A DNA stretch of 64,000 nucleotides from Kofleriaceae bacterium. Lineage in GTDB: Bacteria > Myxococcota_A > Polyangia > Haliangiales > Haliangiaceae. Below are positions 1-64,000 of the stretch, piece after piece. Position 1 is the first letter of the stretch. Each line of letters begins with the position of its first letter. A program made the position numbers and the translations under genes. Below the pieces are notes generated by a model that had not been told where the DNA came from, made no database searches, and was given only the letters and a program-made list of their open reading frames with translations. The stretch spans positions 16,242-80,241 of the forward strand of contig DASTLB010000022.1 of the NCBI GenBank assembly GCA_035715365.1, written 5' to 3'.

Positions 1-1
1 C

Positions 2-952
2 TGCGAGCGCTGGAAGCTCGCGACCGACATCGACATCGAGTGCAACGGTCAGCCGCGCGAGCCGATCGCGATCCGGCCGACGCTCGAGATCGACGCGCCG
101 TGCCTCGGGCTGATGCGCACGCTGCCGCGCATGGACGAGCCGCACGTCGCGCCGGTCAAGGAGATGTACGACCTGCACCTGCGCGCGATCCAGGCCGCCG
201 AGCGCTACATCTACATCGAGAACCAGTACTTCTCGTCCGACGAGATCGCGCACGCGATCGAGACGCGGATGGCGGCGACCGATCATCCGCTCGAGATCGT
301 GCTGGTGCTGCCCGAGAAGAGCGCGGGCTGGAAGGAGCGGATCACGATCGGCGTCTACCAGCAGCGCCTGCTCGAGCGACTGACGAAGTGCGCCGAGGCG
401 ACCGGCAGCAAGCTCGGCGTCTACTACCACTGCGCGTGCGGCAAGGCCGGCGAGATCCCGGTGTTCATCCACGCGAAGGTGCTCGCGGTCGACGATCGGT
501 TCCTGCTCGTCAGCTCGGCGAACACGACGAACCGCAGCATGGGCTTCGACACCGAGCTCGGCGTCGCGTGGGAAGACAGCGTCGAGAACGCGTCGATCCG
601 GCATGCGCGCATGGAGCTGATGGCCGAGCACGCGGGTCTCGAGGGCGACGAGCTCGAGGCGGTGCTCGGCGATCCGGCGGGCCTCGTCGACCGGCTCGAC
701 GAGCTCGCACGCGCGAAGCAGCACAAGCTGCGGATCCATCGCCGCAACCAGGACGAGCGGCCCGGGCCGGTGCTCGCGAAGCTCCTGCCCGACGAGACGC
801 CGTTCGATCCCGACGATCCGCAGAGCATGGAGGAGCTACTGCCCGAGCCCGGCGTCTGGCTCGACCGGCTGTTCCGCGATCCGCTGTGGATGCTGAAGCG
901 CTCGACGCGGACGTTCGGCCGTCGCGTGCGTCACAAGCTGAGAACCGGCTGA
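2..952 (+). CDS. Phospholipase D / cardiolipin-synthase-like protein, C-terminal HKD domain (5' partial, continues upstream of window)
   Basis: Frame continuous from nt 2; HKD motif HAKVLAVDDRFLLVSSANTTNRS (HxKxxxxD...SxN); the overlapping 40..999 ORF in another frame is Arg-rich junk. Confidence 0.7.
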   Translation, partial: CERWKLATDIDIECNGQPREPIAIRPTLEIDAPCLGLMRTLPRMDEPHVAPVKEMYDLHLRAIQAAERYIYIENQYFSSDEIAHAIETRMAATDHPLEIVLVLPEKSAGWKERITIGVYQQRLLERLTKCAEATGSKLGVYYHCACGKAGEIPVFIHAKVLAVDDRFLLVSSANTTNRSMGFDTELGVAWEDSVENASIRHARMELMAEHAGLEGDELEAVLGDPAGLVDRLDELARAKQHKLRIHRRNQDERPGPVLAKLLPDETPFDPDDPQSMEELLPEPGVWLDRLFRDPLWMLKRSTRTFGRRVRHKLRTG

Positions 953-998
953 CCGCAATTTTGCGCAACCGCGATCGGCGCGCACCGTCGATCGCGTG

Positions 999-2114
999 AT
1001 GCGGTGTGTCCTCGTGGTGCTGGCGCTATGCTCGGTCGCGGCCGCCGATGTCGTCCCGGAGCGCGCGGTGGTCGTCGGGCACGTCGGCGACGGGCCGTGG
1101 ACCGATGCGGCGACCGAGGCGCGGATCGACGACCATGCCGAGCTCGCGCCGGTCGTGATCGGCAAGCGCGGCAAGCGGCGCGTCGTGCTCGCACCGCCGG
1201 GGATCGCGAAGCTCCGGCTCGCCGGCGCAACCGTCAAGACCGAGCCGCTCGGCGACGCCCGCGTCCAGTGGTCGATCGTCGAGCCGCACGGGTTTCGCAC
1301 GAAGCCGGCGGGCAATGGCGTCGCGAGCGAGTGGTACAGCAACGTCTCGCAGGAGCCGGGCAGCTTCGGCAAGTGGATGGGCTACGACACGATCGAGTAC
1401 GCGGCGCGCGTCGTCGTGCCGTGGACGGACGCGAAGCCGATCGCGCCGGCGATCTCGTCCGGCGAGGCAGGCGCGCTGGCCCTGCCAGGCCTCGGCACGG
1501 TGCGCTACCAGGTCGAGGTCGAGCTCGCCGGCGTGCGCGTCGCGAGCCCCGGTGCCGACGCGGTCGACGCCTACGGCATCCTGCCGGCGGTGCACCGCGT
1601 GTCGATCCGGCGCGGCGACGACTTCCTCGGCTACCTCACGAGCTACCTGCTCGTGCCCGAGGTGTTCGGCTCGGCGGGACCGGGCAGGAACCACCAGACC
1701 GAGCGCTACACCGGCGCCGACTGCGCGGACATCCTCGTCGGTGCGCTGCGCCGGATGGGCAAGCGCGTCGCGTATACGAACGTCGCCGGGCTCGTCGCGT
1801 ACGCGCGGGCGATCGCGAAGCCGGTCGAGCTCGACGACCACGGGATGCCGGCGCGTCCGATCACCGGCGTCCAGCCCGGCGACGTGATCCGGATCGATTA
1901 CGGCGGCGCGCTGCGCGGGCACACGCCGCGCGGCTGGGATCATGTCGGAGCGCTGTGGGAGGACCGCAGCGACCCGAAGGGCCCGCACAAGGGCGGACCC
2001 GACGGCGCGCTCGATGGCTTCGATCTCGTGATCCACCTCGGCCACCCGAGGCTCGTGATCGAGCCGCTCTCCGAGCAGTCGCCGGCGACGATCGACGTGC
2101 TGCGCTGGCGCTGA
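999..2114 (+). CDS. Secreted hypothetical protein (Sec signal peptide)
   Basis: ATG at 999 after a GTG at 996; N-terminus MRCVLVVLALCSVAAA is a signal peptide; diverse composition; no recognisable domain. Confidence 0.55.
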   Translation: MRCVLVVLALCSVAAADVVPERAVVVGHVGDGPWTDAATEARIDDHAELAPVVIGKRGKRRVVLAPPGIAKLRLAGATVKTEPLGDARVQWSIVEPHGFRTKPAGNGVASEWYSNVSQEPGSFGKWMGYDTIEYAARVVVPWTDAKPIAPAISSGEAGALALPGLGTVRYQVEVELAGVRVASPGADAVDAYGILPAVHRVSIRRGDDFLGYLTSYLLVPEVFGSAGPGRNHQTERYTGADCADILVGALRRMGKRVAYTNVAGLVAYARAIAKPVELDDHGMPARPITGVQPGDVIRIDYGGALRGHTPRGWDHVGALWEDRSDPKGPHKGGPDGALDGFDLVIHLGHPRLVIEPLSEQSPATIDVLRWR

Positions 2115-2828
2115 CTAGAAGTAGTACGACGCGCCGATCGTGAACGTGCCGCCCGAGAGCTCGTCGCTCGGCGACTGGAACGTCGGATCGGGCGGCACCG
2201 GCATGCCGTCGACGGTCGGAGCGTCCATCGCGTCCGAGCGCGGGCCGATCGCGAGCATGCGCAGCTCGGCGTTGAGCGCCCAGTTCGTGAACCGATGCTC
2301 GAGGCCGGCGCCGAACGCGAAGTGCGGGCGGCCGGCGGCGTCGCGCTCGGACTCGCTCGCGTCGTGACGCGCGATGATCGTCTCGCCGACGCCGGCGAGC
2401 AGCCACCACCCGGTGTGGCGATACGGCCGGAACCGGTAACGCAGACCGAGCGTGCCGCCGCCCATCGCGAGATCGCCTTGCGTGTCGTCCTCGAGGACCT
2501 GGCGGCCGCCGTTGAGCAGCAGCTCGAGCTCGAGGCGCGGCGTCATGCGGAACCGCAGCGACAGCTCCGCGCTGTTGAAGCTGACCTCGTCGGCGCCGTC
2601 GGAGCCCTGCGGCGCGACCGACATCCCGCCGACGTTGAGGCCGACCGCGAACCGGCGCGCCATCAGCGTCGCGCGCGGATCCGGCGCGACGACGAGCGGC
2701 GCGACCGGCGCCGCCGGTGCGACCGAGCTCGGCGGTGCGACCGGCTCCATCTCACCGGGTGCCTGGGCGTAGGCGACAGAAGCAGCCGACACGACGAGGA
2801 GCGAGGCGAGCGCGAGGCGGAAGGTCAT
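2115..2828 (-). CDS. Outer-membrane beta-barrel protein (OmpA-like/porin-like family)
   Basis: Internal ATG gives MTFRLALASLLVVSAASVAYA signal peptide; alternating amphipathic beta strands; C-terminal aromatic ...GASYYF typical of OMP barrels. Confidence 0.6.
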   Translation of the reverse strand: MTFRLALASLLVVSAASVAYAQAPGEMEPVAPPSSVAPAAPVAPLVVAPDPRATLMARRFAVGLNVGGMSVAPQGSDGADEVSFNSAELSLRFRMTPRLELELLLNGGRQVLEDDTQGDLAMGGGTLGLRYRFRPYRHTGWWLLAGVGETIIARHDASESERDAAGRPHFAFGAGLEHRFTNWALNAELRMLAIGPRSDAMDAPTVDGMPVPPDPTFQSPSDELSGGTFTIGASYYF

Positions 2829-2895
2829 GGCTCTGCGATGATTCCACGGTTCGTGCCACCGTAAGCAGAGGAAACGACACGACTGTGAACGGAGC

Positions 2896-3714
2896 GTGAC
2901 CGTCGTCAGAACCGACACTCGTGACCGTGATCGTGGCCTCTCGCTACACTACGATGACGCGGTGGCAGGTCGGACCTTCGCGATCGGAGACATCCACGGC
3001 GATCTCACGGCGTTGGCCACGCTGTTCGAGCGCCTACCCGCCCTGACCGAGGACGACACGCTCGTGTTCCTCGGCGACTACATCGACCGGGGCCCGGAGT
3101 CCGCCGGGGTGATCGCGTTCGTGCGGGAGCTGACGGACCGCAGCCCGGCAAAGATCGTCACGCTGCGCGGCAACCACGAGGACGCCTGGCTGCAGGTGAT
3201 CGACAAGGGCTGGCCGGAGTTCGTGCTGCCGCGCGCGAACGGTTGCTACGAGACGTACCGCGCGTTCGTCGGCGAGCCCCAGCCGACCGACGACGACCTG
3301 CCGAGCATGCACGAGATGTCGGCGATGATGGCCGGCAAGTTCTTCCCGCGCGACGTCATCAAGTGGATGCGCGCGCTGCCGTACTTCTACGAGGACGAGC
3401 ACGCGATCTACGTCCACGCCGGCATCAAGCGCACCGACGGCGAGTTCCCGCATCCCAAGGATGTCGATCCGCCGCGCGCGCTATTGTGGCTGCGCGATCG
3501 CGACTTCTTCGCGAATTATCGCGGCAAGCTCGTCGTGTTCGGTCACACGACGACGCGCACGTTGCCGAACGAGCTGTCGACGCACACGCCCGAGGATCCG
3601 GCGGATCTGTGGGCCGGGCCGTCGTGCGTCGGGCTCGACACCGCGTGTGGCAAGGGCGGGTTTCTGACCGCGTTCGAGCTGCCGGCACGCACCGTGTTCG
3701 AGTCGCGCGGCTAG
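2896..3714 (+). CDS. PPP-family Ser/Thr protein phosphatase (calcineurin-like metallophosphoesterase)
   Basis: Motifs GDIHGD, GDYIDRG and GNHE in canonical order; GTG start at 2896, exact start uncertain. Confidence 0.75.
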   Translation: MTVVRTDTRDRDRGLSLHYDDAVAGRTFAIGDIHGDLTALATLFERLPALTEDDTLVFLGDYIDRGPESAGVIAFVRELTDRSPAKIVTLRGNHEDAWLQVIDKGWPEFVLPRANGCYETYRAFVGEPQPTDDDLPSMHEMSAMMAGKFFPRDVIKWMRALPYFYEDEHAIYVHAGIKRTDGEFPHPKDVDPPRALLWLRDRDFFANYRGKLVVFGHTTTRTLPNELSTHTPEDPADLWAGPSCVGLDTACGKGGFLTAFELPARTVFESRG

Positions 3715-3728
3715 GAGCTCGGGGGCGC

Positions 3729-5993
3729 GTGGCGAGGACGAAAGACTCGGCAGCCGGCAAGCCCGCGGTCCAGCTCGGGCGCGCGCTCGCATCCCCGGCC
3801 GGCGTGCTCGTCACGATCCCGCTGCTCGTGATCGCGGTCGGCGTCGGGATCCTGCTGCTCGGGCGCGATGCGACGCGGACGAGCGCGCACCAGCTCGCGC
3901 GCGGCCAGCTGACCGAGCAGGCGCTGCGCGTCCAGTCCGATGTCGCGTTCGCGCTCGATCAGGCGGATCCGCTGATGGCGCGCGTCGACACGCTCGCGGA
4001 TCCGGCGATGCCCGTCGAGGAGCGGCTCGTGCGGCTGCACGATCTGATCATCGGCCGTCCGGGCGTCTCGTACCTCAGCATCAGCTTCCCCGACGGCAGC
4101 TTCTATCACTCGAACGCGACGCGCGACGGCAAGGTCGAGGTCCAGCAGAGCGTGATCACCGATCACGGCACGCAGGTGAACTGGTTCTCCGTCGACGGCG
4201 GCCGCCTCGTGCCGCTGCGAAACAAGATCACCGACTACGATCCACGCAAGCGCGGGTTCTACCAGCTCGCGGTCAAGACCCGCGCCCGCGCGTGGACCGA
4301 GCCGTACACGTTCTTCCTCTCGCACGAGACCGGCATCACGTGCACGCAGCCCGTGTTCAACGCCGACCACACGCTGCGCGCCGTGCTCACCGTCGACTTC
4401 GATGTCTCCGCGCTGTCGAGCTACGTCGCGAAGCCCGCGCTCGATCAGGCGCGCTCGATCGTCTACAGCGGCAACGGCGTCGTGCTCGCGTATCCGACGG
4501 CCGACCAGCTCGCGGTGCCGAACAGCGACAAGCTGCTGACGCGCGAGGACCTCAAGGATCCCGCGCTCGACGCGCTGTTCGGCGCACCGCCGTCGCCGGA
4601 GCTCCACTTCCTGCAGCTGTCGACGCGCGACGGTGCGTACCTCGCATCGGTCGCGCCGATCGGTGGCCGGCGCGCCGGCGTCCAGGTGCCGCTCGACTGG
4701 TACGTCGCGACGCTCGTGCCCGAGCGGACGCTGCTCGGCCCGACCCGCCGTCTCGAGCAGACGAGCGCGCTCGCCAGTGCCGGTGCGCTCGCGATCGCGG
4801 TCGCGCTCGCGCTCGTGCTCGCGTGGAACTTGCTGCGCATGCGCCGTCAGGTCGCGGCGTCGCGCGAGGAGGCGCGCACCGCACAGGCGCGTGCCCGCGA
4901 GCTCGGCAGCTACCGGCTCGTGGCGAAGCTCGGCGCCGGCGGCATGGGCGAGGTGTGGCGCGCCGAGCACCGCATGCTCGCTCGCACCGCCGCGATCAAG
5001 CTGATCCGCCCCGATGCGCTGCGCGATCCGGACTCCGTCGAGGAGATCCGCGAGCGGTTCCGCCGCGAGGCCCAGACGCTCGCGTCGATGCGGTCGCGCC
5101 ACACGATCGCGATCTACGACTACGGCGTCACCGAGGCCGGCGTCTTCTACTACGTGATGGAGCTGCTCGAGGGCCTCGACATGGAGTCGCTCGTCATGCA
5201 GTACGGCGCGCAGCCGGCGGCGCGCGTGATCCAGCTGATGATCCAGGCGTGCGCGTCGCTCGCCGAGGCACACGAGGCCGGTCTGCTCCATCGCGATATC
5301 AAGCCGCCGAACCTGTTCGTCAGCCGCGCCGCCGACGAGCTCGACATCGTCAAGCTGCTCGACTTCGGCATCGTCCAGACCGTGACCGGCGAGCCGCATC
5401 CCGCCGAGCGGGCGCGCGCGCTGATCGATCCATCGCCGCTACCGACGACGACCGACAAGCTGACGCAGCTCGGCGCCATGCTCGGCACGCCCGGGTTCAT
5501 GGCGCCCGAGCAGATCCTCGGCATGCAGCTCGACGGCCGCGCGGATCTCTACGCGCTCGGCTGCGTCGCGTGGTGGCTGCTCGAGGGCAACGAGGTGTTC
5601 AAGCGCGAGGGCGCCGAGGCGAAGATCCTGCACAAGCACATCTACGAGCCGGTGCCGCCGCTGCGCGAGCGCGTGCGCGGCTGGTGCCCGCCCGAGCTCG
5701 AGGTCGTGCTCGCGTCGTGCCTCGCGAAGGATGCCGAGCAGCGGCCGGCGAACGCGCGTGCGCTCGCGGCGATGCTGCGCGCGATCCCGATCCCGCCCGA
5801 GCATGCGTGGACCGAGGACCGGGCGCGCGCATGGTGGGAGGCGTACAAACCGGCGCACGTCGTGACCGATGCCTCGACGGGCGAGGTCCAGGTGATCATG
5901 CCGGGCCGCACCGAGGAGCGGCCGCTCGCGGCGACGAGCGAGGACGCGATCGGTCCGACGATCGCCGAGCCGATCCGCCGCCGCACGAGCTGA
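3729..5993 (+). CDS. Ser/Thr protein kinase with N-terminal periplasmic Cache-like sensor flanked by two TM helices
   Basis: Hanks kinase motifs: GAGGMGEVW, AIK, HRDIKPPN, DFG, GTPGFMAPE; TM segments LVTIPLLVIAVGVGILLL and ALAIAVALALVLAW bracket a ~290-aa extracellular domain; GTG start 3729 with GGAG 11 nt upstream. The 5' part of track ORF 3243..5993 is a frame artefact overlapping the phosphatase. Confidence 0.8.
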   Translation: MARTKDSAAGKPAVQLGRALASPAGVLVTIPLLVIAVGVGILLLGRDATRTSAHQLARGQLTEQALRVQSDVAFALDQADPLMARVDTLADPAMPVEERLVRLHDLIIGRPGVSYLSISFPDGSFYHSNATRDGKVEVQQSVITDHGTQVNWFSVDGGRLVPLRNKITDYDPRKRGFYQLAVKTRARAWTEPYTFFLSHETGITCTQPVFNADHTLRAVLTVDFDVSALSSYVAKPALDQARSIVYSGNGVVLAYPTADQLAVPNSDKLLTREDLKDPALDALFGAPPSPELHFLQLSTRDGAYLASVAPIGGRRAGVQVPLDWYVATLVPERTLLGPTRRLEQTSALASAGALAIAVALALVLAWNLLRMRRQVAASREEARTAQARARELGSYRLVAKLGAGGMGEVWRAEHRMLARTAAIKLIRPDALRDPDSVEEIRERFRREAQTLASMRSRHTIAIYDYGVTEAGVFYYVMELLEGLDMESLVMQYGAQPAARVIQLMIQACASLAEAHEAGLLHRDIKPPNLFVSRAADELDIVKLLDFGIVQTVTGEPHPAERARALIDPSPLPTTTDKLTQLGAMLGTPGFMAPEQILGMQLDGRADLYALGCVAWWLLEGNEVFKREGAEAKILHKHIYEPVPPLRERVRGWCPPELEVVLASCLAKDAEQRPANARALAAMLRAIPIPPEHAWTEDRARAWWEAYKPAHVVTDASTGEVQVIMPGRTEERPLAATSEDAIGPTIAEPIRRRTS

Positions 5994-6005
5994 TACGGTC
6001 GCGGC

Positions 6006-6476
6006 ATGACGACGTCGCTGCAAGACACCTACGCGCCGCACGGCCGGTGCTTCGGCTGTGGTCCCGCGAACGCCCAGGGATTGCGGATCAAGAGCTTCGC
6101 GCTCGACGACACCGCGGATGCGCACGTCGTCTGCGACTTCACGCCCGAGCGTCACCACGAGGCATTCGAGAACGTGCTGAACGGCGGGATCATCGGCGCG
6201 GTGCTCGACTGCCACATGAACTGGACCACGATCCATCACCTGATGAAGAAGCAGGGCCTCGATCACGCGCCGCCGTGCGTGACCGCGGACTTCAAGGTCG
6301 TGCTGAAGCGACCGACGCCGCTCGGCCCGGTCCACGTCGACGCGCACGTCGTCTCGGCGACCGATGACCGCGCGACGATCGAGGCGACGATGACCGCCGG
6401 CGGCAAGGTGACCGCGATCGGCACCGGCACGTTCATCGCCGTGAAGCCGGGACATCCCGCGTATCACCGCTGGTAG
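6006..6476 (+). CDS. PaaI/hotdog-fold acyl-CoA thioesterase
   Basis: Size (156 aa); ...NGGIIGAVLDCHMNW... hotdog thioesterase signature; CxxC near N-terminus. Confidence 0.7.
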   Translation: MTTSLQDTYAPHGRCFGCGPANAQGLRIKSFALDDTADAHVVCDFTPERHHEAFENVLNGGIIGAVLDCHMNWTTIHHLMKKQGLDHAPPCVTADFKVVLKRPTPLGPVHVDAHVVSATDDRATIEATMTAGGKVTAIGTGTFIAVKPGHPAYHRW

Positions 6477-6534
6477 ACCGGCCTCCCGCTGCTCCCGCTT
6501 GCGCGCGGTGCGACCGCGGGACCATGCTCCCGGC

Positions 6535-7473
6535 ATGGGCGAGCTCGAGGGCGTCGTGAAGCGGGTGCCGGTCGACGATGTGACGTTCGCGGTGAGCGAA
6601 CAGGGCCATGGCGAGCCGGTCGTGTTCGTGCACGGTGACATGAGCGATCACCGGAGCTGGGGCGGTCAGCTGCCGGCGCTCTCCGAGCGCTATCGCGTGA
6701 TCACGTACAGCCGGCGGTTCGCGTGGCCGAACCCGCCGCCGCCTCCTGGCGCCGGGAATCCGCTCGAGCGCCACGCCGACGATCTCGTCGCGATCCTGCG
6801 CGCGCTCGACGCGACGCCGGCGCACCTCGTCGGCACGTCGTCGGGCGCATTCGTCTGCCTGCTCGCAGCGCGCAAGGCTCCCGAGCTCGTCGCGAGCTTG
6901 ACGCTGCACGAGCCGCCGATCGTGACGCTGTTCGTCGGACTGCCACCGACGCCCGGCGAGATCTTGCGGCTGTTGCCGAGCCGGCCGCGCACCGCGCTGT
7001 CGATCGTGAAGTTCGGCGCGCGCGTGATCGATCCGGCGACGAAGGCGTTCCGGCGCGGCGATCGCGAGGCCGCGACGCAGATCTTCGTGGGCGGCGTCGT
7101 CGGCACGGCCACGTTCGACAAGCTGCCGGAGAAGCGGCGCGAGCAGGCGCGTGCGAACGTGCCCGCGCTCGAGGCGATGCTCGTGCACGGCGGCATGCCG
7201 CGGCTCACCGAGGCCGACATCCGCGCGGTCACCGTGCCGACGCTGCTCGTCGCCGGCACGACGAGCCCGCGGCTGTTCGTCCGGCTGATCGATGCGCTCG
7301 ACGAGCTGTTACCGGATAGCGAGCGCGTCGAGATCGCGGGCGGCCACATCGCATACGAGCTCGATCCCGAGCCGTTCAACCGCGCGCTGCTCGCGTTCCT
7401 CGCGAACCACCCGATCGTGCCGGGCTCGATCCCGCGGCCGTCAGGCTCGACGCGCGCCGAACAGCCGGCGTAG
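6535..7473 (+). CDS. Alpha/beta-fold hydrolase
   Basis: HG oxyanion motif (VVFVHGD), nucleophile elbow GTSSG, C-terminal His; start reassigned to MGELEGV. Confidence 0.7.
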   Translation: MGELEGVVKRVPVDDVTFAVSEQGHGEPVVFVHGDMSDHRSWGGQLPALSERYRVITYSRRFAWPNPPPPPGAGNPLERHADDLVAILRALDATPAHLVGTSSGAFVCLLAARKAPELVASLTLHEPPIVTLFVGLPPTPGEILRLLPSRPRTALSIVKFGARVIDPATKAFRRGDREAATQIFVGGVVGTATFDKLPEKRREQARANVPALEAMLVHGGMPRLTEADIRAVTVPTLLVAGTTSPRLFVRLIDALDELLPDSERVEIAGGHIAYELDPEPFNRALLAFLANHPIVPGSIPRPSGSTRAEQPA

Positions 7474-8022
7474 CGGGCTCCGGCGCTGCGCGCGCAGTGC
7501 GGCGCCGGCGGACGCGGTGCGCGCGCGCGCGACGTGCTTGTCGTGCATCGCGCGCTCCTTGTCGGTGCCGACGAAGATCTCGCGCGTGCCGGCGAGCACG
7601 TCGAACCACGACCAGCTGACGCCGAAGTTCTTGTCCTGATCGCCCATGTGGTGGTCGTAGTGCCACGGCAGGTGATCGCGGCCCCACGTCGGATCGAGGT
7701 GCGCGCGGCGATGATCGCGGCGATAGCGCGCGAGGCAGTACCAGATGGTCGCGGTGTAGAGCGGCGCGATCGGAAACACCGGCAGGTGCGCGAGCCCGAT
7801 CACGGTGAGCCCGATCGCCTCGCGCGACTGCGTCGTCGAGCTCCACACCGGGCCCTCGTACGCCGGGTCGTAGAACCCGTTGCGGCGCACCGCCTGGTGA
7901 TGCTCGTGATAGTGGAACGAGAACCGGCTCGCGCGATCGCGCCCGAGGCCGTGCAGCAGGTACTTGTGCGTCGCCCACTCGCCGACACCGAAGACCGCGA
8001 ACGCGAGCGGTATGCCGAGCAT
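7441..8022 (-). CDS. Fatty-acid hydroxylase / sterol desaturase superfamily membrane protein
   Basis: Histidine boxes HYHEHH and HYDHH; hydrophobic N-terminus MLGIPLAFAVFGVGEW; start reassigned to an internal ATG. Confidence 0.65.
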   Translation of the reverse strand: MLGIPLAFAVFGVGEWATHKYLLHGLGRDRASRFSFHYHEHHQAVRRNGFYDPAYEGPVWSSTTQSREAIGLTVIGLAHLPVFPIAPLYTATIWYCLARYRRDHRRAHLDPTWGRDHLPWHYDHHMGDQDKNFGVSWSWFDVLAGTREIFVGTDKERAMHDKHVARARTASAGAALRAQRRSPLRRLFGARRA

Positions 8023-8059
8023 CAGCCTCGATGTTCCCAGCGCGCCGCGAGCGCGGCAA

Positions 8060-8386
8060 CTAGGTTTTTTCGGGCACGTACGCGCGCGGCATCGACCCAC
8101 CGCGCAAGAACTGACCGCGGCGGCGCTTCTTGTTCCAGCGCGCGATGCCGAGGATCGTCGCGAAGCCGGCGAACGCGCCCGTCGTCGACAGGATCCACGG
8201 CACGCCGAGGATCGGCAGCACCATGCCGGCCGTGATCACGACCACCATGCCGCCGAGCACCGCCCAGATCACATCGGCCGCGTGGCGACGAGACCAGGTA
8301 TCGAACTCGCGCTCGCAGTCGCGACACCATGTCTGGACACCAGACACCTCGGCATGGCAACGCGGACACTCGATCCCGTCCGGCAT
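8060..8386 (-). CDS. Small zinc-ribbon membrane protein (108 aa)
   Basis: CPRCH...CRDC zinc ribbon followed by two TM helices and a basic tail (KKRRRG); it is the C-terminal end of junk ORF 8060..9472; divergent from the flotillin gene. Confidence 0.5.
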   Translation of the reverse strand: MPDGIECPRCHAEVSGVQTWCRDCEREFDTWSRRHAADVIWAVLGGMVVVITAGMVLPILGVPWILSTTGAFAGFATILGIARWNKKRRRGQFLRGGSMPRAYVPEKT

Positions 8387-8479
8387 CCGCGTACTGTAGC
8401 GGATCGTGGTGCTGCGTTCTGGCGCAGCTGCTTCATCGCGGAGCAAGTGGCGCGTGGGGGGCCGCGGAGTTGCGCCGGC

Positions 8480-9805
8480 ATGCCGGTTGTACCGACGACG
8501 GGCATGGCATCTCCGAAGGTCCAGATCGTCCGAGACGAGCCCAAACCCGAGCTGCGCCTGCCGGAGCCGAGTGGAACCTCGGTCCAGCGTTACGAGGCCG
8601 GCTGGCGCAGCGGCAAGCCGATCGAAGATCCGGAGAAGCTGAAGAGCTGGGGCTGGGTCGGGGCGAAGCCGAGCGAGTACCTCGTGTGCACGCGGGGCGG
8701 CACGATCGCGAGGCGGCGATCCGGTCAGGGCGTCCGGATCTTCAAGTGGCCGTGGGAGTCGGTCGCGATCGTGCCGACCACGCTGCAGCGGATCGAGTTC
8801 GTCGCCGATCAGATCACGCGCGAGAAGATCGGCGTCGAGGTCGCCGGCATCGCGGTGTACCGGATCGCCGAGCCCGAGCTCGCGTTCCGCGTGCTGAACT
8901 TCACGTACGGCGAGGCCGCCGCCGAGAAGCTCGCCCAGACGCTGCGCGAGATGTTCGTCGGTGCGGCGCGCCGGCTCGTCGCGAACCTGTCGCTCGACGA
9001 GTGCCTGACGCGGCGCAAGGAGACGATCGCGCACTTCCTGATGGAGGAGATCCGGCCGGTCGTCAGCGGCGAGGGCTCGCCCGAGGACACGACCGCGACC
9101 GGCTGGGGCGTCGTGATCGATACGATCGAGATCCAGCAGGTGATCATCCAGAGCCCGCAGGTGTTCGCGCACCTGCAGGCGCCGTTTCGCGCCGAGATCG
9201 CCGCGCGCGCCGAGCTCGCGGATCTCGAGCGGGCGCGCCAGGTGTCCGAGCGCCGCGCCGAGACCGAGCGCCGCACGCAGGAGGCCGAGCTCGAGACGCT
9301 GCGCGCGACGCGCGCCCTCAAGGCGCGGACCGAGGCCGAGGCGACCGAGGTCGAGACCCGCGAGGCCGCACGCCGCGCCGAGATGCAGGCGGCGGCGGAG
9401 ATAGCGCGGCTCGAGGCAGATGCCGCGCGCGTCGCGACCGCGCACCGCGCCGCGCTTCGCGAGCTCGAGCACCAGCAGGCGATGCGCCGCCAGCAGGAGG
9501 AGGCCGAGCTCGAGTCACAACGCCGTGCCGCCGAGGCGCGCGATGCCGAGAACCAGCTCGACGTCGCGCACCAGCGCCGGCTCGTCGAGCTCGAGCAGCT
9601 GGTCGCGGCGAGCCGGATCCAGCGCGAGCTCGTCGCCGCGCTGCCGCAGATCGCGACCGCGCTCGCGCCGCACGCCGAGACCCTGCACGTCACGCAGATC
9701 GGCGACGGCAGCGCGGTCACGAGCGTACCGAGCGCGATCGCACAGCTCGTCGCGATCGCGCGCAGCTTCGGGCTCGAGCTGCCGCGCCGCGATCCGGACG
9801 CTTGA
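8480..9805 (+). CDS. SPFH/band-7 (flotillin-like) domain protein with long coiled-coil tail
   Basis: SPFH core (…VRIFKWPWESV…IEFVADQITREKIGVEVAGIAVYRI…); Ala/Glu/Arg-rich coiled-coil C-terminal half; GGAG 10 nt upstream of ATG 8480. Confidence 0.75.
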   Translation: MPVVPTTGMASPKVQIVRDEPKPELRLPEPSGTSVQRYEAGWRSGKPIEDPEKLKSWGWVGAKPSEYLVCTRGGTIARRRSGQGVRIFKWPWESVAIVPTTLQRIEFVADQITREKIGVEVAGIAVYRIAEPELAFRVLNFTYGEAAAEKLAQTLREMFVGAARRLVANLSLDECLTRRKETIAHFLMEEIRPVVSGEGSPEDTTATGWGVVIDTIEIQQVIIQSPQVFAHLQAPFRAEIAARAELADLERARQVSERRAETERRTQEAELETLRATRALKARTEAEATEVETREAARRAEMQAAAEIARLEADAARVATAHRAALRELEHQQAMRRQQEEAELESQRRAAEARDAENQLDVAHQRRLVELEQLVAASRIQRELVAALPQIATALAPHAETLHVTQIGDGSAVTSVPSAIAQLVAIARSFGLELPRRDPDA

Positions 9806-9925
9806 CCTCTGTACGGACGTTGCACACGAGCCAACGCGGTTGCCGGGCGCGCACGCGGATGCGCGAGCGGCGCGCGATCGCGATGGCGCGCCGGTTGCGA
9901 TAGCGGCCGCGCGGAGGACATTGCG

Positions 9926-11335
9926 ATGCGCGTCTTGCGAATGATCTCGGTGGTGTCGTGTCTCGTCGCGTGTGGTCACGATCCCGGCGGCGGCGGCGGT
10001 GGCGACGACGACGGTGCGCCCGACGCGGCGAGCCCGGTGAGCCCGACCGATCCGCTCGGTGGGCTACCGACCGGCGCCGAGCAATGGATGAAGCTGTGCG
10101 CGAAGGGCTACGGCGACGTGATCTCGACGAGGTTCTGCGCCGGCACGGCACCGCCGACGATCACGTCATTGAAGCAGCTCGAGACGTTCCTCGGGCTCGA
10201 CGTCGTGCCGAACCCGAACCGCGATCCGAGCCTCAACCCGAACGTGCGCGTCACGCTGACCGGCACGTCGACCGGCATCGGCCTGCGCACGGTGACGCCG
10301 CTCAACCCGCGCGCGTTCCTGATGACACCGGCGCTCGCCGGCGGCGCACCGAACCCGACGTACCAGATCATGGCGTTCGCGCGCGGCGAGCCACTCGTCG
10401 AGCTGGTCGCGAACGATCCGCAGGCGAACACGCTGCGGTTCTTCCTGCTGCGGTTCCAGCCCGCGTGCGAGGCGGCCGGCTGTTCGGCCGCGGACCTGCT
10501 GACACCGACGATCGAGTCCGGGTGGACCGGGTACACGCTGTACGACGACGACACGATCAAGAACACGACGCTCGACTGCCTCGCGTGTCACCAGGAGGCC
10601 GGGCCGGGCACGAAGAAGATCCTGCGCATGCAGGAGCTCGCGAACCCGTGGGCGCACTGGTTCTACGAGGAGCGCCCCGCGAACAAGGCGACGATCGATG
10701 ACTTCGCACGCGCGCACGGCAGCGAGGACTACGCTGGCATCCCGGCGGTCAACGTCTATCCGTCGCGGCCGTTCGCGCTCGAGACGCTCGTCCGCAACAA
10801 CGGGTTCGCGACCCAGCCGAACCTGTTCGACACGACGAAGATCCAGAACGAGCTTGCCGCGACCGGCACGAGCGCGACGTGGAACGCGCTGTACGCGAAC
10901 ACCGTCGCGGGGCGCGCGATCCCGACGCCATATCACTCGATCCCGCACACCGACGCGACGAAGACCGCGTCGATGATCCAGGCGTACCAGCAGACGATGG
11001 CCGGCACGCTGCCGCGCGACCAGATGCCGGACATCCGCGCCACGATCAAGGACAGCGCGCTGGCCGACATGTCGATCCGTCCGAAGCCCGGGCTCGACGG
11101 CCGCGGCATCCTCGTCCACATGTGCCAGATGTGCCACAACAGCCGGCTCGATCAGACGATCAGCCGCGCGAGCTTCGACGTCGAGCGGCTCGATCAGATG
11201 TCGCGCACCGAGAAGGACGAGGCGATTCGCCGCCTGCAGATGCCCGACACCGACGCGCGCAAGATGCCGCCGGTGCGGTTTCACGAACTGTCGGACGCCG
11301 AGCGCCAGCTCGCGATCGACGTGCTGAGCCAGTAG
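9926..11335 (+). CDS. Lipoprotein with two CxxCH haem-c binding motifs (putative di-haem c-type cytochrome)
   Basis: Signal peptide plus lipobox LVAC; CLACH (~res 210) and CQMCH (~res 405); GGAGG 10 nt upstream of the ATG. Confidence 0.6.
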   Translation: MRVLRMISVVSCLVACGHDPGGGGGGDDDGAPDAASPVSPTDPLGGLPTGAEQWMKLCAKGYGDVISTRFCAGTAPPTITSLKQLETFLGLDVVPNPNRDPSLNPNVRVTLTGTSTGIGLRTVTPLNPRAFLMTPALAGGAPNPTYQIMAFARGEPLVELVANDPQANTLRFFLLRFQPACEAAGCSAADLLTPTIESGWTGYTLYDDDTIKNTTLDCLACHQEAGPGTKKILRMQELANPWAHWFYEERPANKATIDDFARAHGSEDYAGIPAVNVYPSRPFALETLVRNNGFATQPNLFDTTKIQNELAATGTSATWNALYANTVAGRAIPTPYHSIPHTDATKTASMIQAYQQTMAGTLPRDQMPDIRATIKDSALADMSIRPKPGLDGRGILVHMCQMCHNSRLDQTISRASFDVERLDQMSRTEKDEAIRRLQMPDTDARKMPPVRFHELSDAERQLAIDVLSQ

Positions 11336-12742
11336 CTACTCGCCCACCGAGACGAACCGGTACCACCGGCGATCCTCGCCACGCGCCACCGCACGATCCG
11401 GGCTGTGGCGGCTGCCGAACTCGACCTTCTTCGCGAGGCCCTTGAGCCGCGGCTTGCTCGCGTCGGTGAGCGCGTTGTCGTCGAGATTCAGGTGAGACAG
11501 GTGCGCGAGCTTCGGCTTCGCATCGACGAGCGTCTGGACGCCGCGATCGCTGAGGTTGCCCATCGATAGATCGAGCGTCTTCAGCTGCTTCAGGATCTTC
11601 GATCCGACGAGCACCTTCACGAGCTCGTCGGCGAACGGGCAGTTGCGAAGCCCGAGGTGCTGGAGCTTGCCGAGCCCGGTACCGTCGAGGATCGGCTGGA
11701 TGTCCTTGGGCTTGCCGCTCGCGCCATAGTTCGGATCACCGAACCAGATCTCGAGCCGCTCGAGCTTCGGCCACTTCGCCGCCGCGATGTTGCGCAGCTC
11801 CTTGTCGTTCAGCGTGCCGGTCTCGACGCGAAACGACCGCAGCTCCGGGAGCTCGACCTTGCCGATCGTCGGCGAGCCGCCGCGCAGCGTGACCTCGCGC
11901 AGGTTCGGGACGGCCTTGCTCGCGGGCATCGCGGTCGCCGTGCCCGAGATGTCCCACTCGCCGATCTGGCCGAGCACGAGCTTGCGCAGCGCCGGCATCC
12001 CGACCTGATCGATCGCCTCCGCGAGGTAGCCGAGGTTCATCTCCTCGTCGCCCGGCAGCGGACCGAGCTCGAGCTCCTGGACGAACGCCGCCGACGCGAG
12101 CCGCAGGAACATCGCGAGCTGCTGACCCGCGCGCTCGCCCCACTCGAGGTCGTCGTCGTCGGCGACGCGCGGCCCCGCGCCCTCGGCGTCATCGTCCATG
12201 CCCCACTCGAACGCCGGCCATCCGATCCGCGCCTTACGAACGAAGCCGTGCTGCCACTCGAGCTCCCACGTCTCCGGCTTTGCCGTCGCGAACGGCCCGA
12301 GGAAGTGCTCGGCGTGTTTCGCGAGCAGCGCGTTCGCCTGCTTCGTCTTACCCGCATGCTGCAGCACGATCAGCTCGCCGCGCGGATCGCCTTGCGTCTG
12401 CAGCCAGTCGGCGTAGACCAGATACGCGTCCGCGTCGTCCGGCTTCGCGACGATCGCCTTCTCGAGCTCGGCGTTGCGCGATGCCGCCTTGGTCTCGGGA
12501 GGCTTCGCCTTGGTGGCGGACTTCGCCTTGCCACCACCGACGAGCACGTAACCCTTCTTCAGCTTCTCCTGAACGAGCTTGTCGTACTCCTTCTTGGCCT
12601 TCGCGGCATCGGGATGCTGCTTCGTCGACGACGAGACCGAGCCCGCACCGATGCGCCCCCACTTCGTCACATACGAGGCACCGCTCAGCTCGATCTCCCA
12701 GAACTTGTTCGACGTCCCCTCGCTGTACTCGTAACGTGGCAT
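11336..12742 (-). CDS. WGR-domain protein fused to leucine-rich-repeat (RNI-like) region
   Basis: N-terminal WGR signature (YEYSEGTSNKFWEIEL...KWGRIG); C-terminal LxxLxLxxN repeats (LKTLDLSMGNLSDRGVQTL...LSHLNLDDNALTD). Confidence 0.7.
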   Translation of the reverse strand: MPRYEYSEGTSNKFWEIELSGASYVTKWGRIGAGSVSSSTKQHPDAAKAKKEYDKLVQEKLKKGYVLVGGGKAKSATKAKPPETKAASRNAELEKAIVAKPDDADAYLVYADWLQTQGDPRGELIVLQHAGKTKQANALLAKHAEHFLGPFATAKPETWELEWQHGFVRKARIGWPAFEWGMDDDAEGAGPRVADDDDLEWGERAGQQLAMFLRLASAAFVQELELGPLPGDEEMNLGYLAEAIDQVGMPALRKLVLGQIGEWDISGTATAMPASKAVPNLREVTLRGGSPTIGKVELPELRSFRVETGTLNDKELRNIAAAKWPKLERLEIWFGDPNYGASGKPKDIQPILDGTGLGKLQHLGLRNCPFADELVKVLVGSKILKQLKTLDLSMGNLSDRGVQTLVDAKPKLAHLSHLNLDDNALTDASKPRLKGLAKKVEFGSRHSPDRAVARGEDRRWYRFVSVGE

Positions 12743-12795
12743 CGTCGCACGCTACCGCAAACCGCGAGCGGTGATATCACTGTAGAGACCGCCTG

Positions 12796-15700
12796 ATGAC
12801 CGAGACGTCGATCGCAAGTGACCGCGTCGCCGGCGCGCGCAGCACTCCCACGGGGAGTGTGGAGTCGATCGACGATGAGCTCGCGAAGCTCGGCGCCATC
12901 CTCGTCGAGGAGCGCGTGCTCCGCCGCGTGATCAAGGGCGATCGCCGGCTGCGCGGCGTCGGTCTCCAGGTGCCACACGAGCAGTGCTACGCGCTCCCGC
13001 GAGCCGAGCTCGAGCGTCACGTCGAGCGCGACGAGCTCGCACTCGAGCTGTCCGCGTTGCCGGAGCGCGTGATCGTGATCGCGACGCCACGCGCCGAGCT
13101 CGCGAGCTGGACGCCCGAGGCGCTGTCGCGCGTGTGGCGCGCCGTGTTTCACGCGAAGGTCCACGAGGCGTTCGACGCGCACGTCGCGAGCGGCCGGCTC
13201 GGGGTCGCCGCGATCCGCGAGCGGATCCATCGCATCGGCCAGGCCGAGTTCGACGAGATCCGCTCGGTCCTGCGCCAGGAAGATCTGCTGCTGCCGCCGA
13301 TCGACGACACGTCGACGTACGTCGAGTTCGTCGCGCTGTACCTCGAGCTCCAGCAGTTCTCGTCGACCGCGATCGCGCGCACGTTCCCGGCACTCGGCGA
13401 CCTCGCCAAGGTCGACGCGACGATCGCGCTCGACGTCGATGTGGCTGCGCTGCTCGCCGCATCGCGCCCGCACCAGGCGCCGGCGCGCCCGGTGACGAGC
13501 CAGCCCGACGAGGATCCGCAGGCGAAGCTGCGCCGCACGTTCGAGCCGATCCTGACCGAGCGCCAGCGCAAGAAGGCGCGCAGCGCCGCGCTGTCCGCGC
13601 GCGATCGCGGCAACCGGGCGCGCGCCGCGATCTTGCACCTCCGCGGCGGTCAGCCGCTCGCCGCGCAGGCCGACCTCGAGGAGCTCGCGACCCGGCTGTC
13701 GCGCGCGCTCGGCCGCCGGCTCGGCGACGGGACGATCGAGCCGGTCTCGACGACAGGCTGGGCTGCGGCGCTGATGCCGGTCGCGCTGTACGCGGCGAAC
13801 CAGCAGCGCGTGTCGCGGTTCTCGATCGGGGCGCGGCTGCTGCTCGATCTGCAGGCGGCGTGCGTGATCGCCGAGCGCGAGACGAAGGTCGTCGATCCGA
13901 TCGAGTGGATGCTGTCGCTCGGCAAGCGCTCGATCGTCCGCGCGCTGCCCGCGACGCGCGAGGTCCGGATCGCGAAGCACGTGCACGGCGCGGTCGCGAA
14001 GCTGCCGGGCTGCGGCGTGCCGACCGCCGAGCTCGCGACGGCGCTGCACGCGATGGCCGGCCACGCCGACGACAACGTGCGGTTCGCGCTGCGCCCGAAG
14101 ATCGAGGCTGCGCTCGACGACGTCGGCCTGCATCCGCACAGCCTGCCGGAGCGCGTCGGCGAGAAGAAGCTCGTCGACGAGCTGCTCGATCGCGCGGTCG
14201 CGATCGGCCGGCTGTCGCTCGGCAACCTGCGCGACGCGATCTCGAAGAACGATCTGAAGACCTCGGACCTCAAGCTCGCCGAGCTCAAGACCGGCGATCA
14301 GCTGCTGCGCAGCGACAAGATCCTGTCGCGCTCGCTCGACGGCGTGTACCGCCGCGGCGAGGTCTACATGCGGTTCCTGCAGAAGCTGTCGTCGCTGCTG
14401 TTCGGCACGGCGATCGGCCGGTTCCTGACCTTGTACTTCATGCTGCCGCTGCTCGGCTCGTTCGCGATCGTCGAGGGCCTGCAGCACATGGTCGGCCCGC
14501 TGTGGCACAAGCTCGCCGGCGTCGAGCCCGAGATCGCGACGCGCACGACGCTGCTCGGCGGCGCCGCGTTCCTGTTCCTGCTGATGCACGTCGCGCTGTT
14601 CCGGCGCGGCATGCTGTGGGTGACGATCCAGCTCGGCAAGCTGCTGCGGCTCGTGCTGTGGCGGATCCCGGCGCGGCTGTGGCGGCATCCGGTGATCGCG
14701 CGCGCGCTCGACAGCAAGGTGTTTCGCTGGGGCATCCGGCCGGCGATCCCGGCGGCGATCGTGTGGCTGTGCGTGCCGGCGCGGTTCGCGGTGTGGCCGA
14801 TCGGCCAGCTGTACCGGCCGATCGCGGCCGTCGCGTACCTGATCGCGATGTTCGTCATGAACTCGCGGTGGGGCCGCATTGCCGAGGAGCGGCTGACCGA
14901 TGCGGTCGTGCGCTCGAGCCGTCAGGTCACGACGCGGATCATCCCCGGCCTCATCAAGTACACGCTCGATCTGTTCGCCGAGCTCGTCGAGGTGTTCGAG
15001 CGCGGCATCTACCGCGTCGACGAGTGGCTGCGGTTTCGCAGTGGCCAGTCGGTCGTGATCGTCGCCGCGAAGGGCGTGCTCGCGACGGTGTGGTTCGTCG
15101 TCACGTACTTCTTGCGGCTCTACGTCAACCTGTTCGTCGAGCCGACGATCAACCCGATCAAGCACTTCCCGGTCGTCACCGTCGCGGCGAAGCTGATCAT
15201 CCCGATCATTCCGTCGCTGCTGTCGGCGACGTCGTCGTGGACGCGCCCGCTGCTCGGGCCGACGTTCGCCGGCGGATTCGCCGCGTTCACCGTGCTCGTG
15301 CTCCCCGGGCTCGCCGGCTTCCTCGTGTGGGAGCTCAAGGAGAACTGGCGGCTGTATCGCGCGACGCGGCCGAAGACGCTGCGCCCGATCGCGATCGGCC
15401 ACCACGGCGAGTCGATGGTCGCGCTGCTGAAGCCCGGGTTTCACTCCGGCACGATCCCGAAGCTGTACACGAAGCTGCGCCGCGCGGCGTGGAAGGCCGA
15501 CGAGCGCGGGGTCGCGAAGCAGAAGGAAGGCCTGCACCACGTCGAGGAGGCGATCCACCTGTTCGTCGATCGCCAGCTCGTGTCGATGCTCAACGAGGTC
15601 GGCGCGTTCGCCGCGACCGACGTCGCGGTCGATCACATCGACGTCGGCTCGAACCGCGTCCACCTCCGGCTCGCGTGCCCGAGCCTCGTCGCGGATGCCC

Positions 15701-16233
15701 ACGTCGTGATCCGGTTCGAACAGCAGTCCGGGTGGATCGTCGTCAGCATCCCGGAGCCCGCGTGGATCGATCGGCTCGACGAGCACCAGCGCCAGATCTT
15801 CGAGATCGCGCTGTCCGGGTTCTACAAGCTCGCCGGCGTCGACATCGTCCGCGAGCAGATCGAGGACGTGCTGCGCGGCCACGCGGCCGCCGCGCCGCCG
15901 TACGACATCGCGGACGTCGGGCTGCTCGTGTGGCCCGGCAGCTCGTACGACACCGAGATCCGCTACGACCTGCGGACCAACAAGCTGACGCCGACGCTGC
16001 GCGGCGAGCACTACGACGGCGGGCTGCCCGATCTCGCGGCTCACCACGCGCTGTTCCGGCGCGAGCCGCTGTACTGGTCGGTGTGGTCGACCGCGTGGCA
16101 GCAGATCGCGCGCGGCGAGCCACCGATGCCGCTGCTCGTCGGACCGAGCCTGCTGCCGCGCCCGCGCGTCGAGCCCGTCGCGGCACCGGCGGTCGCGCCG
16201 GCGGCGGCGGTCAGTGCCGGTTATCGAACTTGA
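12796..16233 (+). CDS. Large (1145 aa) polytopic membrane protein of unknown function
   Basis: Natural amino-acid composition; ~500-aa soluble N-terminal region, at least 8 predicted TM helices (res ~520-880), ~260-aa soluble C-terminus. Opposite-strand and +1 frame ORFs of similar length are Arg-rich artefacts. Confidence 0.7.
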   Translation: MTETSIASDRVAGARSTPTGSVESIDDELAKLGAILVEERVLRRVIKGDRRLRGVGLQVPHEQCYALPRAELERHVERDELALELSALPERVIVIATPRAELASWTPEALSRVWRAVFHAKVHEAFDAHVASGRLGVAAIRERIHRIGQAEFDEIRSVLRQEDLLLPPIDDTSTYVEFVALYLELQQFSSTAIARTFPALGDLAKVDATIALDVDVAALLAASRPHQAPARPVTSQPDEDPQAKLRRTFEPILTERQRKKARSAALSARDRGNRARAAILHLRGGQPLAAQADLEELATRLSRALGRRLGDGTIEPVSTTGWAAALMPVALYAANQQRVSRFSIGARLLLDLQAACVIAERETKVVDPIEWMLSLGKRSIVRALPATREVRIAKHVHGAVAKLPGCGVPTAELATALHAMAGHADDNVRFALRPKIEAALDDVGLHPHSLPERVGEKKLVDELLDRAVAIGRLSLGNLRDAISKNDLKTSDLKLAELKTGDQLLRSDKILSRSLDGVYRRGEVYMRFLQKLSSLLFGTAIGRFLTLYFMLPLLGSFAIVEGLQHMVGPLWHKLAGVEPEIATRTTLLGGAAFLFLLMHVALFRRGMLWVTIQLGKLLRLVLWRIPARLWRHPVIARALDSKVFRWGIRPAIPAAIVWLCVPARFAVWPIGQLYRPIAAVAYLIAMFVMNSRWGRIAEERLTDAVVRSSRQVTTRIIPGLIKYTLDLFAELVEVFERGIYRVDEWLRFRSGQSVVIVAAKGVLATVWFVVTYFLRLYVNLFVEPTINPIKHFPVVTVAAKLIIPIIPSLLSATSSWTRPLLGPTFAGGFAAFTVLVLPGLAGFLVWELKENWRLYRATRPKTLRPIAIGHHGESMVALLKPGFHSGTIPKLYTKLRRAAWKADERGVAKQKEGLHHVEEAIHLFVDRQLVSMLNEVGAFAATDVAVDHIDVGSNRVHLRLACPSLVADAHVVIRFEQQSGWIVVSIPEPAWIDRLDEHQRQIFEIALSGFYKLAGVDIVREQIEDVLRGHAAAAPPYDIADVGLLVWPGSSYDTEIRYDLRTNKLTPTLRGEHYDGGLPDLAAHHALFRREPLYWSVWSTAWQQIARGEPPMPLLVGPSLLPRPRVEPVAAPAVAPAAAVSAGYRT

Positions 16234-16471
16234 TGCCGGCCTGGACCTCGTCGATCGCCTGCTTCGTGAGCGCGATCGCCTTGACGCGATGGCCACCCTT
16301 GTCCGCGGTCGCCGCCTCGAGATCGGCCTGCGCCTCGCGCAGGTGATCGAGCGCGGTGCGCATCCTGGGTTGGGGATCGGCACCCGCCGTCGACATGAGG
16401 GCGTCGCGGCCGAGCGCGGTCCCGAGCAGAGCGATCAGAGCGAACGAGGTCAGCTTCCACGGATTACGCAT
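16211..16471 (-). CDS. Small secreted protein (86 aa)
   Basis: Signal peptide MRNPWKLTSFALIALLGTALG; overlaps the 3' end of the large membrane-protein gene by 23 nt, so it could be spurious. Confidence 0.4.
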   Translation of the reverse strand: MRNPWKLTSFALIALLGTALGRDALMSTAGADPQPRMRTALDHLREAQADLEAATADKGGHRVKAIALTKQAIDEVQAGIKFDNRH

Positions 16472-16553
16472 GCAAGTCTCCCGAAGTTGAACGGACGTGG
16501 AGCCCTGACACGCGACGCGCGGCGTAGGTTAAAAGTGGAGATCTCGCTCCGGA

Positions 16554-17540
16554 TCAGCGAACGGCGTCCACGTACGAGAACACGAGCACGCTGTCCGTCG
16601 GTTCGAACGCGATTCGCTCCGCACCGCCGACGACGTAGAGCTTGCCGCCGATCACCGCGCCCTGCGCGCCCGCGCGTGGCACCGGCATCGGCGTCAGATC
16701 GAGCCATTGATCGGTGATCGGATCGTAGCGCTGCGTGACATCGAGCGCCGACGCGCCCGCCTCGCCACCGGCGCAGAGCAGCGATCCGAACACGACGCCG
16801 AACGCGCAGCCGCCGCGGCTCGGCACCATCGCGCTGCGCGGCTCCCACAGCTCGGCGCCCGGCCGCAGCCGCCACACGTCGCCGAGCGGACGGTTCGCGT
16901 CGTCGAGCCCGCCGACGAGGATCAGATCGCCCTCGACATCGCGCATCACCGCCGGATGCGAGCGCGCGGTCGGCAGATCCGGACACGTGCCCCACGTTCG
17001 CGTCGCGATGTCGAAGTCGAGACACGTCTTCAGCGGGCCGGTCGCGTTCGAGCCACCGAGCAGATAGATGTGCGGCGGGTAGACCATCACGCCCGCGCCG
17101 CCGCGCTCCTGCCCCGCCGGCATCGCCGGCAGCTCGATCCACTCGGTGCCGTCGAGCTCGAGCGCGAACGCGCGGCCACTCGGCGTGTTGCTCGTGTCCT
17201 CGAGGCCACCGAGCGCGAACAGCACGCCGGCCGACGCCGCGAGCGCGCCGTGGTGCCGCGTCACCGGCAGCGGCGGCAGCGTCGACCACGCATCGGCGAG
17301 CGTGTCGTAGACGAGGACCTCGTTGCTGATCTGCAGCCCCTCGGTCATGCCGGTCGCGTAGCCGCCCGCGATCACGAGCCGCGTTCCGCTCGCGGTCACC
17401 GCGGGCTCGAGGCGGCGCCGGCCATCGGGCAGCGCGAGGCTCGACCACGGCGACGCGGGTCCATCCGGCGGCGCGGTCGACTCGTCGCACGCTCCGATCG
17501 AAGCGAGCTCGATGACCGCGAGCATCAGGGCGCGTCTCAC
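16554..17540 (-). CDS. Kelch-repeat beta-propeller lipoprotein
   Basis: Signal peptide plus lipobox (ASIGAC); repeated ...GG..xG....vyvYD....W..lp.mp.pR motifs. The start is a GTG whose nearest in-frame ATG is 5 codons downstream. Confidence 0.7.
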   Translation of the reverse strand: MRRALMLAVIELASIGACDESTAPPDGPASPWSSLALPDGRRRLEPAVTASGTRLVIAGGYATGMTEGLQISNEVLVYDTLADAWSTLPPLPVTRHHGALAASAGVLFALGGLEDTSNTPSGRAFALELDGTEWIELPAMPAGQERGGAGVMVYPPHIYLLGGSNATGPLKTCLDFDIATRTWGTCPDLPTARSHPAVMRDVEGDLILVGGLDDANRPLGDVWRLRPGAELWEPRSAMVPSRGGCAFGVVFGSLLCAGGEAGASALDVTQRYDPITDQWLDLTPMPVPRAGAQGAVIGGKLYVVGGAERIAFEPTDSVLVFSYVDAVR

Positions 17541-17632
17541 CCGTCCAGCATAGAGCCAAAGATTAGATCGCGCCGCGGTGTCGTGCGTCTTGGGGCTGCA
17601 ACTCGGCAGTTCTCTCTCGCTGGGAGCGTTCC

Positions 17633-18235
17633 ATGCGTGCGCGGATTCTCACCCTGTCAGCGCTCGTGCTCGCGGTTGCGACCACGGCGCGCGCCGACGT
17701 CGAGCACAGCGAGCTGCGTCCGGTCGCGGCGCGCTCGATGACGCTGTCGGCGCTCGGCCAGGACGGCAAGCTGTCCGGCCTCCACGCGTCGGGCTGGGGC
17801 GTCAACCTCGAGCTCGCGCTCGGCAAGCGACGCTGGCAGTACTTCGTCGAGGGCAGCCTGTCGTGGCTCGAGCTCGGCCCGCGTGGCGCGCAGCTCGACG
17901 GCCGGCAACAGCGCGGCGGTCTCGGCGTGCGCTGGCTCGCGCGGTCGTTCGAGCTCGGCAGCGTCGGCTCGTTCGATCTGAACCTCGAGGCGTTCACCGG
18001 GATCGAGCGCTTCGACGTCGCGCCCGACGTGCTCGTGCGCCCGGATCTCGGCGTCGGCATCGGCTGGCAAGTCCGGCTGCACCTGTGCCGCGACCTCGCG
18101 ATGCGCACGATGGCGCGCGTGGTCTTTGCACCGACCGATCGCGACGCTGCGAGCGCGGTCTGTCGAGGAAGCTGCGAGATGCCGGTCTCGCGCGACAGCA
18201 GCGGTCTCATGATCGTGAGTGGGTTCCAATGGTGA
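17633..18235 (+). CDS. Secreted protein, possible small OM beta-barrel
   Basis: Signal peptide MRARILTLSALVLAVATTARA; alternating beta-strand pattern; ends in aromatic W; GGGAG RBS. Confidence 0.55.
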   Translation: MRARILTLSALVLAVATTARADVEHSELRPVAARSMTLSALGQDGKLSGLHASGWGVNLELALGKRRWQYFVEGSLSWLELGPRGAQLDGRQQRGGLGVRWLARSFELGSVGSFDLNLEAFTGIERFDVAPDVLVRPDLGVGIGWQVRLHLCRDLAMRTMARVVFAPTDRDAASAVCRGSCEMPVSRDSSGLMIVSGFQW

Positions 18236-18957
18236 AGACGCTCGCCACGCTGTGCCTCCTGGGGACGACGACGCTCGCGTTTGCCGAACCGCCCGACGAG
18301 GACGCCGACGCGATCGACGACGGCAGCTTCGGCGAGGTCAGGCACTTCGCGGAGCCGCCGCCGGAGCCGGTCGTCACGCCGGTGATCATCGAGCCGTACG
18401 ATCAGCCGCACTGTGCGTTGCCGTGGACCGCGGACATCACGCACACGCGCGACGACGTCACGAACCTCCTCGGGTTTCACATCGCCTACGGCCGGCTGCC
18501 GATCGCCGGCGAGCGGCTGCAATCGACCGCGCTCGGGCTCTCGATCGAGCACCGCGTCGCCGGGCGGTGGCGGCTCGTCGGCGAGTACGAATTCACGTGG
18601 CTCGGCATCCGCGACACCGAGGCCGACGATCAGATGCCGATCGATGGCACCGCGCATCACGTGCAGCTCGGGCTGCGCCACCAGCTGCTGCGCTCGCGCC
18701 AGCGCATGGACGGCACGCTCGGGTTCTACGCCGACGTCGAGGCCGGTGGCGGCATCCTGCTCGGCAGCGAGCCGTCGGTCGGCACCGTCGCTCAGCCGCA
18801 CGCGTATGCCGGGCTGCGCCTCGGGTACACGTTCATGAACATGCGGCCGAGCACGCGCGCGTCGATCGCATGGGAGCCCGAGGTCCTGCTGCGCGCGAAC
18901 CGCGTCGAGGACGGCTACGGATTCACCGCGGCGATCGGCATGACCTGGGGCGACTGA
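18229..18957 (+). CDS. Secreted protein, possible OM beta-barrel (translationally coupled to upstream gene)
   Basis: ATGGTGA start/stop overlap with the previous gene; signal peptide MVKTLATLCLLGTTTLAFA; amphipathic strands ending ...AAIGMTWGD. Confidence 0.6.
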   Translation: MVKTLATLCLLGTTTLAFAEPPDEDADAIDDGSFGEVRHFAEPPPEPVVTPVIIEPYDQPHCALPWTADITHTRDDVTNLLGFHIAYGRLPIAGERLQSTALGLSIEHRVAGRWRLVGEYEFTWLGIRDTEADDQMPIDGTAHHVQLGLRHQLLRSRQRMDGTLGFYADVEAGGGILLGSEPSVGTVAQPHAYAGLRLGYTFMNMRPSTRASIAWEPEVLLRANRVEDGYGFTAAIGMTWGD

Positions 18958-18967
18958 CCGCCTGCAA

Positions 18968-19240
18968 TTGCACGGAGGAACCGAAACGAAGGACGGTGCT
19001 ATCCTCACGGTCGTGAAGGCAGTCAAAGCTCATGTCCACAACGGCCAGATCGTGCTGGACGAACCGCTCGAGCTACCCGAGGGTGTCGCCGTGGAAGTGT
19101 TGCTGCCGGAAAACGACGAGCTGACGGACGAAGAGCGTCGCGAGCTCGAGAACGCCGTCGAGGAGAGCGCGGCCGAGCTCGCACGTGGCGAGCTCGAAGA
19201 TGCGCGCGCGTTCGCGCATCGTCTCGTCGCGAAGTCGTGA
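18968..19240 (+). CDS. Putative type II antitoxin (swapped-hairpin / DUF104-like N-terminus, acidic C-terminus)
   Basis: KAVKAHVHNGQIVLDEPLELPEGVAVEVLL matches the ...NGvLkPl..l.LpEG..V.V pattern; stop overlaps the start of the ParE-like gene (GTGA). The true start may be the GTG at 19015. Confidence 0.5.
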   Translation: MHGGTETKDGAILTVVKAVKAHVHNGQIVLDEPLELPEGVAVEVLLPENDELTDEERRELENAVEESAAELARGELEDARAFAHRLVAKS

Positions 19241-19533
19241 AGGCTTATCTGTCCAAACGCGCGGCGCGCGCAGCCGAACGCATCGACGAGCGCTGGCGAG
19301 AGCATGCCGTTGATCCCGGCATCTTTGCTGCCGAGTTTCTCGCGGCCGTGGAGCGGCTCGAATCTGGAACGACTCCGGGGACGCCATTCCCGACCGCGAA
19401 GCGCCCCATGTTGCGCCGGCTATTGATGCCGAAGTCGAGGTGTCACCTCTACTTCGAGATCGACAACGTGAACGAGGCGATCCACATCCTGCACATCTGG
19501 GACGGCCGCCGTGAGCGATCGCCGAAGCTGTGA
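19237..19533 (+). CDS. RelE/ParE-family type II toxin
   Basis: 98 aa; C-terminal HLYFEIDNVNEAIHILHIWDGRRE is typical of ParE/RelE; 4-nt overlap with the antitoxin. Confidence 0.7.
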   Translation: MKAYLSKRAARAAERIDERWREHAVDPGIFAAEFLAAVERLESGTTPGTPFPTAKRPMLRRLLMPKSRCHLYFEIDNVNEAIHILHIWDGRRERSPKL

Positions 19534-19571
19534 GCAGCTTGCGCGCTCGCTCGCGATCGATGGGACCGAGC

Positions 19572-29488: not shown

Positions 29489-30595
29489 CTACTTCGTCGG
29501 CGGCTTCGCGCCGGCGCCGAGCTGCATCGCGAGCCCGGCCTTCTGCCAGAACAGCCAGCTCGCCTTCACCTTGCCGCCCTCGATCCGGTAGACCGCGAGC
29601 ATCGGCAGCGAGACTTGTTTGCCGGTCTTCTTGATCCGCAAGCTCGCGAGGTCGCCGTCGTTCGTGCCTTCGAACGTCTCGACGGCGGCGACGTAGTCTC
29701 CGGCCGCCCACTTCTTGATCGGCGTGAACTTCAGATCGGAGAAGCCCTTCCACAGCGCGGGCATGCTCGCGAGCACGGCCTTCTTGTCGAGGTCCTTGTC
29801 GAGCGCCTGCTCGGACCACACGACGTCGTCGGCGAGCAGCGCGCCGACCGCCTTCGCGTCGTGCTTGTTGATCGCGCCGAGCAGCTCGTCGAACGTCGCG
29901 AGGTTCGCGGTCTCGGTCGCGTCGTGTTTGCTGATCAGCGTGACCTTCGTCGGCCAGCCCTTCGCCGGCACGGGCCGCGCGGGCAGCGGCGACAGTCCGA
30001 GCTGGCTCGGCACGGTCGCGACGTTGTCGTAGTAGCTCGCGTCGTAGGTCAGGCGGCCGCCGCTGTCGAACGTCGCGACGTGGCCCATGAACAGGCCAAC
30101 CTGCTTCTTCGTCGACGCCTGCGTCGCGCGAACGAGCAGGATGCCGATCGCGTCCTGGTCGCTGATCATCAGGAACTGCAGGTCGGCGTGCTCGTCGGGA
30201 AACACCGCGCGGCTCTGCTTCGTCTGCTCGATCTGTGCGGCGACGCCCGTGCGATCCGGCACGCCCGCGCCCGGATCCGCGAACACGGCGTCCGGCTTGT
30301 AGCAGGCCGCGAACAGATCCCACTTCTGGTCGTTGAGGTAGCTCCAGCACTCCTCGTAGCGCTTCGCGAGCTCGTCGCCGGTCTTCGGCGCGACGCTCGA
30401 CCCGGCACCGGGCGCGGCGTCCCACTCGGGCGCGGTCGCGGACGGGTTCGGCTTGCCGCTCATCATCGACGAGCCCATCGCGCCGCCGGGGCCCATCGCA
30501 CCACTCGAGCCGGGCGCCGGCATCATGTCCTCGCCCTGCTTCTCCTTGCAGCCTCCGAGCACGGCGACTGCGAGCACCACCGTCAGGATCTTCAT
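29489..30595 (-). CDS. Lipoprotein with tandem SnoaL/NTF2-like domains
   Basis: MKILTVVLAVAVLGGC lipobox; two NTF2-like halves (…YEECWSYLNDQKWDLFAACY… and …FDELLGAINKHDAKAVGALLADDVVW…); real start is an internal ATG of a longer junk ORF. Confidence 0.65.
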   Translation of the reverse strand: MKILTVVLAVAVLGGCKEKQGEDMMPAPGSSGAMGPGGAMGSSMMSGKPNPSATAPEWDAAPGAGSSVAPKTGDELAKRYEECWSYLNDQKWDLFAACYKPDAVFADPGAGVPDRTGVAAQIEQTKQSRAVFPDEHADLQFLMISDQDAIGILLVRATQASTKKQVGLFMGHVATFDSGGRLTYDASYYDNVATVPSQLGLSPLPARPVPAKGWPTKVTLISKHDATETANLATFDELLGAINKHDAKAVGALLADDVVWSEQALDKDLDKKAVLASMPALWKGFSDLKFTPIKKWAAGDYVAAVETFEGTNDGDLASLRIKKTGKQVSLPMLAVYRIEGGKVKASWLFWQKAGLAMQLGAGAKPPTK

Positions 30596-30657
30596 GACGG
30601 TGCTGTATCGCAGGGGCATATCGATTGCACTTCTCCGTGCATAAAGGAGTGTTTGCA

Positions 30658-31023
30658 ATGCCGAACGAGAAGCAGGACCAGGATCAGCCGAAGCTGGCGC
30701 CGAACCAGCCGCCCGGGACCGAGCGCGCGCGTGACGAGGCGCGCGAAGGTGGCGGGCCGCGCGCGGCCGGCGGACCGTGGGACAAGATGGACGAGCGCGG
30801 CGACAAGCGCTTCGGCCATACGAGACTCGATGACGCCGATCCGCTGGAGCTCGTGCGCGGCGACGGCGAGAACGACGACGACGAATCGCCGGGCGCTGCG
30901 GATCCCGAGCTCGCGGCCGCCGAGGACAATGCCGAGATCGAGAGCGGCGGCGATCGCGCGGGCATGGGGCGCGGCGAGAAGCCGGGCAAGCCGAAGAGCC
31001 GCGCGAACAAGAACGGCCACTGA
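30658..31023 (+). CDS. Small hydrophilic, disordered, Asp/Glu/Gly-rich protein (121 aa)
   Basis: AAAGGAG RBS 9 nt upstream of ATG 30658; low-complexity acidic composition. Confidence 0.5.
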   Translation: MPNEKQDQDQPKLAPNQPPGTERARDEAREGGGPRAAGGPWDKMDERGDKRFGHTRLDDADPLELVRGDGENDDDESPGAADPELAAAEDNAEIESGGDRAGMGRGEKPGKPKSRANKNGH

Positions 31024-31035
31024 GCCGTCGCGTCG

Positions 31036-31791
31036 CTACACCGGCGTGTCGCGCAGGTGCGCGATCACCGGGCCGTGATCGCTCGTGCCGACATCGCGAT
31101 ACGCGACGCAGTGCACGGTCTCGTCGACGAGCGCGGTGCTCGCGCACACGTAGTCGAGCCGCCAGCCGATGTTGCGCTGGCGCATGTTCCGCCACGGTGC
31201 CCACCACGTGAACAGCCGATCGTTGTCGGGATCGACGCGGCGGTGAACGTCGACGAGGCCGTGCGACAGGAACTGCTCGAACAGCGTCCGTTCCTCGTCG
31301 CTCTGGCCGATCATCGGCTTGCGCAGCACGGGATGGACGTCGATCGGTAGCCGCGCGATGTTGAAGTCACCGGCGAGCACGAGGTGGCGGTTCGCTTCCT
31401 TCAGCTCGGCGGCCCACAGCACGAGCTCCTTCCAGAACGCGATCTTCGCCGCGTAGTCCTTGCCGCCGTTCGGGCCATAGACCGAGCCGATCACGAGCGA
31501 GCCGACCTCGGCGACGACGATCCGCGTCTCCATGTCGAACGCCGGATGCACGAACCGCGGCGCGTCGCCCCATGTTCGCTGGCGCAGCATCAGCGCGACG
31601 CCGGAGTAGCCCGCGTGACCGTGCCAGTGGCAGTGATAGCCGGCGACGTCGAGGATGTGGTCGGGGATCTGCTCGAGCGAGGCCTTCGTCTCCTGCAGGC
31701 AGACGACGTCGGGCTCCTCGCGGTCGATCCACGACAGCACCTCGGACGACCGCTTGCGGATCCCGTTGACGTTCCAGGTCGCGACCTTCAC
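31036..31791 (-). CDS. xthA: Exodeoxyribonuclease III (AP endonuclease)
   Basis: MKVATWNVNGIR..., CLQETK, ...SDHGPV signature of ExoIII/APE1 family; 251 aa. Confidence 0.85.
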   Translation of the reverse strand: MKVATWNVNGIRKRSSEVLSWIDREEPDVVCLQETKASLEQIPDHILDVAGYHCHWHGHAGYSGVALMLRQRTWGDAPRFVHPAFDMETRIVVAEVGSLVIGSVYGPNGGKDYAAKIAFWKELVLWAAELKEANRHLVLAGDFNIARLPIDVHPVLRKPMIGQSDEERTLFEQFLSHGLVDVHRRVDPDNDRLFTWWAPWRNMRQRNIGWRLDYVCASTALVDETVHCVAYRDVGTSDHGPVIAHLRDTPV

Positions 31792-31852
31792 GTTCGCGAG
31801 GTAGCACGATTCGACGGATTTTCAGCTGGCGAATCAGCGGGTTCGGCACCAG

Positions 31853-31874
31853 AAAAAACGAACGTTTGCTTTTT
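31853..31874. promoter_or_regulatory. Imperfect palindrome AAAAAACG-AACGTT-TGCTTTTT, candidate TetR operator in the xthA/tetR divergent intergenic region
   Basis: Seen in sequence 29 nt upstream of the TetR start codon; 6/8 arm match around a perfectly palindromic AACGTT core; AT-rich island in a 70% GC genome. Confidence 0.35.
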
Positions 31875-31902
31875 CAAGCGTCGATCTGGTATCGCATCGG
31901 GC

Positions 31903-32505
31903 ATGGCGGTTCGCCGCGTATCGAAGCCGAGCAGCGACCGGATCCTCGAGGCCGCCGAGGACGTGTTCGCCGAGCACGGCTACGGCGAGGTCTCGCTGCG
32001 CCAGCTGATGGCCGCGGCCGGCGTATCGACGACCGCGTTCTACGCGCGGTTCGATTCGAAGGAAGCGGTGATGGCGGCGCTGACGACGCGGCTGTTCAGC
32101 GAGCTCCACGACGAGGCGCCGAGCGTGCTCGATCAGGCGAAGAGCTTCGAGGCCGGCATCGAGCGCGGCGTCGAGTTGCTGTGCGCGAAGTTCGGACCGC
32201 GCAAGCCGCTCGTGCGCGCGATCCTCGCCGAGGCTGGATCGTCGCCGGCGGTCGTCGAAGCGCGCAAGCGCGCGTACGGGCTGCTCGCGGCGTTTCTCGC
32301 CGCGCGGTTCTGGGTGCTCGTCGAGCGCAAGAAGCTCGCGATCGAAGATCCGACCGCGCTCGCGTGGGCGCTCGTCGGTGCGCTCGAGATCCAGATCGTG
32401 CGCTGGGCCGTGTGGGACGACATCGATCTCGAGACGCTGCGGACGTCGCTGCGCGCGGTCGCGCACGCGGTGCTGCCGCGCCGAGCCAGAGGAGACCGGA
32501 CATGA
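31903..32505 (+). CDS. TetR/AcrR-family transcriptional regulator
   Basis: N-terminal HTH (…ILEAAEDVFAEHGYGEVSLRQLMAAAGVSTTAFYARF…); 200 aa; ATGA overlap with the downstream gene. Confidence 0.8.
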   Translation: MAVRRVSKPSSDRILEAAEDVFAEHGYGEVSLRQLMAAAGVSTTAFYARFDSKEAVMAALTTRLFSELHDEAPSVLDQAKSFEAGIERGVELLCAKFGPRKPLVRAILAEAGSSPAVVEARKRAYGLLAAFLAARFWVLVERKKLAIEDPTALAWALVGALEIQIVRWAVWDDIDLETLRTSLRAVAHAVLPRRARGDRT

Positions 32506-34679
32506 AGCACGTCGTGATCGTGAGCTATGGCCTCGCCGCGCTCGTCGCCTGCAGCGATCCCGCCGGCGTCACCGTGAAGCTGAAGATCGGCGACACGGCT
32601 CCGGCGTACGGCGAGACGCCGTTTCCGACCGACGCCGTCCGCGAGGGCGACCGGCTCGGCACGATCGCTGGGCTCGACGCGATCGTCGGCCACAAGGCGG
32701 ACCTCGTCACCGCGCACGTCGCCGCGCTCGACGGCTTCGGGCTGCGGCCGATGGTCGAGTTCTTCGTCGACGGCGACCTCGATCCCGGCTCGATCCCGAC
32801 ACGCACGGCGACGCTCGACGATGCGGTCGGGCTCGTCGATGTCGATCCCGCGTCGCCCGAGCGCGGCCGCGTGATCGCGATGGACTGGCGCTACGACGCC
32901 GATCGCCAGGTCGTCGCCGGCGCGACTGCGAGCGGCGTCGTGCTGCGCGAGGGCACGCGCTACGCCGCCTACGTCACGACACAGCTGCGCGCCGCCGATG
33001 GCGCGGCGCTCGAGCCGGCGCCCGCGCTCGGGTCGCTCGCCGCGCACGATCGCTGGCGCACGACCGCCGACGCGCTCGCCGAGCTCGGCCGCGATGACGT
33101 CGCCGGCATCACCGTGCTGACGACGCAGCACGCCTCGGCACCGCTCGTCGCCGCGCGCAGCGCACTCGCCGAGCTGCCGCCGCCGGTGCTCGCGTTCGAC
33201 AACCCGGCCGTGATCTTCAAGGGCCAGGCCGCGCTCGATCGCGTGATGGGTCAGGCCGCGCGCGCGACCGACGGGCCGCGAGCCGGGCTCGAGCGCTGGG
33301 GCAGCGACAACCCGAGCGGCATCGCGCACGATCACGTCGGCGTCGTCGCGACCGGTACCATCACGATCGCGCGGTTCCGCGGCGACGACACGAAGACCGA
33401 GCTGCCCGACGACGAGACGTTCGCGGTCGCCGCCGAGGGCACGCCGAAGCTCGTCGCGATCGAGGCGATCCCGATCACGATCATCCTGCCCGCGACCGCG
33501 CCGCCGCAGGCCGGTTATCCGGTCGTGATCTACGGCCATGGCCTCGGCGCGAGTCGCGATCAGCTGCTCGCGTTCGCGGAGCCGCTGACGTCGCAGGGCT
33601 ACGCCCTCGTCGGCATCGACATGTTCGGCCACGGCTCGCGGTTCGATCCGCACGACGCGATCACGAACATGTCGAGCCGCCCCGAGTTCACCGGCGTCGT
33701 GTCGCTGCCCGACGGCTTCGGCGACACCACCGGGCCGACGACGCAGCTCGACTTCTTCGAGGGCTTCCTGAACGTCGCCGCCGTGCGCGACTCGATCCGG
33801 CAGTCCGCGCTCGATCTGTCGCGCGTCGTCCAGCTGCTGCGCCAGCCGGCGCTCGATCTGTCGGCGCTCGGCGCGAACGCGCGGCTCGATCCGACGAAGA
33901 TCGCGTACCTCGGCGAGTCGTTCGGCACCGTCGTCGGCACGGTGTTCGCGGCGATCGAGCCCGACATCGATCTCTACGTGCTCGACGTCCCCGGCGGCGG
34001 CATCCTCGATCTGATCCTGCCGAACAGCCCCGAGATCAGCACGCTCGCGCTGCCGCTGATCGAGGGCATCTACAACCCGCGCGGTACGGTCGGTCGGTTC
34101 CATCCGCTGATCCACCTGATGCAGGCGGTGATGGACGGCGCCGATCCGCTGACCTACGCGCCGCACGTGCTGCGCGATCGGTTCACGATCGCCGGTGAGC
34201 CGCTCGGGCCGCGCAGCCTCGTCGCGATCGAGGTCGTCGGCGACCAGGTGCTGTCGAACCGTGGCACCGACGCGCTCGCGCAGGCGCTCGGGCTCGCCGC
34301 GCTGTCGCCGCACCTCGACATCCCCGACGGCGTCCCGTCGCTCGACGCGCCGGCGAGCGCGAACGTCGACGGCCAGACCGGCGTGCTCGTGCAGTATTCG
34401 CCGGCGACCCACGGCGGCAACTGGCAAAGCGAGTACGGCACGCTGCGGTTCGCGCCGGGGTTTCCGGTCGACGGCGACGATCCGTTCCCGCGGCTCGACG
34501 CGCCGGTGACGATCGCGAACCCGATCTACGAGTGTCAGGATCAGGTCGCGCAGATCCTCGCGAGCCACCGCACCGGCGTGCCGGTCGTGCCGATCACGAA
34601 GGCCCCGGTCGCCGACTTCGACGGGGACGGCGTGCCCGACGCGACCGACGCGCACCCGGTCGATCCGACGCAGCCCTGA
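32502..34679 (+). CDS. Secreted lipoprotein, alpha/beta-hydrolase-like (725 aa)
   Basis: MKHVVIVSYGLAALVACS lipobox; GHGLGASRDQ and GESFG (GxSxG) motifs; GAGGAG RBS; paralog of 59477..61456. Confidence 0.7.
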   Translation: MKHVVIVSYGLAALVACSDPAGVTVKLKIGDTAPAYGETPFPTDAVREGDRLGTIAGLDAIVGHKADLVTAHVAALDGFGLRPMVEFFVDGDLDPGSIPTRTATLDDAVGLVDVDPASPERGRVIAMDWRYDADRQVVAGATASGVVLREGTRYAAYVTTQLRAADGAALEPAPALGSLAAHDRWRTTADALAELGRDDVAGITVLTTQHASAPLVAARSALAELPPPVLAFDNPAVIFKGQAALDRVMGQAARATDGPRAGLERWGSDNPSGIAHDHVGVVATGTITIARFRGDDTKTELPDDETFAVAAEGTPKLVAIEAIPITIILPATAPPQAGYPVVIYGHGLGASRDQLLAFAEPLTSQGYALVGIDMFGHGSRFDPHDAITNMSSRPEFTGVVSLPDGFGDTTGPTTQLDFFEGFLNVAAVRDSIRQSALDLSRVVQLLRQPALDLSALGANARLDPTKIAYLGESFGTVVGTVFAAIEPDIDLYVLDVPGGGILDLILPNSPEISTLALPLIEGIYNPRGTVGRFHPLIHLMQAVMDGADPLTYAPHVLRDRFTIAGEPLGPRSLVAIEVVGDQVLSNRGTDALAQALGLAALSPHLDIPDGVPSLDAPASANVDGQTGVLVQYSPATHGGNWQSEYGTLRFAPGFPVDGDDPFPRLDAPVTIANPIYECQDQVAQILASHRTGVPVVPITKAPVADFDGDGVPDATDAHPVDPTQP

Positions 34680-35513
34680 TCAATCGTCGAGGCCGGCGAG
34701 CGGATCGGATCGGTGATCGTCGATCTCGCCGTGGACCTCGCCGAGCTCGGCGCGGTCCTCGATCGGCGGCGGCGCGACGACGAGCGCGCGTCCGAGATCG
34801 TCGAGCGGCAGCAGCTCGGCGATCACCGGCTGCTCGCGCGGCTTCGCGATCTGCGCGCGGTACGGAAAGCCGATCGCGCACACGACGACCTCGCCGCGCT
34901 TGCGGCCGAGCGCGGGCTCGGGCGGCAGCCACGCGAACGCCGGGCAGCCCTCGGCATCGATCGCGGCATCGACCGGCTCGACCGGGCTCGCGAGCTGCAG
35001 CGTGCGATCGCTCATCCCGCCGGCATCGTCGCGATCGACGAAGATCGGCAGCAGCGTGCGGGTGAAGCCGGCGGCGGTCTGCTCGATCCGGCAGAACGCG
35101 GCCGGCGCGCCGTGCGTGCTGACGCTCGCGCACACGCTGCCGACCGCCAGCGGCACGACATCGTGGCCGTCGGGAATCGCGCCACCGAGCTCGACGATGC
35201 CGATCCCGACGTAGTGGCCCATGAACCAGCTCGCCATCGGGATCTGCGCGGAGCCATCGAGCTTCGTCACGATCGCGAGCGGCGCGCCTTGCAGCGGACG
35301 CACGAGCTCGGCGCTCGTCACGCCGACGACGCGATCACCGTTCGCGACGAGCGTCACCGCACCGACGAGCTGCGCCGGCGACGTCGTCGTCACGAGCGGC
35401 GCGACCGCGCGTAGCTCGGGTGCTGCCGGATCGGGTCGCACGGCGGCAGACTGGCATGGCGCCCCGTGATGCTTCAATGCCGGCGTGCGCCCAGACCGTG
35501 CGCCGGCGCCCAT
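34680..35513 (-). CDS. Hypothetical protein (~277 aa)
   Basis: C-terminal part of a 1290-aa track ORF has natural composition (W, F, Y, H, C, K present) while the rest is Arg-rich junk; start ATG 35513 or GTG 35441. Confidence 0.4.
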   Translation of the reverse strand: MGAGARSGRTPALKHHGAPCQSAAVRPDPAAPELRAVAPLVTTTSPAQLVGAVTLVANGDRVVGVTSAELVRPLQGAPLAIVTKLDGSAQIPMASWFMGHYVGIGIVELGGAIPDGHDVVPLAVGSVCASVSTHGAPAAFCRIEQTAAGFTRTLLPIFVDRDDAGGMSDRTLQLASPVEPVDAAIDAEGCPAFAWLPPEPALGRKRGEVVVCAIGFPYRAQIAKPREQPVIAELLPLDDLGRALVVAPPPIEDRAELGEVHGEIDDHRSDPLAGLDD

Positions 35514-35582
35514 CGATCGTGTCGCGTGGCGCGGCGAAGATCGAGAGTTATCCCGGCACGACGCGTGCAGAACCCTGCGGAC

Positions 35583-36215
35583 ATGAACGATCAGCGAGAT
35601 GCGTACATGATGCGACGACCGCGACGTTACAAGATCGTCGTCGGCATCGATCTCTCGGAGTACTCGGACATCGTGCTCGAGCACGCGCTCGATCAGGCGG
35701 CGCGACACGATGCACCGGAGATCCACCTGCTGACCGTCCGCGAGAAGCGCAAGCCGTCCTCCGACGAGGTCAAGCAGGCGCTGTGGGAGCGCGTGTACGG
35801 ACCGCTCGAGGCGTTCAACCGCCACGGCACCGACTGGCGCGCACAGCTGCACGTGCGGCGCGGCAAGCCCGACGAGCAGATCGCGCAGCTCGCCGCCGAG
35901 ATCCGCGCAGATCTGATCGTGATCGGTCAGTTCGGCCTGCACAACCCGCGCTCGGCGGCGAAGAACCTGCCGAACCGGATCCTGCACGCCGCGGTGTGCC
36001 CGACGCTCGTCGTCGGCATGCCCGAGGTGCTCGACACGAAGCAGTGCCCGGTGTGCGTCGCGGTCCGCGAGGACTCCGACGGCGAGACCTGGTTCTGCGA
36101 CGAGCACTCGGCGAGCGGCCGCAAGCTCGAGCGCGAGCAGGAGCGCACGCCGATGACCGTGTGGAACCAGGGTCGGTTCGCCGTGATCAACGGCGGCGCG
36201 AACCGCGCGGCCTAG
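35583..36215 (+). CDS. Universal stress protein (UspA family) with C-terminal Cys4 zinc-ribbon-like motif
   Basis: YKIVVGIDLSEYSD...LLTV...ADLIVIG pattern of the USP fold; CPVC...CDEH at C-terminus; start may be 35607. Confidence 0.7.
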   Translation: MNDQRDAYMMRRPRRYKIVVGIDLSEYSDIVLEHALDQAARHDAPEIHLLTVREKRKPSSDEVKQALWERVYGPLEAFNRHGTDWRAQLHVRRGKPDEQIAQLAAEIRADLIVIGQFGLHNPRSAAKNLPNRILHAAVCPTLVVGMPEVLDTKQCPVCVAVREDSDGETWFCDEHSASGRKLEREQERTPMTVWNQGRFAVINGGANRAA

Positions 36216-36248
36216 CATCGCGTCGTCGCGCCGTGGCACGCTCGTGCC

Positions 36249-37577
36249 ATGGAGACGACGCTCGATCGCGATACCGCCACGCCCCGCAGCGTGCCAGAGC
36301 TGCCGACGGTGCGCGGCGTGCTGCGGTCCGCGTTCCGGCGGCTGATGCGGCTGTACTTTCGCGACATCGAGCGCGTCGGCGAGCCGCCCGGACCGGACAC
36401 GCGCGGTCGCGTGATCGTGTCGAACCACACGAACGCGCTGATCGATCCGATCCTCGTGCTGACCGACGCGGCGTGCGAGATCTCGCCGGTCGCGAAGTCG
36501 ACGCTGTGGTCGATCCCCGGCCTCAAGTGGCTGCTCGATCGCGCCGGTGCGGTGCCGATCGTGCGCCGCAAGGACACGCCGGACAAGGACGCGACCGCGA
36601 ACACCGCGATCTTCGAGCGCGTCGCGCAGCACCTCTCCGGCGGCGGCAACATCCTGATCTTTCCCGAGGGCACGAGCCACAGCGAGCCCCGGCTCGCGCC
36701 GCTGCGCAGCGGTGCCGCGCGCATGCTGCTCGCCGCCGAGCGGGAGCGCGGCGTCGCGCCGACGTTTCAGGCCGCGGCGCTCGAGTTCGACGCGCGCACC
36801 GAGTTCCGGTCGCGCTGCCTCGTGCTGTGGGGGCCGGTGCGCCGGTTCGCCGACGTGCCGGGCGACACCGCCGAGGACCGCGTGCGCGCCGCGACCGCGC
36901 TGATGCACCACGATCTGTCCGAGCTGCTCGTCGAAGGCGAGAGTCACGACGAGCGGCTGCGCGTCGCGCGCGTCGCCGAGCTGCTCGCGAACGACGACGG
37001 CGATCGCTCGCTCGGCACGTGGAGCGGCCTCGGCCGCCAGGTCGAGCTCGCGAATCGCACGCTGCGCGACGTCGATGCGACGCTCGTCGCGAGCGTCGGC
37101 GCTCACGTCGATCGCTACTACGCCGAGCTCGAGCGGCTCGGGCTCGACGACGTGCAGATCGCGCGCAGCCGCGTGATCGAGCACGCACCGGCGCAGCCGC
37201 GCTGGAAGCAGCTCGCGCTCGCGCCGCTCGCCGCGACCGGTGTCGCGCTGTACGCGATCCCGTACTTCATCCCGCGGCTCGTCGCGCGCTCGCAGGATCC
37301 GGACGCGATCTCGACGTTCAAGCTCGGCGCGGCGCTCGTCGTCTACCCGCTGTGGATGGGCGGCCTCGTCGCCGGTGCGCTCGTGCTGCTCCCGCCGCCG
37401 CTGTCGCTCGTCGCCGCTGCGATCGCGATCGCGTCGCCATTCGCCGCGCTGCGCTGGCTCGATGCCTGGTACACGCACACCGCCGAGCCAACGCCCGAGG
37501 AGATCGCGCAGCTCGCCCGGCTGCGGATCGCCGCGCGCACCGCGATCGACGAGGCGCGCCGCCGGCTGCCGAGCTGA
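36249..37577 (+). CDS. Lysophospholipid (1-acyl-sn-glycerol-3-phosphate) acyltransferase, PlsC family, with C-terminal TM extension
   Basis: HxxxxD motif NHTNALID; FPEGTS motif; hydrophobic C-terminal region. Confidence 0.75.
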   Translation: METTLDRDTATPRSVPELPTVRGVLRSAFRRLMRLYFRDIERVGEPPGPDTRGRVIVSNHTNALIDPILVLTDAACEISPVAKSTLWSIPGLKWLLDRAGAVPIVRRKDTPDKDATANTAIFERVAQHLSGGGNILIFPEGTSHSEPRLAPLRSGAARMLLAAERERGVAPTFQAAALEFDARTEFRSRCLVLWGPVRRFADVPGDTAEDRVRAATALMHHDLSELLVEGESHDERLRVARVAELLANDDGDRSLGTWSGLGRQVELANRTLRDVDATLVASVGAHVDRYYAELERLGLDDVQIARSRVIEHAPAQPRWKQLALAPLAATGVALYAIPYFIPRLVARSQDPDAISTFKLGAALVVYPLWMGGLVAGALVLLPPPLSLVAAAIAIASPFAALRWLDAWYTHTAEPTPEEIAQLARLRIAARTAIDEARRRLPS

Positions 37578-37622
37578 TCCAAAATTGCCGCAACACCGCG
37601 GCCGCCCTGCCGTCGTCCAGAC

Positions 37623-38525
37623 GTGATCCGTTCGCTCGTCGTCGTCGTCATCGTCTGGCTCGCCCTCGTGACGCCTGCCGCCGCGGCTTCGACCGAGGAC
37701 ACGTGGCTCGCCGGCCTCACCGATCGCGTCGTCGACGATCTCGCGCACGGCAAGCCACTGGTCGTCGAGATCCACGTCCCGCTGTGCGACAACTCGATCA
37801 TCGCGTGCGGCAACGCGAAGCTCGGCGACGGCGATAACCCGGACACGAACCTGTACTGGTGGACGACACCGGGGTTCGGCAGCTGGTTCGCGCGCAAGGG
37901 CACCGGCTGGAAGCGCGTCCTCAAGCAGCGCGGCGAGGCAACCGGCGACAAGGACGTCGTCGCGGTCGAGGTCTACCGGCGATCGATCACGGCACCGGCG
38001 GCGTGGCAACAGCGCGGCGTCGGCAAGACGTTCCCGCTCGTGCTCGTGATCCACGGCTGGCGTGGCAAGGCGATCGATCGCGCGCTCGCCGCGTACGCGG
38101 CCGACCTGTCCGACGGCCCCGCACGCACGGTCACGCTCGACGATGGCTCGAAGATCGCCGCCGGCGGCGCCGCGCAGCTCGTCGCGTGGGTCGGCCACAA
38201 CCGGCTGATGGATCTCGACGACTACGCGTGGCCGAAGCCGCCCGCGAGGCCGATCGGCATGCTCGCGATCGCGTGCGCGACCGCGCCGTACATGGAGGCC
38301 GACGTCGCGGGCTCGTCGCGCGTGCCACTGCTGATGACGCGCGACCTGCTGTTCGCGAACGCGGCGCCGCTCGAGGCGACCGTGCTCGCGTTCGTCACAG
38401 GAGGTGGCTACGCGCGGATGCGCGCCGACGCGACGGCGGCGTATGCGAAAGTCCAGGAGCGGCCGGTCGCAAAGGTTGCGGGCGTGTTCACGAACCCCGC
38501 GGATCGACGGTGGACGAAGCGCTGA
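37623..38525 (+). CDS. Secreted hypothetical protein
   Basis: Signal peptide MIRSLVVVVIVWLALVTPAAAA; GTG start. Confidence 0.55.
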   Translation: MIRSLVVVVIVWLALVTPAAAASTEDTWLAGLTDRVVDDLAHGKPLVVEIHVPLCDNSIIACGNAKLGDGDNPDTNLYWWTTPGFGSWFARKGTGWKRVLKQRGEATGDKDVVAVEVYRRSITAPAAWQQRGVGKTFPLVLVIHGWRGKAIDRALAAYAADLSDGPARTVTLDDGSKIAAGGAAQLVAWVGHNRLMDLDDYAWPKPPARPIGMLAIACATAPYMEADVAGSSRVPLLMTRDLLFANAAPLEATVLAFVTGGGYARMRADATAAYAKVQERPVAKVAGVFTNPADRRWTKR

Positions 38526-38580
38526 CCGGCGCGCCGGCGATTTCTCGATCAAATGTGCGGACCGCGGCCATCACGGGCAT

Positions 38581-39858
38581 ATGCGGCATCTGCTCGTGTG
38601 GGGAGCTCTGGCGGGTACAGCGTGCACGGATCTCGCGCTCGAAGACGCCGACCAGCAGGCGACCGATCGCATCGTCACAGTCCACGTGCTGGGACGGCAT
38701 TATCCGGCACGGATCGTCGAGGGGATCGACGTCCTGTTCTTCACGGCCGAGGGCGAGCTGCGCCAGCGCACCGTCACCGACGCGGCCGGCATCGCAACGG
38801 GACACATCGGCAACGGCGGCTCGGTCACGATCGTCGAGCCCGTGGCACGACGCCTCGTGACCGTCTCCGATGTCGAGCCAGGGGATGACATCACCGTCGG
38901 CGATCTCGGCCCGACGCCCTACGCTCAGCTACGGACGATGACGCTCGAGGTGCCGCCGCACCCGAACGCAGCGCACTACCTCGTGCAGAGCCGCTGCGCG
39001 TGGTCCTTCTACTACGCGCCGCTCTCGACCACGATCGAGGTCCAGCTCACGCAGGAGTGCACCGACCACGAGCCGCTGGTCGTCACCGCGCACGATAGCG
39101 CCGACACGATCATCGGCTACCTGTACGATCCCGCCGTGCCGATCGCCGCCGGGGGCTCGGCGACGCTCGCGGGTCCATGGCTCGCGCCGCTCGACTTCCA
39201 GATCGACATCATCCGCGATCCGCGCGACGCCGGCTTCAACATGCTGCTCCAGCGAATGCAGGGCGGCCGTCCGATCTACGCGTTCAACCCGGGCACGCGC
39301 TCGTTCCATGGCGACACGTACCAGGAAACCTATCCGGTCGCCGGCGGCGGCGACGGCACGCTGGTGATGTTCGAGTTCCCGAACTTCACGGACGGCTTCG
39401 TCTACCAGCTCGATTACCGTCCCGAGGTGACCACCGCGTTCACTGCCGACCTCCGCGCGAACGATCTCGCACGGGTCCGCGACGGCCTGCCGCTGTACGC
39501 AGGTCCCGGTCCGAACGACGGCTTCGAGGGCATGTCATGGTCGCTCGACGGTCCCAGCCCCGACGTCAGCGACGGCATGATCGTGAACCTCGAGGCCGTC
39601 GACGACGAATACAACCTGACGCGGTGGACGTTCGTGCTTCCCCCGGGAACGCAGGGCGAGCTGCGTGCTCCTGCGCTGCCCGACGACCTCGCAATCGTCT
39701 GGGAGGGCCTGCACTACGACTACAACCGCGTGCTCAGCGCGGATACGCCATCGAGCGGATATCGCGAGTTCCTGCGCGATGCCGAGACGCAGTGGCCGTT
39801 CTACTGGATGTACCAGCCGACGCAGGCCCGGCGCGTGACCGTCACCGCTGCGTACTGA
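38581..39858 (+). CDS. Secreted/lipoprotein hypothetical protein (425 aa)
   Basis: Internal ATG gives MRHLLVWGALAGTACTD; natural composition; the upstream part of track ORF 38404..39858 is the overlapping wrong frame. Confidence 0.55.
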   Translation: MRHLLVWGALAGTACTDLALEDADQQATDRIVTVHVLGRHYPARIVEGIDVLFFTAEGELRQRTVTDAAGIATGHIGNGGSVTIVEPVARRLVTVSDVEPGDDITVGDLGPTPYAQLRTMTLEVPPHPNAAHYLVQSRCAWSFYYAPLSTTIEVQLTQECTDHEPLVVTAHDSADTIIGYLYDPAVPIAAGGSATLAGPWLAPLDFQIDIIRDPRDAGFNMLLQRMQGGRPIYAFNPGTRSFHGDTYQETYPVAGGGDGTLVMFEFPNFTDGFVYQLDYRPEVTTAFTADLRANDLARVRDGLPLYAGPGPNDGFEGMSWSLDGPSPDVSDGMIVNLEAVDDEYNLTRWTFVLPPGTQGELRAPALPDDLAIVWEGLHYDYNRVLSADTPSSGYREFLRDAETQWPFYWMYQPTQARRVTVTAAY

Positions 39859-39860
39859 CG

Positions 39861-40373
39861 TCAGTCCTCGACGAGCGGCAACAGCGGGGCGCTCTCGTCA
39901 TTCGCGGCGACCGGCACCGAGCCGTGACGCGTCAGCAGACGCAGCGAGCGCAGGATCGATTCGGCGGCCGGCCACTCGGGGCGCGCCGAGCGAATCGTGA
40001 CGAGCACGCCGGCATCGACGCCGAGATCCGGCGCCATCGCGAACACGTGGACGTAGCGCAGCGGATCGTCGGTGATCGCGTCGGCGCGATAGCCGCTCAC
40101 GCCGGGCAACACGACGGCGACCGCCGGGGCTCCGCCGGCGCGCTCGCTCGCCTTCGCCGCGAGGATGCCGTCGCGATCGATCACGAGCGCCGCGGCGAAC
40201 ACTTCGACCGCGAGCTCGCCGATCGGCCGGCCGTCCGCGCGCTGCTCCGAGCACCGCACCGCACCGACGTCCGGTGTGATCGGTAGCTCGGTCTCGAGCT
40301 CGAAGCCGATCGCCGGCAGACCCTGCGCCCGCGATGCGGTCGGCAGCTGTCGGTAGGGCTTCGAAGAGGCCAT
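39861..40373 (-). CDS. Hypothetical protein
   Basis: Moderately natural composition; no recognised motif; opposite-strand ORFs are Arg-rich. Confidence 0.4.
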   Translation of the reverse strand: MASSKPYRQLPTASRAQGLPAIGFELETELPITPDVGAVRCSEQRADGRPIGELAVEVFAAALVIDRDGILAAKASERAGGAPAVAVVLPGVSGYRADAITDDPLRYVHVFAMAPDLGVDAGVLVTIRSARPEWPAAESILRSLRLLTRHGSVPVAANDESAPLLPLVED

Positions 40374-40486
40374 CCCATGGATAGTATTACGGGAGCGCCC
40401 GGTGATGTCAGCGATGTTGCAGCGGGCCGGGCGCGGAGAGGCGATGCCATGGACGGGCTGGGGGATCCGCTGGAGATCGCTTTACA

Positions 40487-41815
40487 ATGCGGTTCATGAG
40501 GACGGCCGTCACGTGCGCCCTCGTGGCGGCATGGGGAACCTGCGTGGTCGCGTGCTCGCCGTTCTCGGGCGGCGGCGCGTTCACGTGCACCGACTCGACC
40601 CAGTGCAGCAGCGCGGGCGTGATGGGCACGTGCGAGCCGAACGGGTTCTGCAGCTTCCTCGATCCGAACTGTCCGTCGGGCTCGCGCTACGGCAGCTCTT
40701 CGGGGCCGAACTCGGATCGCTGCGTCGGCGAGGAGGTCCCGATCGACGCGCGCGAAGCCGATGCGACGGTGATCGACATGCCGCTCGCGATCGATGCGGC
40801 GTGCGATATCGGCGGCCTCGATCTGTGCGCGCGCCAGCCGCTCGGGCCGCTCAACGTCGCGGTGTCCGAGACGCTGAACACGAACGACGATCCGCGCTGC
40901 CAGGATCTGAGCCAGGGCACGGGCCCGACCGCGTGCCTCGTCTACGTGTCGTCGGTGTCCGTCGGCGCGGGCGCAACGCTGCAGGCGATCGGCGACCGGC
41001 CGCTCGTGATCGCCTCGGTCGGATCGATCGCCGTGTTCGGCACGATCGACGCCTCGAGCTATCGCAACGGACCGACCGGCGCGGGCGCGAACTTCTCGAC
41101 GTGCGCGCCGAAGACGCTCGCGGCCGATGATCCAGGTGGTGGCGGCGGCGCGGCCGGCGGATCGTTCCGCGGCCAGGGCGGCGACGGCGGCACCGGCGAC
41201 AGCGACGACAGCTTGCCGCCGAACCAGGGCACCGGCACGCCGGGCACCGCGGCGGATCCGATCGGTCCACCCGAGTTCGCGCGCGGCGGCTGCCCGGGCG
41301 CGCGCGGCGGCAACGAAGGCACCGCTGGCGGTGATGGCCGCGGTGGAAGCGGTGGCTCCGGCGGCGGCGCGCTGTGGCTGTTCGCGAACGACGTGATCAG
41401 CGTCAACGGGATCGTCCGCGCGACCGGCGCGGGTGGCAACGGCGGCCAGAAGCAGGCGGGCGGCGGCGGCGGCGGATCCGGCGGCTACATCAAGCTCGTC
41501 GCGAGCTCGATCAATGTCGGCGGCGTCATCTCGGCGAACGGCGGCGGCGGCGGCGAGGGTGGTTGCACCTGCAACAGCCTGCCGCTCACCGGCGACTTCG
41601 GCGGTAACGGTAACGCGAGCAACGTGCAGGCCGATGGCGGCAGCTCGTTCGCGATGCCCGGCGGCGACGGTGGCCGCGCGAGCGCGAACACGCTCCTCGA
41701 CGGCAGCAACGGTCAATCGTCGGCGGTCGGCGGCGGTGGTGGTGGCGGCGGCGCGGGGTTCGTCGTGCTCGTCGGAAACACGACGATCACCGGCATCGTC
41801 ACGCCCGTGCCGTGA
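40487..41815 (+). CDS. Gly-rich secreted lipoprotein (Cys-rich N-domain, poly-Gly/Asn/Ser C-terminal region)
   Basis: MRFMRTAVTCALVAAWGTCVVACS signal plus lipobox; 10 Cys in the first 120 residues; GGxGGxG-type repeats suggest a beta-helix/adhesin-like fold. Confidence 0.6.
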   Translation: MRFMRTAVTCALVAAWGTCVVACSPFSGGGAFTCTDSTQCSSAGVMGTCEPNGFCSFLDPNCPSGSRYGSSSGPNSDRCVGEEVPIDAREADATVIDMPLAIDAACDIGGLDLCARQPLGPLNVAVSETLNTNDDPRCQDLSQGTGPTACLVYVSSVSVGAGATLQAIGDRPLVIASVGSIAVFGTIDASSYRNGPTGAGANFSTCAPKTLAADDPGGGGGAAGGSFRGQGGDGGTGDSDDSLPPNQGTGTPGTAADPIGPPEFARGGCPGARGGNEGTAGGDGRGGSGGSGGGALWLFANDVISVNGIVRATGAGGNGGQKQAGGGGGGSGGYIKLVASSINVGGVISANGGGGGEGGCTCNSLPLTGDFGGNGNASNVQADGGSSFAMPGGDGGRASANTLLDGSNGQSSAVGGGGGGGGAGFVVLVGNTTITGIVTPVP

Positions 41816-41819
41816 TCGA

Positions 41820-43772
41820 TCAGGGCGCGTTCGCCGGGCGCTGCAGCTTGCTCGCGATGCGGATCAGCTTGAGCGCCTCGGCGCGATAGCCCTCGGCGTC
41901 CTTGCCGAGCGAGCCCTCGGCGAGCGTCTCGACCTGCTTCCACGACAGGTTGCCGCGGTGCTGCGAGTCGCGAAGCATCATGCCGAAGCCGGCGATCGCC
42001 GTGGCCCAGCGGTAGTCGATCGACGTCTTCGCGAGCTCGACCTGCTGGTTCTGCACCGCGCGCGACAGCAGCTTCGACTTGCTCTCGCTCGGCGCCTTGT
42101 AGCGGATCTTCACCGTCAGCAGCTCGCCGGTCTTCGCGGCCGCGCTCGGCGTCGCCTTGCCCTGGTACTTGAGATCGTCGACGCCGGCGGTCGGCACCGG
42201 CATGCCCGCCGGCACGATCTCGTAGATCGCGGTCACCGAGTGGCCGGCACCGATGTCACCGGCGTCCTTCTTGTCGTCGTTGAAGTCCTCGTGCCGCATG
42301 ATGCGGTTCTCGTAGCCGACGAGCCGGTAGCCCGCGACGGTCTCCGGGTTGAACTCGACCTGCAGCTTGACGTCCTTCGCGACCGTCACGAGCGTCGCGC
42401 CGGCTTCCTTGACGAGCACCTTGCGCGCCTCGGCGATCGAGTCGATGTACGCGTAGTTGCCGTTGCCGCGATCGGCGAGCTTCTCCATCGTCGAGTCCTT
42501 CGTGTTGCCCATGCCGAAGCCGAGCACGGTGAGGAAGATGCCGCGCTCGCGCTCCTTCTCGATCAGCCGCGCCAGATCGCCTTCGCTCGTGATGCCGACG
42601 TTGAAGTCACCGTCGGTGCACAGGATGACGCGGTTGATCGCGCCCTTCGCCAGCGACTTCTCGGCCATGTCGTACGCGAGCTGGATGCCGGCCGCGCCGT
42701 TCGTCGAGCCGCCGGCCTCGAGCGAGAACACGGCCTGGCGGATCGTGTCCTTCTCGCGGCCGCTCGTCGGCGTCAGCACGATGCCGGTGTTGCCGGCGTA
42801 GACGACGATCGAGACCTTGTCCTGCGGGCGCAGCGTGTCGATCAGGAGGCCCATCGCCTGCTTGAGCAGCGGCAGCTTGTTCGCGTCCATCATCGAGCCC
42901 GACACGTCGAGCAGGAACGTCAGGTTGCGCGGCGGCACCTGGCGATCGTCGATCACCGGCGCCTTGAGGCCGATGCGCACGAGCTGGTGCTTCGTGTTCC
43001 ACGGGCTCGGGCCGACCTCGGTCGTGATCGAGAACGGATCGCCCTTCTGCGCCGGCGGCAGGTCGTACGTGAAGTAGTTGATGAGCTCCTCGATCCGGAC
43101 CGCGTCCTTCGGCGGCAGGCTGCCACCCTTGAGGAACCGGCGGACGTTCGAGTACGACGCGGTGTCGACGTCCGCCGAGAACGTCGACAGCGGCGCGGTG
43201 CGCGTCTTGAAGAACGGGTTGTCGTCGATCTTCGCGTACTGCTCGGTGTTGTGAGCCGGATCGTTGTCGATCACCATCGGACCGGCCGCCGGGCTCGGCG
43301 ACGCGGGCATCCGACCGGCGATCTTGCGCTTCATCGCGACGACCGGCGGCGGCGCCGGCGACTCCTTCGCGAGCGGCGCGTCCGGCTTCGGCTCGGCGAG
43401 CGGCGTCTTCGCGGTGTCCTTCGGCGAATTCTGCGGCGCGATCGCGAGCATCAAGCTCACCGACGTGGTCTTGCCGGCCGTGACCGTGACCGCGGTCGTG
43501 CGTGCGCCATGACCGGGCGCGGTCGCGGTCAGCGTGCAGCTGCCCGGCGGCAGCCCGCCGAGGCTGAAGTGACCGCTCGCATCGGTCGCGGCCGCGCGCG
43601 GCACGCCGCCGCACACGACGCGCACCGAGGCGCCGCTGATCGCGACGCGTCCGTCGGTGATCGTGCCATCGATCGTGCCGAGCGCGTCGGCGCTCGACAG
43701 CTGCCGGATCCCGAGGACCACGGCGATGATCACGAACAGCTCGAACACCTGCGACGGCCTGCCTCTGCGCAT
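41820..43772 (-). CDS. von Willebrand factor A domain protein, YfbK-like, with N-terminal carboxypeptidase-regulatory-like domain
   Basis: VWA MIDAS motif DVSGSM...T; conserved YfbK N-region (…IEELINYF…); N-terminal TM/signal; Ig-like/CarboxypepD_reg-type domain (…SGASVRVV…DASGHFSLGGLPPGSCTLTA…). Confidence 0.8.
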   Translation of the reverse strand: MRRGRPSQVFELFVIIAVVLGIRQLSSADALGTIDGTITDGRVAISGASVRVVCGGVPRAAATDASGHFSLGGLPPGSCTLTATAPGHGARTTAVTVTAGKTTSVSLMLAIAPQNSPKDTAKTPLAEPKPDAPLAKESPAPPPVVAMKRKIAGRMPASPSPAAGPMVIDNDPAHNTEQYAKIDDNPFFKTRTAPLSTFSADVDTASYSNVRRFLKGGSLPPKDAVRIEELINYFTYDLPPAQKGDPFSITTEVGPSPWNTKHQLVRIGLKAPVIDDRQVPPRNLTFLLDVSGSMMDANKLPLLKQAMGLLIDTLRPQDKVSIVVYAGNTGIVLTPTSGREKDTIRQAVFSLEAGGSTNGAAGIQLAYDMAEKSLAKGAINRVILCTDGDFNVGITSEGDLARLIEKERERGIFLTVLGFGMGNTKDSTMEKLADRGNGNYAYIDSIAEARKVLVKEAGATLVTVAKDVKLQVEFNPETVAGYRLVGYENRIMRHEDFNDDKKDAGDIGAGHSVTAIYEIVPAGMPVPTAGVDDLKYQGKATPSAAAKTGELLTVKIRYKAPSESKSKLLSRAVQNQQVELAKTSIDYRWATAIAGFGMMLRDSQHRGNLSWKQVETLAEGSLGKDAEGYRAEALKLIRIASKLQRPANAP

Positions 43773-43840
43773 GGCCTCGTAGAACGCACCGCCAAAAGCT
43801 GCGATCTAACGGCGTGTCACCGGGCTGTCATGTCGCGGGG

Positions 43841-44464
43841 TTAGCCGTCGTAGTCGGCGGACCACGCGGGCCGGAACATCACCGCGATCCGCGGCCCGAG
43901 CGCCTGCGCGACCTTCGGGATCCCGTGGCGCCACGTGCGCTGGCAGGTCCCGCCCATCACGCACAGATCGCCGTGGCCGAGCTGGTAGGCGATCGACGAT
44001 CCACCCTCGGTCGGCTTCAGCAGGAACCGGCGCGGCTGCCCGAGCGACACCGTCGCGACGAGCGCCTCGACCATGTTGCGCGCGGTCGTGTCGCCGTGGA
44101 ACGCGACGCTGTCGCTGCCATCGCGGTAGAGCGCGGCGGTCGTCCGCACGAACTCCTCGCCGTAACGCTCGGACAGCGCGAGCCGGATCTGATCGATCAC
44201 GGCAAACTCGTCGGTGCGCGGGATCTTCGCGAGCAGGCGCGGCGTCGCGACGACGCGGTCGTACATCTTGCGGTTCTCGGTGCGCCACGCGAGCCCGCGC
44301 TCGAGCCGCTCGAACAGCGCGTCGTGACCGTGCACGAAGCTGCGCTGGTAATCGACCCACGCGCCGTACGCGAGCTCGCGGCGCTCGAGCGACGCGAACG
44401 CGCGATCGAACGTGATCTCGGGCGCGATCGCCGGCGCGGCGAACAGATCGAGCTGGCGGATCAC
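43841..44464 (-). CDS. alkB: AlkB-family Fe(II)/2-oxoglutarate dioxygenase (oxidative DNA/RNA demethylase)
   Basis: HxD...H iron triad context (AFHGDTT ... H) and the R...R 2OG-binding tail; 207 aa. Confidence 0.7.
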   Translation of the reverse strand: MIRQLDLFAAPAIAPEITFDRAFASLERRELAYGAWVDYQRSFVHGHDALFERLERGLAWRTENRKMYDRVVATPRLLAKIPRTDEFAVIDQIRLALSERYGEEFVRTTAALYRDGSDSVAFHGDTTARNMVEALVATVSLGQPRRFLLKPTEGGSSIAYQLGHGDLCVMGGTCQRTWRHGIPKVAQALGPRIAVMFRPAWSADYDG

Positions 44465-44482
44465 CCGGCGGGTGTAGCAGCT

Positions 44483-44905
44483 CTAGATCGGATCCGCGAA
44501 CGCGGCGATCCGTCGCTGCAGCTCCGCATTCTGCTGATCGTGCGGCAGCAGGCAGAGCTGCACGAGCCAGTCGGTCGCACACACCGGCTGCGTCGCGCCG
44601 CCCTGCTCCTGCCGCCACCGCAGCATCACGGCCGGCGACGCACGATCGACGACGCGGATCAGGTTGTTGACATAGCCCTCGCTGCGGCCGAGCGCGCGCG
44701 CGATCCTCGGCCCGCTCCATCCCTTGTCGCGCAGCAGCTTGCACCACATCGCGAGATCGCACGTCCCGGCGAACGTGATCTCGAGCTTCTCCGACGCCGG
44801 CTCCGGCGTGACCGGCTCGGTCGGCGGCTCGGACCCGGGCGTCTGTCCATTGGCTTGGTTCACGGCTGTCTCCACGGCTCGCAGGGAAGACGCCTCCAGT
44901 GGCAC
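44483..44905 (-). CDS. Small ParB-like HTH protein
   Basis: WSGPRIARALGRSEGYVNNLIRVV resembles the ParB/KorB HTH box (...G.S...V.N.LRLL...); start uncertain. Confidence 0.45.
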   Translation of the reverse strand: MPLEASSLRAVETAVNQANGQTPGSEPPTEPVTPEPASEKLEITFAGTCDLAMWCKLLRDKGWSGPRIARALGRSEGYVNNLIRVVDRASPAVMLRWRQEQGGATQPVCATDWLVQLCLLPHDQQNAELQRRIAAFADPI

Positions 44906-44916
44906 GATTCATTCCG

Positions 44917-45426
44917 ATGGCTGGCTACTCGGGTACAGCATCTGCTGCCTCGCAAGCTCGGCAAACCCCACTGCCACAGAAGCTCGGGATCAAGGAGGGC
45001 CATACCGTGGTGACGCTACGAGCGCCGCGCGGTTTCGCCCTGACGAGCCTGCCGGCGGGTGCGACGGTCCGCACGCGGCTGGGCAGCAGCGGGATCTACG
45101 ATGTCATCGTCGTGTTCGTGAACAATCGCGACGAGCTCGAGGTCCAACTCGCGGCGTGCAGGCCGCACCTGCGCGACAACGGCGGGCTGTGGATCGCGTG
45201 GCCGAAGAAGTCGTCGGGGATCGCGACCGATCTCGTCGAGCAGACGATCCGCGACGTCGCGCTGCCGACCGGGCTCGTCGACAACAAGGTGTGCGCGATC
45301 GACGACACGTGGTCCGGGCTGCGGCTCGTGATCAGGCTCGAGAACCGCGCGCCGAAGCCGGCACCGGAGCCGAAGCGAGCCGCGCGCGCGCCTGCGCGAA
45401 CACGGCGTCGAGCATCGCCTCGGTGA
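44917..45426 (+). CDS. DUF3052-like protein
   Basis: Begins MAGYSGT.LPQKLGIKEGHTV, characteristic of DUF3052; the 3' ~95 nt overlap the convergent UDG gene, so the C-terminus is uncertain. Confidence 0.5.
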   Translation: MAGYSGTASAASQARQTPLPQKLGIKEGHTVVTLRAPRGFALTSLPAGATVRTRLGSSGIYDVIVVFVNNRDELEVQLAACRPHLRDNGGLWIAWPKKSSGIATDLVEQTIRDVALPTGLVDNKVCAIDDTWSGLRLVIRLENRAPKPAPEPKRAARAPARTRRRASPR

Positions 45427-46066
45427 GCTTGCCGGTGAACGTGTTCTGCTGGCTGACGTGATACGAGCCGATCACGTCCCACGGTCCGAGCTGCGCGAAC
45501 GCACCGTGTCCGAACTTCGGACGAGGCCGCGGGATCGCGTGGTCGAGCTCGGCGGCCGCGAGCAGGATGCCATCCCACGCGAACCCGCCGAGTGCGATCA
45601 CGACGCGCACGCTCGGCAGCGCCGCGAGCTCGCGCACGAGGAACCGGATGCAGCGATCGCGCTCCTTCGGCGTCGGCTTGTTGTCCGGTGGTGCACAGCG
45701 CACGACCGTCGAGACGTACGCGTCGGTCAGCACCATGCCGTCGTCGCGCGCCGTCGACGCTGCCTGGCTCGCGAACCCGGCGCGATGGAGCGCGGCGTAC
45801 AGCCAGTCGCCCGAGCGATCGCCGGTGAACACGCGACCGGTGCGATTGCCACCGTGTGCCGCCGGTGCGAGCCCGAGCACGAGCAGTCGCGCGGCGGGAT
45901 CGCCGAAGCCGGTGATCGGTCGCGCCCAGTACGACTGGCCGACGAAGCGTTTCGGAGGCTCGTTCGCCGCAGCTTCGCGACAGCGCACGAGTCGCGCGCA
46001 TTTTCTGCAGCTCGTGATCTCGTCGGAGAGCGCGAGAAGCGGCGTCACTTCACGAGGCCCGATCAC
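45332..46066 (-). CDS. Uracil-DNA glycosylase superfamily protein, family 4/5 (UdgB-like)
   Basis: Motif A variant GLAPAAHGGNRTGRVFTGDRSG (Glu of family-4 GEGPG replaced by Ala, as in family 5); motif B HVSQQN; N-terminal Cys cluster CRKCARLVRC suggests 4Fe-4S. Confidence 0.7.
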   Translation of the reverse strand: MIGPREVTPLLALSDEITSCRKCARLVRCREAAANEPPKRFVGQSYWARPITGFGDPAARLLVLGLAPAAHGGNRTGRVFTGDRSGDWLYAALHRAGFASQAASTARDDGMVLTDAYVSTVVRCAPPDNKPTPKERDRCIRFLVRELAALPSVRVVIALGGFAWDGILLAAAELDHAIPRPRPKFGHGAFAQLGPWDVIGSYHVSQQNTFTGKLTEAMLDAVFAQARARLASAPVPASARGSRA

Positions 46067-46164
46067 GTCGCGAGTATCGCGAGTCCTCGACGGCGACGAG
46101 TGGCAAACAGATAAGAATTTGATCCTCGCCTCTTGTTAAATCGTCTCACGAGCCGCATGTGTGA

Positions 46165-46185
46165 TTCGTGACTCCACGAGTCATG
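46165..46185. promoter_or_regulatory. Imperfect inverted repeat TCGTGACTC-CAC-GAGTCATGA in an AT-rich 5' region of the 3-hydroxyacyl-CoA dehydrogenase gene
   Basis: 8/9 arm match; lies in the 260-bp intergenic region, the longest in the window, near AT-rich AAACAGATAAGAATTTGATCC. Confidence 0.3.
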
Positions 46186-46327
46186 ACCGCACGCGTGCCC
46201 GTTCGTGGCGCGGCGGCATCGCACAGCCGGGGACGAACCCACTGTTCGAGATGCGCACGAACATGACCGTCACATGTCCGCGCGCTGTCACGGTGGGCGG
46301 TATGTGTCTTGCTCGAACAGAGAGGCC

Positions 46328-47644
46328 ATGACTCGCATGAGATCGATTCGGAAGGTTGTCATTCTGGGTGCGAACGGTGCGATGGGATCGGGGTCGGGCG
46401 CTGTGTTCGCGGCAGCGGGGATCCCGACGGTGTTCCTCGCCCGGACACTCGAGAAGGCCGAAGCGGGTCGCACGCGTGCCGAGCAGCTCGGCAAGGGCAA
46501 GGTGCCCTCGTCGATGATCAGCTGCGGCTGCTACTCGACGGATCTCGAGCACGCGCTCGCCGATGCCGATCTCGTGTTCGAGGCGGTCGCCGAGGATCTG
46601 CCGACGAAGCGCGAGACGTTCGCGCGCATCGATCGACTGCGCAACCCGAACACGATCGTCGCGACGGTGTCGTCGGGGCTGTCGATCGGCGCGATGTGCG
46701 CGGATCGCAGCGAAGGCTTTCGCAAGAACTTCCTCGGCATTCACTTCTTCAACCCGCCGACGATCATCGTCGGCTGCGAGCTGATCCCGCACGCGGGCAC
46801 GGACCCGGGCGTCGTCGCCGTGGTGCGCGACTTCCTCGCCTCGATCGTCGGCCGCGAGGTCGTCGAGACGCGCGACACGCCGGCGTTCTGCGGCAACCGC
46901 CTCGGCTTCAAGGTGCTGAACGAGGTCGCGCAGCTCGCCGAGGAGCACGGCGTCGCGTTCATGGATCAGCTCGTCGGTCCGCACACCGGACGCGCGCTGC
47001 CGCCGCTCGCGACGATCGATCTCGTCGGCTGGGACGTCCACAAGGCGATCGTCGACAACCTGTACCAGACCACGCACGACGTCGCGCACGAGCAGTTCAA
47101 GCTGCCGGCGTACATGCAGCGCGGGATCGATCGCGGCCACCTCGGCCGCAAGACGCGCGACAAGGGCGGGTTCTTCCGCATGGAAGGCAAGGGTCCCGAC
47201 GCACGGCACTTCGCGCTCGATCCGAAGACCGGCGACTACCGGCCGCTCGCGGAGATCGCACCGCCGCTGCCGGCGTTCGTCGAGCGCATGAAGTCCGCGA
47301 TCAAGGACGCGCGCCACACCGGCGCGATGGAGGTGCTGTGCAGCGCCGACGGCAAGGAAGCCGAGCTGCTGCGCAAGGTCGTGCTCGGCTACATCTCGTA
47401 CGGGCTCGGGCTCGTCGGCGAGGTCGTCGAGCGGCCGCGCGACGTCGATCGGATCATGTCGTTCGGCTTCAACTGGGCCCCTCCCGGCATGCTGGTCGAC
47501 GCGATCGGCCCGGGCCGCACGATCGTGATGCTCGAGCAGACGAAGCTGCCGATCCCGGACTGCGTGCTCGACGCCGCGACCCACCAGCGGCCGCTGTTCA
47601 ACGAGCCGCGCGTCGACAGCTCGCGCTTCTTCGTCGCGGCCTGA
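46328..47644 (+). CDS. 3-hydroxyacyl-CoA dehydrogenase family protein (NAD-binding plus C-terminal dimerisation domains)
   Basis: Rossmann VVILGANGAMGSG; 3HCDH signatures (…FFNPP…, ETRDTPAFCGNRL); GAGAGG RBS. Confidence 0.8.
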   Translation: MTRMRSIRKVVILGANGAMGSGSGAVFAAAGIPTVFLARTLEKAEAGRTRAEQLGKGKVPSSMISCGCYSTDLEHALADADLVFEAVAEDLPTKRETFARIDRLRNPNTIVATVSSGLSIGAMCADRSEGFRKNFLGIHFFNPPTIIVGCELIPHAGTDPGVVAVVRDFLASIVGREVVETRDTPAFCGNRLGFKVLNEVAQLAEEHGVAFMDQLVGPHTGRALPPLATIDLVGWDVHKAIVDNLYQTTHDVAHEQFKLPAYMQRGIDRGHLGRKTRDKGGFFRMEGKGPDARHFALDPKTGDYRPLAEIAPPLPAFVERMKSAIKDARHTGAMEVLCSADGKEAELLRKVVLGYISYGLGLVGEVVERPRDVDRIMSFGFNWAPPGMLVDAIGPGRTIVMLEQTKLPIPDCVLDAATHQRPLFNEPRVDSSRFFVAA

Positions 47645-47686
47645 CGATTTCTGTGCAACGAACCGGGCGGGTCTGCATCAGGCGGC

Positions 47687-48766
47687 ATGACCCGCAAGCT
47701 GTCGTTGTTCGTCGTACCTGTCCTGGTCGCCGCCTGCGGCTCGACCTCGACGAAGCTGGTGCAGACCCCACGGTTTTACGGCTACACGACCCAGAGCAGC
47801 GCGTCGCTCGATCGCGAGCCGCCGCCGACGCCGCCCGACAAGGCGAGTGATGCGATCAAGCGGCTGAGGCGGGTCGCGTTCGTGCCGCCGGACACGTGCC
47901 TCGACATGCGCGCGGCCGATACCTCGAGCACCGTCGACAAGCGCGTGATCCGCATGCAGTGCGGCGTCACGATGTCCGAGCTCGAGCACGAGGCCGAGAA
48001 GGTCGGCTTCGACGTCGTGACGTGGCAGTCGCTGAAGGGCGCGCAGAAGCCGCTCGACCAGGCGCGCGAGCAGAAGATCGACCTGCTGTTCGAGGTCAAC
48101 GAGCTCGACGTGATCGAGGAATTCGATCGCGCCGAATCGAGCGAGTTTCGCTACTTCATCGGCGACACGACCGGGCACGTCGAGCCGCTCGAGGTCACCG
48201 CGCAGGACAACGCCGCATGCCAGGCGTATCACGCGCGCAACGCACCGAAGATCAGCGGCATGACGAGCGTGCTCGATCTCAAGATGGTGCAGGTGTCGAC
48301 GGGCTCGGTGCTGTGGAGCTATCGCCACGTCGAGAACGCGAAGGCCGAGGAGGCGTCCGCGCTCGTGCGGTTCCCGGTGATGGCGCGCCAGAAGTACCGC
48401 ACGAGCCGGCCGTGGTGGCCGTGGCTCGTCGTCGGTGGCGGCATCGTGATCGCGGCGGTCGGCCAGCCGCTCGCGGGCGCGGTCGTCGCGGGCGTCGGTG
48501 GGATCGGCGTGATCTCGCTGCCGAAGAGCACGCACGAGGTCGGCGAGCCCGAGTACGAGGGCGTCTCGGCGGTGCTGTGCCGGCGTCCGCATGTCGTCGA
48601 CGCGCCGGTGCCCGGGCCGACGCCGCAGGAGGTGCGCTCGACGAGCTTCAAGGAGCAGCGCAAGGTCAGCGCGAAGGATGCCTCCGAGGAGCGCCGCCGC
48701 GTGCTGATCCGGACCTCGGTCCAGATCTTCATGAAGCAGCTGACCGGTCCGAAGCCCGTCCTGTAG
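47687..48766 (+). CDS. Lipoprotein of unknown function with C-terminal TM/Gly-zipper segment
   Basis: MTRKLSLFVVPVLVAACGS lipobox; internal hydrophobic WWPWLVVGGGIVIAAVGQPLAGAVVAGVGGIGVISL. Confidence 0.6.
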   Translation: MTRKLSLFVVPVLVAACGSTSTKLVQTPRFYGYTTQSSASLDREPPPTPPDKASDAIKRLRRVAFVPPDTCLDMRAADTSSTVDKRVIRMQCGVTMSELEHEAEKVGFDVVTWQSLKGAQKPLDQAREQKIDLLFEVNELDVIEEFDRAESSEFRYFIGDTTGHVEPLEVTAQDNAACQAYHARNAPKISGMTSVLDLKMVQVSTGSVLWSYRHVENAKAEEASALVRFPVMARQKYRTSRPWWPWLVVGGGIVIAAVGQPLAGAVVAGVGGIGVISLPKSTHEVGEPEYEGVSAVLCRRPHVVDAPVPGPTPQEVRSTSFKEQRKVSAKDASEERRRVLIRTSVQIFMKQLTGPKPVL

Positions 48767-48808
48767 GCGGCGTCCTGTGGCCACGCGCCAGCGGGTTACA
48801 GTGGCGCG

Positions 48809-50038
48809 ATGGAGGTCGTCGCGCCGTGGTCGGTCCCGAAGCGGATCGCGTTCCGGTTCGGAGTGGTGCTCGCCGCGCTGTACATGGTTCCGCTGCCACT
48901 CGGGCTGATCCCGGGCACACAGTCACTCGCCGAGGCCGCGCAGAAGCCGCTCGCGTGGCTCGTCGTGTGGTTCGCGGACACGGTGCTCGGCGTCGGCGAG
49001 CCGGCCGTGGAGCCGACCGGCGCCGGCGACACGCTGTTCGGCTGGGTCATGATGCTCGTGCTCGTGATCCTCGCGGCGATCGGCTGCGCGGTGTGGTCGG
49101 CGATCGATCGCGAGCGCACGGCGTACCCGCGGCTCGCCGCGCTCGCGCACGTCGCCCTGCGCTACCTGCTCGCGTGGACGCTGTTCAGCTACGGGTTCGT
49201 GAAGCTGTCGCAGTTCCCGACGCCGTCGGCGTCGCGGCTCGACGGCACGATCGGCGAGATGTCGCCGATGGGCCTGCTGTGGACGTTCATGGGCTACTCG
49301 ACGCCGTACAAGGTGTTCGCCGGCATCTGCGAGATCGTGCCCGGCATCCTGCTGCTGTGGCGGCGCACCGCGACGCTCGGCGCGCTGCTCGCGATCGCGG
49401 TGCTGACGAACATCGTCATGCTGAACATGAGCTACGACGTGCCGGTCAAGCTGTACTCGATGCAGCTCGTCGCGATCGGGCTCGTGATCGCGGCGCCGCA
49501 GCTGCGCCGGGTTGCGGCCGCGCTGCTCGGCCATGCCGTGCCCGAGGTTCCGTCGCGACCCCGGCTGTCGCCGAAGCGCGAGCGCGTCCGCCTCGCGATC
49601 AAGCTCGCCGTCGTCGCGATGCTCGCGTACCAGGTCTTCGACCAGCTGACGTCGAACACGCGTCCCGCGCCGAACGCGCTCGACGGGATCTGGATCGTCG
49701 AGACCTGGCGCGCCGACGGAGTCGAGCATCCACCGCGGCTCGACGACGCCGTCCGCTGGCGCAAGCTCGCGATCAACCCGCGCTCGGTGATCATCCGGCT
49801 GATGACCGACGAGCGCCGCGGCCACGGGCTCGAGGTCGACGACCAGCAGCACACGATGAAGGTGAGCCGCGAGACCGACGCCGACGTCTGGCGCTACGTG
49901 CAGCGCGATGCCGAGCACCTCGCGATCGACGGCACGTACCGCGGCCAGCACGTCGAGGTCACGTTGCGCCGACAGCCGACGGGCCTGCTGATGTCACGCG
50001 GATTTCACTGGATCCAGGAATTCCCGTTGAACCGCTGA
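48809..50038 (+). CDS. DoxX-like N-terminal membrane domain plus soluble C-terminal domain protein (paralog 1)
   Basis: Four TM helices with a DoxX-like pattern; C-terminal ~140-aa domain; ~55-60% identical to the next gene. Confidence 0.65.
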   Translation: MEVVAPWSVPKRIAFRFGVVLAALYMVPLPLGLIPGTQSLAEAAQKPLAWLVVWFADTVLGVGEPAVEPTGAGDTLFGWVMMLVLVILAAIGCAVWSAIDRERTAYPRLAALAHVALRYLLAWTLFSYGFVKLSQFPTPSASRLDGTIGEMSPMGLLWTFMGYSTPYKVFAGICEIVPGILLLWRRTATLGALLAIAVLTNIVMLNMSYDVPVKLYSMQLVAIGLVIAAPQLRRVAAALLGHAVPEVPSRPRLSPKRERVRLAIKLAVVAMLAYQVFDQLTSNTRPAPNALDGIWIVETWRADGVEHPPRLDDAVRWRKLAINPRSVIIRLMTDERRGHGLEVDDQQHTMKVSRETDADVWRYVQRDAEHLAIDGTYRGQHVEVTLRRQPTGLLMSRGFHWIQEFPLNR

Positions 50039-50058
50039 CCGCGCGGTAGCATCGCGCC

Positions 50059-51294
50059 GTGCACATGATGGCGACGCGCGCATGGCGAACCTGGCAGCTC
50101 GTGACGTTTCGATTCGGCACGGTGCTCGCGGCGCTGTTCACGCTGCCGTGGTTGCTGAACCTCGTCGACTACCGGCTCGCCAGGCTCGTGATGCGCCCGT
50201 GGACCCAGCTCGTGTTGTGGTTCGCCGAGCACGTGCTCGGGATCGGACGGCCACCGACCGTTTCCACCGGCAGCGGCGACACGCTGTTCGCGTGGACGAA
50301 CGCGCTCGCACAGCTGATCGTCGCCGCACTCGTGTGTGCCGTATGGTCGATCCTCGATCGACGGCGCGCCGCGTACGTGCGGCTCGCCGAGCTCGTCGGG
50401 ATCGCGCTGCGCCACGTGCTCGGTTTCGTGATGCTGCTCTACGCGGTCGCGAAGATCGCGCAGTTCTCGTACCCGAACGCGTCCCGGCTCGACGGCACGA
50501 TCGGCGAGATGTCGCCGATGGGCCTGCTGTGGACGTTCATGGGCTACTCGACGCCGTACACGGTATTCGCGGCGATCTCCGAGGGGCTCGCCGGTGCGCT
50601 GCTGCTGTGGCGACGCACGGCGGTCGCCGGCGCGCTGCTCGCGATCGCGGTGCTCGGCAACATCGTCATGCTGAACATGAGCTACGACGTGCCGGTCAAG
50701 CTGTTCGCGATGCAGCTGCTCGTGATCGCGCTCGCGATCGCGGGCCCGCACCTGCGGCGCGTGATCGGTGCGGTGCTCGGCCATGCGACGCGCGAGGTGC
50801 CGCCGCGGCCGCGGATGTCACCGACCACCGAGCGCGTCCGGACGGCGATCAAGGTCGGTGTGCTGGGTCTGATGGCGCTGCGGCTGTATGCGATCGGCGA
50901 CCAGATGCTCGCGTGGCGGCGCGAGTCCAATCCGCTCGAGGCGATCTGGGTCGTCGAGACCTGGCGCGCCGATGGCGTCGAGCACGCTCCGCTGATCACC
51001 GACCCGGTGCGCTGGCGCAAGCTCGCGATCAACGCGCGCTACCTCACCGTGCGCCTGATGACGGACGAGCGCCGGCTGCACGCGGTGCGCGTCGATCCCG
51101 AGCGCCACACGATGACGGTCAGCGGTCAGACGCTGCCCGAGATCTGGCGGTACGCGCAGCGCGATGAGGACCACCTCGCGATCGAGGGCAGCTATCGCGG
51201 TCAGCACGTCGAGGTCACGCTGCGGCGCGAGCCCGACGGTCTGCTCGTGACGCGCGGGTTTCACTGGATCCAGGAAGCACCGTTCAACCGTTGA
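50059..51294 (+). CDS. DoxX-like membrane protein (paralog 2, tandem duplicate)
   Basis: Identical stretch ASRLDGTIGEMSPMGLLWTFMGYSTPY and colinear similarity throughout with 48809..50038. Confidence 0.65.
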   Translation: MHMMATRAWRTWQLVTFRFGTVLAALFTLPWLLNLVDYRLARLVMRPWTQLVLWFAEHVLGIGRPPTVSTGSGDTLFAWTNALAQLIVAALVCAVWSILDRRRAAYVRLAELVGIALRHVLGFVMLLYAVAKIAQFSYPNASRLDGTIGEMSPMGLLWTFMGYSTPYTVFAAISEGLAGALLLWRRTAVAGALLAIAVLGNIVMLNMSYDVPVKLFAMQLLVIALAIAGPHLRRVIGAVLGHATREVPPRPRMSPTTERVRTAIKVGVLGLMALRLYAIGDQMLAWRRESNPLEAIWVVETWRADGVEHAPLITDPVRWRKLAINARYLTVRLMTDERRLHAVRVDPERHTMTVSGQTLPEIWRYAQRDEDHLAIEGSYRGQHVEVTLRREPDGLLVTRGFHWIQEAPFNR

Positions 51295-51295
51295 C

Positions 51296-51997
51296 GTGGG
51301 CTTCGCGCTGGCCGTCGGGCGAGTGTGTGTGGATACTGCGCGTGTGACCGGACGGTTCTTCACCGCGGATTATGTCGAGCGCGCCACGTTGCGCGATGGC
51401 ACGCGCGTCGTGCTCCGGCTCGTCACACCCGACGACAAGACGCTGCTGCGCGATGGCTTCGAGCGGCTGTCGGATGCGTCGCGCTACTCGCGGTTCCTCT
51501 CACCGAAGCTCGCGTTATCCGACGACGAGCTCGCGTACCTGACCGAGATCGATCAGGAGAACCACTTCGCGCTCGGCGCGATCCACGAGGATGCGGGCAT
51601 CGGCCTCGGCGTCGCGCGGTTCATCCGGCTCGCCGAGGATCCGACGGTCGCCGAGGCAGCGGTCGCGGTCGCCGACGAGATGCACGGCCGCGGGCTCGGC
51701 AAGCTGCTGTTCCTCCGGCTGTGCGCGGCGGCGTCCGAGCGCGGGATCGAGCGGTTCCGCTGCGACGTGCTCGGCTCGAATCGCCACATGGCCGCGCTGC
51801 TCGCGCAGATCTCGGTCGATCGCAAGATCGAGGTCGGCGAGGGCGTGATGTCGATCGATCTCGGGCTACCAGACGTCGCCCCGGACCAGCCGTGGAACGC
51901 GCCGGTGCCGCAGAATCCGGTCTACGGCCTGCTGCGGGCCGCGGCGCAGAACGCGGTCGAGTTCACCGAGTCGGTTCGCAACCTGTGGCGTCGATAG
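51296..51997 (+). CDS. GNAT-family N-acetyltransferase
   Basis: …EMHGRGLGKLLFLRLCAAASERGIERF… acetyl-CoA binding motif; several alternative GTG starts between 51296 and 51344. Confidence 0.65.
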   Translation: MGFALAVGRVCVDTARVTGRFFTADYVERATLRDGTRVVLRLVTPDDKTLLRDGFERLSDASRYSRFLSPKLALSDDELAYLTEIDQENHFALGAIHEDAGIGLGVARFIRLAEDPTVAEAAVAVADEMHGRGLGKLLFLRLCAAASERGIERFRCDVLGSNRHMAALLAQISVDRKIEVGEGVMSIDLGLPDVAPDQPWNAPVPQNPVYGLLRAAAQNAVEFTESVRNLWRR

Positions 51998-52062
51998 TCA
52001 CGGCGTCGAGTTGATCGCGCCTGCCCTCCGGACGATCGTGCCGGTCACAGAGGGAGGGACTC

Positions 52063-52929
52063 ATGTTTGTCATTCTCGGAGCGAACGGAAACACCGGCTC
52101 GGTCGTCGCCAGCACGCTGCTCGCGCGCGGCAAGAAAGTCCGCGTCGTCGCGCGTGATGCCGCGAAGGTCGAGGGCCTGCGCAGCAAGGGGGCCGAGGTC
52201 GTCACCGGAGACGTGCTCGACTCGTCGAGCATGACGCGCGCGTTCGAGGGCGCCGAGGGCGCGTACCTGCTGACGCCGCCGGACAATGCCTCGAACGATC
52301 TCGTCGGCCGCGGTCGCAAGATCATCGACGCGTACCTGCAGGCGATCGACGCTGCCGGCGTCCGCCACGCCGCGCTGCTGTCGTCGGTCGGCGCGCAGCT
52401 GCCGTCTGGCACCGGTCCGATCGTGATCACGCACTACGCCGAGACCACGCTCGCGAAGGCGAAGCAGGCGAAGCTCACGTTCGTGCGCGCCGCGTACTTC
52501 ATGGAGAACATCCTCAACTACGCGCACGCGATGAAGAACGACGGCGTGCTGCCGGTGTTCGGCGGTGGCGAGAGCTATCCGTTCCCGATGGTCGCGACGC
52601 GCGACATCGGCGAGGTCGCCGCCGAGGCGCTGCTGAACCCGCCGGCGAGCACCGAGGTCGTCGAGCTGATGGGCCCCAAGGAGTACAGCTTCGCCGACGC
52701 CGCGTCGGAGGCGTCGCAGATCCTCGGCCGCGAGGTCAAGCCGATGGTGCTGCCGCTCGACGCCATGGTGCCAACGATGATGCAGTTCGGGATCTCGCAG
52801 AACGTCGCGGGTCTGTATCGCGAGATGACCGAGGCGTTCGGTACCGGCAAGGTCGGGTTCGAGGGCAAGGGGCGCACGGTGCGCGGCAAGGTCACGCTCG
52901 GCGAAGTGCTCCGCGCCGGACTGCGCTGA
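52063..52929 (+). CDS. NmrA-like / atypical SDR NAD(P)-binding protein
   Basis: MFVILGANGNTGSVV Rossmann N-terminus; GGGAGGG RBS. Confidence 0.75.
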   Translation: MFVILGANGNTGSVVASTLLARGKKVRVVARDAAKVEGLRSKGAEVVTGDVLDSSSMTRAFEGAEGAYLLTPPDNASNDLVGRGRKIIDAYLQAIDAAGVRHAALLSSVGAQLPSGTGPIVITHYAETTLAKAKQAKLTFVRAAYFMENILNYAHAMKNDGVLPVFGGGESYPFPMVATRDIGEVAAEALLNPPASTEVVELMGPKEYSFADAASEASQILGREVKPMVLPLDAMVPTMMQFGISQNVAGLYREMTEAFGTGKVGFEGKGRTVRGKVTLGEVLRAGLR

Positions 52930-52956
52930 GCGCACCGCGCGTGCTACGAACGGTTC

Positions 52957-54078
52957 ATGACCAAGAGCGACCTAAAGCGCTTTCGGTCGAACCGCCAGCA
53001 CGAGATCGATAGCGCGGCCCAGTACCGCGCGATGGCGGATGCCGAGCCCGACGAGGGTGTCGCGCGCGTGTATCGCGAGCTCGCCGACGTCGAGGAACGG
53101 CACGCCGCGTTCTGGGAGGCGCAGCTCAAGGCGCGCGGCGTCGATCCGGGCCCGCGCCGCACGAGCTGGCGCGCGCGCGTGCTCGCGTACACCGCGAAGA
53201 AGCTCGGCGCGCGCATGATCTTGCCGACGGTGACCCAGCGCGAGGTCGCCGGCCGCAACGACTACGCGAGTCAGTCCGAGACCGAGCACACGAGGATGAC
53301 CGCGCAGGAGCGCTCGCACGCGCGCGTGCTGCAGGCGATGCTGCGGCGTCCCGAGGGCGCGCCCGGCAGCGAGCTCGCGCGCGTCGAGGGCCGGCATCGC
53401 AACGTCGGTGGCAACGCGCTGCGCGCGGCGGTGCTCGGCGCGAACGATGGCCTGTGCTCGAACCTCGCGCTCGTCATGGGCGTGGCCGGTGCGACGCCGA
53501 GCGCGCACGCGATCCTGATCGCCGGCGTCGCCGGGCTGCTCGCGGGCGCGTTCTCGATGGCGCTTGGCGAGTGGATCTCGGTCAAGAGCTCGCGCGAGCT
53601 GGCCGAGCGCGAGCTCGAGGTCGAGCGCGACGAGCTCGCAGCCGCGCCCGAGGAGGAACGCGAGGAGCTGCAGCTGATCTACGAGGCGAAGGGCATCCCG
53701 AAGCACGAGGCGAAGCAGCTGTCGAAGAGCCTGCTGCGCGATCAGGGCGCCGCGCTCGACGTGCTCGCACGCGAGGAGCTCGGCCTCGATCCCGACGAGC
53801 TCGGCGGCTCGCCGTGGACCGCCGCGGTGACGTCGTTCATCCTGTTCTCGATCGGCGCGATCTTCCCGGTGCTGCCGTTCATCTTCGACACCGGCACCGG
53901 CGCGATCGTGATCAGCATCGTGCTGTCCGCGGTCGTGCTGTACGGCATCGGCGCCGCGATCACGCTGTTCACCGAGCGGCCGGTCTGGTTATCCGGCGGC
54001 AGACAGATGCTGCTCGGGCTCGCGGCCGCCGGCATCACGTTCGGGCTCGGTCGCTTGCTCGGCGTCGCGCTCGGTTGA
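52957..54078 (+). CDS. mbfA: Erythrin-VIT1 fusion (MbfA-like membrane-bound ferritin / iron exporter)
   Basis: N-terminal ferritin/rubrerythrin-like E-x-x-H diiron motifs (…ELADVEERHAAFWE…, …ETEHTRMTAQERSHARVL…) followed by a CCC1/VIT1 transporter domain with TM helices. Confidence 0.75.
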   Translation: MTKSDLKRFRSNRQHEIDSAAQYRAMADAEPDEGVARVYRELADVEERHAAFWEAQLKARGVDPGPRRTSWRARVLAYTAKKLGARMILPTVTQREVAGRNDYASQSETEHTRMTAQERSHARVLQAMLRRPEGAPGSELARVEGRHRNVGGNALRAAVLGANDGLCSNLALVMGVAGATPSAHAILIAGVAGLLAGAFSMALGEWISVKSSRELAERELEVERDELAAAPEEEREELQLIYEAKGIPKHEAKQLSKSLLRDQGAALDVLAREELGLDPDELGGSPWTAAVTSFILFSIGAIFPVLPFIFDTGTGAIVISIVLSAVVLYGIGAAITLFTERPVWLSGGRQMLLGLAAAGITFGLGRLLGVALG

Positions 54079-54080
54079 CG

Positions 54081-54572
54081 ATGATCCGGCTCCCGTTCGT
54101 CCGCCAGCAGCACGCCCACACGTGCGGTGCCGCGGTCGTGCTCGCGATCGCGCGCGCGCACGGCGTCGGGCCGGCGACTGAGGCCGAGGTCGCGGCGGAC
54201 ATGGCGATGACGCCCGACGGCAGCGATCCGGCGCAGCTCGTCGGTGCGCTCGCGCGCTATGGCCTCGCGGTGCGCGAGCATCGCGGCATGACGCTCGACG
54301 AGCTGATCGCGTATCTCGACCGCGGCGTGCCGGTGATCGTGATGCTGCAGGCGTGGGCGGATCCGCGCCCGGTGTCGTACGCCGATCACTGGGACGACGG
54401 CCACTGGGTCATCGCGATCGGCCACGCCGGCGACCGCATCCACTTCATGGATCCGATGCTCGACGTCCGCGGCACGCTGACGCGCAGCGCACTGCTCGAG
54501 CGCTGGCACGACGTCGAAGGTCCCGAGCGCGCGCACGTCGAGCGCTACGGCCTCGCGGTGTGGCGCGCCTAG
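54081..54572 (+). CDS. Stand-alone peptidase-C39-like (papain-fold) domain protein
   Basis: Q(x5)C catalytic region QQHAHTCGAAVV, His in DDGHWVIAIGH, Asp in FMDP; 163 aa; start 3 nt after the mbfA stop. Confidence 0.65.
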   Translation: MIRLPFVRQQHAHTCGAAVVLAIARAHGVGPATEAEVAADMAMTPDGSDPAQLVGALARYGLAVREHRGMTLDELIAYLDRGVPVIVMLQAWADPRPVSYADHWDDGHWVIAIGHAGDRIHFMDPMLDVRGTLTRSALLERWHDVEGPERAHVERYGLAVWRA

Positions 54573-54573
54573 A

Positions 54574-55917
54574 TCACAGGCCGAGCGCCCAGCCGAGCGC
54601 GCTGCCGACGAGCGCGAACGCGACGAGATCGATCTCGGCGGACACCTCGACCGAGCGCTCGCCGTCGCGGCCGAACCGCGTGTCGACGCGAAACCCGATC
54701 GGCAGATCGATCCGATCGAAGTCGCGGAAGCTGTGACGAAATCCGAGGAACGCGCCCGCGGCGATCCCGCGATCGACGACCTCGCCGGACCGGCGATACA
54801 CGCCGACCGACGGCACGAGCGCGATCCCGCTCGTGTAGCTCGCGTACGTGAGCCCGGCGCCGACGACCGGCTCGTCGTCGACGCGCAGCAGCTCGCCGTA
54901 GATCCCGAGGCCATGGCCGCGGCCGACGTGATGCAGCGAGCGCTCGGAGACCAGCCGCGCGAAGATCAGCTCGCCGCGCAACCCGGTCAGCAGGCCGGCG
55001 CCGTCGTGCGACGCGCCCCCGAGCAGACCGGGCACGCTGAGGAACACGAAGTTCTGCTTCGGCCGCGCACGGTCGGCGGTGTGATCCGGCGGCGTGGCGA
55101 CGTACTGCGTCTCCCACGCGGCCGACGCGTCGCGCAGCGCGTCGTCGCCGCCGACGTACGCCGCGACGAACGCGACCGTGCGCGCGTAGATCGCGGCCAT
55201 CCGCAGACGGTGGAGCTCCCAGCGATCCTGCGCGTGCTCGGCGGTCTCGCCCGGCGGCGGCGGCGCGCGACACGGCAGCGGATCGGAGTCGACGTCGCAT
55301 GGCGTCGCATCGACCACGACGAACCGCGTGCGCGACGGCGTGCCGGTCGCCGCGATCGCGAGCGTCGGCGTCTCGGGCACGTCGCGCGCCGCCTCGTCGA
55401 GGATCGTCAGCACCGCCGCGAGCGGCCGGCGCGTCGCGAGCGCGCGCACCGCGGCTCCGCCGCCGGCGCCGATGCCGATCGCGCCGATGACGTCGGTGCG
55501 CTGGCAGCCCGGCTCGCGCGCATCGGGCTCGCTCGCGAGCGCCTGCTCGAGCGCGTCGGGATAGCGGGCCGGCTCGCGCGGCGGCGCCACGACGATCACG
55601 TGGAGCCCGGCCTCCGCGAGCTGCGTCGCCGCGACGTTCGCCTGCTCGAAGCGCGCGCCGAGGTCCGGCGCGATCACGACGACCGGATTCGGATCGGTCG
55701 TGTGCGGACAGTACGCTTCGAACGCGACGTCGCGAAACCGACTGTACGGATGATCGCGGCGCGCCGGATCGCGTGGCGCGCCGGGCCCGGGCGCGATCCG
55801 GATCGCGACGCTCGCATCGGCGACGCCGGCCAGCGAGACGAGCGCGATCGCGACGAGCCAGCGCACGCACCGACGGTAGCGGCCGCGCCGCGGTGCGCCG
55901 GCGGCAAACGCCGTCAA
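54574..55917 (-). CDS. Secreted hypothetical protein
   Basis: TTG start gives a signal peptide with Arg-rich n-region (MTAFAAGAPRRGRYRRCVRWLVAIALVSLAGVADA); alternatively the GTG at 55866. Upstream part of track ORF is junk. Confidence 0.45.
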   Translation of the reverse strand: MTAFAAGAPRRGRYRRCVRWLVAIALVSLAGVADASVAIRIAPGPGAPRDPARRDHPYSRFRDVAFEAYCPHTTDPNPVVVIAPDLGARFEQANVAATQLAEAGLHVIVVAPPREPARYPDALEQALASEPDAREPGCQRTDVIGAIGIGAGGGAAVRALATRRPLAAVLTILDEAARDVPETPTLAIAATGTPSRTRFVVVDATPCDVDSDPLPCRAPPPPGETAEHAQDRWELHRLRMAAIYARTVAFVAAYVGGDDALRDASAAWETQYVATPPDHTADRARPKQNFVFLSVPGLLGGASHDGAGLLTGLRGELIFARLVSERSLHHVGRGHGLGIYGELLRVDDEPVVGAGLTYASYTSGIALVPSVGVYRRSGEVVDRGIAAGAFLGFRHSFRDFDRIDLPIGFRVDTRFGRDGERSVEVSAEIDLVAFALVGSALGWALGL

Positions 55918-56080
55918 CGCCAGGCTGGTGTCGACCCGGCGGGCTGCATCCCTCGGTAGACGAGTCGCGGCGCTGTCACCCGCGGCGAACAGGCCAAGTC
56001 GGCGAGATCGCTCGCGGCTGGCCGTGGCACGTCGGCTGCTGTGGACCTGGGGCGACGTAGCCGACGAAGGACACCACCCC

Positions 56081-56407
56081 ATGTCGAACTCGAAGTCGAA
56101 CCCCAGAAAGCCCAGCCGACCGGAGCCCACCGGTTTTCAGAGCATCGATCCCACGAGCCTCGCGACGGTCAGCGGCGGCGCGAGCCGGGTCGCGACCGCG
56201 AGCCAGGGCGGCGACACCTCGGTCACCGACGCGCTGAACGGGATCCTCGACTCGCTCAAGTCGCTGCAGGGTCAGCAGCAGTCCGGCTTCGGCCCGACGG
56301 AGATGATGATGTTCATGATGCTGATGGCCGGTCGCCAGCAGCCTCAGGTCGTCAGCACGATCCCGAACGGCGTCACGATCGACGGCCGCTGGTACCCCTT
56401 CAAGTGA
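56081..56407 (+). CDS. Small protein (108 aa) with candidate double-glycine leader and Met-rich core
   Basis: GAAGGA RBS 9 nt upstream of ATG; no hydrophobic Sec signal; ...FQSIDPTSLATVSGG has hydrophobic residues at -4, -7, -12 and -15 from GG; core has MMMFMMLMAG. Confidence 0.45.
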   Translation: MSNSKSNPRKPSRPEPTGFQSIDPTSLATVSGGASRVATASQGGDTSVTDALNGILDSLKSLQGQQQSGFGPTEMMMFMMLMAGRQQPQVVSTIPNGVTIDGRWYPFK

Positions 56408-56416
56408 TCACTTGAA
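56399..56416. repeat. Perfect 18-bp palindrome TTCAAGTGATCACTTGAA spanning the convergent stop codons of two genes
   Basis: Seen directly in sequence; both convergent ORFs therefore end in ...FK-stop. Confidence 0.6.
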
Positions 56417-56782
56417 CCAGATCGTGTCGGCGAGCCACTTGCCGTCGACCTTCACGAGCGTCGTCAGCGTGCGGCCGTTCTTCATCTTGATCTTGATCTG
56501 GTCCTTGCCGCCCTGCACCGAGGCGACGAGGTCATCGATCGTCATCGAGCCGATCTGACCTTGCGCCTTCTTCACGTTCTCGTCGGTGATTCGATCCTGC
56601 AGCCGCTTCGTGAACCCGGCCTTGAGCGCCGCGACGTCCGCCTTCTTGATCAGCTCGACCTGCTTGCCGATGAATGCCTTCGCATCGGCGAGATCGTCGG
56701 CGTGCGCGGGCGCCGCGACGAAGCCGAGCACGAGAACAGCGAGCGCGAGGATCCGGAACACGTGGGTCATGGCCGCGAACAT
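56408..56782 (-). CDS. Small secreted Lys-rich protein (124 aa)
   Basis: Signal peptide MFAAMTHVFRILALAVLVLGFVAAPAHA; natural composition. Confidence 0.5.
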   Translation of the reverse strand: MFAAMTHVFRILALAVLVLGFVAAPAHADDLADAKAFIGKQVELIKKADVAALKAGFTKRLQDRITDENVKKAQGQIGSMTIDDLVASVQGGKDQIKIKMKNGRTLTTLVKVDGKWLADTIWFK

Positions 56783-56865
56783 GCCGGACGCCCTCGTTCG
56801 ATGCCAGCGCACCGAGCGGATTCGCTCGCCCCCTGCGGGCACGACGTTTGCTGCCCTTGCCCGGC

Positions 56866-57618
56866 ATGCACTCCGCGACCGAGCCCCAGCAGGCGACGCT
56901 CCCGTCGATCTTCGATCACTTCCCGCGGCCCGCGACGATCGGCAACCCCGCGGTAGAGCAACGCAACCTCGGGTTCTGGGCGGGGCTGCTCGCGATCGCG
57001 GCCGGCACGGGCGCAGCGACCGCGCTCGGTGCCGGCAAGCGCGGCGTCGTGACGGGAGGTGTCGCGGCGCTCGCGCTCGGTGCGCTGCGCTGGCAACTGA
57101 GCCGCTGGTTCACCCACACCCCGCAGTACGTCGTCGAGCAGCGGCTCGGCGACCTCGAGATCCGTCGTTATCCGATGCGGATCGAGGCGCGCGCCGGCAT
57201 CGACGAGCATGACTTCGAGAAGGCGCTCGCCCGCGGGTTCGGCCGGCTCGCCTGCTACAGCTTCGGCGCGAACAGCCACCACGAGGATCTCGCGATGTCC
57301 ACGCCGGTGATCACGACGATGCACGACGGCGCGTACACGATGGGCTTCGTGATGCCGCCCGGCCGCGACCTCGGCTCGCTGCCGCGCCCCGACGATCCGC
57401 GGATCCACCTGCGCGAGGTGCCCGAGCGCCGGATCGCGGTGCTGAAGTTCCGCGGTCCGTTCACGCGCGCGAACATCGAGGCGCACGAGGGCGAGCTGCT
57501 GCGCAAGCTCGTCGATGCCGGGCTGTCCGCGCGCGGCTCGGTCGCGTTCGCTGGCTACGACTCGCCGATGACGCTACCGCTGTTGCGTCGCAACGAAGTC
57601 TGGATGGAAGTGGTGTAG
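56866..57618 (+). CDS. SOUL/HBP-family haem-binding-like protein with N-terminal membrane anchor
   Basis: YVVEQRLGDLEIRRYP ... FGRLACYSFGANS...LAMSTPV matches SOUL family conserved blocks; two N-terminal hydrophobic segments. Confidence 0.6.
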   Translation: MHSATEPQQATLPSIFDHFPRPATIGNPAVEQRNLGFWAGLLAIAAGTGAATALGAGKRGVVTGGVAALALGALRWQLSRWFTHTPQYVVEQRLGDLEIRRYPMRIEARAGIDEHDFEKALARGFGRLACYSFGANSHHEDLAMSTPVITTMHDGAYTMGFVMPPGRDLGSLPRPDDPRIHLREVPERRIAVLKFRGPFTRANIEAHEGELLRKLVDAGLSARGSVAFAGYDSPMTLPLLRRNEVWMEVV

Positions 57619-57662
57619 CTCGCGCGGTCGTGTGCCAGCCGTGGTGATGCGCGCGTCTTCGA

Positions 57663-57986
57663 TCAGCGACGCGTGAGCCCCCACAGCAGGCCCAGCTCGC
57701 GATCGAGCAGCTCGCGTGCGCGTTCCGCGTGCAGCGTGACGCCCCACGCTTCGGCGAGATCGAGCCCGCTCTGGATCTCGTTCGCACTACCGTGCGCGAT
57801 CGTGAAGAACCGCTTCGGATCGCGGCCCGCTCGGCGCGCGCCTTCGCCGACGTTGAGGACGACGCTGTTCGCAGCGCGACGTACCTGATCGGCGAGATCG
57901 GGATCGTGCTTGTTGAGCTCCTCGACGATCGGGCGCAGCGCGCGAACGAGGTCGAGACCTACGGTGTATGCGGCGAAGTTCTTCAT
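57663..57986 (-). CDS. Four-helix-bundle protein (TIGR02436 / PF05635, 23S-rRNA-IVS / bAvd-like), copy 1
   Basis: 107 aa; ...RAANSVVLNVGEGARRAGRDPKRFFTIAHGSANEIQSGLDLA... family pattern; GAAAGGAA RBS; upstream part of track ORF is an antisense repeat artefact. Confidence 0.7.
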   Translation of the reverse strand: MKNFAAYTVGLDLVRALRPIVEELNKHDPDLADQVRRAANSVVLNVGEGARRAGRDPKRFFTIAHGSANEIQSGLDLAEAWGVTLHAERARELLDRELGLLWGLTRR

Positions 57987-58284
57987 GACGGGCCATTCCT
58001 TTCTTTCCCCAAGCTCCTCCGGCCTCCCGGAGCGGGCTCGGCTCTCGCCCGAACGCGGCCGCCGCGCGGGAGCCGTGACGAGCGCCCGCACCACCGTGCG
58101 CGCTCTGATCCGGCGTTCATCTGTGCGGCGGCGATTCGCGTGACGTCGGCGCCGGTGGCGCTCGGCGCGGCGCACGCGCCAGGCGGACGCGAGGGCGAGC
58201 CGAGCCCGCGGAGGGCCAGAGCACGAGTCGAGGATCTGGGCGCGTTCGCCGATGAGCCAGTGATCCCGCGAATCGTGATCGATT

Positions 58285-58440
58285 CCGGCCGCGACCGATG
58301 CCGTCACCGATACCGATGCCGTCACCGACACCGATGCCGATGCCGTCGCCGCGACCGATGCCGTCACCGATGCCCTCGCCGCGACCGAGGCCGTCACCGC
58401 GGCCGACGCCGTCACCGCAACCGATGCCGTCGCGGCGGCT
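58285..58440. repeat. Microsatellite-like tandem repeat, ~18-bp unit (CCGATGCCGTCACCGAYA), ~8-9 copies
   Basis: Seen in sequence; translates as (PMPSPx)n on plus and (DGIGxG)n on minus, both within non-credible ORFs. Confidence 0.6.
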
Positions 58441-58580
58441 CTCGTGCGTCGCACGGAGGTCGCGCATCAACCGGCGACTCGCGCTCGCGGAACGGGCGCG
58501 ATCCGGCGCACGCCTCGACGGTGATTCGCGGGCCCTCGCGCGAGCTGCTTTGCGACGGCTCGGTCGGCTCGCTCGTGCGG
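58441..58580. repeat. ~135-bp direct repeat, copy A (partner copy B at 59251..59385; degenerate copy C ~58105..58150)
   Basis: By-eye alignment of CTCGTGCG.CGCACG...TCGCGCATC...TCGCGCTCGC.GAACGGGCGCGATCC.GCGC.C.CCTCGACGGTGATTCGCGG... shows ~75-80% identity between copies A and B. Confidence 0.5.
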
Positions 58581-58766
58581 CGAGTGTTGCCTCGTTCGGC
58601 AGCCGGTCATGCATCGCGGCCATGGCGCCTCCTTCGAGGCGGCCTGGCGCGCACCGAGGCACGCCGCGCGCACCGCGACCGCTGCAGAGCGCGGAGCGCT
58701 TCGATTCGCAGCGCGCGTCATGCCTCGTGCGCGCCGGACGGCCGCTGATCTCGAAAGGAGGCTCTC

Positions 58767-59090
58767 ATGGCCTTTGATGCATATGACCGTTCGCTCGAAC
58801 TTCTGCACCTGATCGCCGCACTGCTCAAGAAGCTCGCCAAGCGCGACGCCGACCTCGCGAAGCAGCTACGTCGCGCTGCGCACAGCGTGCCGCTCAACAT
58901 CGTCGAGGCAAATCGGCGCACCGGACAGGATCGCGCCCATCTGTTCCGCGTCGCGCTCGGCTCCGCCGCCGAGGTCGGCGGCTGCCTCGATGTCGCGGTC
59001 GCGCTCGCGTACGTCGAGCCCCACGAGGTCGAGTCCGCGCACGCGCTGCTCGATCGCGTGCGCGCGATGACCTACCGGCTATCGCGGTAA
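58767..59090 (+). CDS. Four-helix-bundle protein (TIGR02436 / PF05635, bAvd-like), copy 2
   Basis: 107 aa; ...RAAHSVPLNIVEANRRTGQDRAHLFRVALGSAAEVGGCLDVA...; AAAGGAGG RBS 7 nt upstream; paralog of 57663..57986. Confidence 0.75.
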   Translation: MAFDAYDRSLELLHLIAALLKKLAKRDADLAKQLRRAAHSVPLNIVEANRRTGQDRAHLFRVALGSAAEVGGCLDVAVALAYVEPHEVESAHALLDRVRAMTYRLSR

Positions 59091-59171
59091 GCCGCGGCGC
59101 CGGCGCGCGCGCCGCCGGCGTCGCGGCCCGCGCATCCACGGCAATGACGATCGGCGGTTTCAGGTGCAAGC

Positions 59172-59240
59172 CGAAACATGGGTGACGTTTTAGACCGGAC
59201 ACATGGGTAACAATTCAGACCGACGACATGGGTGACGCCA
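59172..59240. repeat. Three copies of ACATGGGTRAC spaced exactly 25 bp apart (iteron-like)
   Basis: CATGGGTGAC at 59177, CATGGGTAAC at 59202, CATGGGTGAC at 59227; relatively AT-rich non-coding DNA downstream of the four-helix-bundle gene. Confidence 0.55.
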
Positions 59241-59476
59241 TCGCCGCGACTCTCGTGCGGCGCACGCGAGCTCGCGCATCGCGCCCGCTGGCTCGCGCTC
59301 GCAGAACGGGCGCGATCCAGCGCGCACCTCGACGGTGATTCGCGGCGCGTGCGCCGGCTGCTTCGCGGACTATCGGCGTTTTCAAGTCGATCGCATCGTC
59401 GGTCACCGCGGCCGCTACCGTCACCCCGACGGCTGCCAACCGTGAACGGTGAACCTGAACCGGAATACGGAATCAT

Positions 59477-61456
59477 TCAGGGACAAGGCGTGCCGAGCGC
59501 CATGGGCGCCGGAACCGTCGGTGTGCCGTCGCGCAAGTAGCTCGCGAGGAAGCAGCCGTACTGGTACTTCACCGCGTCGAGCTGGCGGTAGATCTGGTGC
59601 GCGTCGACGATGCCGTCATCCGCATACTGGACGGCGACCGTCGTGAGGCCGTCGCGATTGCCGCGCACCGGATACGCGAGCATGCCGTCGAGCGCGTCGA
59701 CACGCAGCGCGTCCTGCGTCGAGGGCCACACGAGCTCGCCGGCCTGCTGGTTGCCGTACGCGAGCGCCGCGGCGTCGAACACCGGGTTCGGGAAGAACTT
59801 GTCGTCGAGGCCGATCGGCTCGTAGATGTGGCGCGGCGGGATGCCGGGCAGCGGCCGGCTCGCGATCCGGTTCATCGATGCGCCGGGCTCGGCGATCTCC
59901 CAGCCGAGGCCGAGCAGCGCGAGCGTCGGGTGCACGAAGCTCAGCGTCTCGGGATCGATGCCGAACACGCCGGCGAGCAGGTCGCGCGCGCCCGGTTGGA
60001 TCTCGGTGTCGAGGATCATCATGTTCCAGAATCCGCCGGCACCGAACGGCGTGAGGGCGCCGTAGCGCGGCTCGACCGCGCCGATCATGTTCGTGTACAT
60101 GCCGCCCATCGAGTGGCCGCCGGCGGTCAGCGTTGCGGGGTTGAAGTGATGCGCGGTCTCGCCGGCAGGCAGGCTGACGCCGCTGCACGCGGCCAGCGTC
60201 GCCGGCGGGATCTCGAGCGCGAGCAGCGCGTCGAGCAGCAGGCGTTGCTCGAACACGCCTTGCTGGAACGTGTACGGGAACGCGGCGAGGTTGTTGATCT
60301 CGAGGTACGCGTAGTTGCTCGCGCCCGGCAAGCGCTCGGGGTTGACCGGCAGCGCGCTCGACGCGGCGGCGATGCCGTGCTTCGCGACGACGCTGCCCGG
60401 GCCCTGCCCCGCGACCGGCATGCCGTCGGCGACGAGCGTCGGGCCTTCGTCGACGATGTCGAACGATGCGCCGCCCGAGCCGTGGAAGTACTGCCACAGC
60501 GGCCAGCCGCCGGCGGGCATCGTGCGCTTCGGGATCGTGATCGCGAGCGGGATCGTCGCGGTGCTCTGGGCGACCGGCACGCCGTCGCCGTCGAGGACGA
60601 ACCGACCCTCGGTCGTGAACGGCGGCTCGCCGCGCTGGAACTGCGGCACGGTCACGGTGCCGACGAGCTCGCAGAAGTCCGGGTGCGTCGCGCCGTCGAC
60701 GGCGTCGACGTGGAGATCCGCGATCGTCGCGTCGTACGCCGCGCGCACCGCCTCGGAGCGCGCGCGCAATAAGGCGATCTCGTCGCCGGTCGTGAACACC
60801 GTCGCGACGAGCACGTCGTCGCGCTCGATCCCGATCGCATCGAGCGTCTCCCACAGCGGCGCGTAGAGCTCGCGCGCCGCCGCGCCTCGTGCGCCGGCCG
60901 GCGTGCCGCCGCGCGCGAGCGTGTCGAACGCGGGTGGCCGCGCGACGCCGGGTGCGAACGCCTTGCGCAGCACGTACGCGTAGCGCGTCCCGCCGCGCAG
61001 CACGATGCCCGGCCGCGGCGCGAGCGCGACGAGCCCGCTGCCGGTGAATCGATCCTCGGGCAGCGTCTGCGCGATGATCGCGTGCAGCGAGCCGCGCTCG
61101 TCCGAGGTCGGATCGATGTCGACGAGCAGCGCCGGCGCGGCATCGCCGACGAGCACCTCGTCGAGCGCGTGTGCCGGCGGTTCGCCGGTGAACTGAAACC
61201 ACGCGATCGGCTGGGTCGGGAACCCGCGGCGCTCGGCGGCGACCGACAGCAGGTCGGCGAGGATCGGCAGCTCGCGCGGATTCGGAAACCCGGCGAGATC
61301 CGGCGTGCCGGCCGCGGTCGTCCGCAGATCGGACGGAAACGGCAGCTGCCAGTACGTGTCGCCGGCGAGCGGCGCATCGAGCTCGAACGCGATCGTGTCG
61401 GGATCTGGCGCGCTGCTGCACGCGAAGACGACCACACAGGCGAGGGCGAAGCGCAT
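59477..61456 (-). CDS. Secreted lipoprotein, alpha/beta-hydrolase-like (659 aa), paralog of 32502..34679
   Basis: MRFALACVVVFACSS lipobox; GHSMGG nucleophile elbow; colinear similarity (e.g. RGGTRYAYV / REGTRYAAYV; PFPSD / PFPTD) to the TetR-linked hydrolase. Confidence 0.7.
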   Translation of the reverse strand: MRFALACVVVFACSSAPDPDTIAFELDAPLAGDTYWQLPFPSDLRTTAAGTPDLAGFPNPRELPILADLLSVAAERRGFPTQPIAWFQFTGEPPAHALDEVLVGDAAPALLVDIDPTSDERGSLHAIIAQTLPEDRFTGSGLVALAPRPGIVLRGGTRYAYVLRKAFAPGVARPPAFDTLARGGTPAGARGAAARELYAPLWETLDAIGIERDDVLVATVFTTGDEIALLRARSEAVRAAYDATIADLHVDAVDGATHPDFCELVGTVTVPQFQRGEPPFTTEGRFVLDGDGVPVAQSTATIPLAITIPKRTMPAGGWPLWQYFHGSGGASFDIVDEGPTLVADGMPVAGQGPGSVVAKHGIAAASSALPVNPERLPGASNYAYLEINNLAAFPYTFQQGVFEQRLLLDALLALEIPPATLAACSGVSLPAGETAHHFNPATLTAGGHSMGGMYTNMIGAVEPRYGALTPFGAGGFWNMMILDTEIQPGARDLLAGVFGIDPETLSFVHPTLALLGLGWEIAEPGASMNRIASRPLPGIPPRHIYEPIGLDDKFFPNPVFDAAALAYGNQQAGELVWPSTQDALRVDALDGMLAYPVRGNRDGLTTVAVQYADDGIVDAHQIYRQLDAVKYQYGCFLASYLRDGTPTVPAPMALGTPCP

Positions 61457-61549
61457 GCCGCGTCGTACAGCGGGGCGCCGGGCGCGCTGAATCCATAGAT
61501 TCGGCCGGCGCGCCCCGTGCGAGCGCGGACGCGCCGATACAACCGGCCA

Positions 61550-62050
61550 CTACATCCGCGCGGTCTGCTCCGGCTTGTGCGGGTTCAAGAAGTCCTGGAA
61601 CCACTTCGGCCACAGATCGTCGAGCATCGACATCGTCGTGTCGGTGATCTTCGCCTGCAGCGTCAGCGGCTTCTTGTTGCGGATCACCTGCACGCTGACG
61701 GTGTCGCCCTTCTTCGCGATCGCGAGCGCCGAGATCACGTCGGTCGCGTCGTCGACCGTGTGACCGCGGACGTCGACGATCACGTCACCGACCGCGATGC
61801 CCGCCGTCGCGGCCGCCGACTTCGGCTCGACCTTCGCGACGAGCACGCCGCGGTCCTTCGCGGCTCCGAAGTATTCGCGGAGCTCGGGCGTCAGGCTCAT
61901 CACCATGACTCCGAGCCGCGCCTTCGCGGTGGACCACTCGTAGTGCTCGACCGTCGGGGTATCCGACTTGTCCTTGTCATCCGGGTGCGCGGCAGCGACG
62001 GGCGCCACCGCGAGACCGGCGCCTATCAGCAAAGCTCCCAGTCGTCGCAT
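61550..62050 (-). CDS. Periplasmic PDZ-domain protein
   Basis: Signal peptide MRRLGALLIGAGLAVAPVAAA; PDZ core LGVMVMSLTPEL...GVLVAKVEPKSAAATAGIAVGDVIVDVRG. Confidence 0.7.
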   Translation of the reverse strand: MRRLGALLIGAGLAVAPVAAAHPDDKDKSDTPTVEHYEWSTAKARLGVMVMSLTPELREYFGAAKDRGVLVAKVEPKSAAATAGIAVGDVIVDVRGHTVDDATDVISALAIAKKGDTVSVQVIRNKKPLTLQAKITDTTMSMLDDLWPKWFQDFLNPHKPEQTARM

Positions 62051-62171
62051 GTGAAACCTCCTGCTTCTGGTCGCGCGATAAGTCCGGCGCGCGCCGCGCG
62101 CAAGCCCCTCTTGCGAGCGTCGGCGCCGTGGTTAATCGACGCACCAGAACCGCTGTCACGGAGGTAATGCC

Positions 62172-62639
62172 ATGGCGTACGTGCCTGATCTGTGGAATCC
62201 GTTCTCGCTGCTCGACGAGCTCGATCGCGCGTGGACCACGTCGCGCGCGCGGTCGTCGTCGTGGCCGCACTTCGACATCGAGGATCGCGACGACGAGGTC
62301 CTGCTCGTCGCCGACGTTCCCGGCATGACCGATGATCACCTCGACATCACCGTGCAGGGCCAGCTGCTGACCGTGCGCGGCGAACGTCCGTACGGCGACG
62401 GTCGCTATGTCTACCGCACGCGTCCGTCTGGACAGTTCGTCCGCCAGTTCCAGCTCGCGCCCGGCGCCGACCTCGATCGGATCGAGGCCCACGTCGAGCA
62501 CGGCGTGCTCGTGATCCGCGTGCCGAAGACCGACGCGATGAAGCCGCGCAAGATCAAGCTCGGCAACTCGCTCGGCGCGGGGCTCGCGAGCAAGGTCAAA
62601 GGCCTGCTCGGTCGCGAGAAGCACGAGCCGACCGCGTAG
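62172..62639 (+). CDS. Hsp20/alpha-crystallin small heat-shock protein
   Basis: Alpha-crystallin domain …FDIEDRDDEVLLVADVPGMTDDHLDITVQGQLLTVRGER… and AHVEHGVLVIRVPK; GGAGG RBS. Confidence 0.85.
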   Translation: MAYVPDLWNPFSLLDELDRAWTTSRARSSSWPHFDIEDRDDEVLLVADVPGMTDDHLDITVQGQLLTVRGERPYGDGRYVYRTRPSGQFVRQFQLAPGADLDRIEAHVEHGVLVIRVPKTDAMKPRKIKLGNSLGAGLASKVKGLLGREKHEPTA

Positions 62640-62841
62640 CGTGCACGCGCTCACATGTCTGCCGGAATGGGCAGGTGTGCCGTGGTCTCGTCGAGAACTG
62701 CGGGGCGTTTGGCCTCGCGACGTGATTCTGTGGCGTGAACGCGACGATCACGCGGTCACAGTCGCGTTCACGATCCGGAGCATGCGTGAACGATCTCGAC
62801 GAGTCATGGCACTGGCACGCTGGATGCTGGAAGATACGTCC

Positions 62842-63492
62842 ATGCTTCGATCCATCCTACCTGCCCTGTTTGCTGCGACCCTGGCCGGCGGTTGTTATGC
62901 AACGACCTCCGGCGGCGTCGCGTACAGCGGCTCGGTGACGGCGACCACGGTCGCGCCTGACCTCGTCTACGTGGGTCCGGGCGTCCAGGTGATCGCCGAC
63001 TACGACGAGCCGATCTTCTACTCGGACGGCTTCTACTGGCGGTATTACGGCAACACCTGGTACCGCTCGAGCTACTACACCGGCGGCTGGGTCTACGCGT
63101 CGCCGCCGCGCGCAGTGCTGAGCATCAACTCGCCGCACACGTACGTGCGCTACCGGCCGAACGGCTGGCGGCCGCGCAACGGTGGCTACCGCAACGACGG
63201 CGCGTACGTGCGCGACCATCGCGACTCGCCGCCGGTGTACCGCGACGATCGTCCGGTCGTGCGCGACCATCGCGATCCCGCGCCGCCGGTGTATCGCGAT
63301 GATCGCCCGGTCGTGCGCGACCATCGCGATCCCGGCCCGCCGGTCTACCAGCAGCCGCAGCGCGACAACCGCCCGGTCGAGCGTGACCATCGCGACAACG
63401 CGCCGGTCGAGCGCGACCACCGCGACAACCGCCCGGTCGAGCGCGACCACCGCGACAACAAGCCGACGGTGCCCGTCCGCGACCACCGCTAG
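62842..63492 (+). CDS. Lipoprotein with Tyr/Trp-rich domain and C-terminal RDHRD tandem repeats
   Basis: MLRSILPALFAATLAGGC lipobox; start could also be ATG 62824; C-terminal ~54-bp and ~27-bp DNA tandem repeats encode PVVRDHRDPAPPVYRDDR x2 and PVERDHRDN x3. Confidence 0.55.
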   Translation: MLRSILPALFAATLAGGCYATTSGGVAYSGSVTATTVAPDLVYVGPGVQVIADYDEPIFYSDGFYWRYYGNTWYRSSYYTGGWVYASPPRAVLSINSPHTYVRYRPNGWRPRNGGYRNDGAYVRDHRDSPPVYRDDRPVVRDHRDPAPPVYRDDRPVVRDHRDPGPPVYQQPQRDNRPVERDHRDNAPVERDHRDNRPVERDHRDNKPTVPVRDHR

Positions 63493-63518
63493 ATCGTCCG
63501 TCGTGGTAACGAAGCCCC

Positions 63519-64000
63519 ATGAGCCGCGCGCTCGTGGGGCTTTTGTTTTGTTCGCTGGTCGCCTGCACGCACGCGCGGCCGAAGCTCGAGCTCGTGACGA
63601 CCGCCGAGCGCACGCAGTACGTCCGCACCGGTCGCTACGACGAGGCGGTGCAGCTGTGCCGTGACTTCGCGCGTGTCTACGAGAGCGTGACGTGCAGCGA
63701 GATCGGCAAGACCGGCGAGGATCGGCCGATCGTCGCGCTCGCGATCGCGAAGCACACCGGTCTGCCGGTGATCTACATCGAGGGTGGGATCCATGCCGGC
63801 GAGATCGAAGGCAAGGATGCCGGGTTCGCGATCCTGCGCGATCTGCTCGACGGCAAGCTCGTGCCCGGTGCGCTCGATGCGGTGAGCGTCGTGTTCGTGC
63901 CGGTGATCAACCCCGACGGTCACGAGCGGATCAGCCCGAACAACCGGCCGAACCAGCGCGGACCCGCCGAGATGGGGTTTCGCACGAACGGCGCGCGCCA
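63519..64000 (+). CDS. M14-family zinc carboxypeptidase lipoprotein (3' partial, runs off window)
   Basis: Not in ORF track because there is no stop in the window; MSRALVGLLFCSLVACT lipobox; zinc motif HAGE (HxxE) in IYIEGGIHAGEIEGKDAG. Confidence 0.6.
   Translation, partial: MSRALVGLLFCSLVACTHARPKLELVTTAERTQYVRTGRYDEAVQLCRDFARVYESVTCSEIGKTGEDRPIVALAIAKHTGLPVIYIEGGIHAGEIEGKDAGFAILRDLLDGKLVPGALDAVSVVFVPVINPDGHERISPNNRPNQRGPAEMGFRTNGAR

Follow-up and report, generated by a model that had tools for sequence, protein, structure and literature searches.

A candidate family of myxobacterial double-glycine-leader peptides with a methionine-rich core and a predicted sigma-54-type promoter

The 64-kb stretch of DNA analysed here (the window) carries, on one strand, the genes for a VIT1-family metal exporter, a stand-alone C39 cysteine peptidase and a small peptide that is preceded by several conserved DNA elements (Table 1). 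The C39 gene, whose ATG begins 2 nt after the VIT1 stop codon, is predicted to belong to the VIT1 transcription unit. The gene downstream of the peptide lies on the opposite strand and encodes, depending on the start codon, a soluble-looking protein of ~121-144 aa with a signal-peptide-like N-terminus; it is missing from most of the related loci that we compared. A 518-aa minus-strand ORF was considered as a further part of the system and set aside, as it is missing from the syntenic locus L001.

Table 1. Positions of the genes, regulatory elements and peptide segments in the window
Feature	Position	Strand	Details
VIT1-family metal exporter, N-terminal ferritin-like region	52957-54078	+	PF01988, E = 7.8e-70
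Stand-alone C39 cysteine peptidase, 163 aa	54081-54572	+	PF13529 and PF03412
Enhancer-like (UAS) box GCATCCCTCGGTAGACG	55946-55962	+	~80 nt upstream of the sigma-54-type promoter
Second conserved box GCGAGATCGC	56002-56011	+	GAGATC.C invariant in upstream alignment A2
Predicted sigma-54-type promoter TGGCACGTCGGCTGCT (-24 GG / -12 GC)	56025-56040	+	conserved; single match in the window
Ribosome-binding site AAGGA	56067-56071	+	9 nt ahead of the peptide ATG; basis: sequence
Peptide ORF	56081-56407	+	108 aa; ATG 56081; stop 56405-56407
Double-glycine leader, residues 1-33, ending in FQSIDPTSLATVSGG	56081-56179	+	predicted cleavage after G33
Core peptide, 75 aa plus stop	56180-56407	+	family alignments
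Predicted amphipathic helix, residues 46-64	56216-56272	+	after a linker; family alignments and AlphaFold2 model, secondary structure only
Predicted Met-run helix, residues 72-85; MMMFMMLMAG = residues 75-84	56303-56332 (MMMFMMLMAG)	+	

The peptide ORF is a conserved, genuine gene. Its GC content reaches 0.92 at third codon positions versus 0.54 and 0.52 at first and second positions, the coding signature of a high-GC genome, and the AAGGACACCACCCATG block around its ribosome-binding site is kept in most of the loci in upstream alignment A2. The statements that an initial annotation had made about this ORF from its letters, namely a ribosome-binding site, no Sec-type region, leader-type spacing and a methionine stretch, all hold on re-reading. 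An ORF of 159 aa extended to an upstream GTG (55928-56407) was rejected on the grounds that what is conserved ahead of the ATG are DNA elements (promoter and box) and that M1-S2 are invariant. Database models gave the peptide no name: no Pfam family matched, and the sole NCBIfam match at E<=1 was a spurious one to PsbH, which, like the GET2 (PF08690) labels attached to some homologs, is an artefact of the Met-rich composition.

The N-terminal part of the peptide has the layout of a double-glycine leader. Residues 1-18 (MSNSKSNPRKPSRPEPTG) are polar and contain no hydrophobic core, so that by inspection there is no Sec or Tat signal, and residues 19-33 (FQSIDPTSLATVSGG) place F19, I22, L27 and V30 at positions -15, -12, -7 and -4 relative to the terminal G32-G33. 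PCAT/LahT150-type peptidases are known to need GG, GA or GS together with hydrophobic residues at -4, -7 and -12 (PMC10885120). The claim that this is a genuine double-glycine-leader peptide was borne out across the family. First, Q.IDPT.L..VSGGA and EMMM.MM are invariant in the five homologs recovered by the first search. Second, in the first 156 family sequences read, the hydrophobic pattern leads into GG in 150 cases and into GA in 3 (153 in all), with the leader ending at a median position of 22. Third, among all 269 family sequences fetched, 268 keep the -4/-7/-12/-15 pattern with a GG or GA site, and the F/L-I-L-V combination at -15/-12/-7/-4 occurs in 235 of the 265 members used for composition statistics (those with the leader pattern and a core of at least 40 residues). 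Across the family the most conserved part of the peptide is the leader, GG site and hydrophobic pattern included, and on this basis the motif is not a chance occurrence. A search with curated leader and bacteriocin models (e.g. TIGR01847), the route that the initial annotation had proposed, returned no match to the peptide, which weighs little because such short models are insensitive.

The family is large. A profile search yielded 267 representatives at E<=1e-3 and a second one at least 864 clusters of related proteins, every one annotated "hypothetical"; with a narrower family alignment as the query, at least nine metagenome loci were retrieved. In some loci peptide paralogs occur in arrays. 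The initial annotation had called such a peptide unexpected in a myxobacterial-like genome, a view that fails because the family is this large and because every source that names an organism is a Kofleriaceae or Deltaproteobacteria MAG. The peptide is a member of a large, as yet unnamed myxobacterial (Myxococcota) double-glycine family with a Met-rich core. A full-text literature search turned up no paper matching a Met-rich GG peptide or a stand-alone C39 leader peptidase, and a 2025 survey of microcins mentions neither Myxococcota nor methionine (PMC12219008). The family is new but of a known kind, that of peptides with double-glycine leaders.

Beyond the two helices listed in Table 1, the core ends in a predicted beta-hairpin with an aromatic tail (...DGRWYPFK). 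The AlphaFold2 model of the peptide has a mean pLDDT of 65.6 and was on that account used for secondary structure alone. The methionine run is a property of the family, with at least six Met within a 12-residue window in 217 of 265 cores, and the cores are rich in Q, N, G and M in general. Cysteine is absent from the core in the window, as it is from 167 of the 265 family cores. We considered the peptide as a RiPP precursor and dropped this reading because modifying enzymes are absent from the neighbourhoods: no RiPP enzyme family was recognised among the neighbours in the window or in L001, L003, L005 and L010-L013, and the window core is Cys-free.

The peptide gene appears to carry a sigma-54-type promoter of its own together with a conserved upstream box. 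The promoter pattern TGGCACG-N4-YTGCW matches once in the window versus 0.02 matches expected, its GGCA and TGCT are invariant in the eight-locus alignment A2, and in the relatives that were checked, paralogs included, a promoter of this type lies 31-61 nt ahead of the ATG. No sigma-70-like site was found between 55800 and 56900. Similarly, the core positions of the enhancer-like box are invariant in the eight loci of A2, the window has a single match to GHRTCC-N4-GTAKRCG versus 0.06 expected, and in each of 13 distinct loci the box (GCATCC-N4-GTAGACG) stands once before the main peptide gene. The second box could be an activator or IHF site. Searching six-frame translations of the window for a GAFTGA motif revealed no gene for an enhancer-binding activator. 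Outside the window's own clade, the box also precedes the PCAT genes (peptidase-containing ABC transporters) of three loci, L011, L012 and L013, and the whole cassette of sigma-54-type promoter and box stands in front of the PCAT genes in PCAT-linked loci as well as in front of the peptide genes. A promoter and box that mark exporter genes too offer a searchable regulon, through which the activator, the exporter and other cargo might be traced.

These PCAT-linked loci indicate how members of the family may leave the cell. L012/L013 encode a 775-aa PCAT (C39, ABC_membrane and ABC_tran domains), a 630-aa adaptor, an OEP-family factor and then the family peptide, followed by two or three more small ORFs with GG leaders, and the layout of L011 is the same. 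A PCAT with an HlyD-type adaptor and a TolC-like factor thus adjoins family members in only two distinct loci. The two are themselves related and represent more distant relatives of the window. The initial annotation had suggested a search for an exporter devoid of a C39 domain; an exporter is indeed present in these relatives, but it is an ordinary PCAT that carries its own. In the 64-kb window itself, tblastn found no PCAT, adaptor or TolC-like gene and the six-frame translation contains no LSGGQ motif, and the Kofleriaceae-clade loci with long flanks have no exporter genes within ~10 kb of the peptide. When the PCAT, adaptor, outer-membrane factor, LRR lipoprotein and 510-aa protein of L012 were compared with the window by tblastn, only the C39 ORF and the peptide were hit. 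For this genome the exporter is accordingly assumed rather than seen.

On the basis of the leader, the cassette and the PCAT-linked relatives, we favour, as a reasonably probable reading, a sigma-54-controlled and unmodified peptide that is secreted by a PCAT/type I system encoded outside the window. An enhancer-binding activator, likewise encoded outside the window, would turn on the peptide gene along with a PCAT/type I secretion system located elsewhere in the genome; the C39 domain of the PCAT itself would cleave after Gly33, and the unmodified 75-residue core would leave the cell and act outside the producer by way of its amphipathic helix, Met-run helix and aromatic tail. A role as a bacteriocin or class II microcin-like peptide, or in cell-to-cell interaction, is tentatively favoured for the core.

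The window peptide shares with class II bacteriocins, class II microcins and competence pheromones exported by PCAT/AMS systems the spacing of the GG leader, the lack of a Sec signal and a small (75 aa), apparently unmodified core, and the genes of its relatives cluster with a PCAT, an HlyD-like adaptor, a TolC-like factor and other GG peptides. It differs from them in several respects. No known bacteriocin or microcin family matches it, its core has a poly-Met helix of which we found no description in the literature, and its family has a dedicated (predicted) sigma-54 promoter and enhancer box and is produced by Myxococcota. Moreover, in the clade of the window the peptide gene is an orphan that lies far from any exporter gene; no immunity gene was recognised. 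Gram-positive bacteria, enterobacteria and cyanobacteria are well-known sources of double-glycine peptides and PCAT exporters; for the Met-run family from the predatory, social Myxococcota we found neither a Pfam or NCBIfam model nor a paper. If the ordinary reading of a PCAT-secreted peptide is true, what is gained is a useful annotation and one new family of bacteriocin-like peptides, with no new principle. The family also provides a set of unmodified peptides of 45-100 residues for antibacterial, signalling, matrix and metal-binding assays.

An alternative reading sees the peptide not as a toxin but as a secreted matrix or developmental protein. Developmental genes of myxobacteria are typically under sigma-54 control, and the cores, rich in Q, N, G and M and in places encoded in paralog arrays, might be aggregation-prone and serve multicellular behaviour as matrix or developmental proteins. 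In Synechococcus elongatus the small GG-motif proteins EbfG1-4 (with PteB) offer the model: these proteins of a Gram-negative bacterium, several paralogs strong, are reported to depend on a C39-type transporter, to be secreted by a PCAT and to enable biofilm formation, and are not necessarily antibiotics (PMC4997328). However, the peptide family has no detectable sequence similarity to EbfG1-4, or to any characterised matrix protein, and stems from a different phylum, and the grouping of several different GG peptides around a PCAT that L011 and L012 show is equally typical of bacteriocin loci. We therefore regard an EbfG-like matrix or developmental function as quite unlikely.

The second protein at the locus, the C39 protein, has the features of a papain-fold peptidase. 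The ORF scores 36.5 bits against PF13529 (gathering threshold 24) and 33.8 bits against PF03412 (gathering threshold 22), and Q9, C15, H108 and D124 are invariant among 26 homologs and align with the Q..C, H and D residues found in a PCAT and in LahT150. Its model (pLDDT 94.7) has as top fold matches 3k8u, 8vp5 and 6mpz, the peptidase domains of ComA, PCAT1 and LahT150 (Foldseek E = 1e-7 to 3e-6, target-normalised TM ~0.8), and 6mpz comes out best by sequence as well; further fold matches are to PeiR and to phytochelatin-synthase-like proteins. The initial description of a stand-alone papain-fold C39 protein with a Q/C/H/D set thus stands, and its nearest solved structures are double-glycine leader peptidases. 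With LahT150 and the PEP domains of ComA and PCAT1 it has the fold and the Q...C...H...D arrangement in common. Unlike them, it is a naturally free-standing protein that is not fused to an ABC transporter and has no transmembrane or ATPase domains; its 45 homologs measure 172-240 aa. It also differs by an insertion ahead of the catalytic His and by a conserved extension at the C-terminus (RWHD.EG...RYGLAVW), features that bring it nearer to PF13529/DUF3335, and it is predicted to be co-transcribed with a VIT1 transporter gene. We conclude that it probably works as an active peptidase of the papain fold, transcribed together with VIT1. If active on such leaders, its family could supply a practical, natural trans-acting leader peptidase.

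Whether this peptidase matures the peptide is a separate matter. The initial annotation had proposed a dedicated protease-peptide pair, in which the stand-alone C39 protein would cut the leader after G33 in the cytoplasm and a transporter without its own C39 domain would export the core. Besides the complete catalytic set, the confident model and the fold matches to double-glycine peptidases, the proposal can draw on the precedent that excised C39 domains such as LahT150 work in trans (PMC6363468, PMC10885120), and on the distance between the two genes, which is 183 bp in L001 and 1.5 kb in the window. In addition, the C39 genes of these two loci are not sisters but fall into different subclades of a simple NJ tree, which could mean repeated recruitment. 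By contrast, the distribution of the two genes argues against a pair. C39 lies near the peptide in only these two of 20 distinct peptide loci, and in five loci VIT1 is directly followed by the peptide with no C39 between them (L020, L022, L024, L027 and L028). Conversely, the family peptide is present in two of eight C39 loci and absent from six (L014, L016, L017, L018, L029 and L030): in L014, L016 and L017 the C39 homologs stand beside BolA/M1 aminopeptidase genes, and L030 retains the synteny of the window (GNAT-VIT1-...-C39-p122-SOUL), yet hmmsearch at E<=10 found no peptide there. Furthermore, the window C39 gene sits in the VIT1 unit and has neither the upstream box nor the sigma-54 cassette, family members elsewhere are paired with ordinary PCATs, and PF13529-type proteins include enzymes that are not leader peptidases, as the PeiR and phytochelatin-synthase-like fold matches illustrate. 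On these grounds a dedicated C39-peptide pairing is weakly supported, and the role of the C39 protein as the dedicated leader peptidase is unlikely. The two genes most likely lie close together only because they share a variable syntenic block; the stand-alone C39 protein may conceivably process the leader in trans.

The commonest conserved neighbour of the peptide gene is VIT1 rather than C39, being adjacent in nine of 20 loci and in two different orientations, and a SOUL gene adjoins it in seven. With an iron/manganese exporter and a haem-binding protein as neighbours, and a methionine run in most cores, the peptide could act together with both in metal or oxidant homeostasis, its Met-run binding Cu(I) or Ag(I) or serving as a sacrificial methionine sink. 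The precedent is MrpX of Azospira suillum, likewise a short, strongly Met-rich peptide with a dedicated stress-type regulator, which is reported to be a periplasmic oxidant sink that works with a methionine sulfoxide reductase (PMC4436054). That location implies a Sec signal for MrpX, in contrast to the GG leader of the window peptide, and a scan of six neighbouring proteins revealed no methionine sulfoxide reductase or copper gene. Moreover, the VIT1/SOUL loci all come from one fairly narrow clade, so that shared ancestry could explain the synteny, and both genes are missing from the PCAT-linked loci. We hold a metal or oxidant function to be distinctly unlikely. Least probable, in our estimate, is that the recurrent VIT1-(C39)-peptide order is itself functional, with a sigma-54-induced extracellular or envelope peptide that would bind Cu(I) or Fe or act as a methionine sink together with VIT1 and would be matured, independently of an ABC transporter, by the C39 protein recruited beside VIT1 in some lineages; if true, this would be a module of leader peptidase and peptide that does without a PCAT.

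A 346-aa lipoprotein follows the peptide in L001, L003, L005, L007, L010 and L021 and was rejected as an obligatory partner, as it is absent from the window. As for immunity genes, no small membrane protein is encoded adjacent to the peptide in the window; in L011 and L012, short ORFs for hydrophobic products (37 and 84 aa) are possible candidates for such a role.

We analyzed the 108-aa ORF with a candidate double-glycine (GG) leader and found it to be a real, conserved gene. In the high-GC DNA of the window its GC content is 0.92 at third codon positions versus 0.54 and 0.52 at first and second positions, the coding signature of this genome, and its product is identical to a Kofleriaceae bacterium MAG entry labelled "hypothetical protein" (P0001, VFQ53_07965, on a 620-kb contig). 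The N-terminus is polar and lacks a Sec-type hydrophobic region; residues 19-33 (FQSIDPTSLATVSGG) place F, I, L and V at -15, -12, -7 and -4 relative to Gly32-Gly33, and the methionine stretch MMMFMMLMAG occupies residues 75-84. In an AlphaFold2 model of low-to-moderate confidence (pLDDT 65.6) the leader is unstructured, residues 46-64 and 72-85 form helices and the C-terminus folds into a hairpin. The initial annotation had described this ORF and that of a stand-alone C39 peptidase upstream, and its descriptive statements all proved correct.

The peptide belongs to a family for which neither Pfam nor NCBIfam holds a model. Q.IDPT.L..VSGGA and FG..EMMM.MM are invariant among the five homologs from the first search. 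A profile search over 1.84 billion representatives returned 267 matches at E<=1e-3 (56 at E<=1e-10) and a search over 90 %-identity clusters at least 864, every one labelled hypothetical and, where an organism is named, from Kofleriaceae or Deltaproteobacteria MAGs only. In family alignments the leader, M-[SP]-K...[LF]-Q-[TS]-I-D-P-x-x-L-x-x-V-[ST]-G-G, gives way to a linker of Ala/Ser/Thr, an amphipathic helix (TALTGILDSIKSL) and a stretch of polar N/Q/S/G residues; then come the Met-run (EMMMFMMMM), either QQRNQQ or poly-Gly, a stretch of Ala/Pro and a short C-terminus of aromatic or basic character (PIVYY, GYWIVK, TIDGVYYPFK, KKGW, VKRRW). The hydrophobic pattern preceded GG (150) or GA (3) in 153 of the 156 sequences read first, and the leader pattern is present in 268 of the 269 sequences fetched. 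Among the 265 leader-pattern sequences whose core is 40 residues or longer, 235 carry F/L-I-L-V at -15/-12/-7/-4, 217 have at least six Met within some 12-residue window of the core and 167 have Cys-free cores. Because conservation in the family is highest in the leader and the leader's pattern matches what LahT150 and like C39 peptidases of peptidase-containing ABC transporters (PCATs) need, namely hydrophobic -4/-7/-12 residues plus GG, GA or GS (PMC10885120), we infer that the GG motif is a functional site and not a chance match. Some relatives carry a second, divergent copy (e.g. MSNLLVPVEAQLLATVTGG...) 5-6 kb from the main one, each with a sigma-54-type promoter; the window has only one copy.

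Alignment of the 235 nt 5' of eight peptide genes revealed three conserved blocks; the peptide gene has its own sigma-54-type promoter and a conserved upstream box. By its pattern the third block is a textbook sigma-54 promoter; it occurs once in the window versus 0.02 expected, the first box once versus 0.06 expected, and no sigma-70-like site is present around the gene (55800-56900). In the relatives checked, among them second copies located a few kb off, the promoter lies 31-61 nt before the ATG. Neither the GAFTGA motif of a sigma-54 activator nor the LSGGQ motif of an ABC ATPase is found in the window.

Exporter genes accompany the distant family members P0186 and P0205 (the latter from Deltaproteobacteria MAG GCA_019637375.1), which sit in clusters L011 and L012/L013, two of the 20 distinct loci mapped. 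Besides a complete 775-aa PCAT (Peptidase_C39 + ABC_membrane + ABC_tran), these encode a HlyD-like adaptor of 630 aa, an outer-membrane factor of the OEP/TolC family, an LRR-like lipoprotein and a 510-aa protein; after these genes come the family peptide and between two and four more small GG-leader ORFs, some of them Met-run paralogs and one Gly-rich and resembling classical microcins. Gram-negative bacteriocin or type I secretion loci usually have this layout, and on its basis the family leader is identified as a putative PCAT export signal. At L011, L012 and L013 the box (in inverted orientation) and promoter precede the peptide gene and again the PCAT gene, on which ground a single enhancer-binding activator appears to control peptide and exporter as one regulon. 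GG leader, C39/PCAT transporter and type I secretion constitute an established mechanism class; new are the peptide family itself, which has neither model nor name, its poly-Met core, its confinement to Myxococcota as far as named sources show, and the sigma-54 and enhancer cassette common to peptide and exporter genes.

The stand-alone C39 fold next to the metal-exporter gene VIT1 is likewise real. The 163-aa protein, identical to a "C39 family peptidase" of a Kofleriaceae bacterium MAG (P0270), scores above the gathering thresholds of Peptidase_C39_2 and Peptidase_C39, and Q9, C15, H108 and D124 are invariant and line up with the Q..C, H and D residues of a PCAT peptidase domain and of LahT150. 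All 45 homologs are free-standing, nearly all of 172-209 aa, and those named are from Kofleriaceae. The best solved-structure matches of its model (pLDDT 94.7, pTM 0.91) are the ComA peptidase domain, PCAT1 and the LahT150-leader peptide complex (E = 1e-7 to 3e-6), with PeiR, phytochelatin-synthase-like proteins and staphopain as more distant papain-fold matches. Since it lacks a signal peptide, it is probably a cytoplasmic protein and is predicted to be active.

The initial annotation had suggested that this C39 protein and the peptide could form a leader-peptide/protease pair, a reading that the comparative data do not favour and that we consider unlikely. Neighbours were mapped by tblastn and the family HMM at 20 distinct loci with a family member, and a stand-alone C39 gene lies near the peptide gene in only two, the window and L001. 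VIT1 adjoins it in nine (window, L001, L005, L010, L020, L022, L024, L027, L028): at the last five the peptide gene follows after 115-180 bp with no C39 in the gap, and at L005 and L010 VIT1 converges on it from the other side. The window's C39 gene lies 5' of and outside the peptide's cassette, its ATG 2 nt after the VIT1 stop. C39 homologs elsewhere stand beside BolA and M1 aminopeptidase genes (L014, L016, L017) or in unrelated contexts (L029, L018/L019), and L030 keeps the window's synteny (GNAT-VIT1-127 aa-C39-p122-SOUL), yet hmmsearch detects no family peptide there even at E<=10. On the other hand, a simple NJ tree without support values puts the window and L001 C39 proteins in different subclades, which could mean repeated entry of a C39 gene between VIT1 and the peptide. 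Those C39 homologs that are most distant (35 % identity; L018/L019, contigs of 150-190 kb) lie in a long series of small ORFs on one strand, hardly any with a Pfam match, which looks like phage or other mobile-element DNA.

We favour a mechanism in which a sigma-54 activator would induce the peptide, which would be cleaved after G33, leave through a PCAT system whose genes lie elsewhere in the genome and act outside the cell. Orphan GG-peptide genes relying on a distant transporter are known in other bacteria. Among candidate roles for the 75-residue core, we rank bacteriocin/microcin-like or signalling ones highest; next come a matrix role like that of the EbfG proteins (PMC4997328) and a metal- or oxidant-related one, with MrpX as precedent (PMC4436054). 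The metal- or oxidant-related role is suggested by the Met-run and the recurrent VIT1 and SOUL neighbours together with MrpX; that such a peptide is matured in a VIT1/C39-linked way, independently of an ABC transporter, strikes us as very improbable.

Other neighbours recur as well. A SOUL haem-binding protein gene is found at seven loci (window, L001, L006, L008, L009, L020, L028) and a GNAT gene directly 5' of the peptide gene at L006, L008 and L009; a GNAT ... peptide ... SOUL backbone is common to these three, the window and L001, with intervening genes that differ by locus. A lipoprotein of ~340 aa (346 aa in L001; lipobox ...ACG, faint PPC-domain match only) directly adjoins the peptide in six loci (L001, L003, L005, L007, L010, L021), is lost from the window relative to L001, and may serve some family members as an accessory or immunity-type partner. 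Between C39 and peptide, a minus-strand gene (54574 to about 55870) has been gained in the window; it looks like an insertion because it is absent from syntenic L001. Its listed ORF overlaps the peptide's enhancer and sigma-54 cassette, and because that conserved cassette occupies them, the first ~87 codons are non-coding; the true start is probably a GTG near 55870, giving signal peptide MRWLVAIALVSLAGVADA. The protein matches no Pfam or NCBIfam family above threshold.

Coordinates of the features in the window and in related loci (L-numbers)
Feature	Locus	Position	Strand	Remarks
Membrane-protein paralogs, tandem, ~410 aa	window	48809-50038; 50059-51294	+	just 5' of GNAT gene; motifs such as GTIGEMSPMGLLWTFMGYSTPY and WRKLAIN in both
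VIT1	window	52957-54078		
C39 protein	window	54081-54572	+	
Minus-strand ORF	window	54574-56130	-	listed as 518 aa
Upstream box GCATCC-N4-GTAGACG	window	55946-55962		first block
GCGAGATCGC	window	56002-56011		second block
TGGCACGTCGGCTGCT	window	56025-56040		third block; -24 GG / -12 GC
AAGGA ribosome-binding site	window	56067-56071	+	9 nt 5' of ATG
Peptide ORF	window	ATG 56081, stop 56405-56407	+	
ORF	window	57663-58454	-	
Imperfect tandem repeat	window	58288-58439		periods 12, 18, 30 nt; units such as CCGCCACCGATGCCGTCA
ORF	window	58767-59090	+	
Inverted repeat GTGAACGCGAC..GTCGCGTTCAC	window	about 62737-62780		
TGGCACGCTGGATGCT	window	62813-62828		sigma-54-type promoter-like site
~190-aa lipoprotein	window	62842-63423	+	
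~340-aa lipoprotein	L001; L003; L007; L021	10356-11396; 1335-2369; 10357-11391; about 10339-11349		
~340-aa lipoprotein	L005; L010	114-1133; 8825-9838	-	
Second peptide copies	L008; L009; L010; L007	10676-11011; 7155-7502; 3665-3928; 15932-16273	-	
Distant C39 homologs	L018/L019	around 6001-6588		

Downstream of the peptide gene, a lipoprotein of ~190 aa (...PDLVEVSPGVQVVADYDEPVFY.DGFYWR..WYRS..., Arg-rich tail) has its own sigma-54-type promoter-like site and an upstream palindrome. Its homologs lie within a few kb of the peptide gene in L006-L010, L021, L022 and L024; those of L006-L010 were checked for a preceding sigma-54-like promoter and have one. The lipoprotein may be part of the peptide's sigma-54 regulon or of one parallel to it. 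The imperfect tandem repeat sits between two ORFs whose products look, by sequence appearance, like four-helix-bundle (23S rRNA IVP-like) proteins.

Follow-up and report, generated by a model that had tools for sequence, protein, structure and literature searches.

A divergent pair of PF05635 genes from Kofleriaceae: probable members of a dispersed, hairpin-led family of units in Myxococcota

Two small genes of the four-helix-bundle family PF05635 (S23p) face away from each other in repeat-rich DNA, and the question raised by this locus is whether they are the remains of a retroelement, a small mobile cassette, or something else. The stretch analysed (64,000 nt, referred to here as the window) is from a Kofleriaceae (Myxococcota) MAG. 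Orphan ORFs of PF05635 are scattered across many bacterial genomes and, to our knowledge, no function has been established for the family in the ~30 years since rRNA intervening sequences were described, the exception being Avd in DGRs. A first-pass annotation proposed either a decayed retroelement remnant, a small mobile cassette, or an undescribed repeat-associated use of the protein. The features of the locus are as follows.

57663..57986 (−): four-helix-bundle gene copy 1, 107 aa plus stop (PF05635, 1.3e-12; TIGR02436, 6e-14)
57987..58260 (−): copy 1 leader, a long imperfect hairpin (inverted repeat I2, arms 58032-58066 and 58175-58209)
58288..58439 (no strand): hexamer-period array upstream of copy 2 (TRF; 18-/30-nt higher-order units of CCGAYG/CCGTCA type)
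58423..58554 (+): repeat A, between the array and the copy 2 hairpin, paralogous to repeat B
58594..58800 (+): copy 2 leader hairpin (MFE −133 kcal/mol, z = −7.2; R1 match; covariation)
58767..59090 (+): four-helix-bundle gene copy 2, 107 aa plus stop (PF05635, 2.8e-18; TIGR02436, 2.6e-18)
59083..59132 (+): GC-rich tail hairpin immediately 3′ of the copy 2 stop codon (palindrome I4)
59163..59236 (+): lone terminus of an IS481-family insertion sequence, which carries three ACATGGGTRAC sites phased at 25 nt
59234..59367 (+): repeat B, sharing 82% identity with A, with 2-3 array-like hexamers at its start, abutting the IS end
59402..59437 (no strand): hexamer-array remnant of 36 nt downstream of copy 2, 81% identical to 58393-58428

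The annotation of a divergent pair of 107-aa paralogs of PF05635/TIGR02436 was upheld, as both proteins exceed the curated cut-offs for PF05635 (33.8 bits; copy 1, 48.3 and copy 2, 66.5 bits) and TIGR02436 (24 bits; 52.2 and 66.2 bits). The two share 43% identity, and copy 1 is of a divergent type, having 50% identity with its best match among the related loci compared. Neither an exact-sequence look-up of the two proteins nor PADLOC returned a match. The predicted ribosome-binding sites are present (AGGAGG 7 nt upstream of the copy 2 ATG, and AAAGGAA for copy 1), and the spacers of 780 bp and 386 bp are non-coding, as had been proposed, since they show no codon-position GC signal while the flanking genes have a GC3 of ~0.95. 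Three minus-strand ORFs in the spacers (263 aa, 181 aa and 134 aa) were rejected because they lack a GC3 signal, and an apparent minus-strand RBS and ATG at 58622 correspond to the anti-SD/anti-start arm in the copy 2 hairpin. Sigma-70 promoters and intrinsic terminators were not found in the 57.5-59.6 kb region, and an ECF-like spacing in the hairpin loop (GAAC-N22-CGTC) was a poor fit by inspection. Searches with Rfam at gathering score found nothing in the window, neither rRNA nor any other family, and at E <= 5 gave only chance miRNA matches and a sub-threshold match to sbcD RNA (RF01757). The latter was rejected (23.8 bits against a gathering threshold of 40), and covers the IS stump and repeat B.

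The main conserved feature is one that the first-pass annotation did not contain, a hairpin formed by the leader and 5′ end of copy 2. Its 3′ arm holds the SD and ATG together with the first ~8 codons, its 5′ arm is complementary to them, and its apical stem is GCCGCGCGC/GCGCGCGUCA. Model R1 matches this leader at 58608-58781 with 96.5 bits. Across the family the hairpin is ~175-200 nt long with an invariant apex, GCGCGCGUCAC, and it matches no described Rfam family. In units from Kofleriaceae and Haliangiales, the hairpins have z-scores of −4 to −13, and 13-18 of the 18 SD/AUG nucleotides are paired to a site ~135-145 nt upstream. Covariation in this cis-element, in which the SD, start codon and second codon are all paired, is unusually strong: RNAalifold gave compensatory changes in 21 of 35 pairs, while in a CM alignment of 34 sequences both-sided changes occur in 26 of 36 hairpin pairs (the observed score was reached by none of 500 shuffles) and 92.8% of cells are paired, compared to 76% in shuffles and 31-58% when slid. 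The 5′ arm follows the choice of ATG or GTG as start and the identity of the second codon, and what is conserved is the asymmetric bulges and the apical sequence rather than a perfect palindrome.

The hairpin model also matches upstream of copy-1-type genes at other loci. In the window, the copy 1 leader is degenerate (fold z = −1.25, with only a partial, 10-bit R1 match); its hairpin carries a GCUCGUCACGG motif resembling that of the family hairpin, but pairing of the SD is weak and its sequestration not clear, and a canonical hairpin is lacking. MFE folds of the Polyangium and Sorangium leaders lack the SD-sequestering geometry described above. An integron attC site was considered for the hairpin and rejected by inspection, there being no RYYYAAC/GTTRRRY cores and no integrase among the neighbours, and the hairpin being the gene's own 5′ end.

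In IS10 and IS50, the SD and start codon of the transposase gene are paired with a complementary stretch further upstream, leaving read-through transcripts untranslated (fold-back inhibition). The units described here likewise have an upstream complement pairing with the SD and start codon, although the stem is far longer (~35-60 bp in segments) and the gene is not a transposase. If the whole leader is transcribed, the hairpin would keep the ORF untranslated in the same manner, and translation would require a transcript initiated within the hairpin, or else that the stem be cleaved or melted. RNase III may also act on the stem, as it does in rRNA intervening sequences.

A second hallmark of the family is the hexamer-period array. 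The 18-bp microsatellite noted previously is a tandem array (58289..58431) of period 18, sub-period 6 and 7.9 copies, and it matches arrays at most related loci. Arrays adjoin nearly every related unit, starting directly beside both the leader and tail hairpins, and of 120 arrays, 100 are no more than 600 bp from a unit. Up to that distance from units, arrays make up 10-23% of the bases, compared to 0.4-0.8% at 1-4 kb and none further out, and 41 kb of unit-free Kofleriaceae DNA contained no arrays. Array length and repeat unit differ between near-identical loci (L005 and L006, and among Sorangium strains), and PF05635 units are tightly associated with hypervariable hexanucleotide arrays. The orientation of arrays relative to the gene is variable, and a fixed direct or inverted relation between the two flanking arrays was rejected, as both arrangements are common.

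Together these elements give a canonical order of hexanucleotide array, leader hairpin, PF05635 ORF of 105-108 aa, GC-rich tail hairpin (an equivalent is present in most related units, judged from the tails of all loci compared) and second array, a defined and recurrent architecture for PF05635 genes. Related loci (76) were found in Kofleriaceae/Haliangiales, Anaeromyxobacter, Polyangium and Sorangium, within a data set that covers ±4 kb around each locus and one genome for each species; most of these genomes are MAGs, with assemblies that break at these repeats, and the family accounts for recurrent contig breaks in MAGs of Kofleriaceae and Haliangiales. Units occur singly or as divergent (head-to-head) or convergent (tail-to-tail) pairs, and some copies are frameshifted. 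Genomes carry several units, at non-orthologous positions between unrelated host genes, and pairs have been duplicated as units within genomes. Copies from the same genome are 85-99% identical in protein sequence, compared to 69-84% for the best matches in other genomes, and the homology between them extends from the 5′ edge of the hairpin into the arrays, where it stops, with unrelated flanks. The closest relatives of the window genes lie in other genomic contexts, one of them (L220) carrying the same two paralogue types arranged tail-to-tail. Orthologues of the flanking 659-aa gene were found in relatives that do not have the gene pair, but gene order there is too scrambled (70% identity) to define an empty site.

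The explanation we consider probable is that the two genes are units of a dispersed, Myxococcota-wide cassette family, with hairpin-gated translation and kinship to the rRNA intervening sequences that carry PF05635 genes, and that they are not the remnant of a DGR. Such intervening sequences, with an S23p (PF05635) ORF, are found in the 23S rRNA genes of Coxiella, Leptospira and Brucella (PMC4990558). That of Coxiella has been described as a selfish element, with its SD in a stem cut by RNase III and short tandem repeats before the ATG of the PF05635 ORF (PMC4990558). The units resemble these elements in protein family, in an ORF tied to a long, stable inverted-repeat stem with the SD in double-stranded RNA, in the short tandem repeats beside the start codon (heptamers in Coxiella), and in having no enzyme of their own, the intervening sequences being considered selfish. 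They differ in being intergenic, between protein genes, rather than inside rRNA helices 25 or 45 (the window has no rRNA), in a hairpin that lies upstream and includes the start codon instead of a stem surrounding the whole ORF, in their extended hexamer arrays and their presence in several copies in each genome, and in ORFs that are under purifying selection (median dN/dS of 0.14), unlike the decaying ORF of Coxiella. By this explanation, units may have spread or been homogenised inside genomes, behaving as small cassettes of a selfish or semi-autonomous kind. The arrays, which are prone to slippage, would act as their variable borders and might also provide portable homology in recombination or gene conversion. 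As the family is present in culturable genera (Sorangium, Polyangium and Anaeromyxobacter), expression control, nucleic-acid binding and mobility are all directly testable.

Alternatively, the genes could be ordinary host genes, a paralogous family of small four-helix-bundle proteins with a nucleic-acid-binding or regulatory role, controlled by a leader RNA acting in cis (through autoregulation, thermosensing or RNase III), spread by ordinary duplication and with neutral arrays accumulating in long non-coding flanks. Purifying selection is strong even between same-genome paralogues with dS up to ~1.2, and the dN/dS value fits a protein that benefits the host as well as one that serves itself. 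In Sorangium strains a convergent pair occupies one syntenic locus, a stable arrangement suggestive of a host gene passed on vertically, and the two paralogue types remain adjacent across genera. No target-site duplications, pairs of empty and filled sites, transposase or RT were found at units, and we know of no mobilising enzyme for them. Against this stand the 30- to 50-fold enrichment of arrays, which begin at the hairpins on either side, and copies that cluster by genome, with sharp homology edges and neighbours that are unrelated between loci. The frameshifted copies, the lack of the pair at the orthologous site in relatives and the occurrence of PF05635 genes as cargo of selfish insertions (rRNA and cas loci) point the same way, and we consider this alternative unlikely.

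A more speculative form of the cassette explanation, quite unlikely on present evidence, would make the hairpin and PF05635 ORF a new kind of self-propagating cassette, one lacking a transposase. Its Avd-fold protein would recognise the unit's own leader hairpin, in the form of RNA or of single-stranded DNA, and bring in a polymerase, RT or recombination system encoded elsewhere, the unit being copied into arrays, or the arrays being made at its borders, in a telomerase-like manner, by reiterative copying of a short template. If true, this would account for the orphan PF05635 insertions in rRNA helices, cas operons and intergenic DNA throughout bacteria.

The hairpin could instead act at the level of DNA, the imperfect palindrome of ~200 bp forming a cruciform or single-strand hairpin (a site for recombination, replication or protein binding), with the arrays as by-products of replication stalling and slippage at the hairpins and the occlusion of the SD incidental. 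Mismatches of G-U (36) and A-C (28) type are tolerated about equally in the stem, so that selection on RNA and on DNA cannot be told apart by these counts and the strand assignment of the hairpin is indecisive. The placement of arrays directly against leader and tail hairpins, and their variation in length and unit between near-identical loci, would suit such an element, as would L076, where a single perfect palindrome lies between two divergent genes. On the other hand, the pairing falls exactly over the SD, start codon and first codons, and co-varies with ATG/GTG usage and the second codon, as predicted by a translational function; moreover, bulges and apex are conserved and a perfect palindrome is not maintained. 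We regard such a DNA-level role as improbable.

Returning to the favoured explanation, two of the repeat classes that had been singled out at this locus are not features of the family. The three ACATGGGTRAC motifs phased 25 bp apart were confirmed (59176, 59201 and 59226) and are absent elsewhere in the 64 kb. Elements of 1.3-1.45 kb encoding an IS481-type transposase have this motif pair at each of their inverted ends, and the window sequence aligns at 85-91% to the ends of four of these (L087, L095, L117 and L121); a further reference element (L116) encodes a DDE (rve) transposase that has the leucine zipper and HTH of IS481. By its sequence, the phased motif thus belongs to an IS481-family element, and is unrelated to the four-helix-bundle units. 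IS481-family elements have, like the window end, subterminal GACATGGGTRAC sites 25 nt apart, but the window has three sites instead of two and one end only. A search of the window for an IS481 transposase gave a best tblastn E of 0.85 and a second IS end was also not found, which makes this a solo end.

The 135-bp direct repeat is real (82% identity over 135 columns, E = 8e-30), although the coordinates given earlier were ~17 nt off. No further copies were found in the window, and the degenerate third copy that had been reported was not recovered, the best extra alignment scoring 23-30 compared to 142 for A against B. It was proposed that the pair forms the boundaries of a mobile cassette carrying copy 2, and two direct copies do bracket this gene. 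Nothing similar was found, however, at 83 related loci or in the two closest relatives (L219/L220), and the A/B core pattern had 0 matches in metagenome contigs. Repeat A sits inside the unit, between array and hairpin, repeat B abuts the IS stump, and homology between same-genome copies elsewhere ends in arrays and not at repeats of this type, all of which makes a boundary function very improbable. On sequence comparison the repeat is local to this genome, and B, lying beside the IS stump, looks like a local duplication or the leftover of a neighbouring unit. It is rather likely that the locus was disturbed after its formation by insertion of an IS481-family element, leaving the stump, and by local duplication of the 135-bp sequence. 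The suggestion of a small mobile cassette or undescribed repeat-associated use was thus right in direction and wrong in its reasons, the family-wide features being the hexamer arrays and the covarying hairpin.

A DGR has an RT gene beside that of Avd, template and variable repeats (TR/VR) that differ only at template adenines, and a VR at the 3′ end of a target gene. As the first-pass annotation had noted, no RT turned up among the 40 ORFs of the window (the best 25 of 50 Pfam families and all 24 PADLOC families), and neither loci L001-L007 nor the 102 nearest neighbours of related units contained one; the neighbours also included no recurrent partner gene. Mismatches between A and B are not adenine-specific, as had been observed (G>A 5, G>C 4, A>G 4 and others, plus 4 indels), and involve all four bases.

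The proteins themselves are nearer to stand-alone S23p proteins than to Avd. The AF2 monomer model of copy 2 (pLDDT 96.5) is an up-down bundle of four helices, and a fold search with it gave TM-scores of 0.88-0.90 for 2RLD (BT_0352) and 0.82 for 2GSC (XCC0516), the latter also being a PDB profile match. Identity to these stand-alone proteins, which are the closest solved relatives and are of unknown function, is 23-30%, while bAvd, a DGR accessory protein (4DWL/8UB7), has TM-scores of 0.83-0.85 but just 11-13% identity. XCC0516 and BT_0352 have no hairpin or array context on record, in contrast to the units described here. The RxxxSxxxNxxE motif is common to XCC0516, BT_0352 and both window proteins, and is part of the conserved S23p motif GxxRxxxSxxxNxxE (PMC3936711). 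It reads RRAAHSVPLNIVE in copy 2 and RRAANSVVLNVGE in copy 1, and alignment A1 shows no variation at S40, N44 or E47.

The small, mildly basic bAvd thus shares the four-helix-bundle fold with the window proteins, and a repeat pair flanks copy 2, but it can hardly be that these genes are orphaned Avd genes of a decayed DGR or other retroelement and A/B a former template/variable pair, given an architecture without RT, TR/VR-type repeats or target gene, A and B both lying in non-coding DNA and missing from all related loci, purifying selection on the ORFs and the closer identity to S23p proteins. Lone Avd-like genes should not, accordingly, be annotated as DGR remnants.

Two divergent 107-aa ORFs, as described in the first-pass annotation, are present in the window, which has a GC content of 70%. 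Both exceed the curated cut-offs of the PF05635 and TIGR02436 profiles, share 43% protein identity and carry the RxxxSxxxNxxE motif described for the PF05635 family (PMC3936711). The spacers were called non-coding, and indeed neither shows the codon-position GC signal seen in the flanking genes. The locus is real and unusual, and belongs to an apparently undescribed variant of PF05635 elements, in which a unit comprises a four-helix-bundle ORF, a leader hairpin, a tail hairpin and flanking hexamer arrays; here, an insertion sequence (IS) stump and a putative local duplication overlie the unit locus. The features are:

2–949, DrmC-like PLD (medium or weak PADLOC match)
57663..57986, minus strand, four-helix-bundle copy 1, 107 aa
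58289..58431, hexamer array upstream of copy 2 (TRF)
58594..58800, copy-2 leader, one long hairpin (−133 kcal/mol, z = −7.2)
58767..59090, plus strand, four-helix-bundle copy 2, 107 aa
59163..59236, IS481-family end with three sites, aligning to IS481-type ends
59402..59437, array remnant of 36 nt downstream of copy 2

Copy 2 is modelled with confidence as a four-helix bundle (pLDDT 96.5), nearest to BT_0352 and XCC0516 (TM 0.82–0.90, 23–30% identity), with bAvd ranking after these (TM ~0.83–0.85, 11–13% identity). A Kofleriaceae (Myxococcota) MAG encodes, on a 620-kb contig, a protein with 100% identity to copy 2. Myxococcota of soil and sediment contain hundreds of relatives of copy 2 at 60–80% identity. 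Scanning species-representative genomes gave 76 loci (Kofleriaceae/Haliangiales MAGs, Anaeromyxobacter, Polyangium and Sorangium), several of them sharing a genome with others and many lying at contig ends. The median dN/dS of unit ORFs is 0.14, and likewise in within-genome comparisons, indicating that the proteins are functional; some gene copies have frameshifts. Profile searches of six-frame ORFs revealed three arrangements: head-to-head pairs of the kind in the window, pairs placed tail-to-tail at a distance of 65–90 bp, and single genes. The two nearest relatives of copy 2 have contexts differing from that of the window. One, a 76% relative (L220, 2179–2739), has both paralogue types, including a copy-1-like gene in tail-to-tail arrangement, and a (GCCGAT)21 array located upstream; the other (L219, 353–1925) adjoins Ntox16 (toxin) and DUF6714 genes. 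At four loci (L001, 5136–6405; also L002, L003 and L009) a 150-aa gene for HAD_SAK_2, an RNA-repair-associated HAD, separates the four-helix-bundle gene from the array upstream, and is possibly additional unit cargo.

About 130 nt ahead of copy 2 are conserved across loci. The leader hairpin at 58594..58800 was overlooked in the first-pass annotation. Its 3′ arm contains the Shine-Dalgarno (SD) sequence, the ATG and roughly the first eight codons; the 5′ arm is complementary. In an alignment of 26 loci, 21 of the 35 consensus pairs show compensatory changes. A covariance model of the hairpin (R1) finds it before all copy-2-type genes of Kofleriaceae/Haliangiales loci (89–157 bits), and also before copy-1-type genes of loci outside the window (67–99 bits); the copy-1 leader in the window is degenerate. 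When 34 sequences are aligned to the model, pairing holds in 92.8% of cells, compared with 76% when shuffled and 31–58% with slid partners, both-sided changes occur in 26 of 36 pairs, and none of 500 shuffles attained the observed covariation score. The choice of start codon (ATG or GTG) is mirrored in the 5′ arm (CAT or CAC, respectively), as is that of the second codon (GGC/GCC, GGT/ACC, GCG/CGC), and the apical stem is near-invariant (GCCGCGCGC/GCGCGCGUCAC). In Kofleriaceae/Haliangiales units, 13–18 of the 18 nt from −15 to +3 are paired to a partner 131–145 nt upstream (z −4 to −13), a geometry not seen in MFE folds of Polyangium and Sorangium leaders, though these are structured. The unit architecture and the covariation are demonstrated, and the placement of the start site within the stem suggests that the hairpin may gate translation. 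Stem mismatches are about equally G-U (36) and A-C (28), so the sequence is compatible with selection on RNA or DNA alike. An Rfam search of the window gave no counterpart of the leader hairpin. A GC-rich hairpin lies directly 3′ of each ORF. A marginal R1 match at 51985–52161 (22 bits, E = 0.036), distant from the four-helix-bundle genes, is probably noise. In a low-GC MAG (L076, 3885–3974), a near-perfect palindrome of ~85 nt separates divergent PF05635 genes and holds the Shine-Dalgarno sequences of both (z = −11 to −14); the association of hairpin and PF05635 may therefore extend outside Myxococcota.

The 18-nt microsatellite noted previously was recovered by TRF with a sub-period of 6 nt, and such hexamer-period arrays are a hallmark of the family. 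Nearly all units are flanked by them (TRF; period 6, 12, 18, 24 or 30 nt; 70–780 bp), usually starting 15–70 nt past the stop codon and ending ~150–250 nt ahead of the start codon, in no fixed orientation and with a repeat unit that varies by locus (CCGAGT, CCGACG, CCGATG, CCGCTT, CGCGTC, TGC and others). By a purpose-made lag-6 detector, arrays cover 10–23% of bases 1–600 bp from a four-helix-bundle gene, 0.4–0.8% at 1–4 kb and none beyond; 100 of 120 arrays have such a gene no more than 600 bp away, and none was found in 41 kb of unit-free Kofleriaceae DNA (three loci). Some arrays of Polyangium and Sorangium are also found between ordinary genes. Two near-identical loci (L005 and L006) have arrays of unequal length. 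Four Sorangium strains (L055, L056, L059 and L067, 3500–5220) keep one tail-to-tail pair at a syntenic mid-chromosome locus with ORFs 96–100% identical, while the flanking arrays (101–304 bp) differ in unit and length, and so the arrays behave as hypervariable VNTRs; their origin is a matter of inference. In Anaeromyxobacter (L034, L038 and L039, ~3900–4000), hexamer repeats lie in frame after the ATG (MSPTPAPDRAPAPNP...) and would give the protein a Pro/Thr/Ala-rich N-terminal extension.

In most Kofleriaceae/Haliangiales MAGs, same-genome copies are 85–99% identical, against 69–84% for the best match in another genome. Their homology opens at the hairpin's 5′ edge, spans the ORF and dies away inside the arrays, with unrelated flanks. 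Whole pairs are also duplicated (L020 and L071, 1.6 kb, 86%; L034 and L038), and in relatives the spacing beside orthologues of the flanking 659-aa gene is 10–80 nt, against 1.86 kb in the window. This pattern suggests that the units may be mobile; counted against mobility are the syntenic single locus kept in Sorangium and the lack of an empty site or target-site duplication among the loci compared.

A DGR-like remnant, one of the earlier suggestions, can be set aside. As noted then, no RT is nearby (the 40 window ORFs match ordinary Pfam families and no PADLOC RT model), and the 102 nearest neighbours of units elsewhere match 142 families, most commonly protein kinases and histidine kinases, without an RT, transposase or other recurrent partner. 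The 135-bp direct repeat does occur in two copies, A (58423..58554) and B (59234..59367), 82% identical over 135 columns (blastn). Mismatches between the copies involve all four bases, and there are four indels. This agrees with the earlier view that differences are not adenine-specific, and the copies are therefore not a DGR template/variable pair. No further copy was found in the 64 kb (blastn), and the degenerate third copy was not supported. The possibility that A or B recurs with other four-helix-bundle genes failed: counterparts are absent from 83 related loci, from the closest relatives L219 and L220, and from metagenome contigs. Repeat A follows the array and precedes the hairpin; repeat B opens with array-like hexamers, abuts the IS stump, and may be a local duplication or a remnant of a neighbouring unit.

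The three ACATGGGTRAC sites, 25 nt apart, are as first described, with no other in the 64 kb. More than 120 metagenome contigs among the matches listed, and 12 viral-collection (IMG/VR) contigs, contain ACATGGGTRAC-N14-ACATGGGTRAC, frequently near contig ends and with inverted copies 1.25–1.4 kb apart. One contig (L116, 1–1498, 1498 bp) carries the motif pair at each end and encodes in between a 408-aa protein with LZ_Tnp_IS481, HTH and rve domains, its best NCBIfam match being an IS481 family transposase. The element in these contigs (L087–L218) is ~1.3–1.45 kb, has two GACATGGGTRAC sites 25 nt apart per end, and is abundant in soil metagenomes. Since neither transposase nor second end was found in the window, 59163..59236 is an IS481-family solo end that has no relation to the four-helix-bundle genes. 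A weak Rfam sbcD RNA match across the stump and repeat B (59148–59327, 23.8 bits; gathering score 40) was judged to be chance.

PF05635 ORFs are also known as Avd of DGRs, as insertions in CPR rRNA genes, and within cas operons. The rRNA intervening sequences with PF05635 cargo have hairpin boundaries, are cleaved by RNase III and are considered selfish; that of Coxiella has the SD within the cleaved stem and heptamer repeats ahead of the ATG (PMC4990558). The present units share with these the protein family, a hairpin link and adjacent tandem repeats, but are set apart by their location, the geometry of the hairpin, the hexamer arrays, the number of copies and the selection acting on them. 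No description of this unit architecture was found in the literature.

Elsewhere in the window, PADLOC gave, among the large ORFs, medium or weak matches to an IetA-like AAA ATPase (6e-27), mad2 (1.5e-20), CARF_2OG and the DrmC-like PLD, and within ORF 62641..63492, coding sequence at 63187–63459 is tandemly repeated with units of 54 and 30 nt (PVYRDDRPVVRDHRD...).
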